From Sedimentisphaerales bacterium (GTDB taxonomy: Bacteria > Planctomycetota > Phycisphaerae > Sedimentisphaerales > Anaerobacaceae): DNA of 64,000 bases. The position numbers were made by a program, and so were the translations under genes. The notes under the pieces were generated by a model. It had not been told where the DNA came from, ran no database searches, and saw nothing but the letters and a program-made list of their open reading frames with translations. The stretch spans positions 2,496,001-2,560,000 of the forward strand of contig OY970194.1 of the NCBI GenBank assembly GCA_963708075.1. The letters run 5' to 3'. This document shows, piece after piece, positions 1 through 64,000 of the stretch (its first letter is position 1; the number at the start of each line of letters is the position of its first letter).

Positions 1-515
1 CGGTTGTCGAGGTCGTCACCCATGACCGCCATGGCGACGAACTTCGCCCCGGTGCCGTAACCCGGACAATGATCCGTCACGAGCAGATCATTATCGATGG
101 TCTTGGGGACATGGAACGCACGGATGTCGAAGCCGGCTTCATCGGCCACCGTGTTGAGGATGTGAGCCGTGTTGGCCGAGTCATTTCCACCAATGTAGAA
201 GAAGTAACGGATGTTGCGTCTCTGGAAGACCTCCAGGATCTTGCAGCAATACTCCTTATCCGGCTTGTCCCTGCTGCTGCCGAGTGCCGAGGAGGGGGAT
301 GCCGCCACGGTCGCGAGTGTCTCGTCCGAGAGCTTGCCCAGATCGATGAACTGGTCCTTGACCATCCCCGCCACCGCGTGGACAGCCCCGTAGATATTCT
401 GAATCTCAGGGTGCTTCTTCGCCTCTTCAATGACGCCGACCAACGAGGCGTTGATCACGCCGGTCGGTCCGCCCGACTGCCCTACGACCGCGTTTGCTGT
501 TGGTGCCTTTGCCAT
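1..515 (-). CDS. 6-phosphofructokinase, PfkA/PPi-PFK family (runs off window start)
   Basis: Manual translation: MAKAPTANAVVGQSGGPTGVINASLVG...FYIGGNDS...VPKTIDNDL...PGYGT, which are PFK signature motifs. GGAG RBS upstream. Not in the ORF track because it is truncated. Confidence 0.9.
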   Translation of the reverse strand, partial: MAKAPTANAVVGQSGGPTGVINASLVGVIEEAKKHPEIQNIYGAVHAVAGMVKDQFIDLGKLSDETLATVAASPSSALGSSRDKPDKEYCCKILEVFQRRNIRYFFYIGGNDSANTAHILNTVADEAGFDIRAFHVPKTIDNDLLVTDHCPGYGTGAKFVAMAVMGDDLDN

Positions 516-609
516 TTCGAATATTCTCCAAAAAGAACGTAGATCGGCCGATGGGAAGCAATCAATCCATCAGCCCATAGCTCACATTCCCTTCGCACGC
601 GAAGGCGTC

Positions 610-637
610 ATTATACAAACCATACCCCGATGCTCAA
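610..637 (-). promoter_or_regulatory. sigma70-type promoter for pfk
   Basis: TTGAGC-N16-TATAAT on the minus strand. Confidence 0.55.
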
Positions 638-751
638 CAGGGAATCGGAAAATTCATGCGCATGCCTTTCGCTGAAATGCGGATCGGTGTTTCCCTTGTG
701 CAGCAAATCCGCTATCCTATGGGAAAGACTCTGTGTGACAGGAGAATGAGA

Positions 752-1669
752 ATGGGCATGTGCAGAAGGCGTTTGTTCGAGGCAATCTTGGGCTTGCTCT
801 GGGTCTCGCAGGCAGCGTGGGCAACTGATTCCGCTCCGCAAAGGCAGGCGGCACTGACCTTCTTCGGCTGGTCGGATCAGCATGTGCAGGTCGATGGCAA
901 TGGGGATCATCTGGTCCCCGCGATCGAGGCGATGAACACCCTGCCCGGCCGGGCATACCCGGAGGCTATCGGCGGCACTGTGGATAAGCCCGCCTTTGTG
1001 TTCGGCCTCGGGGACGTGACCGAGTGGCCCAGCCGTGCTGCGATCGATACCTATGAGCAACTCATCACAAAGCGGCTCAAGTTCCCCACATACGACATCG
1101 CCGGCAACCACGATATCGGCGGCCTGTCGCCGGTGGACACCGTTCTCAGTTGGATCACCAGGCGTCACGGGGCGTTGCGATACACGTTCGACAAGGGCGG
1201 CGTCCGCTTCATCGGCCTGTTCTCAGAATACGACGAGAAACTGAACAATCCCGCTCAGCCGATTTCGAAGCAGGCCCTTCAGTACCTTCGCGAGACACTC
1301 GCCAAAGTGCCTGAGGGTAAGCCGGTCGTTGTCGCTACACACCTGTGCTTCGACGCGATCACGAACCGTGACGAGCTGGTGGACGCCTTCGGCAAGGCGA
1401 ACGTCATCCTGGTCCTCGGCGGGCATTACCACAAGGCGACCGTGCACAACTTCCGCGGCGTCAACTTCGTCCAACTGCCCTCCCCCGAGCCCAAATCCGC
1501 CGGCGAGTTCACCGTGATCCGCGTCACCTCCAACCGCCTCGTCGCCATCCCCTTCAATTACAGAGAGAACCGATGGGCCTCTGAGAAGCAGAAGATCCTC
1601 GACGTGCAAATCAAAGGGCCAGCCAATTCGCCTGTCGAAAAAGAGGAGTCTGCTGCACCGGTGAAATGA
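752..1669 (+). CDS. Secreted calcineurin-like metallophosphoesterase
   Basis: Motifs SDQH, GDVT, GNHD, GGHYH; signal peptide (RRRLF...AAWA); AGGAG RBS at 740-744. Confidence 0.8.
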   Translation: MGMCRRRLFEAILGLLWVSQAAWATDSAPQRQAALTFFGWSDQHVQVDGNGDHLVPAIEAMNTLPGRAYPEAIGGTVDKPAFVFGLGDVTEWPSRAAIDTYEQLITKRLKFPTYDIAGNHDIGGLSPVDTVLSWITRRHGALRYTFDKGGVRFIGLFSEYDEKLNNPAQPISKQALQYLRETLAKVPEGKPVVVATHLCFDAITNRDELVDAFGKANVILVLGGHYHKATVHNFRGVNFVQLPSPEPKSAGEFTVIRVTSNRLVAIPFNYRENRWASEKQKILDVQIKGPANSPVEKEESAAPVK

Positions 1670-1681
1670 TCTTTGTCACAC

Positions 1682-2932
1682 TCATCCCCAGGCACGCGTG
1701 ACTTCCTCGGCGATGATTTGGACGCCGGCGGCGACGACCTTGTCGTCTTGGGCGTAGTTGACGCGGATGCACTCGTGGACGTGGGGCCAGGGGTCGGAGA
1801 GGCCGGGGAAGAAATAGTGGCCGGGGACGATGAGGACGCCCCGCTGTTTCAATCGCTCGTAAAGCTGCTGGTTTGTGATCGGCAGGCCCGGAAACCACAT
1901 CCAGACGAAGAACGCCCCCTCCGGCTGGTGGACATAGTAATCCACGTCCTTGAAGCATTTGTGAATCTGTTCCAGCACCTGCTGCGCTTTGGCCTGGTAG
2001 AACGGTCGGATGATCTCGCGGCCGATGCGGAGGATCTCGCCGGAACGGACCGAGTCGCTGATGAGAGCCGGGCCTACGCCGCCCGGAGCAAGGCTCATCA
2101 CGGCGTTGACCCGCGCGACCATGTCCACGATCTCCTGGCGAGCGATGACGATCCCCGTGCGCACACTGGGCAGGCCCAGCTTGGACAGGCTCATGCAGAG
2201 GATCATGTTCTCGTTCCACAGGGGCTCGGCATCGGTGAACACGATGTTCGGGAAAGGCGTGCCGTAGGCGTTGTCCACGATCAGCGGAATGCCCTTAGCC
2301 ATCGCCAGATCGCTGAGCCTCTGCAATTCAGAGTTGCCGAGCACGTTGCCTGTGGGATTTGTCGGCCGCGAAACGCACACCACCCCGACTTCATCCGGGA
2401 TCGCCAGACTGTCGAAATCGATGTGGTACTTGAAGAGACGATCCTCCAGGTGCTCGATCCGCGGCTTGTTGGCGAGGAATAGATCAGGGGCCAGGCCCAC
2501 GTCGCAATAGCCGATGTACTCAGGCATCAGGGGGAAAAGGACCTTCTTCGTTGTCCCGTCCTCGTACCGGCCCGCGAAGAGATTGAGGAGCATGAAGAAG
2601 GCGATCTGACTGCCGTTGGTCAGGGCGATGTTCTGCGGACCGATGTCCCATCCATATTGTCGTCGCAGAAGTGTGACGAGGGCTTCAATGAACTCGACGT
2701 TGCCGCCCGGCGGGTCATAACTACCGATGACCCGCTCGAACCGGTCGCCATCGGCCAGGATTTGCGTCATGCTCCGGCGAAAATACTGCTCCACCTGCGG
2801 GATATGCGCGGGATTGCCGCCGCCGAGCATGAGGACGTCACGCCCCGCCGAGGCCGCGACGCCGAGATCGTCCATCAGTTGGCCGATCCCCGATTGCACC
2901 GCCAGTTTCCGCCCGAACTTCGATACGTCCAT
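1682..2932 (-). CDS. avtA: Valine--pyruvate aminotransferase (class I PLP enzyme)
   Basis: SGIGQLMDDL, LGGGNPAHIP, NIALTNGSQ, SRPTNPTGNV, DNAYG, SLSKLGLP motifs typical of AvtA. Confidence 0.85.
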   Translation of the reverse strand: MDVSKFGRKLAVQSGIGQLMDDLGVAASAGRDVLMLGGGNPAHIPQVEQYFRRSMTQILADGDRFERVIGSYDPPGGNVEFIEALVTLLRRQYGWDIGPQNIALTNGSQIAFFMLLNLFAGRYEDGTTKKVLFPLMPEYIGYCDVGLAPDLFLANKPRIEHLEDRLFKYHIDFDSLAIPDEVGVVCVSRPTNPTGNVLGNSELQRLSDLAMAKGIPLIVDNAYGTPFPNIVFTDAEPLWNENMILCMSLSKLGLPSVRTGIVIARQEIVDMVARVNAVMSLAPGGVGPALISDSVRSGEILRIGREIIRPFYQAKAQQVLEQIHKCFKDVDYYVHQPEGAFFVWMWFPGLPITNQQLYERLKQRGVLIVPGHYFFPGLSDPWPHVHECIRVNYAQDDKVVAAGVQIIAEEVTRAWG

Positions 2933-2968
2933 CTTCTGAGCCCCATCCGAACACACCACTCAGGATCT

Positions 2969-3048
2969 GGGTGGCAGCGTCAAGCGCAGCTTGGCGATGG
3001 TTTGCCCATTCGCCATCGCCAAGGCCTTTGGCCTTGACACTGCCACCC
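2969..3048. repeat. Palindromic repeat family A, copy 1
   Basis: GGGTGGCAGCGTCAAG...CTTGGCGATGG-loop-CCATCGCCAAG...CTTGACACTGCCACCC; long imperfect hairpin. Confidence 0.9.
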
Positions 3049-3084
3049 GGTTCAATTGTCCGTTTCTCATCATGCGCCGAGGGA

Positions 3085-6000
3085 TCACACCTGCACGGCT
3101 TGTCGAGGCACCATGAAATAGAGCCACTTCGCAAGGACATTGTCCCGCAGGATAGCGGCGGCGGCTTGGGCATATAGATTCACTTGGCCTCGATAGGTCT
3201 CCGCTCGTGCAGCGATGTCATTGCGGCCGACGCGGTCGGTTTTGAAATCAATGACGATCAGGCCCTGCGGCGTCTGCACAAGCACGTCGATCACACCCTG
3301 CACGACGATGAACTCGCCGGCCGCCCCGTCGGGTGTGCGATGAGCATACGTGAAGGGCCACTCGCGCAGGACACGGTTGGCCCTGTCAAGGACGACCGCA
3401 CCCAGGTCGCACTGAAAGAAGGCCAGGATCATCTCGGCCTTGACGCTCTCGGCCACTTCCACCGTCATGGCATGCTCGTGGACAAGCCGGCTCTTCGTCC
3501 GCTCGATCACATCCAGCGTGATTGGCTGCTTCAGGTCGAGACCGGCGATGACTGAGTGGGCCGCCGTGCCGGTCGATAGCGGATCGTACGGCTGAGTCGC
3601 CACGAGTCCCGGCGCCGCCAGGGCAATCGGCAGACGTGCGAGAGCCTGTGAGGAATCGCGCAGCGCGAATGTATCATCAGGATGCGTCAGCTTCGTCACC
3701 GAACTCTTGGCCGGCGAAGTGACCGCCCGGGCAAACGGATACCGCCAGCCCAAATGCTCCTTGAGCTCTGCAAGCAGCCTCTTTGCTTCAGCCGAAGGTT
3801 TTGGTTTGTTCTGTGCCGGTTTCGTGCCATTGGTCTTTCGGGCCCGCAGGTTCAGAACGAGATCGGAGAACGCCTTCAACTCCTCCCGGCCGTAGAGCCT
3901 GAACTCGAACAACCCATCGTCGCGGGCGCTGTCGCTCAGGTCGGTGCCGAACGCCTGGTGCAGGATGCGCTGATCGGACAAGCCGTACAGAATCCATTCG
4001 AGGCCGTTCTTGCACGCCGTCAGCAGCCAGTCGGGAATTCTCTTCTCGCCCAGCAGCAGGCCGGTGGCGAGATACTTGCCGCAATCGGTCCGCTTCTGCG
4101 ACGCCGTCAGAATCAGCCGGTCCTTGGCTCGCGTCGTGGCGACGTAAAGAATCCGCATCTCTTCCGCCAGGCCGGCCGCCTGCTTCTTCTCGCCAATCAC
4201 CTGGTGCGCCAGCGACTGCAGCTTCGTGTTCGATCGCGCGTCGACGATCTGCAGGCCCACGGCGTCATCCGTATCGACGACCATGTCCGCGTAGAGGTCC
4301 CGCCGATTGAATTCCGTCTCGAGCTCCGCGAGAAAGACGACGGGGAATTCGAGTCCCTTGCTCTTGTGCACGCTCAGGATGCGCACGGCGTTGCCCGCGG
4401 CGCTGCCGGGTTGCGCCGGCGCCCAGTCCTGCCCCGCCGCCTGGAGCCGCTCGATGAACTCGACGAACCGGGTCAGTGACGCGATTCCCGTATTGCTGGC
4501 AAAGCCTTCGAACTGGACGGCACGGTCGTGGAGTTTGAGGAGATTGGCCTTGCGGGCCTGGCCGTTGGGCAGGGCCGAGACGAACGCAATAAAGGAGCTT
4601 TCGCGATAGATTCGCCAGAGCAGGCCCGCCAGGTCGCCACGGCGGGCGAGGCTGCGCCACTGTTCCAGCGTCTTGAACGCCGTGTTCAGCTTGCCTCGCA
4701 GCGTCTCATCCGGCCCGCGATCGCGGTACCGAATGGCACAGGAATAGAAGTTCGACACATCAGGCTGGTCTTGTCCATGCAGGCGTATCCGGGCCAAATC
4801 GCTGTCGCTAATGGCGAAAAATGAGCCGCGAAGGACCGCGGCCAGCTCGATGTCCCGCTGGGGATTGTCGAGGACCTTGAGCAGGCACAGGACGTCGTTA
4901 ATCTCGGTGGCCTCGAAGTAGCCGGCGGTCGCGTCACAACTGACCGGGACGCCGTTCAACCGCAGAATCTCAACATAATCGTTCGCTTTCTTGGCCAGCG
5001 AGCGCATCAGGATAACGATGTCCCGATACTCGACGTTGCGCAGCGAGTCCGTCTCGCCGTCATGAATCTGGAACTCCGCCCGGCCCGTGTCCGCGCCGAC
5101 AATCTGCCGGATGCGCTGTGCGATCATCGCCGCCTGGCGGTGCCGCGCATGCACAAGACCGATATCTTCACCGGTTTTCGTGTCCACTTCGTCTTCACTC
5201 GCCGCTTCTGTGCCGCCGGCCTTCTCATCGAGGATGTGCAGTTCCACGAGAGGCTTGCTCCGGGTGGCAGCGTCAAGCGCAGCTTGGCGATGGTCTCCTG
5301 CGAATGCGCCATCGCCAAGGCCTTCGGCCTTGACGCTGCCACCCGTCTCAGGAGCTTGCGGCCCCTCCTGCGGCGCGGGCGCAGGCGGGCGGCCTCATCG
5401 TAGTCGATATTCGCCACGGCGGCTGTCATAATCCGGCCGAATACCTTGTTCACGAAGTCCAGAATGCCTTTGGCGGAGCGGAAGTTGTAGTTCAGGTCCA
5501 CGCGGAAGCCGCGGGCGATCTCCTTCGGATCGACGGAGGCCGGGGTCAGATGCTCGAGGAAAATGGTCGGCTCGGCCCCGCGCCAGGCGTAGATGCTCTG
5601 CTTGACGTCGCCGACGACAAAGACGTTGTCGCCTGAGCCCAGCGCGTCGAGGATCGCCTGCTGCACGGGGTTGATGTCCTGATACTCATCGACGAAGATG
5701 TACTTGTACCGCTTGCGCAGGGCCAGGGCCGTCTCGCTGGGCGCCAACTGTCCCGCAGCCGGGCTCTCGGTCAGCAACTGCAGAGCGAATCGTTCCAGAT
5801 CGGCGAAATCGAGACCGCTCAACGCGCGTTTTCGCTCCGCGTACAGCCGTGTGAATTTCTGCACCAGCTCGATCAGGACCTGCGTCTGCATGCTCGTGGA
5901 GCGACCAACGAGGTCCAGGTAGTCGGGATTGACCAGGGCCAGTCCGCTCAGACCTTTCACGGTCTTGCTCGCCCCATCAACCAGCCCACCCACTACATTG

Positions 6001-6893
6001 CCGATCGTCTCGGACAGATCTTTCGGAGAGATCTTTCGCAGCGACTGGAGTGCCTGGATGTGCTCGATACAGCCCTGCCATTTACCCGCCTTGAGTTTCG
6101 CGAGGCATCCCTTCACGGGCTCAACCCAGGCCGCCTCCATCTTGTCGCCCCAGTCCCCATCGGGGAGTTCCTGCCGGTACAGCTTCTGTGCCCAGGCCAG
6201 CCGGCAGAGGACGGCATTCAGACGGGTCTCAATGAGTCTCTTCTGCTTGCGTCCGAGCTCGGCATCCGAGGCGTTCGCCGCGGCCGCTAGCGTCCGGGCC
6301 CGCTCGCACCATGCATCGGGGACCACGACCCCTTCGAGGAAATCAGCAAGCTGGATGACGCTGGAGAGAAAGCCGTTGTTCTCGCGCAGGTCCCGGCCGC
6401 GCAGAAGCTCGTGCAGGCCCGGCGAGAGATGATTCTGCTGCCACGCCCACTCGACTGTCTCCTCGAGCATCTCCGCCTTGAGCAACATGGCCTCGTCGCT
6501 GTCGATGACCCGGAACGACGGATCGAGGGACAGCTTATGGAAGTGCTCCGTGATCATCCGTTTGCAGAACGAGTGGATCGTACTGATGTCGGCGCCCTGG
6601 AGCAGGGTGAGCTGGCGGGCCAGCCGCGAGTCGCGCGTGCGGTGAAACGCCTCGCGAAGCTGCTTGGCGATGCGGGAGCGCATCTGCTCGGCCGCCGCAT
6701 CCGTGAACGTCAGCACGAGCATGTTGAGCACGTCGGGACACACGGCGCCGTCCGAGATCAGGTTGATGCAGCGGCCCGACAAGACCGCCGTCTTACCCGT
6801 CCCAGCGGACGCGGTGACGAAGATATTGCCGCCGCGGCTCAGGATCGCCCGCGCCTGCTGGTCCGTCCACTTGATTGGCTTATCCTTGCTCAT
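3085..6893 (-). CDS. addA: AddA helicase/nuclease, split by one frameshift between about 5247 and 5395
   Basis: Walker A ASAGTGKT, VDEYQD, VGDVKQSIY in ORF 5124..6893; SVHKSKGLEF, EEMRILYVATTRAK and PD-(D/E)XK nuclease GVIDVL...IDFKT in ORF 3085..5247; adjacent to addB. Confidence 0.9.
5262..5344. repeat. Palindromic repeat family A, copy 2 (inside addA)
   Basis: Near-identical to copy 1; lies between the DYDEAARL and LVELHILDE segments of AddA. Confidence 0.9.
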
Positions 6894-9800
6894 CCGTTCT
6901 CAAGCTTCGCAATCAAATCGTCCTTGCTGATCGGCGACAGGAAGTTGTAGTCATTGATCTGCCAGTCGAAGTGACAGACGGGCAGAAACTCACAGAACGT
7001 ACAGCCTCGCTCGCTGCCGCGATGATACGGCTTGCACTCGATCCTGCCGGAGGCGATATCGGCCGCCAGGCGAATAACGTTCTTCCGCGACCACTCCAGC
7101 AGACTTGTGAAGTGCGCAGGCCGAAGGGCGTTGCTCCGCGAGTATTGTCCGTATGGGTCGCCGTCTTTCTTAACGTAGAAACCGTAGTAGTCGCTGTATC
7201 CGGCGGCGCCGGCATCGAGATGCCCGCAATAGGCGCCGTTGATGATGCCTCGGGCCTTGCGCTGAAACTTGCGGCTCCCCTCGTCGAACTCGTCCGGTTT
7301 AGCCCTTTGAGGGGGCGTCTCGATCGGCAGGTACAGCGCCCCGGCGATATCATCCGCGTATGCTGAGCCGGCGTGGTGGACGGCGAGCATGTATATGGCA
7401 AGCTGAACATCGAGGCCATGGTACAGGCTCGACCAATCGAAGCGGGCGCCGCTCTGCGTGCGCTTGTAATCGAGGATGAGCGCTGCCTTCCTGCCGTTGA
7501 CCTCGGCGATGTCGAGCCGGTCGATTTTGCCGCTCAGGATGAGCCTGCGGCCGTCCGGCAGGGGCAACTCGAATCGGCTGAACTTGCTCGAGGCGTCCGC
7601 CGCGTGCCCGAAGGCCGCCTCAGACAGTCGGGGCCGGAAGGACCCTGCCCGGACCATCTGGGCGATGGCCAGCACGCAGTCGCGCAGGACCTCGCCGGCA
7701 CTGTAAATGACGAACGCGTTGTGCGCGGACCGCTGTACGAAATTCGAGAGAAACGAGTCCTGCTCCATGAGTTTTGCGATCTGCTCGTCCAGGAGTAGCA
7801 CGAGGCGGTCCTCCTTGACGGAGGCGAAGCTCTCCCGCTCGGCGGACAGCCGCCTCTGGAGCGAATCCAGCACGCTATGGTAAAACAGGCCCAGGTCCAG
7901 TGGATCGAGTTTGAATTCCCGCCGGGGCTTGAGGTCCAGCGTGTATCGCACGAAGTGCCTGTAGGGGCAGGTGGCAAAGGCGGCCAGCCGGGTCGCGGAA
8001 CCCCGGATTTCACTGCCGAAAAGCTCTTTCGCCACGGCCGGCTCCAGGCTCGCATGATTCTCGTAACTCAGTGCGGCGGCGACCGGCCGAATGATCGACT
8101 CTTGATCGCCGGCCAACTGCATCGCGTCCAACAGCCCCTTGAGCCGGTCCTTGTCGCAGGCAGCGGCGAGGAATGCATCCCTGCCGAGCCGGGTACAGAG
8201 CAGCTCCGTCAACTCCGCCCCGTTGCGAACATCGTCAAGCTCCAGCAGGTTATCTCCAACGAACTCCTCGTGGAGGTCGTCGAACAGCAGCTTCAGATCA
8301 TCAATGAAATGGGAATGGGCAATGGGGCCGCCCTTCTCATCGAGGCACGGAAAACTGATGCACAGAAACTCCGACGGCCTCGTGAATGCGATGTACGCGA
8401 GATATTGGCGGTCTGCGAGGAATTGGGCGGTGACAGGCGCGATATGAAACTCGGCGGTCTCGGCGGCGCAGCGGTCCTCGTCGGTCAGCACGCCGGTCGC
8501 GGGGATGGGGATGGGAAACTGCTTTTGCGTCGCGCCGAGCAGGAAAATCGCCTTGAGGCTCGGATGACGGCTTCGCTCGATGGAGCCGACGAGCACCTGG
8601 TCCAGGCTCGGCGGAATCAACGCCAGCGTCATCTGTGAGAAGGCCGAATGCAGAATCCCGAAGTAGTCCTGCGCGGTCATCTCCTCGTGGGTGAAGACCT
8701 CGGCAAGCTCGTCGAAGACATCGATGAGCGTGTCGAAGAACTGGCGATGCTCATCGGCCGTGCTCAAGTCGCCCTGCTCGCGGGCCTGCTCCACCCACTT
8801 GTTCAGCCGCTCACGAACGCGCAGACTGTCCAGCAGGTCAAAGATGCAACGAGTGAATGCTCCGGCCGTCAGGGTCTTCTGGGCATTGCCATTGAGGTGC
8901 AGAGCCGTGCGAAGCGTCAGCAGAGGCTCGATCACCTGATCGCGAATACGGTTGATCGCATCCTCGTCGAAGTCCGTATCATCGGCCGCCCGGAATCGCC
9001 ACGGCTCGCTACTGAGCCAGTCCCGGCCGTCCACGCCGAACGCGAGGCAATAGTTCTCAAGCAGGTCGATTTGGGCCGGATCGATGGCCGCAAGGTCGCT
9101 CTTGAGGTACGCGAAGACATCCGCGTGGTCAAAGCCGCCCGTGACCGCCTCCAGGGCCGTGCAGATCAGCTCCACCACCGGGTGCTGGTTGAGGGGCTTG
9201 CGCTTGTCGATGAAGAACGGGATGCCGTAACTGTCGAAGTACGCCCGCACGTACTGCTCGTAATGGTTGAGGTCCGATGCGACGACGGCGATATCGCGGT
9301 AGCGGTACCCCTTGTCGCGGACGAGCGTGAGGATCTGCCTGGCGACGAACTGGATTTCCGAGCGCAAGTTGGGCGCGGAAATCAGCCGAATCCTGCCCCC
9401 CGCCTTCGATTGGGCCGCCCCCGGGCAGAAGATACTCCCCTCGACGTGCCCAAGCGGCGGGCAAGCATCGAACCGGCGGACCTTGCTCAGAATGATCGGC
9501 TGAGTCAGGTGGATCTTGCACTCCGCTGCCCAGCGGAGCAGATCGAAATACGTCCGCTCGACCGGCTCGAACAGACCCTCCGGCGGCGGGGCAAAATAGT
9601 GGCTCGTGATCGAGCCAACGCGGGCGGGATCGACGCAAAACGCCACGTAAGCATGATCGACCGCCTTGAGCAGCTCACCCAAAATCGCCAGCTCGGCCCC
9701 GGTGAAACTGGCGAAACCGTCGATCCAGAGCCTCGCGCCCTTGACGAAATCCATGTCCGCGATCGCCCTGCACGCGGCATTCACCTGGGCCTCCGGATCG

Positions 9801-10327
9801 ATGAATTTGCCTTCCAGAAGCTGCGAGTACTCGTGGAAGATCATGGCAATATCGGCAAACTTCAGGGCCGTGAGTCGATTGCCCTCGCCCTCCTGCAACT
9901 GGCCCGCCAACTCATCCAGATCCTCCGGCACGAGCGCGTAATGGTGCAGCTCGGATACCATGCCCGCCATCTGCCGGGCAAAGCCGGGCAACAGGGCCGA
10001 TGGGCCATAGATTCGCAGCTTGTCCTTGGTATCCCGCAGGACCTTGTGGATGAGCATCTCCCGGCCGATCCGCGAGATCGCGGGCCGGGCCGTATGCCTG
10101 CCCAACAGAAGCAGTTGCAGCCGGTCAAACGAGAGGATGTGCAGCCTGTGATAGCCCCCCACCCGGGGGTCGGACAGGATCGCACGCTCCGCCTGGTACG
10201 TCGCCTGTTCCGGCACGAGGAAGAGCAGCGGCTGTTCCGACGGTTCCTGCAGCGCATCAGCAATCGAACGAACACAAAAGCTCGTCTTGCCCGTCCCGCT
10301 CCGTCCCAGAACAAACTGAACCGCCAT
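6890..10327 (-). CDS. addB: AddB nuclease subunit
   Basis: N-terminal LGRSGTGKT, LVPEQ; C-terminal CPYRHF, GKIDRLD, DYK, QLAIY, CTFCEFLPVC Fe-S staple. Confidence 0.9.
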   Translation of the reverse strand: MAVQFVLGRSGTGKTSFCVRSIADALQEPSEQPLLFLVPEQATYQAERAILSDPRVGGYHRLHILSFDRLQLLLLGRHTARPAISRIGREMLIHKVLRDTKDKLRIYGPSALLPGFARQMAGMVSELHHYALVPEDLDELAGQLQEGEGNRLTALKFADIAMIFHEYSQLLEGKFIDPEAQVNAACRAIADMDFVKGARLWIDGFASFTGAELAILGELLKAVDHAYVAFCVDPARVGSITSHYFAPPPEGLFEPVERTYFDLLRWAAECKIHLTQPIILSKVRRFDACPPLGHVEGSIFCPGAAQSKAGGRIRLISAPNLRSEIQFVARQILTLVRDKGYRYRDIAVVASDLNHYEQYVRAYFDSYGIPFFIDKRKPLNQHPVVELICTALEAVTGGFDHADVFAYLKSDLAAIDPAQIDLLENYCLAFGVDGRDWLSSEPWRFRAADDTDFDEDAINRIRDQVIEPLLTLRTALHLNGNAQKTLTAGAFTRCIFDLLDSLRVRERLNKWVEQAREQGDLSTADEHRQFFDTLIDVFDELAEVFTHEEMTAQDYFGILHSAFSQMTLALIPPSLDQVLVGSIERSRHPSLKAIFLLGATQKQFPIPIPATGVLTDEDRCAAETAEFHIAPVTAQFLADRQYLAYIAFTRPSEFLCISFPCLDEKGGPIAHSHFIDDLKLLFDDLHEEFVGDNLLELDDVRNGAELTELLCTRLGRDAFLAAACDKDRLKGLLDAMQLAGDQESIIRPVAAALSYENHASLEPAVAKELFGSEIRGSATRLAAFATCPYRHFVRYTLDLKPRREFKLDPLDLGLFYHSVLDSLQRRLSAERESFASVKEDRLVLLLDEQIAKLMEQDSFLSNFVQRSAHNAFVIYSAGEVLRDCVLAIAQMVRAGSFRPRLSEAAFGHAADASSKFSRFELPLPDGRRLILSGKIDRLDIAEVNGRKAALILDYKRTQSGARFDWSSLYHGLDVQLAIYMLAVHHAGSAYADDIAGALYLPIETPPQRAKPDEFDEGSRKFQRKARGIINGAYCGHLDAGAAGYSDYYGFYVKKDGDPYGQYSRSNALRPAHFTSLLEWSRKNVIRLAADIASGRIECKPYHRGSERGCTFCEFLPVCHFDWQINDYNFLSPISKDDLIAKLENG

Positions 10328-10500
10328 GCCAGCCTTCCGTGGCGCCCCTCAAACACAACGGGGCGTTTGGGGGCCCCGTGCACCTAACCAAAACGTCCGA
10401 GAACTTGTACCAGACCTCCGGCCGTCTTTCAACAGAAATGCGCAACAGTTTCTGCTGGGGGCGTACGACAAGATTGTGGCAGAGCGAGGATTAGGCTCTT

Positions 10501-10590
10501 GGGTGGCAGCGTCAAGCGGCAGCTTGGCGATGGCGTTCTTGGGATGCGCCACCACCATCGCCAAGGCCTGCGGCCTTGACGCTGCCACCC
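10501..10590. repeat. Palindromic repeat family A, copy 3
   Basis: Same arms as copy 1, longer loop. Confidence 0.9.
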
Positions 10591-10668
10591 GGGTCGAGTG
10601 CCACTTCTTTGTCGTACACCCTCTGCTGGGTGCATGACAGTTGCAGGGCTGACGCGGGGCATTCCGGG

Positions 10669-11586
10669 TCAGGCGACGCTGATGACGGCGAGGCTGGGGG
10701 TGGCCGGCTTGGGGGCGAGGGTCGCGACCTCGGCGAGGCGCTGAGCGTAGGCGAGGTCGGCGTCGCCGATGGTGTCGAGCACTGCTTCGTCGGCCGCTTC
10801 ATCGCGCAATCTTCGCAGGGCGGCGTCCACGAGCAGCAGCAAGGGATTGTAGAAGTACAACACCTGGACGCAATTCTGGACAAGGTGGACCCACAAATCG
10901 CATCGCTTGACGTGGGCGAGCTCGTGGAACAGCACGTCGCGCAGGTGACGAGAGCCGAGCGTGGGAGCAAGATTGCGAGGTACGACGATCACCGGGCGGA
11001 ACAGGCCGCACACGACCGGCTCAGTCCCATCCTCGGAGACTTTCAGTTGGACTCTGCCCCGGATACCCATGCGCTTGCGGCAGTAGGCGAGAATGTCCTT
11101 CATCAGAAGATTGGCCGTCGGCGAGCCTTCGATCCGCCGGCAGGCGGTCAGGGCACGATGCACCAGGATGCCGCTGACGGCAAAGACGCCGGCCAGCCAG
11201 AGCACGAACACTGCCCCCTGCCACGTCAGACTCAGTGGTCGCTCCCCTACCCCAGCCGCTGTGGTCTGGGATTGTCCGGTGATGGGCCGGGATAGGGGAG
11301 CGTTGCTGTGGCTTGCCGGCGCAGGGAATACCGGGTCTGCATAGGCAGCCGTGCCGGCTTGCCAATGGGTAGAAGGAGGATTCAGTGAGAATAACGGTAT
11401 CAACAGAAGATAAGCCAGGACCGACGCCACCAGCCAGTACCGCAGTGCCGCACGGACCCGCGTTCGCAGGAAGAACTCCACCGCCAACACAAAGGCGATC
11501 AACACCGTAGATGTCAGCAGCATCGGCAGGGCAAGTCCTACGAAGGCTTCACCCATCGTATTCACTTGTTCGATTATCCATTCCAT
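10669..11586 (-). CDS. M56 family (BlaR1/MecR1-like) membrane metallopeptidase with no C-terminal sensor
   Basis: RYWL..., VLWLAG, PVVCGLFRPVIVVP, HELAHVKR (HExxH), YFYNPL, EAADE. Confidence 0.85.
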   Translation of the reverse strand: MEWIIEQVNTMGEAFVGLALPMLLTSTVLIAFVLAVEFFLRTRVRAALRYWLVASVLAYLLLIPLFSLNPPSTHWQAGTAAYADPVFPAPASHSNAPLSRPITGQSQTTAAGVGERPLSLTWQGAVFVLWLAGVFAVSGILVHRALTACRRIEGSPTANLLMKDILAYCRKRMGIRGRVQLKVSEDGTEPVVCGLFRPVIVVPRNLAPTLGSRHLRDVLFHELAHVKRCDLWVHLVQNCVQVLYFYNPLLLLVDAALRRLRDEAADEAVLDTIGDADLAYAQRLAEVATLAPKPATPSLAVISVA

Positions 11587-11785
11587 ATCGCGTCCTTTAC
11601 AGATTAAGACGCCCGAAACGGAAATCTATTACACGGAAAATGCGAGAATTCCGGCCCGGGCCTTATCGACAGGATGAATCGATTGGACGCGGATCGGGTT
11701 TTGTGTTTCAATATGCAGCGGCACCGGCCAGTTGAAACGTCGACCGGTTGTGATCGGTAATGATGACATCGTACGGAGACAACTT

Positions 11786-11884
11786 GTGTTAGGCCTGCTA
11801 CTGAGCCCAAGCGAAGTCGTGGTGCTCATGATCATCACGGCGGTCGTTGTGTACCTCGCCTCGCGCAAGAGTCGAACGAAGTAG
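11786..11884 (+). CDS. Putative 32-aa single-TM small protein
   Basis: GTG start 7 nt after GGAG; MLGLLLSPSEVVVLMIITAVVVYLASRKSRTK* (hydrophobic helix plus basic tail). Confidence 0.5.
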   Translation: MLGLLLSPSEVVVLMIITAVVVYLASRKSRTK

Positions 11885-11913
11885 TCTTCCGCAGAAAGCG
11901 GGCCGCTGCAAGC

Positions 11914-12336
11914 CTACTGGCTCCAATCCCGTCTTGCTCTCTCGCTCTTGATGCGACTGCGTTGTCTTTTCTCCTCGAGCCGCCGCTCACGAGCGGACGT
12001 AGGGATCCTGGTCTTCCTGCGAATAGGCAGTGGCTTCAGAGCCTCCTGCAGAAGTTGCTGTAATCGCTCCACCGCCGCCTGGCGGTTGGCCTCCTGCGAG
12101 CGATGTCTCTGTGAGACGACGTGGAGAATCCCGTGTCGATCCATTCGGGTCGAGAGCTTGCTCGCGATGCGTTGCTTCTGCTCCTCGGACAAGCTCGGCG
12201 ATTGGCTCACGTCCAAGAGCACAGTGACTCGCGTGTTGAGCTTGTTGACGTTCTGCCCGCCGGGACCACCGCTCCGCGAGGTCTTGAATGTCAGCTCCTC
12301 TTCCGAGATGAACGTGTTTTCACCGATCTCAATCAT
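11914..12336 (-). CDS. arfB: Alternative ribosome-rescue peptidyl-tRNA hydrolase ArfB (YaeJ)
   Basis: SRSGGPGGQNVNK (GGQ), RSQEANR, basic tail RRKTRIP...RRLEEKRQRSRIK. Confidence 0.93.
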   Translation of the reverse strand: MIEIGENTFISEEELTFKTSRSGGPGGQNVNKLNTRVTVLLDVSQSPSLSEEQKQRIASKLSTRMDRHGILHVVSQRHRSQEANRQAAVERLQQLLQEALKPLPIRRKTRIPTSARERRLEEKRQRSRIKSERARRDWSQ

Positions 12337-12484
12337 GTCCGATCCGGGAACGCCTTTCGCCTCCATGATATCCCGTGTGCCGGCAAGCACAACCAAATAT
12401 GCACGCCCGTTCACTGCGTTCTCGGGGCGGTGCGGCCGGCCGTCGACGCCGGATTCGGGCCGCGTTGAGGGCCTTTACCGGCGA

Positions 12485-13768
12485 TCAATACGAGCGGGCC
12501 ACGTCATGGTTGTGGTATGCGACCCGCGGCCGAGCCCGCAGCACCACCCCGGCGCCCGCGGCCGGCGTTGGACGTTGGCTTTGTTTCGCACGGCCGTCCC
12601 CGTTCGTAGTGACGCCGCAAGGCGTTTGGCGGGAAGTGTCAAGTGCAGGTCCACCGCTTGACACTTGACACTTCAAACTTGAAACTCCCCCCTGAATTGG
12701 CTTTGTTTCGCACGATGGTTTGTCCTCGGCCGCCGGCCCAGCCTCACGTGACACTTCACACTTCAAACTTGAGACTTCCCCCGATTGGCTTTGTTTCGCA
12801 CGATCCGTTTCACAGGGTAGGCAGTGCCCACCTTCCACCGTCACAGATTGGCTTTGTTTCGTGCAGTCGCTTACGACAGTATGGGTGGCAGCGTCAAGCG
12901 AAGCTTGGCGATGGTCTTCCTGAGGCTCCTCGAATTGGCTTTGTTTCGCGTAATCAGTCTCGCAGGGTGGGCTGTGCCCACTTTCCACCGTCACAGATTG
13001 GCTTTGTTTCGCACAGTCGCTTACGACAGTATGGGTGGCAGCGTCAAGCGAAGCTTGGCGATGGTCTTTCTGAGGCGCCTCAAATTGGCTTTGTTTCGCA
13101 GAATCGCTCGTCCCCTCCCGGGTGGCATCGTCAAGCGCAGGCTTGCCGATGGCGTCAGGATGCAGCCCAACACCATCGGCAAGCTCCGCAGGCTGCGCTT
13201 GCCGCTGCCACCCGTCACTGCCTGACACTTGACACTTCACACTTGAAACTTCTTCCCCTGCTTTTCCCTCCCGCCGGACCTGTCGCAGTTCCTTCATCGT
13301 CCGGTACAGGCTGCTCTCGATCCGCCGCTCATGCATCGATAGCCGGTCGAGGGTCCTTGTCTCGGCGAAGTCGCGTGCGACCGCCCGCCCGAAGGCCAAC
13401 TCGGCCCTGGCCGATGGATCGCGGTTCTCACGGCAGCACTTGACCCAGCCGTCGCCACGATCCGCCTCAAGGAGATAGTCGAGGGCCTCATCCTGCATGC
13501 GTTCGGCCCGTTTGAGCCGCCACCAGAGACCGACGATGCGTTCCGCCATCGCCTCTTCCTCCGGCCCATCCGGAGCCAGCTTCCGGAGCATCCGGCTGCG
13601 GTGCAGCTCGAATTCCTGCGAATCTTCGTTCCTGAGCACGGCCTGGCGGGCCCACAGGCCATGCTTGACGGCGTTCTGCGCCACGACGGCCTTGCCCTCT
13701 GTGGTGCGGGGTCCGGTGGATTTGGCGGCGTTACGACGGTTGGCGGCGACTCGTGCCTGGCTACCCAT
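12485..13768 (-). CDS. Hypothetical protein: ANRRNA..STGPRT.EGK..NA.KHGL N-terminal domain plus repetitive C-terminus
   Basis: GGAGG RBS before the ATG at 13768; ordered N-terminal ~165 aa followed by AKQSQ repeats. Confidence 0.75.
   Translation of the reverse strand: MGSQARVAANRRNAAKSTGPRTTEGKAVVAQNAVKHGLWARQAVLRNEDSQEFELHRSRMLRKLAPDGPEEEAMAERIVGLWWRLKRAERMQDEALDYLLEADRGDGWVKCCRENRDPSARAELAFGRAVARDFAETRTLDRLSMHERRIESSLYRTMKELRQVRREGKAGEEVSSVKCQVSGSDGWQRQAQPAELADGVGLHPDAIGKPALDDATREGTSDSAKQSQFEAPQKDHRQASLDAATHTVVSDCAKQSQSVTVESGHSPPCETDYAKQSQFEEPQEDHRQASLDAATHTVVSDCTKQSQSVTVEGGHCLPCETDRAKQSQSGEVSSLKCEVSREAGPAAEDKPSCETKPIQGGVSSLKCQVSSGGPALDTSRQTPCGVTTNGDGRAKQSQRPTPAAGAGVVLRARPRVAYHNHDVARSY
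12575..13100. repeat. Array of 7 copies of TTGGCTTTGTTTCG with variable spacers; includes a 150-bp tandem duplication
   Basis: Copies start at 12575, 12697, 12785, 12848, 12935, 12998, 13085; 12785-12934 is approximately duplicated at 12935-13084. Confidence 0.9.
13120..13213. repeat. Palindromic repeat family A, divergent copy 4 (inside CDS 12485..13768); half copies at 12883 and 13033
   Basis: GGGTGGCATCGTCAAGCGCAG...CTGCGCTTGCCGCTGCCACCC. Confidence 0.85.
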
Positions 13769-13787
13769 GGGAAACCTCCGGAATCTA

Positions 13788-13816
13788 TGATTTTTGATGT
13801 TTGATTTTTGATTTGA
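13788..13816. repeat. Short tandem heptamer repeat (TGATTTT-like)
   Basis: tgatttt tgatgtt tgatttt tgatttg. Confidence 0.8.
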
Positions 13817-14187
13817 ACATGGCCGCAGGCCTGCCGGGTGCGCCGGCGCCCGGTGAGACGTGGTCATCAGACCATATACTAAAGACGCTCCAGAGGGCGA
13901 AATGTTTCAGGAATGTTGGTTATATAGTGACATTATACGCAAGCCCTTGTGGCCCAGAGACTTACATCGCCTTATTTTTTGTGCCCAGGACAGAAGGCGG
14001 GCATGCGCCACCCTGCGACGGCGGCGACGAGTGCTCCGAGCGCACCCCTTGGCGCAGCGAATGGCGGTTCTCGTGGCGGTCGAGGGCATCAAAAGAAATG
14101 CATTCAACGCGATCAGAGCATCGCTCAGGGATTCGTCCCGAGTTTGAGTCTCTTGCCGCGGCTGGAGGACAACAACCGGCCGAGGAT

Positions 14188-14655
14188 TCAGTCTTCGTCC
14201 GGACGATAGGCGATGTCCGCGATCTCCGGCTGGGCCAGCGAGAGGTAATCCTCCATCCTCATGTGGATTGCCCGATCGTGGCTGCCCGCCTGGAAGACGA
14301 TGTGGTCGTCGCAGGTCAGGGCCTGATCCATGATGGTGCGGACATCATACAGCTTGCCAAATGGCGGCTCCGCCCCCTCCTCGCAGTCCGGGAACAGCTT
14401 GCGAGTCTCCTCTTCGCTCGCCATCGTGATCTCCTGAGTGCCGAGATAGTCTCGGAGCTTGTCGAAGACCACTTTGTGAGGCGCCGCGAGCACGCACATG
14501 ATGTAACCACGATCGGACTTGATGATCACGGGCTTTGCTACAAACTGGCCTCTCTCATGTTCCTCTGCCGCCACTATTTGGGCTGAATATGCCGGCTCAT
14601 GCTCGCTGACCGAGTAATCGGCGCGAGACTGGTCCAGATAGTCAAAGATCTTCAT
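14188..14655 (-). CDS. YbaK/EbsC family aminoacyl-tRNA deacylase
   Basis: HEPAYSAQ, VAKPVII, MASEEE...FPDCEEGAEPPFG, FQAGSH; AAGGAG RBS. Confidence 0.88.
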   Translation of the reverse strand: MKIFDYLDQSRADYSVSEHEPAYSAQIVAAEEHERGQFVAKPVIIKSDRGYIMCVLAAPHKVVFDKLRDYLGTQEITMASEEETRKLFPDCEEGAEPPFGKLYDVRTIMDQALTCDDHIVFQAGSHDRAIHMRMEDYLSLAQPEIADIAYRPDED

Positions 14656-15483
14656 GACTGTCTCCTTCAGGCCGAATCGGTATCCGTATTGCTGAGCCCA
14701 CATTACCCGGCGACCCAGCCGTGGGGAATCAGGATACGCCTCAATAGGCACGGGGGAATTTCCCATCATCATTCCTGTCGAGAATTTGCACAGGCGACGA
14801 TTTTTTGAGTCCGGCGACGAAATTTCCTTCGGCCCCACTTTGCAGGTTATCGGGGCTAAGTGGGGCAGACCATCGTACACAGGAGAACGCCCGCCACGTG
14901 AATCACTGTGGGCCGGGGCAGCTTGGGAAACGGGGGAAAATGGCTTCCCCGCGACAGCGATTTACCCACCCGATTGACGCGATTGCCCGTCGGCCGCGGG
15001 TCCCCAGAAAGGCTCAAGAGCCGTTGTCGCGCCTGCCGATTGGACATGTAGAACGATTAGAACGCAGCGTCAATGACATAAGGGGGTCCATTGACGAAGA
15101 CAAGCGTAGCAACTCATTGACATCTATATAGCCGATGGAACTTTCGCCCCTGGGCAGCGACTGGCGGGTATTTCAAACATATACCTAACTGGCATTGGGA
15201 ATATCCTCGCACAGGCTCCGCAGGGGCTTTTTCTTTGTTCCGATTGATTATGGAAGCAGTAGACATCCTCAAACAAGCAGCGGGGATGAGGCTGGAAGAC
15301 GAGGACGGCGGAGTCGAGAACCGGCGACGGCTTCTCGTGGGGCCGCTACGGCCCGCGGACCGTCAACAAGCGTTTCGGCGAGAAACGCATCTTCGCCTAT
15401 CAGATGCGCAAATCCTTCTGGCAGCGCCTGCTGGGAAAGTGACGCTCTCAGGCCTGATTCAAGATCGGGTAACAATCCTGGGC

Positions 15484-15564
15484 GGGTGGCAGCGTCAAGG
15501 TCGAAGGCCTTGGCGATTGGCGGATGGGCGAACCATCGCCAAGCTGCGCTTGACGCTGCCACCC
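15484..15564. repeat. Palindromic repeat family A, copy 5 (opposite orientation)
   Basis: GGGTGGCAGCGTCAAGG...GCTTGACGCTGCCACCC. Confidence 0.9.
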
Positions 15565-15625
15565 GTTGCACGTTATAGGAGTGTTACCTCGGGATGCGGG
15601 AAATCGAACCAAGCCCACTCTCATG

Positions 15626-17047
15626 TCACGGACGGATTCTGCCTGAAAACGTCACGATGCTCTGGGAGGTCATCTCAAAGGCGGCTTTGCCTTCCTTGAC
15701 AGGGACTTCCCCCACCACCGCCAGATTCTCTGAGGCAGAAGTGCGATGGGCCTCCAGCGAGACGAAGCCTTTGAGATTGCGGAAGGAAAGGTTCAGGGGC
15801 TGGTTCTGGTCGGTGGAATTCAGGGCGACGACGGTCAGCTCGCCGTTCTTCTCGTGGAGGAAGGCACCGACCTGGACAGCAGCGAAACCCGGCTCTGCGT
15901 CGATGCGCTGGGCACCGGGACGGATGAACTTCGTATAGTGCATCGCCGTGTAGGTTTTCGGCGTGTAACCGCTCATCTCCATGAGGGCGTGAACGGTTTT
16001 TCTGCCCTCGGTGATCTGCCAGGGCACGAAGGCCGAGCAGTTGCCGGCCACCAGCGCGTTGTGCAGAGCGTTGCCGACACCTTTTTGGATGGGGGCGGGC
16101 CAGTCGTGGTCGCCCGTGCCGCCCTCGGTGATCCAGAAGGGCTTGCCGGTGTCCTTGATCAGCTCCCAGAACTGGCGCGACGAATTGGCGGACATCTCCG
16201 CCTTGACCCCGTCCTCGTAGCCATGAGTGGCAAAGACGCCGAGGGCTTGCAGGGCCTTGGGATTGTCCCGCACGGCTTTCACATAGGAGCCCGTGCCGCC
16301 TTCGTAGAGATGGCTGGTCATGGTCTCGGGCCCGAAGATTTTTACGTGGCTGTAGCCCTCCGCATCGAGCGTCTCGCGGAGCATGACGACAATGGCGGCG
16401 AGGTCCTTGCCGTCCCAGACACAGCTTTCGAACGACTGGGAAAACTGCACCTCGTTGCCCGGGCTGACGGCGTAGAACGGCACGCCTTGTTTGTCGTGGA
16501 TCTTCACGTACTCCACCATCCACTTGCAGAAGTGCCGAAAGTACTTCGGGTCAACGCGGTTGTTGTTCGTGCCGTAGCCGCCGGCGCGGATGGCGCTGGA
16601 CTTTGTGTCCGTGATCGACTTGTTGACCTTCATCCAGGCGGGCGGGCTCCAGACCGTTCCGATGATCTTGGTATTCGGATCGATCTTACGGATGCCCCGG
16701 CCGAAGTCGATGAAGATCTGGGGCCGGCCGCCGTCGGCGCCCATGTTGAAATCCTCGCAGCGGATCTGAGTCCAGTCCTCCGTCGGCTTCTCGAACGTGG
16801 GACCCCACATGTTCACGCGCAGCATGCTACAACCGACGCCCTCGACGTAGATTCTCTGGAATTCCTCCGTGCGATAGAGGTCGCGGAATCGGCCGACCCA
16901 TGCGATGAGGCACGTCCCGAAACCCTCCATCGTCTGATAGCGCTTGGCCCCATCGACCACAACATCCGTCGCCGAGGCGGGAGCCGCAAGGCCTGCAATA
17001 CCTGCAATGACCAGAAATGCAGTCAGCTTCGTGGACTTGGAACGCAT
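15626..17047 (-). CDS. Secreted glycoside hydrolase family 30 (xylanase-like)
   Basis: YQTMEGFG, WSPPAWMK, SPGNE (acid/base), WITE (nucleophile), KFIRPGA.R; signal peptide. Confidence 0.82.
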   Translation of the reverse strand: MRSKSTKLTAFLVIAGIAGLAAPASATDVVVDGAKRYQTMEGFGTCLIAWVGRFRDLYRTEEFQRIYVEGVGCSMLRVNMWGPTFEKPTEDWTQIRCEDFNMGADGGRPQIFIDFGRGIRKIDPNTKIIGTVWSPPAWMKVNKSITDTKSSAIRAGGYGTNNNRVDPKYFRHFCKWMVEYVKIHDKQGVPFYAVSPGNEVQFSQSFESCVWDGKDLAAIVVMLRETLDAEGYSHVKIFGPETMTSHLYEGGTGSYVKAVRDNPKALQALGVFATHGYEDGVKAEMSANSSRQFWELIKDTGKPFWITEGGTGDHDWPAPIQKGVGNALHNALVAGNCSAFVPWQITEGRKTVHALMEMSGYTPKTYTAMHYTKFIRPGAQRIDAEPGFAAVQVGAFLHEKNGELTVVALNSTDQNQPLNLSFRNLKGFVSLEAHRTSASENLAVVGEVPVKEGKAAFEMTSQSIVTFSGRIRP

Positions 17048-17556
17048 AATGCTCTCCTTTCAAACGGGCCGACACCCGGCCACGGTACATCCACTCGTGT
17101 TCAGTGACTCAACGCCGGCACAATCCTACCTGAAGGCTGAGCAGTCAAGCAAGACCGGCGAGGGTGAGAAGATAGGAAAACAATCGACGGATTCGTGCGT
17201 TCTTCCCGTTTTCCATTCATGCCCTTTGTGTCCGGCCACTCTGGGGGGCACTGATCTGGCTGCTGACAGGGCTTATCCACGCACCCAGATGGGCAGCGGC
17301 TGTCAAGTTGGCGTGCGGGGTGGGGGTGAGTGCCTGAATTGGCACCCTGGCGGCAGATACGGGGGTAACGCACAGAGCAGCGGTGAAATCTGGTATTTCG
17401 CTAAGTGATGCAAGAACAGGGATTTACAGATGACGGGGGCAAATTGGACCGGTAAGATGGGCCTCTGGTACATTTTTTGCAGGTTAACCTTGCCTATGCG
17501 ATCATTCATTGAGAAAAATCGTTGATAACGCATGCACTTTAAGGAGGCACGCAATT

Positions 17557-19206
17557 ATGGCAGCGAAAGAATTGGCGTTTCAAGCGGATGCCCGAGCCAA
17601 GCTGTTAACCGGGGTGGAGAAGCTGGCGGCGGCGGTCAAAGCGACGCTCGGCCCTCGCGGGCGCAATGCCGTCATCGACAAGAGCTGGGGCGGCCCGACT
17701 GTGACCAAGGACGGCGTTACCGTCGCCGATGAGATCGAACTGAAAGACAAGGCGGAGAACCTCGGGGCAAAGCTCGTAAAGCAGGCAGCCAGCAAGACTT
17801 CCAAGGTCGCCGGCGACGGGACAACCACCGCCACCGTGCTGACCGAGGCCCTGTTCAAGGAGGCCTACAAGAACCTGACGGCGGGCGCCGACGCGATGGC
17901 GCTGAAGCGAGGCATGGACGCGGCCGCCAAGGCAGTCACCGATAAGCTCGCCTCGCTGGCAAAGCCGGTGGACATCACCAAGACCAACGATATCGTCAAC
18001 GTGGCGTCCATCTCCGCCAACAACGACCGCGAGATCGGCAAGATTATGGCCGATGCGTTCCAGCGGGTCGGGAAAGACGGCGTGATCACGGTCGAGGAGG
18101 GCAAAAGCTTCGAGACCACCGTCGAGTTCGTCGAGGGCATGCAATTCGACCGCGGGTATCTCTCGCCGCACTTCGTTACCGACCCGGACAAGATGGTCTG
18201 CGAGTTGGAAAGGCCCTTCATCCTCGTGCACGAGGAGAAAATCAGCAATATCGGCAAGCTGATCCCGCTGCTGGAGAAGACGGCCCAGGCGAAGCGGTCG
18301 CTGCTGATCATCGCCGAGGACGTCGAAAGCGAGGCGCTTGCGACGCTGGTTGTCAACAAGCTCAAGGGGATCCTGAAAGTCGCGGCCGTGAAGGCCCCCG
18401 GCTACGGCGACCGCCGAAAGGCCATGCTCCAGGACATCGCCATCCTGACCGGGGCCGAGCCCATCTTCAAGGACCTCGGAATCGAGCTCGACAAGGTCAC
18501 GATTTCGCAACTCGGCCAAGCCCGCAAAATCACCATCGACAACGACAACACGACAATCGTCGAGGGCGCAGGCAGCCAGGAAGCGATCAACGGCCGCATC
18601 AAGCAGATCAAGGACGAGATCGAAACCATCACGAGCGACTACGATCGTGAGAAGCTCCAGGAACGCCTGGCCAAGCTGACCGGCGGCGTCGCCCAGATCA
18701 ACGTCGGGGCCGCCAGCGAGGCGGAGATGAAAGAGAAGAAGGCACGAATCGAAGACGCTCTGCACGCGACCCGTGCGGCAATCGAGGAAGGCATCGTGCC
18801 GGGCGGCGGCGTGGCTTTGATTCGTTGCATGGATGTCGTCAAGTCGTTGAAGCTGCACGGCGACGAGAAGACCGGGGCCGAGATTCTGGTCAAGGCGCTG
18901 CGAACGCCCTGCTACTGGATTGCACAGAACGCCGGCGCAACGGCCAACCTCGTGGTCAATAAAGTGGCCGAGGGCACGGGCGGCTTCGGCTACAACGCGA
19001 ACACGGACACCTACGAGGACCTCGTGGCGGCCGGCGTGATCGATCCGGCGAAAGTGACTCGCATCGCCCTGCAGAACGCTGTGAGCATTGCGGGGCTGCT
19101 GCTGACCACCGACTGCCTGGTCACCGAGAAGCCCAAGCCGAAGGAACAGATGCCCGGCGGCCCGCACGGTCACGGCATGGGCGGCGAAGACATGGACATG
19201 ATGTGA
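17557..19206 (+). CDS. groEL: Chaperonin GroEL (copy 1)
   Basis: [43 protein letters not shown]-rich tail; AAGGAGG RBS. Confidence 0.98.
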
Positions 19207-20555
19207 TGCGTATGCCCAAGCAGCATATCCATAGCCGGATGTCTCCATGGCTCGTGTGGGCGTTGCTGCTCTCGGTCGCAGTGGCGATACATGCGCAGGA
19301 CGCCCCAAGCCCGGAGAAGCGGACCGAATGGTTCCGGCAGGACAAGTTCGGCCTGTTCATCCATTGGGGCATCTACTCGGTGCCCGCCGGCGAGTGGAAA
19401 GACGGCAAGAACCACGCTGAATGGATCATGCTCACGGGCAAGATTCCATCTGTGGAGTATGAGAAGTTCGCCACGCAGTTCAACCCGGTGAAGTTCAACG
19501 CTCAGGAGTGGGTCCAGCTCGCCAAAGACGCCGGCATGAAGTACGTCGTCATCACGAGCAAGCATCACGACGGCTTCTGCATGTATGACAGCAAGCTGAC
19601 GGATTACGACATCATGCAGGCGACACCGTTCGGGCGCGATCCGATGAAGGAGCTGGCCTCCGCGTGCAACCTGGCGGGGCTGAAGTTCTGCTTCTACCAC
19701 TCCGTTGTGGATTGGCATCACCCGGAATTTCCTGCGAAGTACTCCCAGCGCGGCTGGCACGGCGATCCAAACCCGAACGCCGATCTGGAGAAATACGTCG
19801 CCTATATGAAGGGACAGGTCCGCGAGCTGCTGAGCAACTACGGGCCTATCGGGATCATGTGGTTCGACGGCGGCGGCTCGTTCCGCGGCCAGCCGATGGC
19901 CGAGCTGGTCCATGCCCAGGAGATCATCGAGATGATCCGGGAGCTGCAGCCGATGTGCATCGTCAACGACCGCCTCGGGTTGCCCGCGGATTACGGCACG
20001 CCGGAGCAGCACATCCCGGGCCAGGCGCCGAAGAACCTCTTTGAAGTGTGCATGACCCTGAATGGCCACTGGGGCTACAACAAGTACGATAACGACTGGA
20101 AATCGCCTGAAACGATCATCCGCAACCTCGCCGACATCGTCGGCAAGGGCGGCAACTACCTGCTCAACGTCGGTCCGACCGCCGAAGGGACAATTCCTGA
20201 AGGCTCGGTCCGCACCCTCCGAGAGGTCGGCAAGTGGATGAGCGTCAATGGCGAGAGTATCTATGGGACGACCGCCAGTCCATTTGCGGAAACGCCCTGG
20301 GGCCGCTGCACGGCCAAGCCGGGCAAGCTGTACCTGCACGTGTTCAACTGGCCGACTGACGGCCGGCTGCTCGTGCCCGCCCTGCAAAACAAGGTGACCA
20401 AAGCGTATCTGCCGGCCGCTAAAGACCAGCCCTACCAGGTCACGCAGGGTGACGAGCAGGTCACGGTGGCCGTGCCCCAGAAAATGCCGGACCTGATCGA
20501 TACGGTGGTCGTGCTGGAAATCGAAGGCGAGCCCGATGTGACGCCGGCGCAATAG
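19206..20555 (+). CDS. Secreted alpha-L-fucosidase, GH29 (copy 1)
   Basis: WF...KFGLFIHWG, KHHDGF, WFDG, NDR, LLNVGP; signal peptide; ATG overlaps the groEL TGA. Confidence 0.92.
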   Translation: MRMPKQHIHSRMSPWLVWALLLSVAVAIHAQDAPSPEKRTEWFRQDKFGLFIHWGIYSVPAGEWKDGKNHAEWIMLTGKIPSVEYEKFATQFNPVKFNAQEWVQLAKDAGMKYVVITSKHHDGFCMYDSKLTDYDIMQATPFGRDPMKELASACNLAGLKFCFYHSVVDWHHPEFPAKYSQRGWHGDPNPNADLEKYVAYMKGQVRELLSNYGPIGIMWFDGGGSFRGQPMAELVHAQEIIEMIRELQPMCIVNDRLGLPADYGTPEQHIPGQAPKNLFEVCMTLNGHWGYNKYDNDWKSPETIIRNLADIVGKGGNYLLNVGPTAEGTIPEGSVRTLREVGKWMSVNGESIYGTTASPFAETPWGRCTAKPGKLYLHVFNWPTDGRLLVPALQNKVTKAYLPAAKDQPYQVTQGDEQVTVAVPQKMPDLIDTVVVLEIEGEPDVTPAQ

Positions 20556-20573
20556 GAGAGATCGAAACACCCT

Positions 20574-21980
20574 GTGGAGTGGATTATGAGAGAAAAGCAC
20601 GGAAGACACTGGATTGTGATTGTAGTGACGGCGCTGGCTGCGCTGTTGGCGCTGCTGGCCCTGAGCTGCAGCCGGAGCGCGCAAGCCAAACCGGCACAGA
20701 AGAAGGAGCTGACGAAGGACGAGCGGATGGCCTGGTGGCGTGACGCCCGGTTCGGGATGTTCATCCACTGGGGCCTGTACGCCGTGCCCGCCGGAACCTA
20801 CAACGGCAAACGCGTGGACGGCATCGGCGAGTGGATCATGAACAACGGCAAGATCCCCGTCAAGGAATATGAGAAGTACGCCGAGCAGTTCAACCCCATC
20901 GGGTTCAACGCGGACCAGTGGGTGCGCATGGCCAAGAACGCGGGCATGAAGTACATCGTGATCACGAGTAAGCATCACGACGGCTTCTGCCTGTGGGATT
21001 CGAAGGTCACGGATTACGACATCATGGACGCCACGCCGTTCAAGCGTGACATTCTCAAAGAGCTGTCCGCGGCCTGCAAGAAACACGGCGTAAAGCTCTG
21101 CTTCTATCACTCGATCATGGACTGGCACCATCCGGACGCCCAGGCTCCCTTCTATCCGAACTACAACGACACGAAACAGTCCAATCCGAACTTCGACCGC
21201 TATGTGGACACGTATCTCAAGCCGCAGATTGCCGAACTGCTGACCAATTACGGCCCGCTGGGCGTGATGTGGTTCGACGGCGAATGGATCAAGGACTGGA
21301 CCGAACCGAAGGGCAAGGACATGTACGCCTACATCCATGGCATACGGCCTTCGATCATCATCAACAATCGCGTGGGCAAAGGCCGCAAGGGCATGGAAGG
21401 TCTGAGCAAGAGCGATGAGTACGCCGGCGACTTCGGCACGCCGGAACAGCAGATCCCCCCGACCGGGCTTCCCGGCGTGGATTGGGAAACCTGCATGACC
21501 ATCAATGACACCTGGGGCTACAAATCATACGACGAGAACTGGAAATCGACCGAGGAGCTGATCCGCAACCTCGCCGATATCGCCAGCAAGGGCGGCAACT
21601 TCCTGCTCAACGTCGGCCCAACGCCCGAAGGCCTGTTCCCAAGGCCCATCGAGCGGCGGCTGGAAGAAATCGGCAACTGGATGGCCGTCAATAAGGAGAG
21701 CATCTACGGCACCACCGCCAGCCCGATCGGCAAGCCCGCGTGGGGCCGGTGCACCGCCAAGGGCAACAAGCTCTACCTGCACGTCTTCAACTGGCCCGCG
21801 GACGGCAAGCTCGAAGTGCCGCAGGCCGGCGCCCAGGTCACCAAGGCCTACCTGCTGGCCAACAAGAAACGTACCGGCCTGCCTGTGAGCAGCGGCCAGG
21901 ACAAGCTGATCATCTCCGTGCCGAACACGGCACCGGATTCCATCGATAGCGTGATTGTGCTCGTAATGAACAACAGATAG
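20574..21980 (+). CDS. Alpha-L-fucosidase, GH29 (copy 2; possible lipoprotein, LALSC); start uncertain
   Basis: WWRDARFGMFIHWG, KHHDGF, WFDGEW, WETCMT, LLNVGP. Confidence 0.92.
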   Translation: MEWIMREKHGRHWIVIVVTALAALLALLALSCSRSAQAKPAQKKELTKDERMAWWRDARFGMFIHWGLYAVPAGTYNGKRVDGIGEWIMNNGKIPVKEYEKYAEQFNPIGFNADQWVRMAKNAGMKYIVITSKHHDGFCLWDSKVTDYDIMDATPFKRDILKELSAACKKHGVKLCFYHSIMDWHHPDAQAPFYPNYNDTKQSNPNFDRYVDTYLKPQIAELLTNYGPLGVMWFDGEWIKDWTEPKGKDMYAYIHGIRPSIIINNRVGKGRKGMEGLSKSDEYAGDFGTPEQQIPPTGLPGVDWETCMTINDTWGYKSYDENWKSTEELIRNLADIASKGGNFLLNVGPTPEGLFPRPIERRLEEIGNWMAVNKESIYGTTASPIGKPAWGRCTAKGNKLYLHVFNWPADGKLEVPQAGAQVTKAYLLANKKRTGLPVSSGQDKLIISVPNTAPDSIDSVIVLVMNNR

Positions 21981-22020
21981 GAGTTGTGTTCAACATTTGC
22001 TGGAGAAGGAGTACGAAAAC

Positions 22021-24019
<1,999 letters not shown>

Positions 24020-24047
24020 TGTAAGGCCTCGGCACGTGGCTCATTGC

Positions 24048-24097
24048 GTGGCACGGGTTTCCAGCCCGTGAAGACACGGCCAAGATGACCGTGCTGC
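24048..24097. repeat. REP-like double hairpin between groEL2 and dnaJ
   Basis: CACGGG..CCCGTG and CACGGCC..GACCGTG inner hairpins inside GTGGCACGG/CCGTGCTGC outer arms; single copy in window. Confidence 0.5.
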
Positions 24098-24130
24098 ATG
24101 TGATGAGCCACGTCGCCGAGATGAGCTTTT

Positions 24131-25268
24131 ATGGCCAAACGCGATTACTACGAGGTCCTGGGCGTGGAGAAAAGCGCCTCGGCCGACGAGATCAAGCGCG
24201 CCTATCGCCGTATGGCGATCAAATACCATCCGGACAAGAATCCCGGCAACAAAGAGGCCGAGGCGAAAGTTCAAGGAGTGCGCCGAGGCGTACGAAGTAC
24301 TGAGCGACCCGGATAAGCGCAAGCAGTACGATCAGTACGGCCATGAAGGGCTTCGCGGCACCGGCATGCACGACTTCTCGCGGATGAACGTCGAGGACAT
24401 CTTCAGCATGTTCGGCTTCGACGATTTCTTCGGAAGCGTCTTTGGCGGCGGAGGCGGTCGTCGCGGCGGCCGCCGGGGCGGACCCGCGCGGGGGTACGAC
24501 CTGGAAACGGGCGTCGAGCTGACGCTCAGCGAAGTAGCACACGGCACAGAAAAGACGATCGAATTCACCCGGCAGGACCGCTGTCCGGAATGTACTGGCA
24601 GCGGCGCAGCGCCGGGCAGCCAGCCGTCTCGCTGTCCACTCTGTGGCGGCAGCGGCCAGGTCGCCAAGGGCGGCGGGTTCTTTCAGATGGTTTCCACGTG
24701 CCCGCAGTGCCAGGGTACGGGGCGAGTGATTACGAACCCCTGCCCCAAGTGCAAGGGCAGCGGACGCGTGCCCAAGAAGCGCACGGTCACGATTCGCATC
24801 CCGCCCGGCGTGCACGAGGGCCAGGGCATTCGCGTCGCCGGCGAGGGCGAGCCGGGCCAGGACGGCGGACCGAACGGCGACCTGTATTGCTACGTAAGGA
24901 TCAAGCCGCACGAGTTTCTCGAACGCGACGGCAATGATTTGATCGCCGTCGTCCCGATCAGTTGCACGCAGGCGGCGCTCGGAGCGACGATTGAAGTGCC
25001 GAGCCTTGACGGGACGAAGCAGCTCAGAGTCCCGCCGGGGACGCAGTACGGCAGCATTTTCCGAATCCGCGGACAGGGACTGCCGGATGTCCGCAACGGG
25101 CGGGTCGGCGATCAGTTGGTTCAGGTCACCGTCGAGATCCCGACCAACCTCAATGAACACCAGGAGGAGTTGCTCCGGGAGTTTGCCAAGACCGAGAACA
25201 AGAACGTCTCTCCGAAATCAACGAGTTTCTTCGAAAAACTGAAACGACATTTCGGTAATCAGTCATGA
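24131..25268 (+). CDS. dnaJ: Chaperone DnaJ, frameshifted near 24268
   Basis: [12 protein letters not shown] motif, G/F-rich linker, four CxxCxGxG repeats; extra A in gcgaaagttcaag. Confidence 0.94.
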
Positions 25269-25873
25269 CTGACGACGAGACAAAAATCGAAGGTCCCCAG
25301 CAGGAACAGGACGAAGCCAAGGCTCCCGATGAGGAGTTGAACAAGCTGCGGCAGGAACTGGAGAGTATCCAGAGGGAACGGGATGAGCTGTTCGGCCGAT
25401 TGCAGCGGGTCAGCGCCGACTACGCGAATTTCCAGAAGCGGGTCCCGAAGCAGGTCAACGACTCCGTGGCCTATGAGAAGGAGAAGATCATCCGGTCGCT
25501 TCTGCCCATTCTGGACAACATGGAACATTTACTCAAGGCGCATTCGGCGGAAAGCACGAACGCCATGGTCCAGGGCGTGGAGATCATCTACGGCCACATG
25601 TTGGACATTCTCAAATCGCACGGCGTTGAGCAGATGCACGCACTGGGCGAGCCGTTTGACCCGATGCGTCATGAAGCCGTGATGGTCAGGGAAGAGCCCG
25701 GCAAGCCGGCCAATGTCGTCCTCGAGGAAATCCAGAAGGGCTACAGGACCAGCGACCGCATCGTGCGACCGACCCGCGTCGTGGTAAGCAAGGCGCCGGC
25801 CACGAAACCGTCCCAGCCGCAAAACCAGGAGCCGAAAGCGGAAACCTCCACGGAAGGGCAAGACGTGGAATAG
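25265..25873 (+). CDS. grpE: Nucleotide exchange factor GrpE
   Basis: [41 protein letters not shown]. Confidence 0.95.
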
Positions 25874-25958
25874 CGTGCAGAGTGGGCTTGTGACCTGGCC
25901 ATTTCGGCCGGTCTGAGCCGCTCCAGCCAACGCGACAGAAGCACGGAGTACAGACGAT

Positions 25959-26282
25959 ATGCCTACCTACGCTTATGCTTGTGAGCATTGTGGTCACAAG
26001 TTCGATGCGTTTCAGAGCATCACAGCCAAGCCGATGCGGAAATGTCCCGCGTGCGGCCGGAGTTCGCTCAAGCGGCTGATCGGCGCCGGAGGGGCAATCA
26101 TCTTCAAAGGCTCCGGCTTCTATTGCACCGATTACCGCAGCGAAAGCTACAAGACGGCCACCAAGAACGAAACGGGCGGCGGCACGGCCAAGACTGCCGA
26201 GAAGAAGGAAGCCAAAACGGAGACTACCTCGGCGCCCGCCACGAAATCTGAAACGCCGGCAGAAAAGAAGAAATCCGCGTAG
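25959..26282 (+). CDS. FmdB-family zinc-ribbon protein
   Basis: MPTYAYACEHCG...CPACG...IIFKGSGFYCTDY. Confidence 0.9.
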   Translation: MPTYAYACEHCGHKFDAFQSITAKPMRKCPACGRSSLKRLIGAGGAIIFKGSGFYCTDYRSESYKTATKNETGGGTAKTAEKKEAKTETTSAPATKSETPAEKKKSA

Positions 26283-26309
26283 CAGGCTCGCCCTTCCGTA
26301 CCCGGGTTA

Positions 26310-27671
26310 TCAAGGCAGCATCTTCTGCGAACGTTGTCCTGATGGAGCGATCCAGTCGTATGTGGGCACGGTGCGGTGGTCCTTGAACTGGATGCCCGCG
26401 CTGTGCATCGGAGATTGTCCATCGCGGCCGGTCGGCCGAGTCGCTATCCCGGCAATGCCAAGGCTCTCCACGGAAACGACTTCGCCATCATCGGACTGCC
26501 CGTCCGAGTCGCGGTCGAACCACACGCGGAGGCCTTTCAACTCTCCGGCCGTCAGTGAACCATCGCGGTTATCATCCAGCATGTCCATCGCCCGGTAGCC
26601 GTTCGAGAAGAACAGCCACCATGTCACCGAGCCGAACAGTTCCCGGCCCGACGTAATCCGCCCATCCCTGTCGGCGTCCCAGGCAAGCAGACCGGTCGTC
26701 GGCTTGATCCAGGGCCGCTCCTCGATAACGCCATCACCGTCCAGATCGAACCTCGTCATCCTTTCCGGCATCAACAGATCGGCTAGTGACGCATGCGCTG
26801 CCGTGCTGAAGACGATCGGGGTGATCGGGCCCATCGGCAGATTGTCAAGAACAGCCAAGTTGGCCTTAATGGTGGCGATTTTCTCCTGCACCAACTGCGG
26901 AATGGAGCTCTCGGTCTCCCACAAACGGATGTAAGCATTACCCGCTTCGTAACTTACCAGGCCTCGCAGGCCCTCGACAGGACGGTACTCGCGGCCCAGG
27001 TCCTCCTTGATCGCCAACTCATACGCCAGGAGATAGGTCGCCTTCACCCCGTCCAGGAGGATGGTCCTCATCGCGGGTGGCACAGGGGCCGGCATCGTCT
27101 CCCGCAGGAACTCCAGATACTGCTCCCCCAGGCTTGCCTGCCCCAGGTAGTATAGAGCGTTGTTGGGATCGAGCGACATTGCCTTGTAGAAATTCCACTG
27201 AGCGGCGGCAGCATGGCCGATCAATTCCTCATTCGTCGGCCGCGGCGGCTGCCAATTCTCCCCCTGCAGCTTGGCCTCCACCGCCCAGACCCGATCCCAG
27301 AACTCCTGCTCCCGCTCCGCAGGCACGTCCGAGACGTCGCGGTATCCAAGCTCCTCCAACGCGATCCGCTTGGCCTCCTCCGTCCGCGCGAAATTCAGAT
27401 AATCTTCGTGCCACCAGTAGGGTACCGTGGAAGGCGGCGTGCGATTGGCGAACGTCGCCACGAGGAAGCTCTTGTTGACGAACGTCAGATAGTGAATCCG
27501 GGCAAGGGTGTAATACCCAGTGGCATCCTCGGGATGCTCCTGGACATAGGCCGTTGCGTTGTTGATCAGCCGCTCCGCCGGTACGTAGCCTGGCCTGGCA
27601 AACATGCCGATCGCCACGCTCGCCCAGACAACCGCCAGAACCGTCGCAAGACCATATCGAGTCACCCTCAT
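26310..27671 (-). CDS. Secreted hypothetical protein: TPR-like N-terminus plus calcium-binding (FrpC SPM-like) C-terminus
   Basis: Signal peptide; FDLDGDG, DADRDGRITSGRELFG, LDDNRDG, VWFDRDSDGQSDDGEV, LGI. Confidence 0.7.
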   Translation of the reverse strand: MRVTRYGLATVLAVVWASVAIGMFARPGYVPAERLINNATAYVQEHPEDATGYYTLARIHYLTFVNKSFLVATFANRTPPSTVPYWWHEDYLNFARTEEAKRIALEELGYRDVSDVPAEREQEFWDRVWAVEAKLQGENWQPPRPTNEELIGHAAAAQWNFYKAMSLDPNNALYYLGQASLGEQYLEFLRETMPAPVPPAMRTILLDGVKATYLLAYELAIKEDLGREYRPVEGLRGLVSYEAGNAYIRLWETESSIPQLVQEKIATIKANLAVLDNLPMGPITPIVFSTAAHASLADLLMPERMTRFDLDGDGVIEERPWIKPTTGLLAWDADRDGRITSGRELFGSVTWWLFFSNGYRAMDMLDDNRDGSLTAGELKGLRVWFDRDSDGQSDDGEVVSVESLGIAGIATRPTGRDGQSPMHSAGIQFKDHRTVPTYDWIAPSGQRSQKMLP

Positions 27672-27789
27672 AGTCCTTCACACTCCTGATTCATCACCCG
27701 TTTGCGTCACCGATATGCAGAGACATGCCACCCCGCCAGGAGTCATCTCTACAATGATGACTGCATCATAACATCTCGCATAGAGCAAA

Positions 27790-28269
27790 TCAAGGGGCCT
27801 CGTACCGCTGGTCGGGGTGACGTACGGTCAGCACGGCGCAGGGGGCTTTGCGCACCACTTTTTCGGCCACGCTGCCCAGCAGCATGGAGCCAAGAGCGGA
27901 GCGGCCGTGCGTGCCCAGCACGATCAGGTCGATGCCCTGCTCGCGCGCATAGCGGATGATCTCCGCGGAGGTTTTGCCCATGACAACAACCTTCTTGACT
28001 GAGTCGCGACGATCCGGCATGTGCTGTGTGACGAACTGCTCCATTTGCGCTTCGGCGGCCTCCTTGAGCTTGCCGTAATCCGGCTGGTACTCCGTCGTCA
28101 GCGGCAGCATGTAGCTGTCCTCCAGAATGAACCCTTCCGGCATGTCCACGACGTGCAGACAATGCAGCTCGGCGCCATAGCGCTGGGCGAGATCCACTGC
28201 CAGCGGAAGCGCTGCCAGGGATCGCTCCGAGAAATCCGTCGGATACAAGATCTTGTTTATCGCCGCCAT
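27790..28269 (-). CDS. Universal stress protein (UspA family)
   Basis: KILYPTDFS, DLIVLGTHGRS, LLGSVAEKVVRKAPCAVL. Confidence 0.95.
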   Translation of the reverse strand: MAAINKILYPTDFSERSLAALPLAVDLAQRYGAELHCLHVVDMPEGFILEDSYMLPLTTEYQPDYGKLKEAAEAQMEQFVTQHMPDRRDSVKKVVVMGKTSAEIIRYAREQGIDLIVLGTHGRSALGSMLLGSVAEKVVRKAPCAVLTVRHPDQRYEAP

Positions 28270-28520
28270 AAATCATTCTCCCACTACACACAGGCACAGG
28301 ACCACGCGTCGAAACATCGGACGATCTGTCCAAAGACGGACGCATACCCCTGAGAAGATAACATCCGCGTGGCAAGATTGCCATCTTTTGGTGTCTGCAT
28401 CTCCAACAGAGCCGACGGACACGGTTTTGCCGCTCTTGATGGAGAAAATTGCCGCAAGGCCGGGATGACATCAGGGCAGCCACGATGTAGAATAGCGACC
28501 AGACTCTTACGAACGCGAAG

Positions 28521-29249
28521 ATGGATAGACCAATGACACCACACTCAGAGCGGCAGTTTCAGGGATTCTCTCGCAAGACATTCACGTTCCTGCGGGATCT
28601 GGGGCGTAACAACGACAAGACGTGGTTCGAGGCCCATCGAGCTGCCTATGAGCAGCATGTACTGCAGCCGCTGCGGGACCTTGTGAGTGATCTGGCGGAT
28701 TTCATGCTGGGCATCGATCTATCGTTCGAGGTCGAACCAGCGGTAGGCAAGGCGATATCGCGGATATACCGCGATACGCGTTTCTCCAAGGACAAATCGC
28801 CCTTCCGCGACCATATGTGGATCGCATTCAAGCGCCCCGGCCCAGACTGGGCCCATTACACCCCGACCTATTACCTGGAGATTACGCCAACATCGTATAG
28901 CTATGGCTTGGGTTTCTACGAGGCTGCCCCCGACCTGATGACCCGGTTCCGACGCCGGATCGATGAAGATCCCGAATCGTTCCTCAAGGCCGTCGGATGG
29001 TTTGAAAAACAGGATGTGTTCACCCTCAACGGCCAGAAGTACAAGCGCCCCATCGGCCAGGACAAGCCCGACCCGATCCGCACCTGGTACCAGTACAAGA
29101 GCTTCTATCTCTCCTGCGACCGTCCCATCGACGACATCATCCTGTCCCCCAGAGTCACCAGGCAGATCATGAAGCACTTCACTCTGGCCGCCCCCCTGTA
29201 CCACTACATCCGCCGAATCGCCTCTCAAGTACTTAATGAACGATCCTGA
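28521..29249 (+). CDS. DUF2461 (TIGR02453-like) protein
   Basis: FLRDLGRNNDKTWFEAHR..YE, RIYRDTRFSKDKSPFR. Confidence 0.85.
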   Translation: MDRPMTPHSERQFQGFSRKTFTFLRDLGRNNDKTWFEAHRAAYEQHVLQPLRDLVSDLADFMLGIDLSFEVEPAVGKAISRIYRDTRFSKDKSPFRDHMWIAFKRPGPDWAHYTPTYYLEITPTSYSYGLGFYEAAPDLMTRFRRRIDEDPESFLKAVGWFEKQDVFTLNGQKYKRPIGQDKPDPIRTWYQYKSFYLSCDRPIDDIILSPRVTRQIMKHFTLAAPLYHYIRRIASQVLNERS

Positions 29250-29275
29250 CAGAAAGGCACGGCGGACACGGGCAG

Positions 29276-29815
29276 CTACTTGACCAGCTTGGCGATTTCT
29301 CTGAATTGGGGGTGTTTGGCGGTTTTGAGCAGCTCGAACAGGGCCATTTCGGTGCTGCTGACGTGGGCGCCTTCGGCCGCGAGGCGTGCCAGGGCCGTCT
29401 GGCGGTTCCGCTCGGTTCTGGATGAGACGGCGTCGGCGATGATCGTCACCTCCAGGCCCCCTTCCATCAGGTCCATCGCCGTCTGGTAGATGCAGACGTG
29501 GGTTTCGATGCCGCAGAGCAGGACTTGCTCCCTGGCCAGCGAGTTGAGCTCCGCGTTGAACTTCTCCTCGCCGCAGCAACTGAAGCTCGCCTTGTTGACC
29601 GGCTCGGTCCCCGTCAAAAGCCCGGCGATCTCCGGGAGGGTCGGTCCAAGGGCCTCGGGCACCTGCTGGCACCACAGAGTGGGGATTTCGAGGATCTTCG
29701 CTGCTTGGATGAGGATTTGGATGTTCTTGAAGAGGGCGTCCTTGTCGGTCATGAGCTGGGCGAGCTTGCCCTGCACGTCAACGACGACCAGGCAGCAGTT
29801 GTGGATTTCGAGCAT
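29276..29815 (-). CDS. Isochorismatase-family hydrolase
   Basis: VVDVQGKL, KASFSC, GIETHVCIYQT, DAVSSR. Confidence 0.9.
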   Translation of the reverse strand: MLEIHNCCLVVVDVQGKLAQLMTDKDALFKNIQILIQAAKILEIPTLWCQQVPEALGPTLPEIAGLLTGTEPVNKASFSCCGEEKFNAELNSLAREQVLLCGIETHVCIYQTAMDLMEGGLEVTIIADAVSSRTERNRQTALARLAAEGAHVSSTEMALFELLKTAKHPQFREIAKLVK

Positions 29816-29868
29816 TCCCTTACTCCCCTGCGAAGAAAGTCAAAAAGCGCATCCGTGCGCAACCCCGA

Positions 29869-30858
29869 TCATCGTGTGTGAAGGAGGACTATCGTCAGAC
29901 TTATGTTAGGCTCGCCTTGCGGCGGAGTGAGGGTCGTTTCTGCCTGTGTCTTGGTGATCCAGACTTTGTCATCGATGGTCACCAGGTCCCGCACGCCGGT
30001 GGCATCATCACCCACCATTGCCAGGACGTCGCGGCCGGGCGTGCTCTGAGTCATGGCGTTGATGACAGCACAATTCCGTGCAGTCTTCATGGATGACGCG
30101 GTGTCTTGGCACGCGACGATGCTCGCCGCCTGCTCCGGCGTGACGGCATCGACGGTGACCGAAGCCGCAAACTGCCCCGGCTCCTCGATCTGGAGCATCA
30201 CGCCGTCGAAGCTCTGCCAGATGCTCTGCAGGCTTGTGATCAGGCGATTCACCCCCTGCCGGCTGCTGACGAGCTTGTAGGTTCTGGCACCAGCCGCGTC
30301 GTCCGACGCCACCAGGGCCGACAGGCCGTTCTGCTCGACCGCTCGCTTGAGAACCGCGTCCGCCTGTGGGACAGTAGCCGTCCGAATCTCCAGCCGTCCG
30401 GATAAGCCGGAATCGGCAATCATGGCCGGGGCCGTGCCGGGCTGGACCAGTCTGCCGAGATCGGCCACCGGAGGCTGAACGCCTGCGTCGGGGACGGGAG
30501 CTACAATCTGGTACACCACGAAGCCGAGGACCCCGAGCAACGCGATCATGGCGGCGGCCGCCAGGAATCGGCGGGCCATCAGGTGAATCACCCCGGCTGT
30601 ACTAACACCCGAGGTCGTCTGCTCCGCCAGCAGCGTTTTTCTCTCTACAGCCAACTTGATCTGCTCGAGCAGCTCGCCAGGGGCTTCCGCCCGCGGCAGA
30701 GCGCTGACCAGTGTTCTGCAATTCTGAAGCTGTCTCAGACGCCGGCCGACCTCCGGGTCCCGAGCCACCAAACGCTGCACCTCGGTTTGCTGCCGGGCAG
30801 GGAGCTCTCCATCAACGAAGCTGCAAAGCAGTTCATCAATGTTTGGATTCGCCTTCAT
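29869..30858 (-). CDS. Membrane-anchored anti-sigma factor
   Basis: ELLCSFVDGEL N-terminus, one TM helix, overlaps the end of the ECF sigma gene. Confidence 0.75.
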   Translation of the reverse strand: MKANPNIDELLCSFVDGELPARQQTEVQRLVARDPEVGRRLRQLQNCRTLVSALPRAEAPGELLEQIKLAVERKTLLAEQTTSGVSTAGVIHLMARRFLAAAAMIALLGVLGFVVYQIVAPVPDAGVQPPVADLGRLVQPGTAPAMIADSGLSGRLEIRTATVPQADAVLKRAVEQNGLSALVASDDAAGARTYKLVSSRQGVNRLITSLQSIWQSFDGVMLQIEEPGQFAASVTVDAVTPEQAASIVACQDTASSMKTARNCAVINAMTQSTPGRDVLAMVGDDATGVRDLVTIDDKVWITKTQAETTLTPPQGEPNISLTIVLLHTR

Positions 30859-31456
30859 TGACCATGGCCTCCAAAATCTCTCTTAGATTGCTCCTGGCGC
30901 GGCTGAGCCTGCTCCGAACGGTCCCGAGCTCGATATTGAGGACGTCGGCAATCTCCGTGTAATTCATGCCCTCAATATCGCGCAGGACGACAACGGCCCT
31001 TTGGGGCTCTTCGAGTTTCAACAGCGCGTCCATAGCCAGGTCGCAAAGCTCTCGGTTCTGCGCCACCATCGCCGGATCGACCGCACGGTCGTCACTCAGG
31101 ACATCCCTGAGCAACTGGTCGGCCGTCCCATCAGACTCCATATTTTCGGCATCCAGCGACCGCGTCGCCGTGCGCGCGTGCCGCTGGCAGTAGTTCAAGG
31201 TCAGATTCACAGCGATCCTGAACAGCCAGGTGTAAAAGCTGCTCCGACCCTTGAACTTCTCTATGCTCTCAATGACTTTGACAAAGGTCTCCTGGGTTAG
31301 TTCCGCAGCATCGTCCGAGTTTCCGCACATTTTGAGCACGACGTTGAAAATGCGGTTTTGGTACTTGATGATCAGCCGCTCCATGGCCATGACGTCGCCG
31401 CCTTGCGACTGCCGGACCAGAACGGAATCATCAATATTTATACTTGCTGCTCTCAA
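30836..31456 (-). CDS. ECF sigma factor (RpoE-like); start uncertain
   Basis: DAAELTQETFVK, SFYTWLFRIAVN, EGMNYTEIADVL, GTVRSRLSRAR. Confidence 0.92.
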   Translation of the reverse strand: MRAASINIDDSVLVRQSQGGDVMAMERLIIKYQNRIFNVVLKMCGNSDDAAELTQETFVKVIESIEKFKGRSSFYTWLFRIAVNLTLNYCQRHARTATRSLDAENMESDGTADQLLRDVLSDDRAVDPAMVAQNRELCDLAMDALLKLEEPQRAVVVLRDIEGMNYTEIADVLNIELGTVRSRLSRARSNLREILEAMVNEGESKH

Positions 31457-31853
31457 GTACACCTTTTCCCTCGCGTACGAGCCTTTCCACAAACAGACCA
31501 CCCTTGCGACCGCAAAACCGCCGGCGACGGGGGTGCAACATCATCGCAAATTCGCCCGCCCCGGTCAACCGAATTCGCCCGCAGACCGATAATCCGTGCG
31601 GGTTCCGTACACCCCGAAGCAATGCCGGACCCCATTCACAGGAGAACCATCGGCAACTTGCCCCCGCCGCCTGTACACTTGCCCGGGAAATCGTCATTCG
31701 CCCATGAACTGCATACCCACTCCGTCCATCACCTTTCATCGTATCGAGGTGGAAGAGATACCGTCACAAGAGAGAGTGAGGCCGCACGTGCAGCAAGGGA
31801 ATTGCAGGAGATGCCATGAACTTGACTTGCCCGTTTGGGCTTGATTGCAGGGG

Positions 31854-32843
31854 TCAGAACTGCTTGAGGAAGCGCAGGTCGTTTTCGGTGAGCCAGCGGA
31901 TGTCGGGGATCTCGTATTTTCGCATGGCGAGCCGCTCGATGCCGAACCCGAAGGCCCAGCCGGTGTATTTCTCGCTGTCGATGCCGACGGCATCGAAAAC
32001 GTTGGGATCGACCATACCGCAGCCGCCCATTTCCACCCATCGCTGCTGGCCGCTCTTGTCGGTCAGGAGCAGATCGACCTCCGCGCTGGGCTCAGTGAAG
32101 GGGAAGAAACTCGGCCGGAACCGCCACTGCGTGTCGGCGCCGAAGAAGACGTGGATGAACTGCTCGATCGTCGTCTTCATATCGACCATCGTCACGCCTT
32201 CGTCCACGACGAGCGCTTCGAGCTGATGGAACATGTACATGTGCGTCGCATCGACCGTATCGGGGCGATAGACGCGTCCCGGCGCAACGACCCGGATCGG
32301 CGGCTTTTTGTTCTCCATCACGCGAATCTGGATCGTGGAGGTCTGGCTGCGAAGCAGGATGTTGTCTTCGATGTAGAAGTTGTCGAGGGGATCTCTCGCC
32401 GGGTGCTCGGGCGGAATGTTCAGCGCGATGAAATTGTGCCACTCATCCTCGACCTCCGGGCCATAGGCGACGCCGAAGCCCATCCGGCCGAAGATGTCCA
32501 GCAATTCGCTGATTGTCTGCGTGATGACGTGGGGCTTGCCAATCCCGATGGGAATCCCCGGCAGCGTGACATCGATGAACTCGCGTGTCCGCTTCTGGGA
32601 TTCCTCCAGGGCCCGCTTTCGCTCCTCGAACGCCGCCGTGACCTCGTTGCGGGTCTTGTTGGCAAGTTGCCCGGCCCGCGGTTTCTCCTCGGCGGGCAGC
32701 CGGCCGATGTCACTGAGCATCTGCATGATCAGGCCCTTGCGGCCGAGGTACTTGATGCGGAAATCCTCGAGGGCCTTGAGGTCCTGGACCCTGGCCAGCT
32801 CGTCGAGAGCCTGTTTGCCGGCTTGTTCCAACTGTTCGAGCAT
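31854..32843 (-). CDS. pheS: Phenylalanyl-tRNA synthetase alpha subunit
   Basis: HPARD, LRSQTS, PGRVYR, FPFTEPSAE, AFGFGIERLAM. Confidence 0.98.
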   Translation of the reverse strand: MLEQLEQAGKQALDELARVQDLKALEDFRIKYLGRKGLIMQMLSDIGRLPAEEKPRAGQLANKTRNEVTAAFEERKRALEESQKRTREFIDVTLPGIPIGIGKPHVITQTISELLDIFGRMGFGVAYGPEVEDEWHNFIALNIPPEHPARDPLDNFYIEDNILLRSQTSTIQIRVMENKKPPIRVVAPGRVYRPDTVDATHMYMFHQLEALVVDEGVTMVDMKTTIEQFIHVFFGADTQWRFRPSFFPFTEPSAEVDLLLTDKSGQQRWVEMGGCGMVDPNVFDAVGIDSEKYTGWAFGFGIERLAMRKYEIPDIRWLTENDLRFLKQF

Positions 32844-32846
32844 GGT

Positions 32847-33203
32847 TTACGTCAGGGCTGCTTTGGCCATCCCCACAATGGCGTCGAAGCCGGTGGGATC
32901 GGCGATGGCGATCTCGCTGAGCATTTTGCGATTGAGCCCAATCTGGGCCTTCTTGAGGCCGTTGATGAACTCGCTGTAGCGCAGCCCTCTTTGCTTGCAG
33001 GCGATGTTGACGCGGAGAATCCAGAGGCCCCGGTACTCTCGCTTCATGACCTTGCGGCTCTTACGGGCGTTGACCTCCGCACGCGTGACGGCTTCCGTGG
33101 CCGTGCGCCACTGGTTGCGTCTGGCGCCGCGAAAACCTCTGGCTTCCTTCAGGACGCGTTTCTTGGCTCGGCGTACCGCCGCCCCTTTTTTTACTCTCGG
33201 CAT
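32847..33203 (-). CDS. rplT: 50S ribosomal protein L20
   Basis: MPRVK...KEARGFRG...LWILRVN...YSEFINGL...LNRKMLSEIA. Confidence 0.97.
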   Translation of the reverse strand: MPRVKKGAAVRRAKKRVLKEARGFRGARRNQWRTATEAVTRAEVNARKSRKVMKREYRGLWILRVNIACKQRGLRYSEFINGLKKAQIGLNRKMLSEIAIADPTGFDAIVGMAKAALT

Positions 33204-33302
33204 ATCAGCTTTCCTTTGAAATCATACCCGTTGCGCTTGCTGCGGCAGCTGATGGATGCCGAGAAGCAAGCATTCCCAATTCCTGCGGGCGTCCCGAAGA
33301 AC

Positions 33303-33500
33303 TCACCCGGCCAGAAGCGCGGCTTTCATGGCCTTGGCCTTGCCCCCGCGCACTATGGCGGTCGAACGGATGTGGCGACGCCGCTTGGCGTTCTTGACGC
33401 TCATCAAATGGCTGGCGCCGGCACGCCGGTGCTTCAACTTGCCGCGACCGGTCACTTTCACCCGCTTGGCAAGCCCTTTATGCGTTTTCAGCTTGGGCAT
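33303..33500 (-). CDS. rpmI: 50S ribosomal protein L35
   Basis: MPKLKTHKGLAKRVKVTGRGK; synteny with infC and rplT. Confidence 0.97.
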   Translation of the reverse strand: MPKLKTHKGLAKRVKVTGRGKLKHRRAGASHLMSVKNAKRRRHIRSTAIVRGGKAKAMKAALLAG

Positions 33501-33557
33501 CGGTCCTCAACCTTCTCAATGTTCAGACGTAAACCGCTTGGCACGAACGAAACCCGG

Positions 33558-33586
33558 AGTATACGTTCCCCGACCCGTGCCGTCAA
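33558..33586 (-). promoter_or_regulatory. sigma70-type promoter for rpmI-rplT-pheS
   Basis: TTGACG-N17-TATACT. Confidence 0.65.
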
Positions 33587-33709
33587 GAGGCACAGAGAAA
33601 TTTCGCGAAAAAAAGACACAACGGATTTCCCGCCACCTTGGACAACCAACCCGCTCCGCACCGTGCAGCCTGCTACCGCAGAGACACAAGCGGCCGCCAA
33701 TCCGCGACG

Positions 33710-34222
33710 CTACTTCGGAATCAGTGTCAGCGTCATGCGGCGTCCCGCCATTCTCGGGGACTGCTCCACCTTGGACACATCCTCCAGGCCCTTTGTGATC
33801 TGGCCAAGTACCTCGGTGCCCATCTCCTTATGAAGCATCTGGCGCCCCCGGAAAAAGAGGGTGAACTGGACCTTATGCCCTTTCTCCAGGAACTCACGAG
33901 CGTGATTGCTCTTGATCTCCAGATCGTGCTTGTCCGTCTCGGGTCGAAGCCGGATCTCCTTGAGCGTGGCTACATGGTGGGTCTTCTTGTGCGACTCGCG
34001 CACCCGCCGCTTCTGCTGGTACAGCCATTTGCCGTAATCCATGATGCGGCAGACCGGCGGCTCGCTCGTCGGCGCAACCTCGACAAGATCCAGACCAGCT
34101 TCCCGCGCTCTGCTGAGAGCGTCGTCTTTGCTCACGACACCGACTTGGTTGTTTCCTTCGTCAACCAGCCGAACTGTGTCGACTCTGATCCCCCCATTGA
34201 TGCGTAGACCTCTTTTCTCGAT
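33710..34222 (-). CDS. infC: Translation initiation factor IF-3, non-AUG (ATC) start
   Basis: Frame extends upstream as IEKRGLRINGGIRVDTVRLVD; LDLVEVAP..PPVCRIMDYGK; AAGGTGG RBS before the ATC. Confidence 0.93.
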   Translation of the reverse strand: MEKRGLRINGGIRVDTVRLVDEGNNQVGVVSKDDALSRAREAGLDLVEVAPTSEPPVCRIMDYGKWLYQQKRRVRESHKKTHHVATLKEIRLRPETDKHDLEIKSNHAREFLEKGHKVQFTLFFRGRQMLHKEMGTEVLGQITKGLEDVSKVEQSPRMAGRRMTLTLIPK

Positions 34223-34318
34223 TGTATACCACCTTGCCTTTCTAAAGAACCCTGTTTCTCATCGACTGTAGCAGCGATTGCCGCTCAGTCTATCACATAT
34301 TCAGCCGTCTTTGTCACG

Positions 34319-36234
34319 TCAAAATGCCACATCGACGTCTTTCTCAGCAATTTTCCGCTTCGCCGCCGCAAGAAACTCGTCCACGGATACCGTCTTGTTC
34401 TGGTTCCCGCCGCGGAATCTAACATTGACCGTGTTAGATTCTGCCTCTTTCGGTCCGACGACCAGCATATAGGGCGCCTTCTCCGCGTGTGCCTTGGCGA
34501 TTTTGGCCCCGATCTTCTCATCGGACAAATCGGCGGCACACCGCAGACCGGCCTCGTCCAACCGCCTCTGTACCGTTTCGGCGTAGGCATTGGTCTTATC
34601 GCTGATCGGCATGACCCTCGCCTGTTCCGGCGAGAGCCAGACGGGCATCGCGCCGGCATACTGCTCGATCAGGATGCCCATGAACCGCTCCAGAGAGCCA
34701 AGGACCGCCCGGTGGATCATCACGGGCGTCTTCTCGGTATTGTCCTCATCCGTGTAGAGCAGGCCGAACCGCTCGGGCATGGAGAAATCAAGCTGGATCG
34801 TGCCGACCTGCCAGGACCGCTTGAGGCAATCCTTGACGTGGAAGTCGATCTTGGGGCCGTAAAACGCCCCGTCACCCTCGTTGATCTTGTACTGGATCTG
34901 CTTGTGCGTCAGCGCCGTCTTCAGTGCGTTCGTGGCGGTCTCCCAGATTTCGTCCGAGCCGATGTGGTTTTCCGGCTTTGTCGATAGCTCGATAGAGAAA
35001 TCGCTGAAGCCGAACGCCCGATAGGTCTCGAAGATCAGGTTGATTACCCCGATGATCTCCGACTCGATCTGCCGGGGCGTGCAGTAGATGTGGGCATCGT
35101 CCTGGGTGAACTGGCGAACCCGGAAGAGCCCGTGCAGAACGCCGCTGGCCTCGTGCCGATGCACCATGCCGAACTCGGCGATGCGCAACGGCAGCTCCCG
35201 GTAGGAGTGCTTGGAGGTCTTGAAGAGCAGGCAGCCGCCGGGGCAGTTCATCGGCTTGATGGCGTAACCGACGTCGTCGATCTCGGTAAAATACATGTTC
35301 TCCTTATAGTGGTCCCAGTGGCCGCTGCGATGCCAGAGCTCCTCGTTCAGGATGATCGGGGTCTTGATCTCCTTGTATCCATACTTACGGTTCACCTGTC
35401 GCAGGAAATCGATCATCTCGTTCCAGATGATCATTCCCCTGGGATGCATGAAGGCGAAGCCCGGCCCCATGTCGCTGAAGGTGAACAGATCGAGCTGCCG
35501 GCCCAGCACGCGGTGATCCCGCCGCTTGGCCTCCTCCAACCGCTGCACGTACTCGTCTAAATCTTTCTTCGTGGGCCAGGCGGTGCCGTAGACGCGCTGC
35601 AGCATCTTCTGGGTGGGGTCGCCATGCCAGTAGGCCCCCGCCACCGACATCACCTTGAAGGCTCCGACCTTGCCGGTGCTGGGCACGTGCGGGCCGCGGC
35701 AGAGGTCCTCGAAACCGTTCCCGTGCGAATAGAAGCTGATGGTGTCGCTGTGGGCGCGCTCGATATTGTCGAGCTTGTACTTGTCGCCCTTGAGTTTCTC
35801 GATGGCTTGTGCGCGTGACATCTCCGTTCGAGTGATGGGCTTGTCGGCGGCGACGATCTCGGCCATCCTGCTCTCGATGCGGGGGAAATCCTCCGGGCGG
35901 ATCGGCTCATCCAGGTCGATATCGTAGTAGAACCCGTCTTCGACCGTCGGGCCGTACACGAGCCTGGTCTGCGGCCAGAGGCTGCAGATCGCCTCCGCCA
36001 GGACGTGGGCGAACTATGGCGCATCACCTCCAGGCCCTGCTTGTCCTTGGGCGTGAGGATCTGCACCTGCGGGCTATTCGTGATGAGGGTGGCCAAATCC
36101 GCCAATTCCCCATTGATCTTGACCGCCACGGCCGCTTTCGCCAGCCCAGGCCCGATCTGCTCCGCCACCTGTTTGGCGGTGCTGCCCTCGGCAACCTCTA
36201 ATGTACTGCCGTCCGGAAGTTTTACTTGTGCCAT
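34319..36234 (-). CDS. thrS: Threonyl-tRNA synthetase, frameshifted near 36011
   Basis: VKLPDGS TGS domain, RHSS/AHVLAEA junction, DLCRGPH, RDHR, KPMNCPG, FTQDDAH, AFYGPKID. Confidence 0.96.
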
Positions 36235-36276
36235 ACATGGTTCCAAATACCGTGCGTTGTTCCTGCAATTTTCCCG

Positions 36277-36304
36277 AATATAGCCGACGCGCGAACAAAG
36301 TCAA
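36277..36304 (-). promoter_or_regulatory. sigma70-type promoter for thrS
   Basis: TTGACT-N16-TATATT. Confidence 0.55.
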
Positions 36305-36553
36305 GTATCGTCCTGCCGGGCACGAGGGGCGAGCGATCCTGCGGCCGCGGCGGCCCATTCCACAGACATGGCAATGCCGACACTGCCCTTGGGGATTGCC
36401 ATAAGCTCCTATGGGATATGCAGTTATGCAGCCATAATCCATACGTCGCAGGCAACGTCAGGGTTCCGGCGATTTCCTTGTTGTTATGGGACGACGGAAT
36501 TGTTATAATATCTTTGAGTAATGTCCGCTGAAGGCAGTATGGAGAGAGGTCAC

Positions 36554-37027
36554 ATGGATATCAACCTGGTGCTTCTCAAGAAGAATGGGTCGCACAAGAC
36601 CTTTCCTCTCACAAGCAACGTGATCGTCATCGGCCGCCGCCATGAGTGCGACCTGTACATCCCCCTGCCTACGGTGTCCCGCAAGCACTGTCAACTCAGC
36701 GTGAACGGCAAGGCTGTGGAGGTTCGCGATCTCGGCTCGACGGGCGGCACCTTCGTCAACGACCAGAAGATCGACGGACAGGCGTCCCTCAAAGCCGGCG
36801 ACTCTATCCGCATCGGTCCGCTGACATTCGTCTGTCAGATCGACGGCAAACCGGAGAAGATCGCGCCGCCCAAAAAGCCTGTCCAGCAGGCGGCCAAGCC
36901 ACAGAAAAAGGCCGCCAAGCCGGCGGGTGACAAACCGGCGGACGGCCTCGATGAGCTCGACGCCTCCGACAGCTTTCTTGGACTTGATGAGTCGGATTCG
37001 GGACTCGAGGACCTGAAAGACCTCTGA
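36554..37027 (+). CDS. FHA-domain protein with acidic tail
   Basis: IGRRHECDL, VSRKHC, DLGSTGGTFVN, GDSIRIG. Confidence 0.9.
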   Translation: MDINLVLLKKNGSHKTFPLTSNVIVIGRRHECDLYIPLPTVSRKHCQLSVNGKAVEVRDLGSTGGTFVNDQKIDGQASLKAGDSIRIGPLTFVCQIDGKPEKIAPPKKPVQQAAKPQKKAAKPAGDKPADGLDELDASDSFLGLDESDSGLEDLKDL

Positions 37028-37063
37028 TGTTCACGCGTTTCGCAGCCGGATTCGCCCGGGGGG

Positions 37064-37387
37064 CGGATGCGGTCGGAATACGGTGGCGGCGTGCAGCGCG
37101 GACCACGCCTCTTTCGTCCCTCACGGGACTAGCTTCTATCCTTGGCCCAGGTTCCCCAGCGATAAATCGCTGGGCTATTCTCTATCGCCCCGCGGGCTTG
37201 GACGGCGCCCCAGTCCTCTTGCGTCGGCCCATCCGCCCCACAGGGGCGATCGACAATAGCCCACCGTTTCAACGGTGGGTACCGGTAGCCCATCACATCC
37301 CAAAGCCCCGCAGGGGCGAAAGAAGACTGCGGTGCGCTCTTGGGTCGGGCGGAATCCGAACCCGCCACCGAATGCCGGCCGCACCCC
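37064..37387. mobile_element. Composite palindromic MITE/BIME-like element, copy 1
   Basis: ~25-bp imperfect terminal inverted repeats, several internal hairpins; reverse-complement homolog at 44917..45248. Confidence 0.75.
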
Positions 37388-37413
37388 AGGGGGCTGCAAT
37401 TCTTTATTGATGC

Positions 37414-37442
37414 TTGCCAGAATCCGCCCGATGTGGTACTCT
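37414..37442 (+). promoter_or_regulatory. sigma70-type promoter for the GspE-like gene
   Basis: TTGCCA-N17-TACTCT with an extended -10 TG. Confidence 0.45.
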
Positions 37443-37489
37443 GTCCCTCAGTCGAGTTTTCGCTGAAAGTATGCGGTAAGAGAGGTCCT

Positions 37490-39097
37490 ATGCAGATGCT
37501 GGGAGTCATTTCAGCCGTGGAACTCCTGCAGTTGACCGGCGGTGCGGAGGGGTATCCAATGCCGCTGCTCGTGTCCCTGCCCTTCAATCCGATTCGACTG
37601 CTGGTGCTGGTCGCCTGGTTCTATTTTTGCGTGTACCTCGTCCAGCGCGTCAATTTCAGTCCACTTGTGCCCAAGAACTACAGAATTTATGCCAATGTGG
37701 CGACCCTGTTCACTGGACCGGTGCTCCTGTTGATCCTGTTCGTGATCGATACGGCGAGGAAAACCAGGGAAAACAGAGAGAGTTTCTTCGAGGTTCTGGC
37801 GCGACAGACTCAGCAGGTCCTGACGACCCTTCGGTCCATCCGTTCCGAGCCGAAAGAGGATGATTCGGCCATCCACCTGCTCGACTCGTCCGGGCGGACA
37901 CTGGATGACATCTATGGGCGCGGGGAAGCCAAACACGACGATGCCAAGTTCCTCAGTTTGACGGAGACGACCATTGCCGGCGCGCTCGACCGCCGGGCCA
38001 GCGACATCCTGATCGATCCGAAGAATGAGGCCGCATACACCATCCGCCTTCGAATTGACGGCGTGCTCAGGACCGTCAACGAGTTGGATGCCGTGGCCTG
38101 CCACGCCGTCATCAACAGTATCAAGGCCGTGGCCGGAATGGACATCTCGGAGCGCAGGAGGCCCCAGGATGGCGGCTTCATGGCCAGAAGAGGAGGCTCC
38201 ACCGCCTCGTTCCGTGTGGCCAGCGCCGGCGCGCTCAATGGGGAGAAGCTCTCCATCCGCGTGCTGAACAAGGACGCCGGATCGCTCACGCTGGCCGATG
38301 TCGGGCTGTCGGAGAAACAGCATGGCATCATTCATAACGCCCTGAGGAAACCGTCGGGCATGATCCTGGTCTGCGGGCCCACCGGAAGCGGCAAGACCAC
38401 GACGATGTATTCCATGCTCAACGAGATCGATCGCTACACCCGCAATGTGATCACCGTCGAAGACCCCATCGAAGCCGTGCTGCCCGAGGCCAGCCAGATC
38501 GAGATCAATCCCAAGGCGGACATCACCTTTGCCAAGGCGCTGCGCAGCATCCTGCGGCAGGACCCCGATGTGATCTGCGTCGGCGAGATCCGCGACGAGG
38601 AGACCGCCGAGATCGCTTTGCGAGCCGCCCAGACCGGCCATCTCGTGCTGGCGACCATTCATTGCGACAGCAATGCCACCGCGCTGATCCGGCTGCTGGA
38701 CCTGCATGTCTCGCCGCTGCTGCTGTCGGCGGGCCTGAACCTTATCTTCTCGCAGCGGCTCGTGCGGCGCCTGTGTGACAAATGCAGGAGGCCGGCGAAG
38801 CTCAGCGACAGCCAGATTCAGGAATTCCACAGGAAGAAGATCGATTCGTCGAACGTGTTCGAGGCGACCGGTTGCAGGCACTGCGAGAAAACGGGGTTCT
38901 ACGGGCGCACCGCCGTCTGCGATCTGATGATTGTCGATGATGCCTTGAAGGCGGAAATCGCCCAGAGTGAATCCCTCATTGCCAGGCTCAGGACCGAGGG
39001 CGGCCAGAAGGGGCTTGTCGGGCTTCGCAAGGAGGGACTGAAGAAGGTTGTCGCCGGCATTACAAGCCTGGCGGAATTGAAGAGGGTAGTGGGATAG
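37490..39097 (+). CDS. GspE/PilB-family ATPase with N-terminal TM segments; start uncertain
   Basis: ASDILIDP, RLRIDG, PQDG, GPTGSGKTT, EDPIE, LRQDPDVICVGEIRD, TGHLV, CxxC pairs. Confidence 0.9.
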   Translation: MQMLGVISAVELLQLTGGAEGYPMPLLVSLPFNPIRLLVLVAWFYFCVYLVQRVNFSPLVPKNYRIYANVATLFTGPVLLLILFVIDTARKTRENRESFFEVLARQTQQVLTTLRSIRSEPKEDDSAIHLLDSSGRTLDDIYGRGEAKHDDAKFLSLTETTIAGALDRRASDILIDPKNEAAYTIRLRIDGVLRTVNELDAVACHAVINSIKAVAGMDISERRRPQDGGFMARRGGSTASFRVASAGALNGEKLSIRVLNKDAGSLTLADVGLSEKQHGIIHNALRKPSGMILVCGPTGSGKTTTMYSMLNEIDRYTRNVITVEDPIEAVLPEASQIEINPKADITFAKALRSILRQDPDVICVGEIRDEETAEIALRAAQTGHLVLATIHCDSNATALIRLLDLHVSPLLLSAGLNLIFSQRLVRRLCDKCRRPAKLSDSQIQEFHRKKIDSSNVFEATGCRHCEKTGFYGRTAVCDLMIVDDALKAEIAQSESLIARLRTEGGQKGLVGLRKEGLKKVVAGITSLAELKRVVG

Positions 39098-39102
39098 AGA
39101 TC

Positions 39103-39771
39103 ATGGTATTCTGGATCGCCATTCTGGCAGGTATTCTGTTCGTATGGCTGGCCGTGCGCCTGGGTTTTTACGCCACGTGGGTCCTGCTCTTCAATGTTGT
39201 GATCTCAATGTACGTGGCGATCTTTCTGGCCCCGCTGATCGTGGACTTCGCTCCTGCGGTGGGCGGGGCGGCTTCCTACGGCGTGGCGTTGAGCATGATC
39301 GTCCTGGCCGGCGGATGCTTTGCCCTTCTCCAGGGCCTGTCGTACGTGTTCCTGACCGGGCAGTTCAACATCCCGTTCCCCCGGATTTTTGACATCGTGC
39401 TGTCCGGTGTGCTGGGGTTCACGGCCGGCTTTCTGATTCTGAGCTTCGCCGCGATTGTCCTCACCACCACGCCGCTGGCACAGCACAAGATCATCAGCAG
39501 CATCGGCTTCAACGAACAATCGCAGCAAGCGAACATCTCCTGCATGGCACGGTGCTGCGATCTGATTCACGCCGTCGCCGGATTCGAAGGCAGCAAGGAA
39601 ACTACAGGCACAGCCATACACCGTCTCCTCGACGTCCAGCGGAACCTGGACTCATCGCGCCAGGAGCGCACGCCCGACGCAAATGAGCCGCCCGCAGCGC
39701 CGCGCAGGGAGCCGCGTCAAGAGTCCCCTGCTCGAAGGAAGATCGTGGACCCGACCGGCGACACCCTGTAA
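39103..39771 (+). CDS. CvpA-like membrane protein
   Basis: About 4 TM helices with RLGF..W and D..LSGVLGF..G pattern. Confidence 0.6.
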   Translation: MVFWIAILAGILFVWLAVRLGFYATWVLLFNVVISMYVAIFLAPLIVDFAPAVGGAASYGVALSMIVLAGGCFALLQGLSYVFLTGQFNIPFPRIFDIVLSGVLGFTAGFLILSFAAIVLTTTPLAQHKIISSIGFNEQSQQANISCMARCCDLIHAVAGFEGSKETTGTAIHRLLDVQRNLDSSRQERTPDANEPPAAPRREPRQESPARRKIVDPTGDTL

Positions 39772-39810
39772 TCACCTCCCAGGAACTCATTTGTATGGAA
39801 CCGAGTGCTG

Positions 39811-40044
39811 TCAGGACATGGGGCACATGCCGCCGGCACAGCCGCCGCCGCAGGCCGGGAGAGCGGAACAGGAATCGCAACCGGGTGTGGAGGCCTTGCC
39901 TTGTCCGACGGCGAAGTTGGAGAAGAGTTTGCGGAGGTTGGAGCCGCCGCACTTCTCACAGGTGACTTTCTCCACGTTGAGGCTCTTGTGAAGGACCTCC
40001 ATCACGTGTCCGCATTGATCGCACTTGTATTCGAATATCGGCAT
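39811..40044 (-). CDS. FmdB-family zinc-ribbon protein
   Basis: MPIFEYKCDQCG...CEKCGG...KLFSNF plus Cys-rich tail. Confidence 0.88.
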   Translation of the reverse strand: MPIFEYKCDQCGHVMEVLHKSLNVEKVTCEKCGGSNLRKLFSNFAVGQGKASTPGCDSCSALPACGGGCAGGMCPMS

Positions 40045-40422
40045 AATCAGTTTCCCTTGCAGTCAGTCCATCCCAGAGCCGGCCCATCCGGCGGATGCAA
40101 ACCCTCGTAATACTTCGAACACCAGCGTTCGGTTCACCTTGCTGTTATAGGTCCTATATGACTAATGAGACCTATGCCGGGCACAGGCTCGTGCCCTGCC
40201 TGGCAAGCCCTGTGCATGCAGCATTCATTCCGAGCCTATCGGAAGATTATGCACGATCCGCACCAAAAATCCAACTCTTCTATCAGTGCCCGCCCACGAA
40301 TTGAACCGCTTGTCTCAACCCGGCGGCGCAAGCACGGGTATGGTTGCAGAAGTGGCACCGGCCATGTGCCGATAGAAAGATAATGGTTGGGGTAGGTTCG
40401 CCCAGTAGGCAAGGTATCTGCA

Positions 40423-42489
40423 ATGAACACGAGTTGGAAGCTGGTTTTATGGGGCACTGTCGTGCTGCTGCTGGCGCTGTCCGCATGGCTCGTCTATCTT
40501 CAGCACAGCGCCCGGGGACAGGTGAGCGTCATCACTCCTCCCGAGGCGGAGGCACTACGCATCGCGGTGATGGATCCCCTGTCATCCGCATTGTGCTCTG
40601 CTGAAACCGGGAGCTTCGCCCGGCACGATTACTCGGGGCTTGCCCACCACCTCGGACGCAAAATCAGGCGGCCGGTCCAAATCGACTATGGACGGAGCCT
40701 GGCGGACGCCCTTGGGCCGAAGCCTGAAGAGATCGATTTAATCATCGGCAAGGGATCGGTCGTGCAGTCACAGGCGATACAGGCAAATCTGCTCGTCCGC
40801 CCTGTCGTTCGACTCACCGACCGGGAGGGCAGCACCGATCTCTCAGGCCTTTTCATCGTGCGTAAGAACGATCCAGCCAAGACGATCAAAGACCTGATGG
40901 ATTACAGGATTCTCTTCGGGCCCACCTGCGACGACGAGAGACATTCGGCCGCCCTGGCTGTGCTGGCGAAACAGGGCGTGATGCCCATGCCGCCTGTGCA
41001 GATGGTGCCAAGCTGCACGGCTGCCGCCCTGGCGGTCGCGGAAGGCGAGGCGGACGCGGCGGTCATTTCCAGTTACGCGGCCCCGCTGCTCGACGGCTGC
41101 GACAGCGTGGACAAAGAGGCCCTGCGAGTGATCGGCCGCACATCCCCCGAGCCGTTCATCACCGTTTTTGCCACGGCCCGAGTGACCCCCGCCGCGGAGC
41201 GAGAGATCGCCGATGCACTATTTTCCATCCAGGAGGATCCGCAACTGCTCGAAGCGATGAATTCGAGGGCCGGCTTTGTCGATCTGCAGGCAAAGCCTGT
41301 GATACGTGAGTATCGGCCTGCACAACCGCCGGCGCCGCCTTGGGCCGATTGGCGAGGTCAGGACCGCTCTGCGATCAGTCCGCACGTGCCGGACCGCCTG
41401 CCCTCGCGAGCGAGCTTCTTTTGGAAGCGAGGCTTGACGGGCGCGGGCCTCTCAGGCATTGCGGCCACGCATAAGCATGTGATCGTCGCCGACAAGAGCG
41501 AGCAGAACGACCGGGACATCTGGCGGTGCCTGGACGCCGGCACAGGCAAAGAGGTCTGGACCATCGCCTACGCGACGCCGACAAAAATGGAGTTCACGAA
41601 TGCCCCACGTGCTGCGCCGGTCATCCACGGCGACCTCGTGTATCTCCTGGGCGCGTTTGGCGACCTGCACTGTGTCGACCTGAGCAACAGCCGAATCGTC
41701 TGGCGAAAGAACATTGTCAAGGACTTCGAGGCCTCGTTGACGCCCTGGGGCATGAGTTCCACGCCGCTGGTTGTCGATGGCAAGCTGATCGTCAATCCGG
41801 GGGCGAAGGATGCGTCGCTGGTCGCCCTGGACCTGTACACAGGTGAGGTCCTCTGGAAGACGCCGGGCGAGCGAGCTGCGTATGCCTCTCTGATCCTCGG
41901 CACGTTCGGCGGCGTTCGCCAGATCGTCGGCTACGACGCCGTCTCGCTGGGCGGCTGGGACCCGAACACCGGCCGGCGATTGTGGGAGTTGCCGCCCCCC
42001 AAGAAAGGCGACTACAATGTCCCCACCCCGGTCAACGTCAGCGGGCGAATCCTCCTGAGCACGGAGAATAACGGCACGCGGCTCCACGCTTTCGGCGGCG
42101 ACGGACGCATCCTGCCCACCCCTGTCGCATGGAACTCCAACCTCAAGCCTGACACCTCCACGCCCGTCATAGTGAACGGGCTGGTATTCGGCTGTTCCAA
42201 CGGCCTCTTCTGCCTCGACCTCAGCCAGGACTTGAAAACGCTCTACGCGGCGAACGACGACGCCGCATTCAAGAACCATGCCGCGTTCATCGCGGGCAAC
42301 GACCGCGTGTTGGCGCTATCCGTCGAAGGCGAGCTGGTCCTGCTGCAGGCGTCACGAACCAGTTTCACGCCGGTCTCGCGTCTGCGGCTGTTCACAGACA
42401 CGGACGTCTGGTCCCATCCCGCGCTGGTCGGCAACCGCCTCTACGTCCGCAGCATGAAAGAAGTCTGCTGCATACTGCTGAGCGATTGA
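40423..42489 (+). CDS. Fusion of PhnD-like substrate-binding domain and PQQ/BamB-like beta-propeller
   Basis: N-terminal TM; GLFIVRKNDPAKTIKDL, GEADAAVIS, LRVIGRT; then WADWRG and repeated CLDAGTGKEVW/ALDLYTGEVLW, WSHPALVGNRLYVR. Confidence 0.78.
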   Translation: MNTSWKLVLWGTVVLLLALSAWLVYLQHSARGQVSVITPPEAEALRIAVMDPLSSALCSAETGSFARHDYSGLAHHLGRKIRRPVQIDYGRSLADALGPKPEEIDLIIGKGSVVQSQAIQANLLVRPVVRLTDREGSTDLSGLFIVRKNDPAKTIKDLMDYRILFGPTCDDERHSAALAVLAKQGVMPMPPVQMVPSCTAAALAVAEGEADAAVISSYAAPLLDGCDSVDKEALRVIGRTSPEPFITVFATARVTPAAEREIADALFSIQEDPQLLEAMNSRAGFVDLQAKPVIREYRPAQPPAPPWADWRGQDRSAISPHVPDRLPSRASFFWKRGLTGAGLSGIAATHKHVIVADKSEQNDRDIWRCLDAGTGKEVWTIAYATPTKMEFTNAPRAAPVIHGDLVYLLGAFGDLHCVDLSNSRIVWRKNIVKDFEASLTPWGMSSTPLVVDGKLIVNPGAKDASLVALDLYTGEVLWKTPGERAAYASLILGTFGGVRQIVGYDAVSLGGWDPNTGRRLWELPPPKKGDYNVPTPVNVSGRILLSTENNGTRLHAFGGDGRILPTPVAWNSNLKPDTSTPVIVNGLVFGCSNGLFCLDLSQDLKTLYAANDDAAFKNHAAFIAGNDRVLALSVEGELVLLQASRTSFTPVSRLRLFTDTDVWSHPALVGNRLYVRSMKEVCCILLSD

Positions 42490-42544
42490 GAGCCCATCCT
42501 GATAGGCTTGTTGCCTGATGGGGAGGTACTCGCCCTAATCCACT

Positions 42545-44797
42545 TTACTTCTTCCCCGACACGACCTTGAAGTTGACGGATAGCTCACCTACGAGGGCCT
42601 TGAAATCGCCGGGCTCTATGACGGGCTTGTTGTCTCGTCCGATGAAGGCGAGGTCCTCCGGTTGCAGCTCAAATCGCAAGGTCTCCACCTGTTTGGCCTG
42701 CAACGAGACTTTCTGGAACCGCTTGAGGGATTTGACGGGCGGGGTCACCGAAGCCACCAGGTCGGATACGTACAGTTCGACGGTTTCCTTGCCCGGCCGA
42801 TCACCCGTGTTGACGACCTCCACGGTAACCGTCAGCGGCTCTTTCGCCGTAATCTCGCTCTTGCTCACCGCCAAGCCGCGATAGGCGAACGTCGTGTAGG
42901 ACAGCCCGAACCCGAACGACCACTGCGGGTCATACTTGTTGCCGCCCTTTTCCTCGCTGGGCTTGTGGTCGTACCAGGTGAAGCCGGCGGCGTATTTCGG
43001 ATAGGTGAACGGCAGTTTTCCGCTCGGGTTGGCGTCGCCGAAGAGGACGTCAGCCACGGCCTGCCCCCCTTCCATGCCGGGCAGATATGCCATCAGGATT
43101 GCCCGGGCGTCATCAACAATCGTGCGAATCACCCGCGGCCGGCCCTCCGCGAGGACCAACACGACGGGCTTGCCGGTCCCGGCCAAAGCCTTGACCAGCT
43201 TCAACTGCGGCTCGGTCATCGTCAGGTCTACAATATTGCCGGGCGTCTCGCAGTAGGCGGGCTCTCCGATGCAGGCGATAATGACATCAACGCCCCGAGC
43301 CGCAGCGACCGCGCCCGTGATATCCAACTCCTTATCGAAGGTCACGGCATCAACAAAGGTGACATTCTCCTTGCCTGCCTTCTTCTGGATCGCCTCCAGG
43401 ATCGTGTCCTTCTCCTGTGGATACAGATCCTCCCTGTCGCCCTGCCAGGTGATGGTCCAGCCGCTGTTCAGGACGGAGAGCTTGTTCGCACACGGACCCG
43501 TGACCAGCACTTTCCTGTCCTTGGCCAGCGGCAGTGTCTTTCCGTCGTTCTTGAGCAGCGTCATCGCCTCCTGGGCGGCCTGCAGGTTCACCTGCCGGGA
43601 GGCATCCGTGGCGAATCGCGGGATCAGGTTCTTGTTGGGATAAGGCTTCTCGAAGAGCCCGAGCATATACTTGACGCGAAGAATCCGGCTGACCGCCTCA
43701 TCGATCCGCTTCATCGGGACCTCGCCGTCGCGGACCAGCTCGATCAGCGTGTCATAGAAGCTGTAATCGTACGGCACCATGCTCATATCGACGCCTGCCA
43801 TGACAGCCATCTTCACGGCCTCGCGCCGATCCTTTGCCACCATCTCACGGGTATAGAGGTTCTCGATGTCGGCCCAGTCGCTGACGATGAAGCCGTCGAA
43901 GCCCAACTCGCCGTGAAGCAGGTCCGTCAGGTAGAACTTGCTCGAATGGACGGGGATGCCGTTGATCTCGGAGGAATTGGCCATGCAGGTGACGGCGCCC
44001 GCCTTGACCGCGGCGGCGAACGGCTTGAGGAAATATTCTCGCAACTGGCGGTCCGGAATGTATGCCGGCGTGCGGTCGTTGCCCGACCAGGGGAGGCTGT
44101 AGCCGAGATAGTGCTTCATGCACACGGCCACCTTGACGGCAGCGGAGATATCCTCGCCCTGCTGACCCTGAATATAAGCGGCCCCCATGATCGAAGCGAC
44201 GTAAGCGTCCTCGCCGAAGGTCTCGAAAACACGCGACCACATCGGCTGGCGCGCCAGGTCCAGGACAGGGGCGAAGTTCCAGGGAATGCCCGCCGCCCGC
44301 GTCTCCAGGGCTGAGATGACGCCGGCCTCGCGCATCAGCTCAGTGTTTCGCGTCGCCGCCATGGCGATATTCTGCGGGAAGATCGTCGCCCCGAGCACGT
44401 AATTGGCGCCGTGGATCGTGTCGATGCCGTAGATGATCGGGATGCCCAGCCGGGTCTCTTTCGTCGCCAGGTCCTGCATCTGCGTAATCATCTCCTGCCA
44501 GTTCTGCACGGTTCGTGCCTGGCCGCCGCAGTTGAGGATCGAGCCGAGATTGTGCCCGACGATCCCGTCACGCAGTTTCTTCGGGTCGAGAATCAGCGTG
44601 CCCTTCTTCTCTTCCTTGGAGAACTGCTCCAGCGTGATCTGCGTCATCTGCCCGACCTTTTCCTCGAGCGTCATCTTCGACACCAGCCGCTGGACCTTCC
44701 CGTCAATCTCCGACTGTTTCTTGTCGCGACTTTCCATACTCGAGCACCCCACGCCTGCAATCGCCAGAACTATCGAAAGAACCACCCGCTTCTTCAT
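42545..44797 (-). CDS. GH3 beta-glucosidase (lipoprotein)
   Basis: MTLEEKVGQM, DTIHG, ETFGED, KHY, GFIVSDW, LLKN, FGFGLSYTTF, Fn3-like tail; lipobox GVGC. Confidence 0.93.
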   Translation of the reverse strand: MKKRVVLSIVLAIAGVGCSSMESRDKKQSEIDGKVQRLVSKMTLEEKVGQMTQITLEQFSKEEKKGTLILDPKKLRDGIVGHNLGSILNCGGQARTVQNWQEMITQMQDLATKETRLGIPIIYGIDTIHGANYVLGATIFPQNIAMAATRNTELMREAGVISALETRAAGIPWNFAPVLDLARQPMWSRVFETFGEDAYVASIMGAAYIQGQQGEDISAAVKVAVCMKHYLGYSLPWSGNDRTPAYIPDRQLREYFLKPFAAAVKAGAVTCMANSSEINGIPVHSSKFYLTDLLHGELGFDGFIVSDWADIENLYTREMVAKDRREAVKMAVMAGVDMSMVPYDYSFYDTLIELVRDGEVPMKRIDEAVSRILRVKYMLGLFEKPYPNKNLIPRFATDASRQVNLQAAQEAMTLLKNDGKTLPLAKDRKVLVTGPCANKLSVLNSGWTITWQGDREDLYPQEKDTILEAIQKKAGKENVTFVDAVTFDKELDITGAVAAARGVDVIIACIGEPAYCETPGNIVDLTMTEPQLKLVKALAGTGKPVVLVLAEGRPRVIRTIVDDARAILMAYLPGMEGGQAVADVLFGDANPSGKLPFTYPKYAAGFTWYDHKPSEEKGGNKYDPQWSFGFGLSYTTFAYRGLAVSKSEITAKEPLTVTVEVVNTGDRPGKETVELYVSDLVASVTPPVKSLKRFQKVSLQAKQVETLRFELQPEDLAFIGRDNKPVIEPGDFKALVGELSVNFKVVSGKK

Positions 44798-44916
44798 AGC
44801 ACCATTCCCTTTCCATTCGCGATCAGTCATATCCAGGGCTCCCGCCCTGAATGTGCACGACATGGTAGCAGAGAATTGGAGAGTCGAAAACAGAAAACTC
44901 GCCCGAATGGGATACG

Positions 44917-45248
44917 CGGGTGCGGCCGACATTCGGTGGCGGGTTCCGATTCCACCGGACCCAAGAGCGCACCCCGGTCTTCTGTCGCCCCTGCGGGGCT
45001 TTGAGATAGGATTGGCTATCGGCACCCACCGTTGAAACGGTGGGCTATTGTCGATCGCCCCTGTGGGGCGGATGGGCTGACGCAGGAGGACTGGGGCGCA
45101 GTCGAAGCCCGCAGGGCGACAGAGAATAGCCCAGCGATTCATCGCTGGGGAACCGGGGCCAAGGATAAAAACCAGTCCCGTAAGGGACGAAAGAGGGGCG
45201 ATCCGCACACGGCGGCTACACGCCGCCACCGTATTCCGACCGCACCCG
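44917..45248. mobile_element. Composite palindromic MITE/BIME-like element, copy 2 (inverted)
   Basis: Reverse complement aligns along its whole length with 37064..37387. Confidence 0.75.
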
Positions 45249-45271
45249 GATATGCTGCAGTGAGAGGGTGC

Positions 45272-48103
45272 CTATCCCGCGGCGCGAATGGCGGCGAGGA
45301 GCTCTTCGGACGGACCACTCTTGGACAGGTATGCCGCGGCGCCGGCGTTGCGCATGCGTCGCGACACGTGCGAGTCCTCGAACATGGATAGCGCGATCAC
45401 CCGCGTGTTCGGCAGGTGCTTTCTGATTTGCCGCGTGGCCTCATCGCCGGCCATTACCGGCATGGCGACGTCCATGACGACAACATCGGGCGCGAATTGA
45501 TAGGCCAGATCGACGGCCTCGCGGCCGTTGCCGGCCTGGCCGACGACCTCGATGTCATGCTCTTCATCCAGCATGGCCGCCAGGCCTTCTCGCATGACCC
45601 TGTGGTCGTCGGCGAGCAGCACCCGCACCCGCTTGTCCCCCGAGCGTTTCGCGCGTTTCTTGCGTACTGCCGGAGCGGGCATGCTGATCTCGTCGAGTCC
45701 CTCATACTGCTCATCCTCCGCTTTACCGGCTCCGGGATCGGGCACGGAGATGACAAAGACGCTCCCCTTGCCGGGGGCGCTCCTGATCCTCATGCGGCCG
45801 CCGAGTAACTCGATGCGCTCACGCACACTCAGCAGCCCGAAGCCGGCGGTCTTTTCGAGTTCCTGCGGATCGAACCCGCGGCCCTTGTCGGACACGCACA
45901 CCCACAGATGCCCGTGCGCGCGGCGCAGACGAAGCCACGCCTCCTTGACCTTCGCATGCTTGATCACGTTGAACAGCATCTCCTGGACTGTCTTGTAGAG
46001 GAAGGCCTTGAGCGGCTCGGACCCCACGTGGATCGCCTCCATGTAATCCAGATGGACCACCAGGCCGTGCTTGGCCTTCACCTGCTCCGCCACCCATTCG
46101 AAGATCTCGCACAGGTCGCTCTGTCCCAGTACCGGCGGGTTCAGCTCGTGCGACAGGCTGCGGGACTTGCCGATGGCCTCCACGAGCAACTGTTTCACCT
46201 CCGCGGTCATCTCCTGCACCGTCTGCTCATTCTTGAACCGGCCGCCCAGCAGACCAAGCTGGAACTTGGCCGCGGCCAGGATCTGCTGCAGGTCATCGTG
46301 CAGAAGCTCCGCCAGGCGCTTGCGCTCGCGGTCCTCCGCCTGCGACAGCTCCAGCGCCAAATGCTGGAGCTGGCGGGTCCGCTGCTCCAACTCCTGATAT
46401 GCGCTCTGCTGCTCCGTGACGTCTTCGAGATTGAGCACGAGCAACTGCACCTCATTTGCGTCGTCCAGCAAGGGCGTCAACTGCCAGTTCCAGTAGGTCA
46501 GACGCCGCGGGCCCTTCGGATAAGCAAAGGGCTTGGCGTAAGCCCGGTACGGCTGCTTCGTCTGCACCACCTGCTCGAAGATCACCCGGTTCTCCTCATC
46601 CGGATACAAGTCGAAGTGATTCTTGTCGACGAAGTACTCCGGCGTCTTGGCATCCGCCCTGGCATACGCCTCGTTGACGCGAACGAAGTTGAAGTCGCGA
46701 TCCATGAAGGCCAACGGTGTGATCGTGTGCTCGAAGAAGCCTTCGAGCATCTGCGTGCTCTTTTGCAGCTTACCCTCGGTCTGCACCCTTCGCGTGATTT
46801 CACCACGCAAATGGTTCACTGTACTCGTCAATTGCGAGGTGCGTGATCGCACCTGCTCGCTCAGGCGATCGTTCCATTGACGCAGCTCCTCCTCCATCTG
46901 CTTTCGCCCGGTGATGTCCCGCACGACGCCCGTCAGATATATGGGCCGACCCATCCCATCCTTCTCCACGGCCAGGCAATCCGCCAGCCAGCGGTATTCC
47001 TCATCTTTGCACCGGAACCGATACTCCAGGCCGCCCTGGCCTTGAGCCATGGCCTCCGCCAACTCCCTGCGCACTCGCTCCGCATCCTCCGGATGAACCC
47101 GGCCGAACACCTGATCGAGCGAAAGCTCGCTCATCTCCTGGGCCGAAAAGCCCAGGATCTTCTCGACCACGGGACTGATGTAATCGTAGCGGCCATTCCG
47201 CAGATCCCGTCGATACGCGACATCGAGCGAATTCTCGAGCACGGCCCGGAACCGCCGCTCGCTCCCGCGCAGAGCCTCCTCGAACCGCCTGCGATCCGTG
47301 ATGTCCTGCACAGCGCCGACCATCCGAAGCGGGCGCCCCTGCTCGTCGAGTTCGATTTCCGCATGCTCCAGAACGATCCGCTCCGTACCGTCCGGGCGAA
47401 TGATCCGATGTTCGATCTCGTAGGGTTGCTTCTCTGTTATTGCTCGCGCCACGGCATCCTCGACCCGCTGCCGGTCATCGGGATGCACGTGCTGGAAGAA
47501 CAAGTCATTAGTCACCTCGACTGAGCCCGGCTCGTACCCGAAGATGCGATAGACTTCATCACACCATTGCAGAGGGTCCCTGTTGAGCTCGCTGGAGTTC
47601 TGGGTGAACTCGATACTCCAAGCGCCGAGATTCGCCATCTTGCCGGCTTGCATCAGAACTGTTCGATTGCGTTTGAGGGTTTCCTCTGTGCTTTTGCGCT
47701 CGGTGATGTCCGTGAGAAACAGGATCAGGCCTCTGTCGACCGGGTAGCATCGGCATTCATACCAGCGTTGCAGCGCGGCGCAGTACTCCTCAAACTTCAC
47801 AGATGCCCTCTGCTCCGCGGCGAGAGTGAGTTCTCTGTAGGACCGCGATTGCTGCAATTCCGGCAAGGCCTCCCAGACTACTTTGCCAATAAATTCTCCA
47901 GGCACGGTCCCGAGAAGTGTAGCTGCCGTCTTGTTGACGTATGTACAGCGCCAGTCTCTGTCGATGACAACGAGCCCATCCTGAATGCTCTCAAGCACGG
48001 CGGTGAGATGAGGAAGGCTCCGCGCCGCCTGCACGTCGCGCACTTCATCCGCTATCTCGCTGCTCGGATTCTTTGCCATGTTATGCTTCTCTACAGAATC
48101 CAC
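45272..48103 (-). CDS. Cytoplasmic multi-PAS hybrid histidine kinase (HisKA_3 + HATPase + REC)
   Basis: About 4 PAS/PAC domains; ERKRLAELLHDDLQQ; NVIKHA, DKGRGF, GFGL; RVLLADDH...MDVAMP. Confidence 0.92.
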   Translation of the reverse strand: MDSVEKHNMAKNPSSEIADEVRDVQAARSLPHLTAVLESIQDGLVVIDRDWRCTYVNKTAATLLGTVPGEFIGKVVWEALPELQQSRSYRELTLAAEQRASVKFEEYCAALQRWYECRCYPVDRGLILFLTDITERKSTEETLKRNRTVLMQAGKMANLGAWSIEFTQNSSELNRDPLQWCDEVYRIFGYEPGSVEVTNDLFFQHVHPDDRQRVEDAVARAITEKQPYEIEHRIIRPDGTERIVLEHAEIELDEQGRPLRMVGAVQDITDRRRFEEALRGSERRFRAVLENSLDVAYRRDLRNGRYDYISPVVEKILGFSAQEMSELSLDQVFGRVHPEDAERVRRELAEAMAQGQGGLEYRFRCKDEEYRWLADCLAVEKDGMGRPIYLTGVVRDITGRKQMEEELRQWNDRLSEQVRSRTSQLTSTVNHLRGEITRRVQTEGKLQKSTQMLEGFFEHTITPLAFMDRDFNFVRVNEAYARADAKTPEYFVDKNHFDLYPDEENRVIFEQVVQTKQPYRAYAKPFAYPKGPRRLTYWNWQLTPLLDDANEVQLLVLNLEDVTEQQSAYQELEQRTRQLQHLALELSQAEDRERKRLAELLHDDLQQILAAAKFQLGLLGGRFKNEQTVQEMTAEVKQLLVEAIGKSRSLSHELNPPVLGQSDLCEIFEWVAEQVKAKHGLVVHLDYMEAIHVGSEPLKAFLYKTVQEMLFNVIKHAKVKEAWLRLRRAHGHLWVCVSDKGRGFDPQELEKTAGFGLLSVRERIELLGGRMRIRSAPGKGSVFVISVPDPGAGKAEDEQYEGLDEISMPAPAVRKKRAKRSGDKRVRVLLADDHRVMREGLAAMLDEEHDIEVVGQAGNGREAVDLAYQFAPDVVVMDVAMPVMAGDEATRQIRKHLPNTRVIALSMFEDSHVSRRMRNAGAAAYLSKSGPSEELLAAIRAAG

Positions 48104-48519
48104 AATGCACGGACCGCCTCAACGGTGTAAATGGAACCGGTTGGAAACGCGCCCACTTGATGGTGTGAAGGTGCACGAGCCGTCCAATGCAAACCATCAA
48201 ATCTCTACTCTGTTTAATATCACGCCTGCGCTGCATACGGATGGCGAGAAATCGGTGTTCAGATACAGGGGAGGAAAGCCGGTCATTCGCGGGATTGTTC
48301 GACCAAACCGTGATCTCGCCCGCTGTATTTATGCTTTCTCGCTTATCTCGTGTATTCCCACGGGAGGAGTCTCTCAGACCTGTAAAACCGATGGTACAGA
48401 GCCAACCGGCCGGCCGTGTTGCCGTAAAAATTTTCCGGTGAAATCCTCCTCGCCTCGAACCTCTGCGGGCAAACCCTCGTAATTTTATCAGACGTGAAAA
48501 CTTAGAGTTATCTTTGGGT

Positions 48520-48547
48520 TAAAGTCCCGTTGAATAGCTGCCGATAC
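48520..48547 (+). promoter_or_regulatory. sigma28 (FliA)-like promoter
   Basis: TAAA-N16-GCCGATAC. Confidence 0.5.
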
Positions 48548-48584
48548 GGACAATAGCCCAATAGAAGATTTTTCTCCCCTCCGG

Positions 48585-48625
48585 AAAACGTCGGGTAGCT
48601 TCGGGTTACCCGATGTTTTCTTTTT
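48585..48625 (+). terminator. Intrinsic terminator hairpin (could also serve convergent secA)
   Basis: AAAACGTCGGGTAGC-TTCGG-GTTACCCGATGTTTT followed by CTTTTT. Confidence 0.8.
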
Positions 48626-48685
48626 ATAGGCAAATCACGGCCTCTGTCTCACATTTCCCTACACGGCGATGGGGAATCTCCCTAC

Positions 48686-52183
<3,498 letters not shown>

Positions 52184-52295
52184 TCCCTGTGCTCCAAATC
52201 CGTGATACTTCTTTCTTCCACGTTGCTCGAAGGTTGACTTCCTGGAGACGCCCGCGATGACGCATCTCATCCGGCCGCCCTCCAATCCGGGGGCC

Positions 52296-52324
52296 AGTAT
52301 GGCAGAATCGAGGAGGGATGTCAA
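52296..52324 (-). promoter_or_regulatory. sigma70-type promoter for secA
   Basis: TTGACA-N17-CATACT with an extended TG. Confidence 0.65.
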
Positions 52325-52454
52325 GAAAGCCCCAGGCGTGCAGAGCAGTGGTTCCCAAGCGCGCCGCACAGTGGGCAGGGAATCCCAATCTCCGCCGGAT
52401 GCATCGCGTGCGCTTACTCAATATACTATCCTGGCCGGTTCCCTTGTTCGATGG

Positions 52455-54357
52455 CTACTGGGATATACTGGACTTGCTCGCCTCGACGGTGCCGCCGTAG
52501 GCGCCCATGTTGATCGTGAGGCCGTTCGGGAATATCTCATGGCCGTACGCAACATCCGGATCGCCCGCGTCGATGCATGGGCTGGCTACCTCATCCCGCA
52601 CCCATTTGCGTATCTTTGGGTCCCAGCGACCCGCCTGCGATTGCAGATGATAATCGCCCATGATCCAGACTGCATCGGGATCATCCGGCTTGACTGCTGT
52701 ATTCGGATCATTGCGGCTCACCCACTGGTCCCCGGCGGCAAAGAGCGGGTCGGCGTCAAGATTGCCCATGCCCACCCAGCCGCCGGAGAGGGTGCTGTAG
52801 CGAATCACAGGCTCTTTGACCCCGTCGGACAGAATCTCCCTTGGCGTGTTGCCCCAGAGAATTGAATTGACGATCGTCACAGGACTGTTGTGCAGGGACA
52901 GGGCCGCGCCAAACGCCCCCGCCTGATTGTCGGCAATCGTGCAGTTTATGAATTGGGCATCGCTGTCCGCGCAGTAGATTGTCGAACCGCCCGAATCGCT
53001 CGCGCGATTGCCCGTCACCAGGCAGTTGGCAAGGGTTGGACTACTGGCGGTACATTGAATCGCTGCGGCGAGGCGGTTCTCTGCCGCCGGTAATCACCAG
53101 ACCCCGCAATGTACAGTCAGGCCCCTCGCCATGAGTGAAACTGACGACGGGGCCCGTTCCATCGCCGTCAACCACCGGCCACGCCGCGGCCTTGGTATTC
53201 GCCGGATCGAATCCCGTCACCTGGATTCGCTTGCCGAGCAGATCGACGATCTCTCGATAAGTCCCTGCATGCACAAAGACGATTGAACCATCCTCGGCGG
53301 CATTGATTGCCTCCTGGATTCGATCAAAGGGATGATTGGAGGTGCCATCCTCCTGCAGATCACTGACCCGCGGGTCGTCCAAGCCGGGGTCGAATGGACC
53401 ATCGTCATCGACGTGGATGATGCGTGCCTCCGCCACAGGGTCGTCCGGAGTCTCCTCCACAACGTTGGGGTCCTCCACGGGGGCGAAGTCTGCCCGGATT
53501 TCCAGGTCGTGCTCGATGGAGAGAAATATCGGGTTTTCCGACGCCGTATAGGTTCCGGAGAAGCCAACGAATACGAAGCCGGGATCGGCCTCGGCCCTCA
53601 GAAAGATAATCTCACCGTTATCGTACACGAATTCGCCTTCCCCCGGCTCTGTGATGGATCCGCCCTTCGTGGAGGAGAGCACCACCCGGCGCCGAGCGCA
53701 GGAATTGTACTCGATGGTGATGCCTGGGTTGTTCGCGATGATCTGCGGGATGTAAGTGGCACAGGCGTCCGGGTCCAGCGGATTGCCCCGCAGGTCCACG
53801 AACCCAAGGCTCGCCAGACTGCACAGGGGTGAGACATCACGGATTTCGTTGTACTGAAGGCTGATCCCCTGCAGATTTGTCAGGCCGGAGAGAGGGGAGA
53901 TGTCGCTAATCTCATTCCATTCGAGATACAGGTGCTCGAGTTTCACCATGCCGGACAATGCGGAGATATCGCTGATGCGATTATCGCGGATAATCAGCAT
54001 CTCCATGTTCGTGAGTCCGGCCAAGGGCGAGATATCGCTGATGACGAGATTCGCGTGAGCGTCAAGATACCTCAGGTTCGTCAGACTGGACAGGGGCGAA
54101 AGGTCGCTGATCCGGTTCCATCGAATCCACAACTCCTCCAGATTCGTGGCATACTCCAGGCCCGACAGGTTGGTTATTCCCTTCCTGTCCGCCAGCAGCG
54201 AAGTCAACCCCAGCATATCCTCCGGCGTTGGGTCCGATATCCATAGTTCCTCTTCCACCGCCGCCTTGAGATGGGGATCGGCAAACTGGACCGGGTCCGC
54301 AGCCCACACGGAGGCCAGCACGAACAATAGTGACGGCGCAAGCAAGGCTGTGCTCAC
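52455..54357 (-). CDS. Secreted internalin-like LRR + InlB B-repeat + beta-helix protein, frameshifted near 53080
   Basis: Signal peptide; ISDLSPLSSLTNL repeats; GGSITEPGEG..Y...AEADPGFVF; PFDRIQEAI; frame continues as AIQCTASSPTLANCLVTGN into ORF 52455..53018 (SPCIDAGDP, INMGAYGGT). Confidence 0.8.
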
Positions 54358-54562
54358 ATCTCCTCCCGAGCAGAGTTCCTATGGAATGTCAACTACGCAT
54401 CTGCACTGCCGGCGACACATACCCGGAGAGATCAGTATAGCACTTTTCTCCTCGGATTTCGAGAGGAAAGACTCTGAAAGAGCTGCAAAGGAACGACCGG
54501 CCAGGAAGAAGATGCCCCGGAAGGAGCCCCGTAAACCCTTACAGAGAGGGTGATTAGAGGAA

Positions 54563-54636
54563 TGGGCGGTACAAGATTTGAACTTGTGACCTCGTGCGTG
54601 TCGAGCACGCGCTCTAGCCAACTGAGCTAACCGCCC
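54563..54636 (-). tRNA. tRNA-Val(GAC)
   Basis: GGGCGGT acceptor stem, GCTC/GAGC D-stem, CGTGC-TCGACAC-GCACG anticodon arm, TTCAAAT T-loop; CCA not encoded. Confidence 0.95.
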
Positions 54637-54776
54637 TTGCCTGATTTTCCGTCGTTAGTATGAGCGATGCGGACGGCAAAATCAAGAACTTTTGCGGAAT
54701 TCCACAAAATATGGGCGTGCAGTATCCGCCGGAGCCGGCCAATGCCGGCAAAGGACTCCAGCGGCCGAGGGCAGAA

Positions 54777-55289
54777 TCAGAAAGGCAGATTCCTTCGGAC
54801 TACGGCAGCGGCCGCGAGGGTGCGATAGAAATCGCCGCTCCGGACAGTCAGAGAGATCTCTACGCTCTTGCAGTCCATCCCGTCGTCCGTAGGGGTCTTG
54901 GTGAACGTGGCAGCCGTGACGTTGTCGCACAGGACGTACTGACGGCTGTCGCTGTTGGTAATCAGGTAGAGCTTCCCGTCGGTGCCGTTGAACAGGTAGC
55001 TGATATCCTCGTCCGCGGCAGTGTAGAAATTGCACCGGTTGGCGGCGGCGCTGGGATCGATCGTGTGCCCTGTGCGGAGCTGGCTGGTCATTCGCGTCAG
55101 CGCCTGGCGGGCGTTGTTGATGGTCTCGTACATCTGCTCATTTTCGCCGTAGTTGATCACGGAGGCATGAAAAGCCGTCGCCAAAGCGGTAAGCAGTATG
55201 GCCGAGATGGCCAGGCCGATCAGGCATTCGACGATCGTGAACCCCTGGGGCAACCTCTGATGTTTGATTTTTGATCTTTGATTTCTCAT
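54777..55289 (-). CDS. Prepilin-type minor pilin/pseudopilin
   Basis: QG|FTIVECLIGLAI class III signal. Confidence 0.88.
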   Translation of the reverse strand: MRNQRSKIKHQRLPQGFTIVECLIGLAISAILLTALATAFHASVINYGENEQMYETINNARQALTRMTSQLRTGHTIDPSAAANRCNFYTAADEDISYLFNGTDGKLYLITNSDSRQYVLCDNVTAATFTKTPTDDGMDCKSVEISLTVRSGDFYRTLAAAAVVRRNLPF

Positions 55290-55340
55290 GCGTGTACTCT
55301 GATTGAAAAACGTGGCTTCAAACATCAAACATCAAACTTC
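55258..55340. repeat. Two opposed heptamer tandem tracts
   Basis: tgatgtt tgatttt tgatctt tgatttc and tcaaaca tcaaaca tcaaact. Confidence 0.75.
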
Positions 55341-55358
55341 GCACTCGCAACTCCCACG

Positions 55359-55850
55359 TCAATATCGTGCTCGAATCCAGTTCGTCGAGCTGATCTGTTG
55401 GCCGTTCTGCAGAATAATCACCGTGATGCGGATGAATGCGCTCGAATGATCGGCAACCACCATGTCGAAATTGGTGGGACTGAGATTCTGAACGGTCATC
55501 TGCTGGGTATAACTGCCCAGATCCGTCAGGGCCACCCTGTTCGCACTGATGGGCGGCGAAAACGTCGCACTGTCGAAGTCATCGACATCGTCATAGGCGG
55601 TCAGACCCGTCTCCTCCGGGCCAAATGTCGCGGTCACTGTCTCCGGATCCACGACGGGCAGGAGCACCGTCAACTCCCGAACCTGTTCGATCAGGAACTC
55701 GGCGGTGGAGAGGTCCGCTCCGAAGCTGTTGGCCTGCGTAAAGGATTGGCTTGCCACGACCAGGGCCGTGACCGACAATCCAACCAGCACAACGGCAATC
55801 ATAGCCTCAATCAGAGAAAACCCTTTGGGGCTTCGCACTGCAGCCATCAT
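55359..55850 (-). CDS. Prepilin-type minor pilin (PilV-like)
   Basis: KG|FSLIEAMIAVVLV; YDDVDDF motif. Confidence 0.88.
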   Translation of the reverse strand: MMAAVRSPKGFSLIEAMIAVVLVGLSVTALVVASQSFTQANSFGADLSTAEFLIEQVRELTVLLPVVDPETVTATFGPEETGLTAYDDVDDFDSATFSPPISANRVALTDLGSYTQQMTVQNLSPTNFDMVVADHSSAFIRITVIILQNGQQISSTNWIRARY

Positions 55851-55877
55851 TATACCCCCCGAAAAATGTCCCCGAGC

Positions 55878-57086
55878 CTACTTGCCCGTGACGAGGTTCG
55901 ACATCTTGAAGATTGGCAGAATAATGCTCATCGCGATGAACCCGACCAGACAGCCCATCAGGACGATCATAATCGGCTCGATCATCGACGTCACCGCCTT
56001 GATCACGGTCTTCAGCTCGCGGCCGTAGAAGGTCGATACTTCCCTCAGGACCTCGGCCATGTTACCCGATTCCTCGCCACTTCGAATCATCTGCACGACG
56101 CTGCTGGGCATGAGCGTGTAACGGCTGAGGCTCGCCGCGATCTTCTTGCCCTGCCGCACCTCCTCGTAGACCCCCAGCCACATGTCCTTGAACAAAGCGT
56201 TGCCTGAGATATGGGCCGTGATGGAGATCGTGTTGAGAATCGGCACGCCGGCCCTCGTCAGCACGCCCATCGTATGGAGACTCCGCGTGATGTAGAGACA
56301 CCGGCACAACGTACTGATCAACGGCAGTATCAGCTTCGCTTTGTCCCACCACAGCCGCCCCACCGGCGTGTTGATGAAGTACCAGAACGCCCAGAAAGCC
56401 GCTCCGACCGCGGGAATGATGGCATACCACCAGTGCCGCATGAAAGCGCTCGTCGCCATCAGTATGATCGTCGGGGTCGGCAGCAGGTGCTCCTTACCCC
56501 TGAACAAGGCCGTGAATCGCGGAAGGACGAAACACAGCAGGAAGACAGTCACGCTCACGGCCATCACGGCAATGATGGCGGGATACACCATCGCGCCTTT
56601 GATCTGGGAGCGAGTCTCCGCCTCCTGGTCCAGGTACTCGGCGAGTTTCTGGAGCATGTCGCTGAGCGAGCCGGAGGCCTCCGCCGCCGCCACCATGTTG
56701 ATGTACAGATTGGTGAAGATGCCGGGATGCTCCGCCAGCGCCTGGGAGAAGCTGTTGCCCTCCTCGATCCGGATCTTCAGATCGCGCAGCACGGCTTGGA
56801 ATTTCCGATTGTCGCACTGCTCGGCGATCCCCTCGAGGGCGTCCTGCAAGCTGATACCCGCGCGGACCATAACGGCCAACTGGGTGGTGAAATGAAGGAT
56901 ATCCTTGCGGCTGGGACCGAATTCAACTCGGAACCCACGCACCTTGGCCATCACCGAGTCCGCGCCGGAGGCACCCTGGGACTGCTCGTATCGTCGGGGG
57001 CTCTCCACGGGACTCTCGGAGGCGCTGTTCTGGCGGATATCGGAAGTCGGTGCCGCTTCGTGGTCTTGTATCGTATGTGCTGCCAT
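55878..57086 (-). CDS. pilC: PilC/GspF platform protein
   Basis: FTTQLAVMVRAGI, AAEASGSL, AMVYP, GEESG, MIEP. Confidence 0.92.
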   Translation of the reverse strand: MAAHTIQDHEAAPTSDIRQNSASESPVESPRRYEQSQGASGADSVMAKVRGFRVEFGPSRKDILHFTTQLAVMVRAGISLQDALEGIAEQCDNRKFQAVLRDLKIRIEEGNSFSQALAEHPGIFTNLYINMVAAAEASGSLSDMLQKLAEYLDQEAETRSQIKGAMVYPAIIAVMAVSVTVFLLCFVLPRFTALFRGKEHLLPTPTIILMATSAFMRHWWYAIIPAVGAAFWAFWYFINTPVGRLWWDKAKLILPLISTLCRCLYITRSLHTMGVLTRAGVPILNTISITAHISGNALFKDMWLGVYEEVRQGKKIAASLSRYTLMPSSVVQMIRSGEESGNMAEVLREVSTFYGRELKTVIKAVTSMIEPIMIVLMGCLVGFIAMSIILPIFKMSNLVTGK

Positions 57087-57096
57087 GTCGTCCTCT

Positions 57097-58206
57097 CTAC
57101 TTTTCTGCCCCTACGACTACTCCCTGCCTGGCCTCGTCCGTCTTGCCGGAGACTGCGAGGATCTTTTCCATCTTGCCCGGATTACTGGAGCGAACAATGG
57201 CCTCTTCCCGATCGATGAAACCCTTGAAGTACATCTCCGCGATGCTGTTATCCATGCTCAGCATGCCCAGCCGGCGTGAGGTCTCGATGATATTCGGAAT
57301 CTCGTAGATCCTGTTTTCGCGGATGCAGTTGCGGGTGGCGGAGGTGCACAGGAGAATTTCCGTGCAGGGCACCATGCCCGGCTGGTCGACGCGTTTGAAC
57401 AGGGTCTGGGAGATGACCGCCTGCAGCGTGTTCGCCAGCATCGTGCGGATCTGGTTCTGCTGGCCGGGCGGATAGATGTCGATGATACGCTCGATGCTCT
57501 GCGGCGCGTTGATCGTGTGCAGTGTGCTGAAGACCAGGTGTCCTGTCTCGGCGGCGGTGATCGTGAAGCTCGTCGTCTCGAGGTCACGCATTTCGCCGAC
57601 CATGATGATATCGGGGTCCTGCCGCAGGGCATGCCGAAGGCCGGACGCGAAGTTTGGACAATCGGAGCCGATTTCCCGCTGCTCGATCATGCACCGCTCG
57701 TTCTCGAGCAGGTACTCGACCGGGTCCTCCAGCGTGACGATGCGCTTGCTGCACCGGGAGTTGATCAGCCCGATCATGGCGGCCAGGGTCGTGCTCTTTC
57801 CCGAGCCGGTGTGGCCCGTCACGAGCACCATCCCTCGGGGCAGGTCGGTCAACTCCTTGATGATCGGAGGCAGGTGCAGATCGTCGATCTTGAACACCTG
57901 GTTCGGAATCACGCGGAACGAGATGGCCACCGTGTCCCGCTGAAAATGCGCATTGACGCGGAACCGGTGCCCCCCGTTGATCGAGGTAGAGAAATCCAGG
58001 TCTCGCGTTTCCTCGAATCTCTTCGTCTTTTCCGGCCCAACCATCGCCAGCACCATGGCCCGGGCATCCTGGTTGGTCACCGGCGGACATTCCGTCGCGA
58101 TCAGCTCAGTATCCCTTCGCAGCACCGGCGGCATGCCCACATTGATGTGCACGTCGCTGGCCCGGTTCTCGATGGCCGTTTCCAAGATCGCCTTAATATC
58201 CAGCAT
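57097..58206 (-). CDS. pilT: Pilus retraction ATPase PilT
   Basis: ASDVH, RFRVN, GHTGSGKSTT, EQREIG, AAETGHLVFSTLHT, ATRNCIRE (AIRNLIRE-like). Confidence 0.92.
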   Translation of the reverse strand: MLDIKAILETAIENRASDVHINVGMPPVLRRDTELIATECPPVTNQDARAMVLAMVGPEKTKRFEETRDLDFSTSINGGHRFRVNAHFQRDTVAISFRVIPNQVFKIDDLHLPPIIKELTDLPRGMVLVTGHTGSGKSTTLAAMIGLINSRCSKRIVTLEDPVEYLLENERCMIEQREIGSDCPNFASGLRHALRQDPDIIMVGEMRDLETTSFTITAAETGHLVFSTLHTINAPQSIERIIDIYPPGQQNQIRTMLANTLQAVISQTLFKRVDQPGMVPCTEILLCTSATRNCIRENRIYEIPNIIETSRRLGMLSMDNSIAEMYFKGFIDREEAIVRSSNPGKMEKILAVSGKTDEARQGVVVGAEK

Positions 58207-58246
58207 AACGTAATCGTCCTATGTAACGCCCGAAACTTCGGGCGGA

Positions 58247-60124
58247 TCAGCGCATGTTCTCAACAAACACTTCAACTTCGCTTTGCCCGTACACTTCGGT
58301 CACGCGAAGCACTTCTTCCAAGGTGGTCAGGCCCGCCTTGACTTTCTTGAGCCCGTCGTGGAACAGGGTATCATGCCCGCTCGTGCGGAAGGCCCGGCGC
58401 ATGTTGTTCACCGACGAGTCCTGGTTGATCATGTCGCGGAACTTGTCGTCGATGACGAGCAGCTCGAAGATTCCCACGCGGCCGGAATAGCCGGTGCCCC
58501 GGCAGGCGTCACAACCTTTGCCATGCATCAGCTCCTCCGGTTTGATGCCGGCCCGCTGCACGTACTTGAGCATCTGCTCAGGGATCTGGTACACTTCCTT
58601 GCACTTGGGGCAGATCCTCCGCACGAGGCGCTGAGCCGCCGCGGCGTTCAGCGAGGCGGCGATCAGGTACGGATCGATGCCGATGTTCACCAATCGGGTG
58701 ATGCTCGTAGCGGCGTCGTTCGTGTGCAGCGTGGATAGAACGAGGTGGCCCGTGAGGGCCGCCTGGACCGCGATTCTCGCCGTCTCATTGTCGCGGATTT
58801 CTCCGATCATGATGACGTCCGGGTCCTGGCGTAACAAGCTGCGCAGCGACGTTGCAAAGGTCAGCCCGGCCTTGTCATTGATCTGCACCTGATTGCAGAA
58901 GTCCAGCTCATATTCGACCGGGTCTTCCACCGTCGAGATGTTCAGCTTCTCGCCGTCCATCTCGGACAGGGCCGAGTACAGCGTGGTGCTCTTTCCGGAT
59001 CCTGTCGGCCCGGTCACCAGGAGAATGCCGTGCGGCATGCCGACCTGTTCCTTAAAGGTCGCGCAGACGTCCGGCTCCATCCCGACGTACTCCAGGCCGC
59101 GCATGATGGATTTGCTGTCGAGCACGCGAATCACGGTCTTTTCGCCGCGATTCGTGGGCAGCGTGGAAATACGCAGGTCGATCGCCCGGCCCCCGACGAT
59201 GGCGGCGACCTTGCCGTCCTGGGGCAGCCGCCGCTCGGAGATGTCCATGTTGGCCATGATCTTGACACGCGAGACGACCGCCGGGTGCATCTTGATCGGC
59301 GCCTGCATCGCTTCGAACAGCACGCCATCGACGCGGTAGCGGATTTTCGTCTGGGTCTCCTTGGGCTCGATGTGGATATCGCTGGCCCCTTCCCGAACGG
59401 CATTGCTGATGAGATAGTTGACGAATTTGATGATCGGCGACTGCCCGGCCATCTTCTCGAGGTCTCCCGAGTCCTCCTCCTGGTCCTGGACGACCTCCAC
59501 CTCCGTCATGTCGCTGATGATGTCTTCCAGATTGCCGCTGGCGGTCTGATCCTGCTGGAAGGACTCGCAGATGGCCGTGATGTCTTCCGCCGGGCAGACG
59601 AGCACTCGTGTTTCCATCTGCACCTGGCGTTTCACATCCTCCAGCGCGAAGATGTTCGCCGGTTCGCTGGTGACGACGACCAGGGTGCCCTCCTCGATCG
59701 CGATCGGCACGATGCTGCTGCGCTGGATGAACTCCATGTCGAGCTTCTGGAACGCCGCCTTGTCCACGTCCTGTGGAGTGACGCGGCGAAACTCCAGGCC
59801 GCTAAGCCTGGCCTTGGCTTCGAGAACATCGGCCGTGTTCGCAAGATTCTCCTTGAGTACCCATGTCGCCGCATCCATGCCGGGTCGGCTCATCAGTTCC
59901 CGCCGCATGCGACCATACTGCTCGTCGCTGATCTTCTCCATCTCCAGCAGAATATCGGCCACATCGCGCACGTGCGACTGGCTCACCGGCTCCGGAGAAT
60001 ACAGATCACACAGGCCACGCACCGACTCGTCATCGGGGCAGCTCTCGGCCGCCCCCGGCAAATCGACCGGATTCGGCTGAGGAGGCACTTTCTCTTTTGG
60101 ATGGGATAAGAAGCGTAACATCAT
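58247..60124 (-). CDS. pilB: Pilus assembly ATPase PilB/GspE
   Basis: ASDIHIEP, ERRLPQDG, GPTGSGKSTT, LRQDPD, tetracysteine motif. Confidence 0.92.
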   Translation of the reverse strand: MMLRFLSHPKEKVPPQPNPVDLPGAAESCPDDESVRGLCDLYSPEPVSQSHVRDVADILLEMEKISDEQYGRMRRELMSRPGMDAATWVLKENLANTADVLEAKARLSGLEFRRVTPQDVDKAAFQKLDMEFIQRSSIVPIAIEEGTLVVVTSEPANIFALEDVKRQVQMETRVLVCPAEDITAICESFQQDQTASGNLEDIISDMTEVEVVQDQEEDSGDLEKMAGQSPIIKFVNYLISNAVREGASDIHIEPKETQTKIRYRVDGVLFEAMQAPIKMHPAVVSRVKIMANMDISERRLPQDGKVAAIVGGRAIDLRISTLPTNRGEKTVIRVLDSKSIMRGLEYVGMEPDVCATFKEQVGMPHGILLVTGPTGSGKSTTLYSALSEMDGEKLNISTVEDPVEYELDFCNQVQINDKAGLTFATSLRSLLRQDPDVIMIGEIRDNETARIAVQAALTGHLVLSTLHTNDAATSITRLVNIGIDPYLIAASLNAAAAQRLVRRICPKCKEVYQIPEQMLKYVQRAGIKPEELMHGKGCDACRGTGYSGRVGIFELLVIDDKFRDMINQDSSVNNMRRAFRTSGHDTLFHDGLKKVKAGLTTLEEVLRVTEVYGQSEVEVFVENMR

Positions 60125-60840
60125 TGTGAGAGCTTTAGCACAACGGTAAATTGTTCGGTCTCGGCGGAATTCCCGCCGGCCGGGTTCCCATCACCGCGCC
60201 AGGTCAGCTCCACGGAGTCGCTGCCAATGCGAGTGATGACAAAACCTTCAATCGTGTCGCCCTGTCGCAGAAGCATGTCATTGATCATGCAACTGCTGGC
60301 CGGCCCGGACTGCATCACGCTCAGAAGCGACAAAGAGCCGGCCCGCTGTCTCAAGCGTTGTTGCCTGATGAGGGCCGCTTCCGCCTCCGAATCGGCCTGC
60401 GGCGCGATCTCCGCCTTGATATCCTTGGCGAACGCTTCCACCTCGAACGGGTTTTTCGCCAGATCGTTCACGCGCACCTGGTAAACACCCGAGAATTCGT
60501 AGAACTTTTTGAGGATCTGATCAGCCTTGCTCATCATCTCCGTGCTGAAGCCGGTGAGTCGGCCGATGGCGACCTCCATCTGCGTTTGTTCCTCATCAGC
60601 CTGTTTGGCCAATGCGGCCTGCGGCTGGCTCTTGCGAATCATGAACCACAGGCAGACCAGTCCGACGGACACGAGGACGGCCACAAGAATCGTGCTCTTT
60701 CGCAGAGTCTTGCTGGTCGTGGCCACCGTCAGATATTCGAGAGAGCCGGAATCGTCGGACCCCTTGGGCAGGTGTTGCCCGCCGTTCTTGGTCTGGTTTC
60801 CCGATTCTCCGGCCCCTTGTTCACGCATGAAAGACAGCAT
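60121..60840 (-). CDS. Single-TM pilus cluster protein (PilP/GspC-like position)
   Basis: One TM, KNPF motif, IND..LRQGDTIEGFVITRI; lies after pilO. Confidence 0.6.
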   Translation of the reverse strand: MLSFMREQGAGESGNQTKNGGQHLPKGSDDSGSLEYLTVATTSKTLRKSTILVAVLVSVGLVCLWFMIRKSQPQAALAKQADEEQTQMEVAIGRLTGFSTEMMSKADQILKKFYEFSGVYQVRVNDLAKNPFEVEAFAKDIKAEIAPQADSEAEAALIRQQRLRQRAGSLSLLSVMQSGPASSCMINDMLLRQGDTIEGFVITRIGSDSVELTWRGDGNPAGGNSAETEQFTVVLKLSQ

Positions 60841-60907
60841 AATGCAGCCCCGTCAATACCCTACCCTTTGGTTCGCGCGGGCATTCCTCACGGAATCTCC
60901 GCCACGA

Positions 60908-61444
60908 TCAGACAGCCTTGTTCTGGAAGAAAATGCTCAGGATGAAGTTGGCCCCGACCTTCCCCTCCGCCGTGTTCTCTTTCTCCAGATTGAGCTGTCT
61001 CAGTTTCATGATGCGCGGGAGCTTCTCGATTTCCAGCAGGAACGAGTAGAAGGAATTGAAGTCGCCCACCCACTTCATTTCCAGCGGCTGCTCCACGTAG
61101 CCGTTGTTGTCCTTGGGCACAAGGGTGCGGATGGTCTGAGGCTTGAGCCCCTGCTTCTGTGCGACGACCGTCACCTGCTCAAGGACCTTGTGGATTTCGC
61201 TGGTTGGAGGCAGCTTGCTCTCGAAGAAGCGGATCGCCTCCTGGAGCTGAGTCAGTTGCTTGTTGAGGTCATCGGCCTTGGCCGTGGCCTCTTCGAATTC
61301 TTTCAGCTTCGCCCGTTTGCCATCCACGCGCTGCTTGGCCTCGGCCAGGTGCTGATTCGCGGGCTTGACCATGTACTGGTAGCCGGCCACTGCCACAGCC
61401 ACCAACAGGATGAAGAACACTACTTTTCTAAGACCGCTGGTCAT
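60908..61444 (-). CDS. pilO: PilO
   Basis: TM plus coiled coil, KLP...EI, GDF..FY.FL.EIEKLPRI. Confidence 0.85.
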   Translation of the reverse strand: MTSGLRKVVFFILLVAVAVAGYQYMVKPANQHLAEAKQRVDGKRAKLKEFEEATAKADDLNKQLTQLQEAIRFFESKLPPTSEIHKVLEQVTVVAQKQGLKPQTIRTLVPKDNNGYVEQPLEMKWVGDFNSFYSFLLEIEKLPRIMKLRQLNLEKENTAEGKVGANFILSIFFQNKAV

Positions 61445-61511
61445 GATATCACTCCTGCATGCGGCCGGCCGTATCCTCGCCCGCCGCTGGGTCGTTCAAA
61501 GAATATCCGAA

Positions 61512-62231
61512 CTAGAACTGATACACCGAATGCGCCGCCTTGGATTTGATCGCCTCGACGTCTTCCTTCGTCAGGTGCACCTCGGGACGCAGCATGGCCG
61601 TGAGCTTGAACTGACGGAAGAACGTGCTATCGACCTTCTTCTCCTTGGACTCCACCAGCGCCACGTTGGTCAGCAGGACCGAGCTGCCGAGCCGCTCGAT
61701 GTACGCCGCCACCTGCAGATCGCTCGGCGACACACCTTCGATTTCCATGTGCGTCTCAAGCTGTTTCTCCGCCGAGACCCTCGCCTCCGGCTCCGGGCTC
61801 GCCTGTTGGTTCTGGGCCGTCTGGTACTTGTTTCTTGCCACGCTGGCCTGGGCGGTCTTGGTGAGCTCCTTCTGCACGAGGCCGACCTTGAGAAGAGACA
61901 CGCCGGCCGGCAGACTGTTCGTCAGGGATGCGAGCACCACGCTTCGCGGCACGGGCTCCAGCAGCTCCGCCGTCGTCAACGCGGTCCTCATCATCTCCTT
62001 GCGCTTCGTCTGCAGCTCCTCGAATTTCTTGATCGACTCCTGCATGCGCACCATCTTCGCATTGACAAGCGCTTCCTCGGCCTTGCAGGCCCCCTGGCGG
62101 ACTTTGATCATCACGAACGAGCCGCCCAGCACGGCCATGACCACCGAGAACATGACCAGGCACATCAGGTTGGCCCTGCGTGACTCATTGCCCTGCACAT
62201 AATCATCCGGCACGAAGTTTATGTTTGACAT
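61512..62231 (-). CDS. pilN: PilN
   Basis: INFVP N-terminal motif, TM, coiled coil, LPAGVSL. Confidence 0.82.
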   Translation of the reverse strand: MSNINFVPDDYVQGNESRRANLMCLVMFSVVMAVLGGSFVMIKVRQGACKAEEALVNAKMVRMQESIKKFEELQTKRKEMMRTALTTAELLEPVPRSVVLASLTNSLPAGVSLLKVGLVQKELTKTAQASVARNKYQTAQNQQASPEPEARVSAEKQLETHMEIEGVSPSDLQVAAYIERLGSSVLLTNVALVESKEKKVDSTFFRQFKLTAMLRPEVHLTKEDVEAIKSKAAHSVYQF

Positions 62232-62278
62232 TGCGGTTATTACCTCCGTTGAAGGGACTGAAATTCCATGGACAGTTT

Positions 62279-63220
62279 TTACGAAAGGCTCAGGCCAAAC
62301 GCCAGGGCCCAGCCGACCGTGCCATTTCTCCGCTCCAGGCCGAAGCGATCCGGATCGTTCATCTGGATGGCTGCCATGCAGTCACCCATCTGCGCCTGAA
62401 CTTCCAGTTGCTTGGCAATGGTTCGGTAGATATCCGCGTCCACGGACAATCCCGACAAGAAAATCAATCGCTCGATCTGTACGCCCTTGTAGAGCGACAG
62501 GAATTCACGTCTGCAGGCGGTCAGCTCCATCACGAGCCTGCCGGTCAGCTTCTCATCCTCCTTGAGCTGCTTGGTGCCCACCGGGATCGAGCACGCATAC
62601 AGCGGATTCTTGTGCCGGCTGATCACGGCGTTCGTGCAGTCCGCCTGAATGTCCAGCAGCATGACGATCGACTCGAGATCGGTTTTGCGCCGCCCGAAGA
62701 AACGGGCATAGCAGGCGGCCAGCGCCACCGGCCAAACGCCGATCGACTTGAGCGTCATCCCCGCCCGCTCGTAGATCGCCAGATGCCTGTCGATCACCGC
62801 TCGCTCCGTCGCCAGCACCATGACGTTGTCCTGTTCCGCAGGAATGTACTTGATCATGGTGTTGTTCTCGATCGGCTCGAACGGCAGCTTCTGCTTGATC
62901 TTGGCGAAGATCGCCTCTTCGATCTTGCCGTCGAACTTCTTGGGCCAGCGCAGATGATCGATGAACACTTCGTTGGCCGGCAGGGCCGCCACGACCTCCT
63001 TGCCTTTGAAATGTCCCTCGTGCGCCGATTCCCGCATCACCTCAATAGCCCAGCGCTGCCAACGAGCCGTCCCCGGCAGAACATCCGCAGGACGGTTGAC
63101 GTATTGCCCGGCGATCAGGACCGAGTCCTCCGAGCCGTTGGCAAGCTGCGCCAGCTTGAGGCAATCGTTGCCCAAATCCACTCCGATGAGGTACGAGTTT
63201 TTTTTCCCAAGTCCAAACAT
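62279..63220 (-). CDS. pilM: PilM-like actin-fold protein
   Basis: IGVDLGNDCLKLAQL, KLPF, LLDI, WALAFGLSL; first gene of the pilMNO cluster. Confidence 0.8.
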   Translation of the reverse strand: MFGLGKKNSYLIGVDLGNDCLKLAQLANGSEDSVLIAGQYVNRPADVLPGTARWQRWAIEVMRESAHEGHFKGKEVVAALPANEVFIDHLRWPKKFDGKIEEAIFAKIKQKLPFEPIENNTMIKYIPAEQDNVMVLATERAVIDRHLAIYERAGMTLKSIGVWPVALAACYARFFGRRKTDLESIVMLLDIQADCTNAVISRHKNPLYACSIPVGTKQLKEDEKLTGRLVMELTACRREFLSLYKGVQIERLIFLSGLSVDADIYRTIAKQLEVQAQMGDCMAAIQMNDPDRFGLERRNGTVGWALAFGLSLS

Positions 63221-63661
63221 GTGACGTTCGCCTACCTTAGAAACGAGTTCACTTTCTTCCCTCTCTTCGTGGCGACAGGGGGAGTCCCTCGCGTTGCAGC
63301 GCGGCTCGTGAAACCCCCTTTTCCTTTCGATAACGCGGCCATGTTGACCTTCCGAGTAAACCGTCTGGAAGTAATATCTCGGCAATCAATACGATGCCGA
63401 TTAAAATATATGAAACAGAAAGGAGAGAGGCCAAAAACGTGCGCGGGATTGGCGATTCTGCGGCATGCCGGACATCACGGAACGAGGGTGGCTCCGATAA
63501 ACGGGGAGCGAACAGAGAGCTATGCGGCTTGAATTACAGTGAATCCATAGACGATAGGATCGATTCCCATCGCATTATTTGTCGTTTGTCACATCGACTC
63601 GCTTCATTGAACGCGCGGCGCGAACCGCATAAACCCTACAGGCGGCACAGACTCTGCAAGC

Positions 63662-64000
63662 CTATTCCGCCTTGGGCCGGCGGCTCATCAGGTCCTCGAT
63701 CGCGGCCTTCACGGGCTTGCTTTCGAAGAGCACTTCGTACACGGCCTGTGTTATCGGCACTTCGATGCCGTACCGCTGGGCGAGCGCCACGACCGATTTG
63801 CACGTGGAGACTCCCTCGACCACCGATGCGGTCGCGTGCTGCGCCTGCTCGCATGTCTGTCCTCTTCCTATTCTCTCGCCGAAGGAGCGGTTGCGGCCGG
63901 TCGGCGAGATGCACGTTGTCACCAGGTCGCCCAGGCCGGTCAAGCCGGCAAACGTCTGCTCTCGTGCCCCCATCGCCACCCCGAGCCGCGTGATCTCCGC
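63662..64000 (-). CDS. gpsA: NAD(P)H-dependent glycerol-3-phosphate dehydrogenase (C-terminal part only)
   Basis: TFAGLTGLGDLVTTC...GRNRSFG...VVEGV...PIT. Confidence 0.93.
   Translation of the reverse strand, partial: AEITRLGVAMGAREQTFAGLTGLGDLVTTCISPTGRNRSFGERIGRGQTCEQAQHATASVVEGVSTCKSVVALAQRYGIEVPITQAVYEVLFESKPVKAAIEDLMSRRPKAE

Follow-up and report, generated by a model that had tools for sequence, protein, structure and literature searches.

The 64,000-nt window, the whole stretch of DNA that was analysed, contains one gene whose 3′ part is built around a short direct repeat. The locus raises the question of whether this repeat is a DNA site, an RNA element or a repeated peptide, and of how it is related to the gene that carries it. 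The initial annotation reported seven exact copies of a 14-mer, and these were recovered at 12575, 12697, 12785, 12848, 12935, 12998 and 13085. In shuffled windows the mean count is 0.01, and none of 100 shuffles reaches seven; the array is real and no artefact. As also described earlier, the copies do not share one frame: the 427-aa open reading frame (12485–13768, minus strand) reads KQSQ at six of them and ETKPI at one. With a weight matrix, the repeat was extended to a site of ∼18 bp, site A, with the 14-mer as its core. The features of the locus are as follows.

12429–13981, minus strand: whole element (leader, gene, array and 3′ end), ∼1.55 kb, between ybaK and arfB
13940–13966, minus strand: motif B, TAA..TT, palindrome-like and presumed IHF-like, at the left end of the leader
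13776–13935, minus strand: leader, a conserved block common to gene-less arrays, with an A-rich heptamer tract (13789–13815) and GGAGG ahead of the start codon
12485–13768, minus strand: gene, 427 aa, unnamed family; arm, helical core, array-encoded linker and C-terminal peptide
13631–13768, minus strand: N-terminal arm, residues 1–46, low model confidence; shares homology with part of the genes that immediately precede TerL and portal in some phages
13268–13630, minus strand: helical core, residues 47–167, a predicted long helical hairpin
13119–13214: full two-armed family-A palindrome
12573–13102, minus strand: array of seven A sites; spacer families in gene direction F2, F1, F2, F1, F17, F18
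12777–13076: recent duplication of 150 bp, equal to two units (87 + 63 bp), 90% identical
13033–13066, plus strand: single family-A REP arm within unit F2
12883–12916, plus strand: single family-A REP arm within unit F2, duplicate copy
12965–12981, plus strand: REP-like hairpin in unit F1; second copy at 12815–12832
12633–12776: heptamer tracts in units F17 and F18; third tract at 13216–13250
12606–12625, plus strand: REP-like hairpin with a GTAG tag; its end lies 15 nt ahead of the last A site
12485–12526, minus strand: C-terminal peptide RVAYHNHDVARSY, conserved; 7 of 8 intact copies read into it in frame
12429–12456, minus strand: right end, one arm of another palindromic repeat family

The finer features that had been noted in the array were all confirmed. 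The 150-bp duplication pairs 12777–12926 with 12927–13076, the two family-A half copies lie in the spacers, the full family-A palindrome adjoins the array at about 13119–13214, and both the heptamer tracts and the three short hairpins are present. The more general claim, that the spacers hold pieces of other repeat families, is likewise correct, as REP arms could be mapped in them. Motif B is absent between the A sites of this array and is located at the left end of the leader. Four more family-A palindromes are found in the window (3033, 5277–5329, 10516–10575 and 15499–15549).

The 1.55-kb gene-plus-array element is an insertion at this locus, because sister copies align over 12429–13981 and the arfB upstream regions of relatives contain neither gene nor site. 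Alignment of the sister copies starts near 13981, and the end at 12429 is common to five other loci. Among 21 same-genus relatives with an arfB match, two of which have <200 nt of upstream sequence, none has the gene or the site in the DNA covered upstream of arfB; in 10 of the 21, ybaK adjoins arfB at a distance of 100–514 nt. When the ends of nine copies were aligned, neither a terminal repeat nor a target duplication was apparent. No mobilising enzyme was seen either, and the protein has no transposase domain. These negative results count against the mobile reading proposed below. The genes flanking the array are arfB, ybaK and an M56 peptidase gene, and the promoter scan gave no sigma-70 match on the gene strand.

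Like the locus in the window, many other places in the 7.5-Mb genome carry site A. The exact 14-mer is present in 157 copies, or 265 with up to one mismatch, and the weight matrix identified 297 sites, 285 of them in 42 clusters and 12 single. All 42 arrays are co-directional and none is mixed; their start-to-start A–A spacings are 33–375 bp. The N-terminal domain occurs at nine loci, all followed downstream by an array in the same direction, and 33 of the 42 arrays are gene-less. Two of the 42 clusters are one array split by a transposase-like ORF. They belong to the ninth gene copy (G000:C1:4778158-4780560), which has a frameshift near codon 80; arrays 28 and 29 are the two parts, and the 356-aa ORF between them is presumably an ISAs1-type transposase. 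The leader block was found in 11 of the 33 gene-less arrays and 5 of the 9 gene copies, compared to 0.17% of random windows, and some gene-less arrays start with a worn form of the first codons of the gene. Gene-less arrays are best read as derivatives that kept the leader. The initial annotation had held that a 14-mer scattered through the genome independently of the gene would speak against a gene-linked system; this is borne out in part, as most arrays are gene-less, but their sites are not scattered: these arrays are co-oriented and a third of them retain the leader. With a crude gene caller, the next gene has the same direction in 31 of the 42 arrays. The arrays show no replichore polarity (17 of 41 on the leading strand, p 0.35), and an origin-like skew jump at the arrays is weak (positive at 23 of 41; mean 0.022 versus 0.001, sd 0.05).

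The spacers form a library that is common to the arrays. With single linkage at 70% global identity, which over-merged the largest family, 166 of 243 spacers group into 24 families common to different arrays; 412 of 29,403 real spacer pairs are above the cut-off, compared to 2 of 6,000 shuffled pairs. The earlier idea of captured pieces holds in so far as spacers match other loci, but the spacers are not unique captures. Spacer lengths range from 16 to >300 nt, and no polarised acquisition was seen among sister copies. Unit F2 has 21 copies in 11 arrays; 16 of them are exactly 70 nt, and they have 14 different neighbour pairs. This fixed length with varied neighbours indicated that units move in register with A. 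Such movement would be expected from any recombination sharing A, and it would be no proof of a site-specific enzyme.

Many of the shuffled units contain single arms of RAYT-associated REPs. Family A is itself a REP, flanking two of the 13 Y1 transposase matches in the genome, which also has four tyrosine integrase matches; two GTAG families likewise flank Y1 transposase genes. Family A is an unusually large REP family, with 573 arms genome-wide, 19 of them in arrays, and 18 of these 19 are same-facing. GTAG-tagged hairpins in arrays are on the strand opposite to A in 20 of 23 cases, compared to no strand bias (77 versus 87) for single REP-like elements between co-directional genes. In 27 of 58 cases, the REP ends 15 or 19 nt ahead of the next A; copies of one family have common ancestry, and the independent events behind these counts are about five or six.

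The protein belongs to a family of 38,545 clusters at 50% identity in the profile search. Searches of Pfam and NCBIfam gave no match, and those of PDB sequences, PHROGs and the ESM Atlas gave no assignment; the best PHROGs result was one member of 25, with an E of 0.018, to a TerS family, and the ESM Atlas returned unnamed clusters and SEC-C clusters under 0.8. With the first model, Foldseek found no match at E ≤ 0.001. With the second model, VIA-align found only generic hairpins over residues 66–146 (Z up to 8.2), and the arm was barely covered; TerS was not among the fold matches of either model. No HTH was found in the protein. A catalytic tyrosine was considered and rejected: a conserved Tyr precedes the last helix, but the position is variable and holds His in this copy. 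Purifying selection acts on the protein, since dN/dS is 0.17–0.32 among the four closest copies; it reaches 0.68 over all 28 pairs. In 7 of the 8 intact gene copies the frame stays open through the last site, and the RVA(Y/W)xxH end is conserved in 7 of 8; any open frame is present in only 4 of 28 gene-less arrays. As the frame is kept open to the conserved C-terminal peptide, the array doubles as a variable linker, a protein-level constraint on the tail that was absent from the initial annotation. One family, f42 (L025–L029), consists of homologs that lack the arm, with one match per genome, four of the five being near fabZ/fabF-like genes; the genomes have background site counts, and f42 is possibly a domesticated, site-free form.

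The gene and the site co-occur in several phyla. The gene is present in 17 of 18 same-genus genomes, with 0–23 profile matches per genome, and in 3 of the 12 genomes that represent other families. Two Acidobacteria and another planctomycete gave 33, 29 and 46 matches, and 3 of the 10 genomes searched gave none. Exact sites number 17–1138 in the 18 same-genus genomes, compared to 0–2 for the control, and 1–5 in same-order genomes without the gene. Site number follows the number of gene matches (Spearman 0.74), in genomes and paralogs that are kin and whose counts are not independent. G005, G007 and G013 have 582–1138 exact sites each, two to four times the count of this genome. The co-occurrence is imperfect, however, and the exceptions speak against our main reading: 19 sites but no gene were found in G011, the 108 sites of G006 are accompanied by a single gene fragment, G024 has the gene and no site, and in G190 all 8 gene loci have no site nearby. 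Tandem sites occur at 120 loci or more, which among the matches listed include Planctomycetota, Acidobacteriota, Verrucomicrobiota, Zixiibacteriota, Chthonomonadaceae and Thermomicrobiales; within the sequence covered around them, the gene is near only 7 of 90 loci.

The position of the site relative to the gene is variable. In a Bryobacteraceae genome the site is reversed at 12 of 13 gene loci (14 reverse and 0 forward sites, 0.1 expected), and in an Acidobacteriaceae genome the orientation behind the gene is mixed (11 forward and 9 reverse). In three YqaJ-ERF operons the site is located just upstream of the gene. Both orientations, as inverted pairs, are present in 8 of 23 relatives' loci, a tally in which L018 was entered as empty in spite of three forward sites there. 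L178, L184 and L192, which look like unrelated tandem or low-complexity repeats, were left out of the motif-B, orientation and co-occurrence counts. Within the range of 74–104 bp that the tandem-site pattern allowed, 78 of 154 A–A spacings are 89–91 bp among the matches listed, mostly from related planctomycetes. The commonest unit is A-B-A, 90 bp in length, with the TAA..TTA motif B in the middle. Motif B has one mismatch to the IHF consensus in 12 of 78 units; this is a partial match, and we take the motif to be IHF-like on that basis. Helical phasing was rejected as a candidate property: half-sites peak at multiples of 10.5 bp, which tandem 10–11 nt duplications would give trivially, and the spacings 87, 34 and 63 in this genome are not consistently phased.

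These data bear directly on the level at which A is conserved. The 8 intact genes contain 41 sites, of which 33 encode KQSQ and the other 8 are in another frame, and the KQSQ codons used are rare in this genome, with a joint frequency of 0.003 per site; a purely peptide-level repeat was rejected on both grounds. The two frames, the rare codons and the reversed copies in Acidobacteria agree with the earlier proposal of nucleotide-level conservation. Since the reversed copies are paralogs and in frame, part of their conservation could be peptide-level. The structured RNA that had been suggested was not supported: on 45 of 74 non-redundant 90-bp units, all from other genomes, the mean folding z was −0.19 and −0.03 on the two strands, with no consensus structure over 41 units and no excess pairing in motif B. 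The Rfam search gave no match. The partner gene is kept while the site switches side and strand, which fits duplex DNA better than RNA. Taken together, the downstream, upstream and reversed placements and the unstructured A-B-A unit favour a double-stranded DNA site over RNA or peptide, and judged from sequence comparison A is likely a site that its own protein would bind.

The arm links this protein to phages. Among 17 matches of the protein family in viral contigs, 12 span only the arm, and among the 16 loci listed (L069 is outside this listing), 10 have a long ORF behind the arm-bearing phage gene. The long ORF is TerL in L070, L076 and phage MACPNOA1, with portal next; in L072 and L078 it has no PHROG match. 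The arm aligns to these TerS-position genes with an HHalign probability of 99.2, over 45 columns only, and the homology stops there. At the arm-sharing phage loci no strict A site was found, only scattered weak matches, so arm and site are separable, which weighs against our main reading. In other taxa, the integrase islands and the neighbouring phage recombination genes point to a phage or satellite origin. The gene is located within or beside islands with a tyrosine integrase at L353:8753-12206 and L355:2372-9499, the latter additionally carrying HTH_17 and AAA_25, and no capsid gene was seen in either as far as the contigs reach. It is near TerL in L065 and L109. The operon order YqaJ, ERF-DUF968, site A, gene was observed at L066:4401, L085:621 and L109:3014, and the L109 operon converges on a DUF5681-TerL pair.

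We propose, with a probability of roughly 0.45, that the locus carries a multi-copy, mobile one-gene element, whose protein would bind duplex A through its basic N-terminal arm and whose arrays would grow and exchange units at A, likely by recombination or slippage. The proposal builds on what was observed directly, i.e. the site, its arrays, the shuffled unit library, the REP filler, the insertion, the gene–site link across phyla and the purifying selection. The ancestral unit may have been the 90-bp A-B-A, a bent protein–DNA complex with IHF/HU at B, and its spacing appears to have been relaxed in this genus, where units with REP arms 15–19 nt ahead of A would have been amplified and exchanged between loci. 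Since the protein has no invariant catalytic residue, movement to new loci would need an enzyme in trans; RAYT, a tyrosine integrase or a phage recombinase are candidates. A bolder form of the proposal, which we consider unlikely as a whole, is a new class of minimal selfish element in at least six bacterial phyla. Here a non-catalytic protein, with a DNA-binding arm of the terminase type, would assemble on phased 18-bp sites, which in the ancestral state were a pair spaced by 90 bp with an IHF/HU bend between them. Enzymes of phages or of the host would be recruited in trans; the sites of the element would have spread to >1,000 per genome, captured REP arms at a fixed distance and marked host DNA for packaging or recombination.

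Several alternatives were weighed. An unrelated enzyme could act on the site in trans, in the way that a phage recombinase uses dRS3 in Neisseria and TnpA-REP uses REPs; the gene would then be a passenger of long standing that brings the site with it, and the arrays would be neutral mosaic DNA. We regard this as rather unlikely, although the 33 gene-less arrays, the genomes with many sites and a gene fragment at most, and the Y1 transposase and tyrosine integrase matches all agree with it. So do the one-way REP tags (20 versus 3) at their fixed distances from A, and TnpA-REP joins REP-bearing strands in vitro according to the available part of PMC3333891. However, a passenger gene would hardly explain why the site remains beside this gene family in several phyla despite changes of side and orientation, why site number tracks gene number, or why the protein is under purifying selection. 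It is less probable still that arrays are transcribed from the leader as a many-sited RNA, a sponge or a source of processed small RNAs for this or another RNA-binding protein. The model would be CcaF1-CcsR of Rhodobacter sphaeroides, where, in the part of PMC8034643 available, sRNAs are processed from 3′ UTR repeats behind a small-domain gene encoding a DUF1127 protein. The promoter-like leader, the uniform orientation in this genome, the A-rich single-stranded motif between hairpins and the same-directed next gene would suit such an RNA. Different from CcsR, the array here is part of the reading frame, Pfam has no match for the domain, the orientation to the gene is variable and the 90-bp units of other genomes have no conserved secondary structure; the reversed or upstream sites of other taxa, a spacing constant to within a base or two, and the empty Rfam search also disfavour RNA.

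A packaging function is slightly more doubtful again. The protein would be a free-standing small-terminase-like factor and A-B-A a packaging-start site, so that arrays would divert the packaging of a helper phage to host DNA. The 45-residue arm is that of genes directly before TerL and portal; the arm, helical hairpin and conserved C-terminal tail match the TerS layout (PMC9611059, available part), the site is within or beside the gene, and site-B-site recalls lambda cosB, in which IHF binds between two TerS sites (PMC4669245, available part). The integrase islands, capsid-free as far as seen, and the two loci near TerL would agree. However, beyond the arm the homology ends, no HTH was found, and TerS was not among the fold matches of models in which the arm has low confidence; R2 and R3 of cosB are inverted to each other, whereas A sites here are direct and present in tens of chromosomal copies. 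In this genome no TerL is beside the gene, whose neighbours are ybaK and arfB; the position directly upstream of TerL is held only by arm-sharing phage genes. The TerS-position phage loci have no A, the TerS position in L109 is already taken by the DUF5681 gene, and packaging by itself makes no new chromosomal loci. Finally, the leader, direct repeats and variable spacers that match other loci resemble a CRISPR-like or integron-like memory, which would have captured repeat-family pieces as guides or cassettes; the irregular spacer lengths and A–A spacings, the recurrence of spacers in families, the lack of polarised acquisition, a non-palindromic repeat, and flanking genes (arfB, ybaK, M56 peptidase) without cas or integrase make this very improbable.

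The element fails a defining feature of each known family to which it was compared. The closest in appearance are the Neisseria NIME arrays of dRS3 and RS elements. As described in the available part of PMC1797815, these are dispersed arrays of a short repeat with filler families of 20–200 bp, dynamic between genomes and inserted by other repeats and IS elements, and the repeat has been proposed as the place of recombination. The dRS3 repeat itself, 20 bp long and inverted, is reported from Neisseria alone, and its arrays occupy syntenic places. Here too one short repeat separates filler families in dispersed arrays (24 families, 166 of 243 spacers, 42 arrays). Different from dRS3, A is non-palindromic, polar and unrelated in sequence, is present in several phyla and is tied to one gene family, and the copy in the window is non-syntenic in relatives. 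The REP/BIME/REPIN systems with RAYT supply much of the filler, through family A and the two GTAG families; A itself, however, forms no hairpin and has no GTAG tag, the gene encodes no Y1 HUH enzyme by Pfam or NCBIfam, and the arrays contain single arms in one polarity instead of the alternating pairs of BIMEs. Compared to IS elements and MITEs, terminal inverted repeats and target duplications are lacking in the nine aligned copies, and the transposase domain is lacking as well.

A literature search on the peptide motifs, the DNA motif and planctomycete or Solibacter repeats, with most subscription journals and supplements outside its scope, found no description; within that coverage, the earlier remark that no function has been described for this arrangement stands. 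The present analysis adds the test for empty sites in relatives, the 90-bp unit, the changes in site orientation, the link to phage genes in the TerS position and the constraint on the reading frame. An unnamed family of about 38,500 clusters is thereby tied to a defined DNA site and becomes testable, and recurrent short peptides of the KQSQ, TKP and NKAN types in hypothetical proteins are explained as three frames of one DNA motif. Mosaic arrays of the NIME type also exist beyond Neisseria, and here they have a candidate protein partner. Should the site direct packaging or recombination, genomes of Planctomycetota and Acidobacteriota would be changing by a route that has gone unrecognised.

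Two further observations concern the phage genes and the neighbouring genes of the window. The arm-gene family directly before TerL and portal includes L067–L078 and KY697807.1:1638-2426 (L351) and is unannotated in MACPNOA1. In this TerS-position family the arm is followed by a four-cysteine motif, and phrog_26872 was matched in 4 of 4 scanned metagenomic members; from gene order and sequence, it is likely an unrecognised small terminase family. In many relatives (L041, L044–L046, L055 and L057), a conserved non-coding block of several hundred bases is located upstream of arfB or ybaK. Similar sequence is present at about 14870–15200 in the window, and it may be a structured RNA or a leader.
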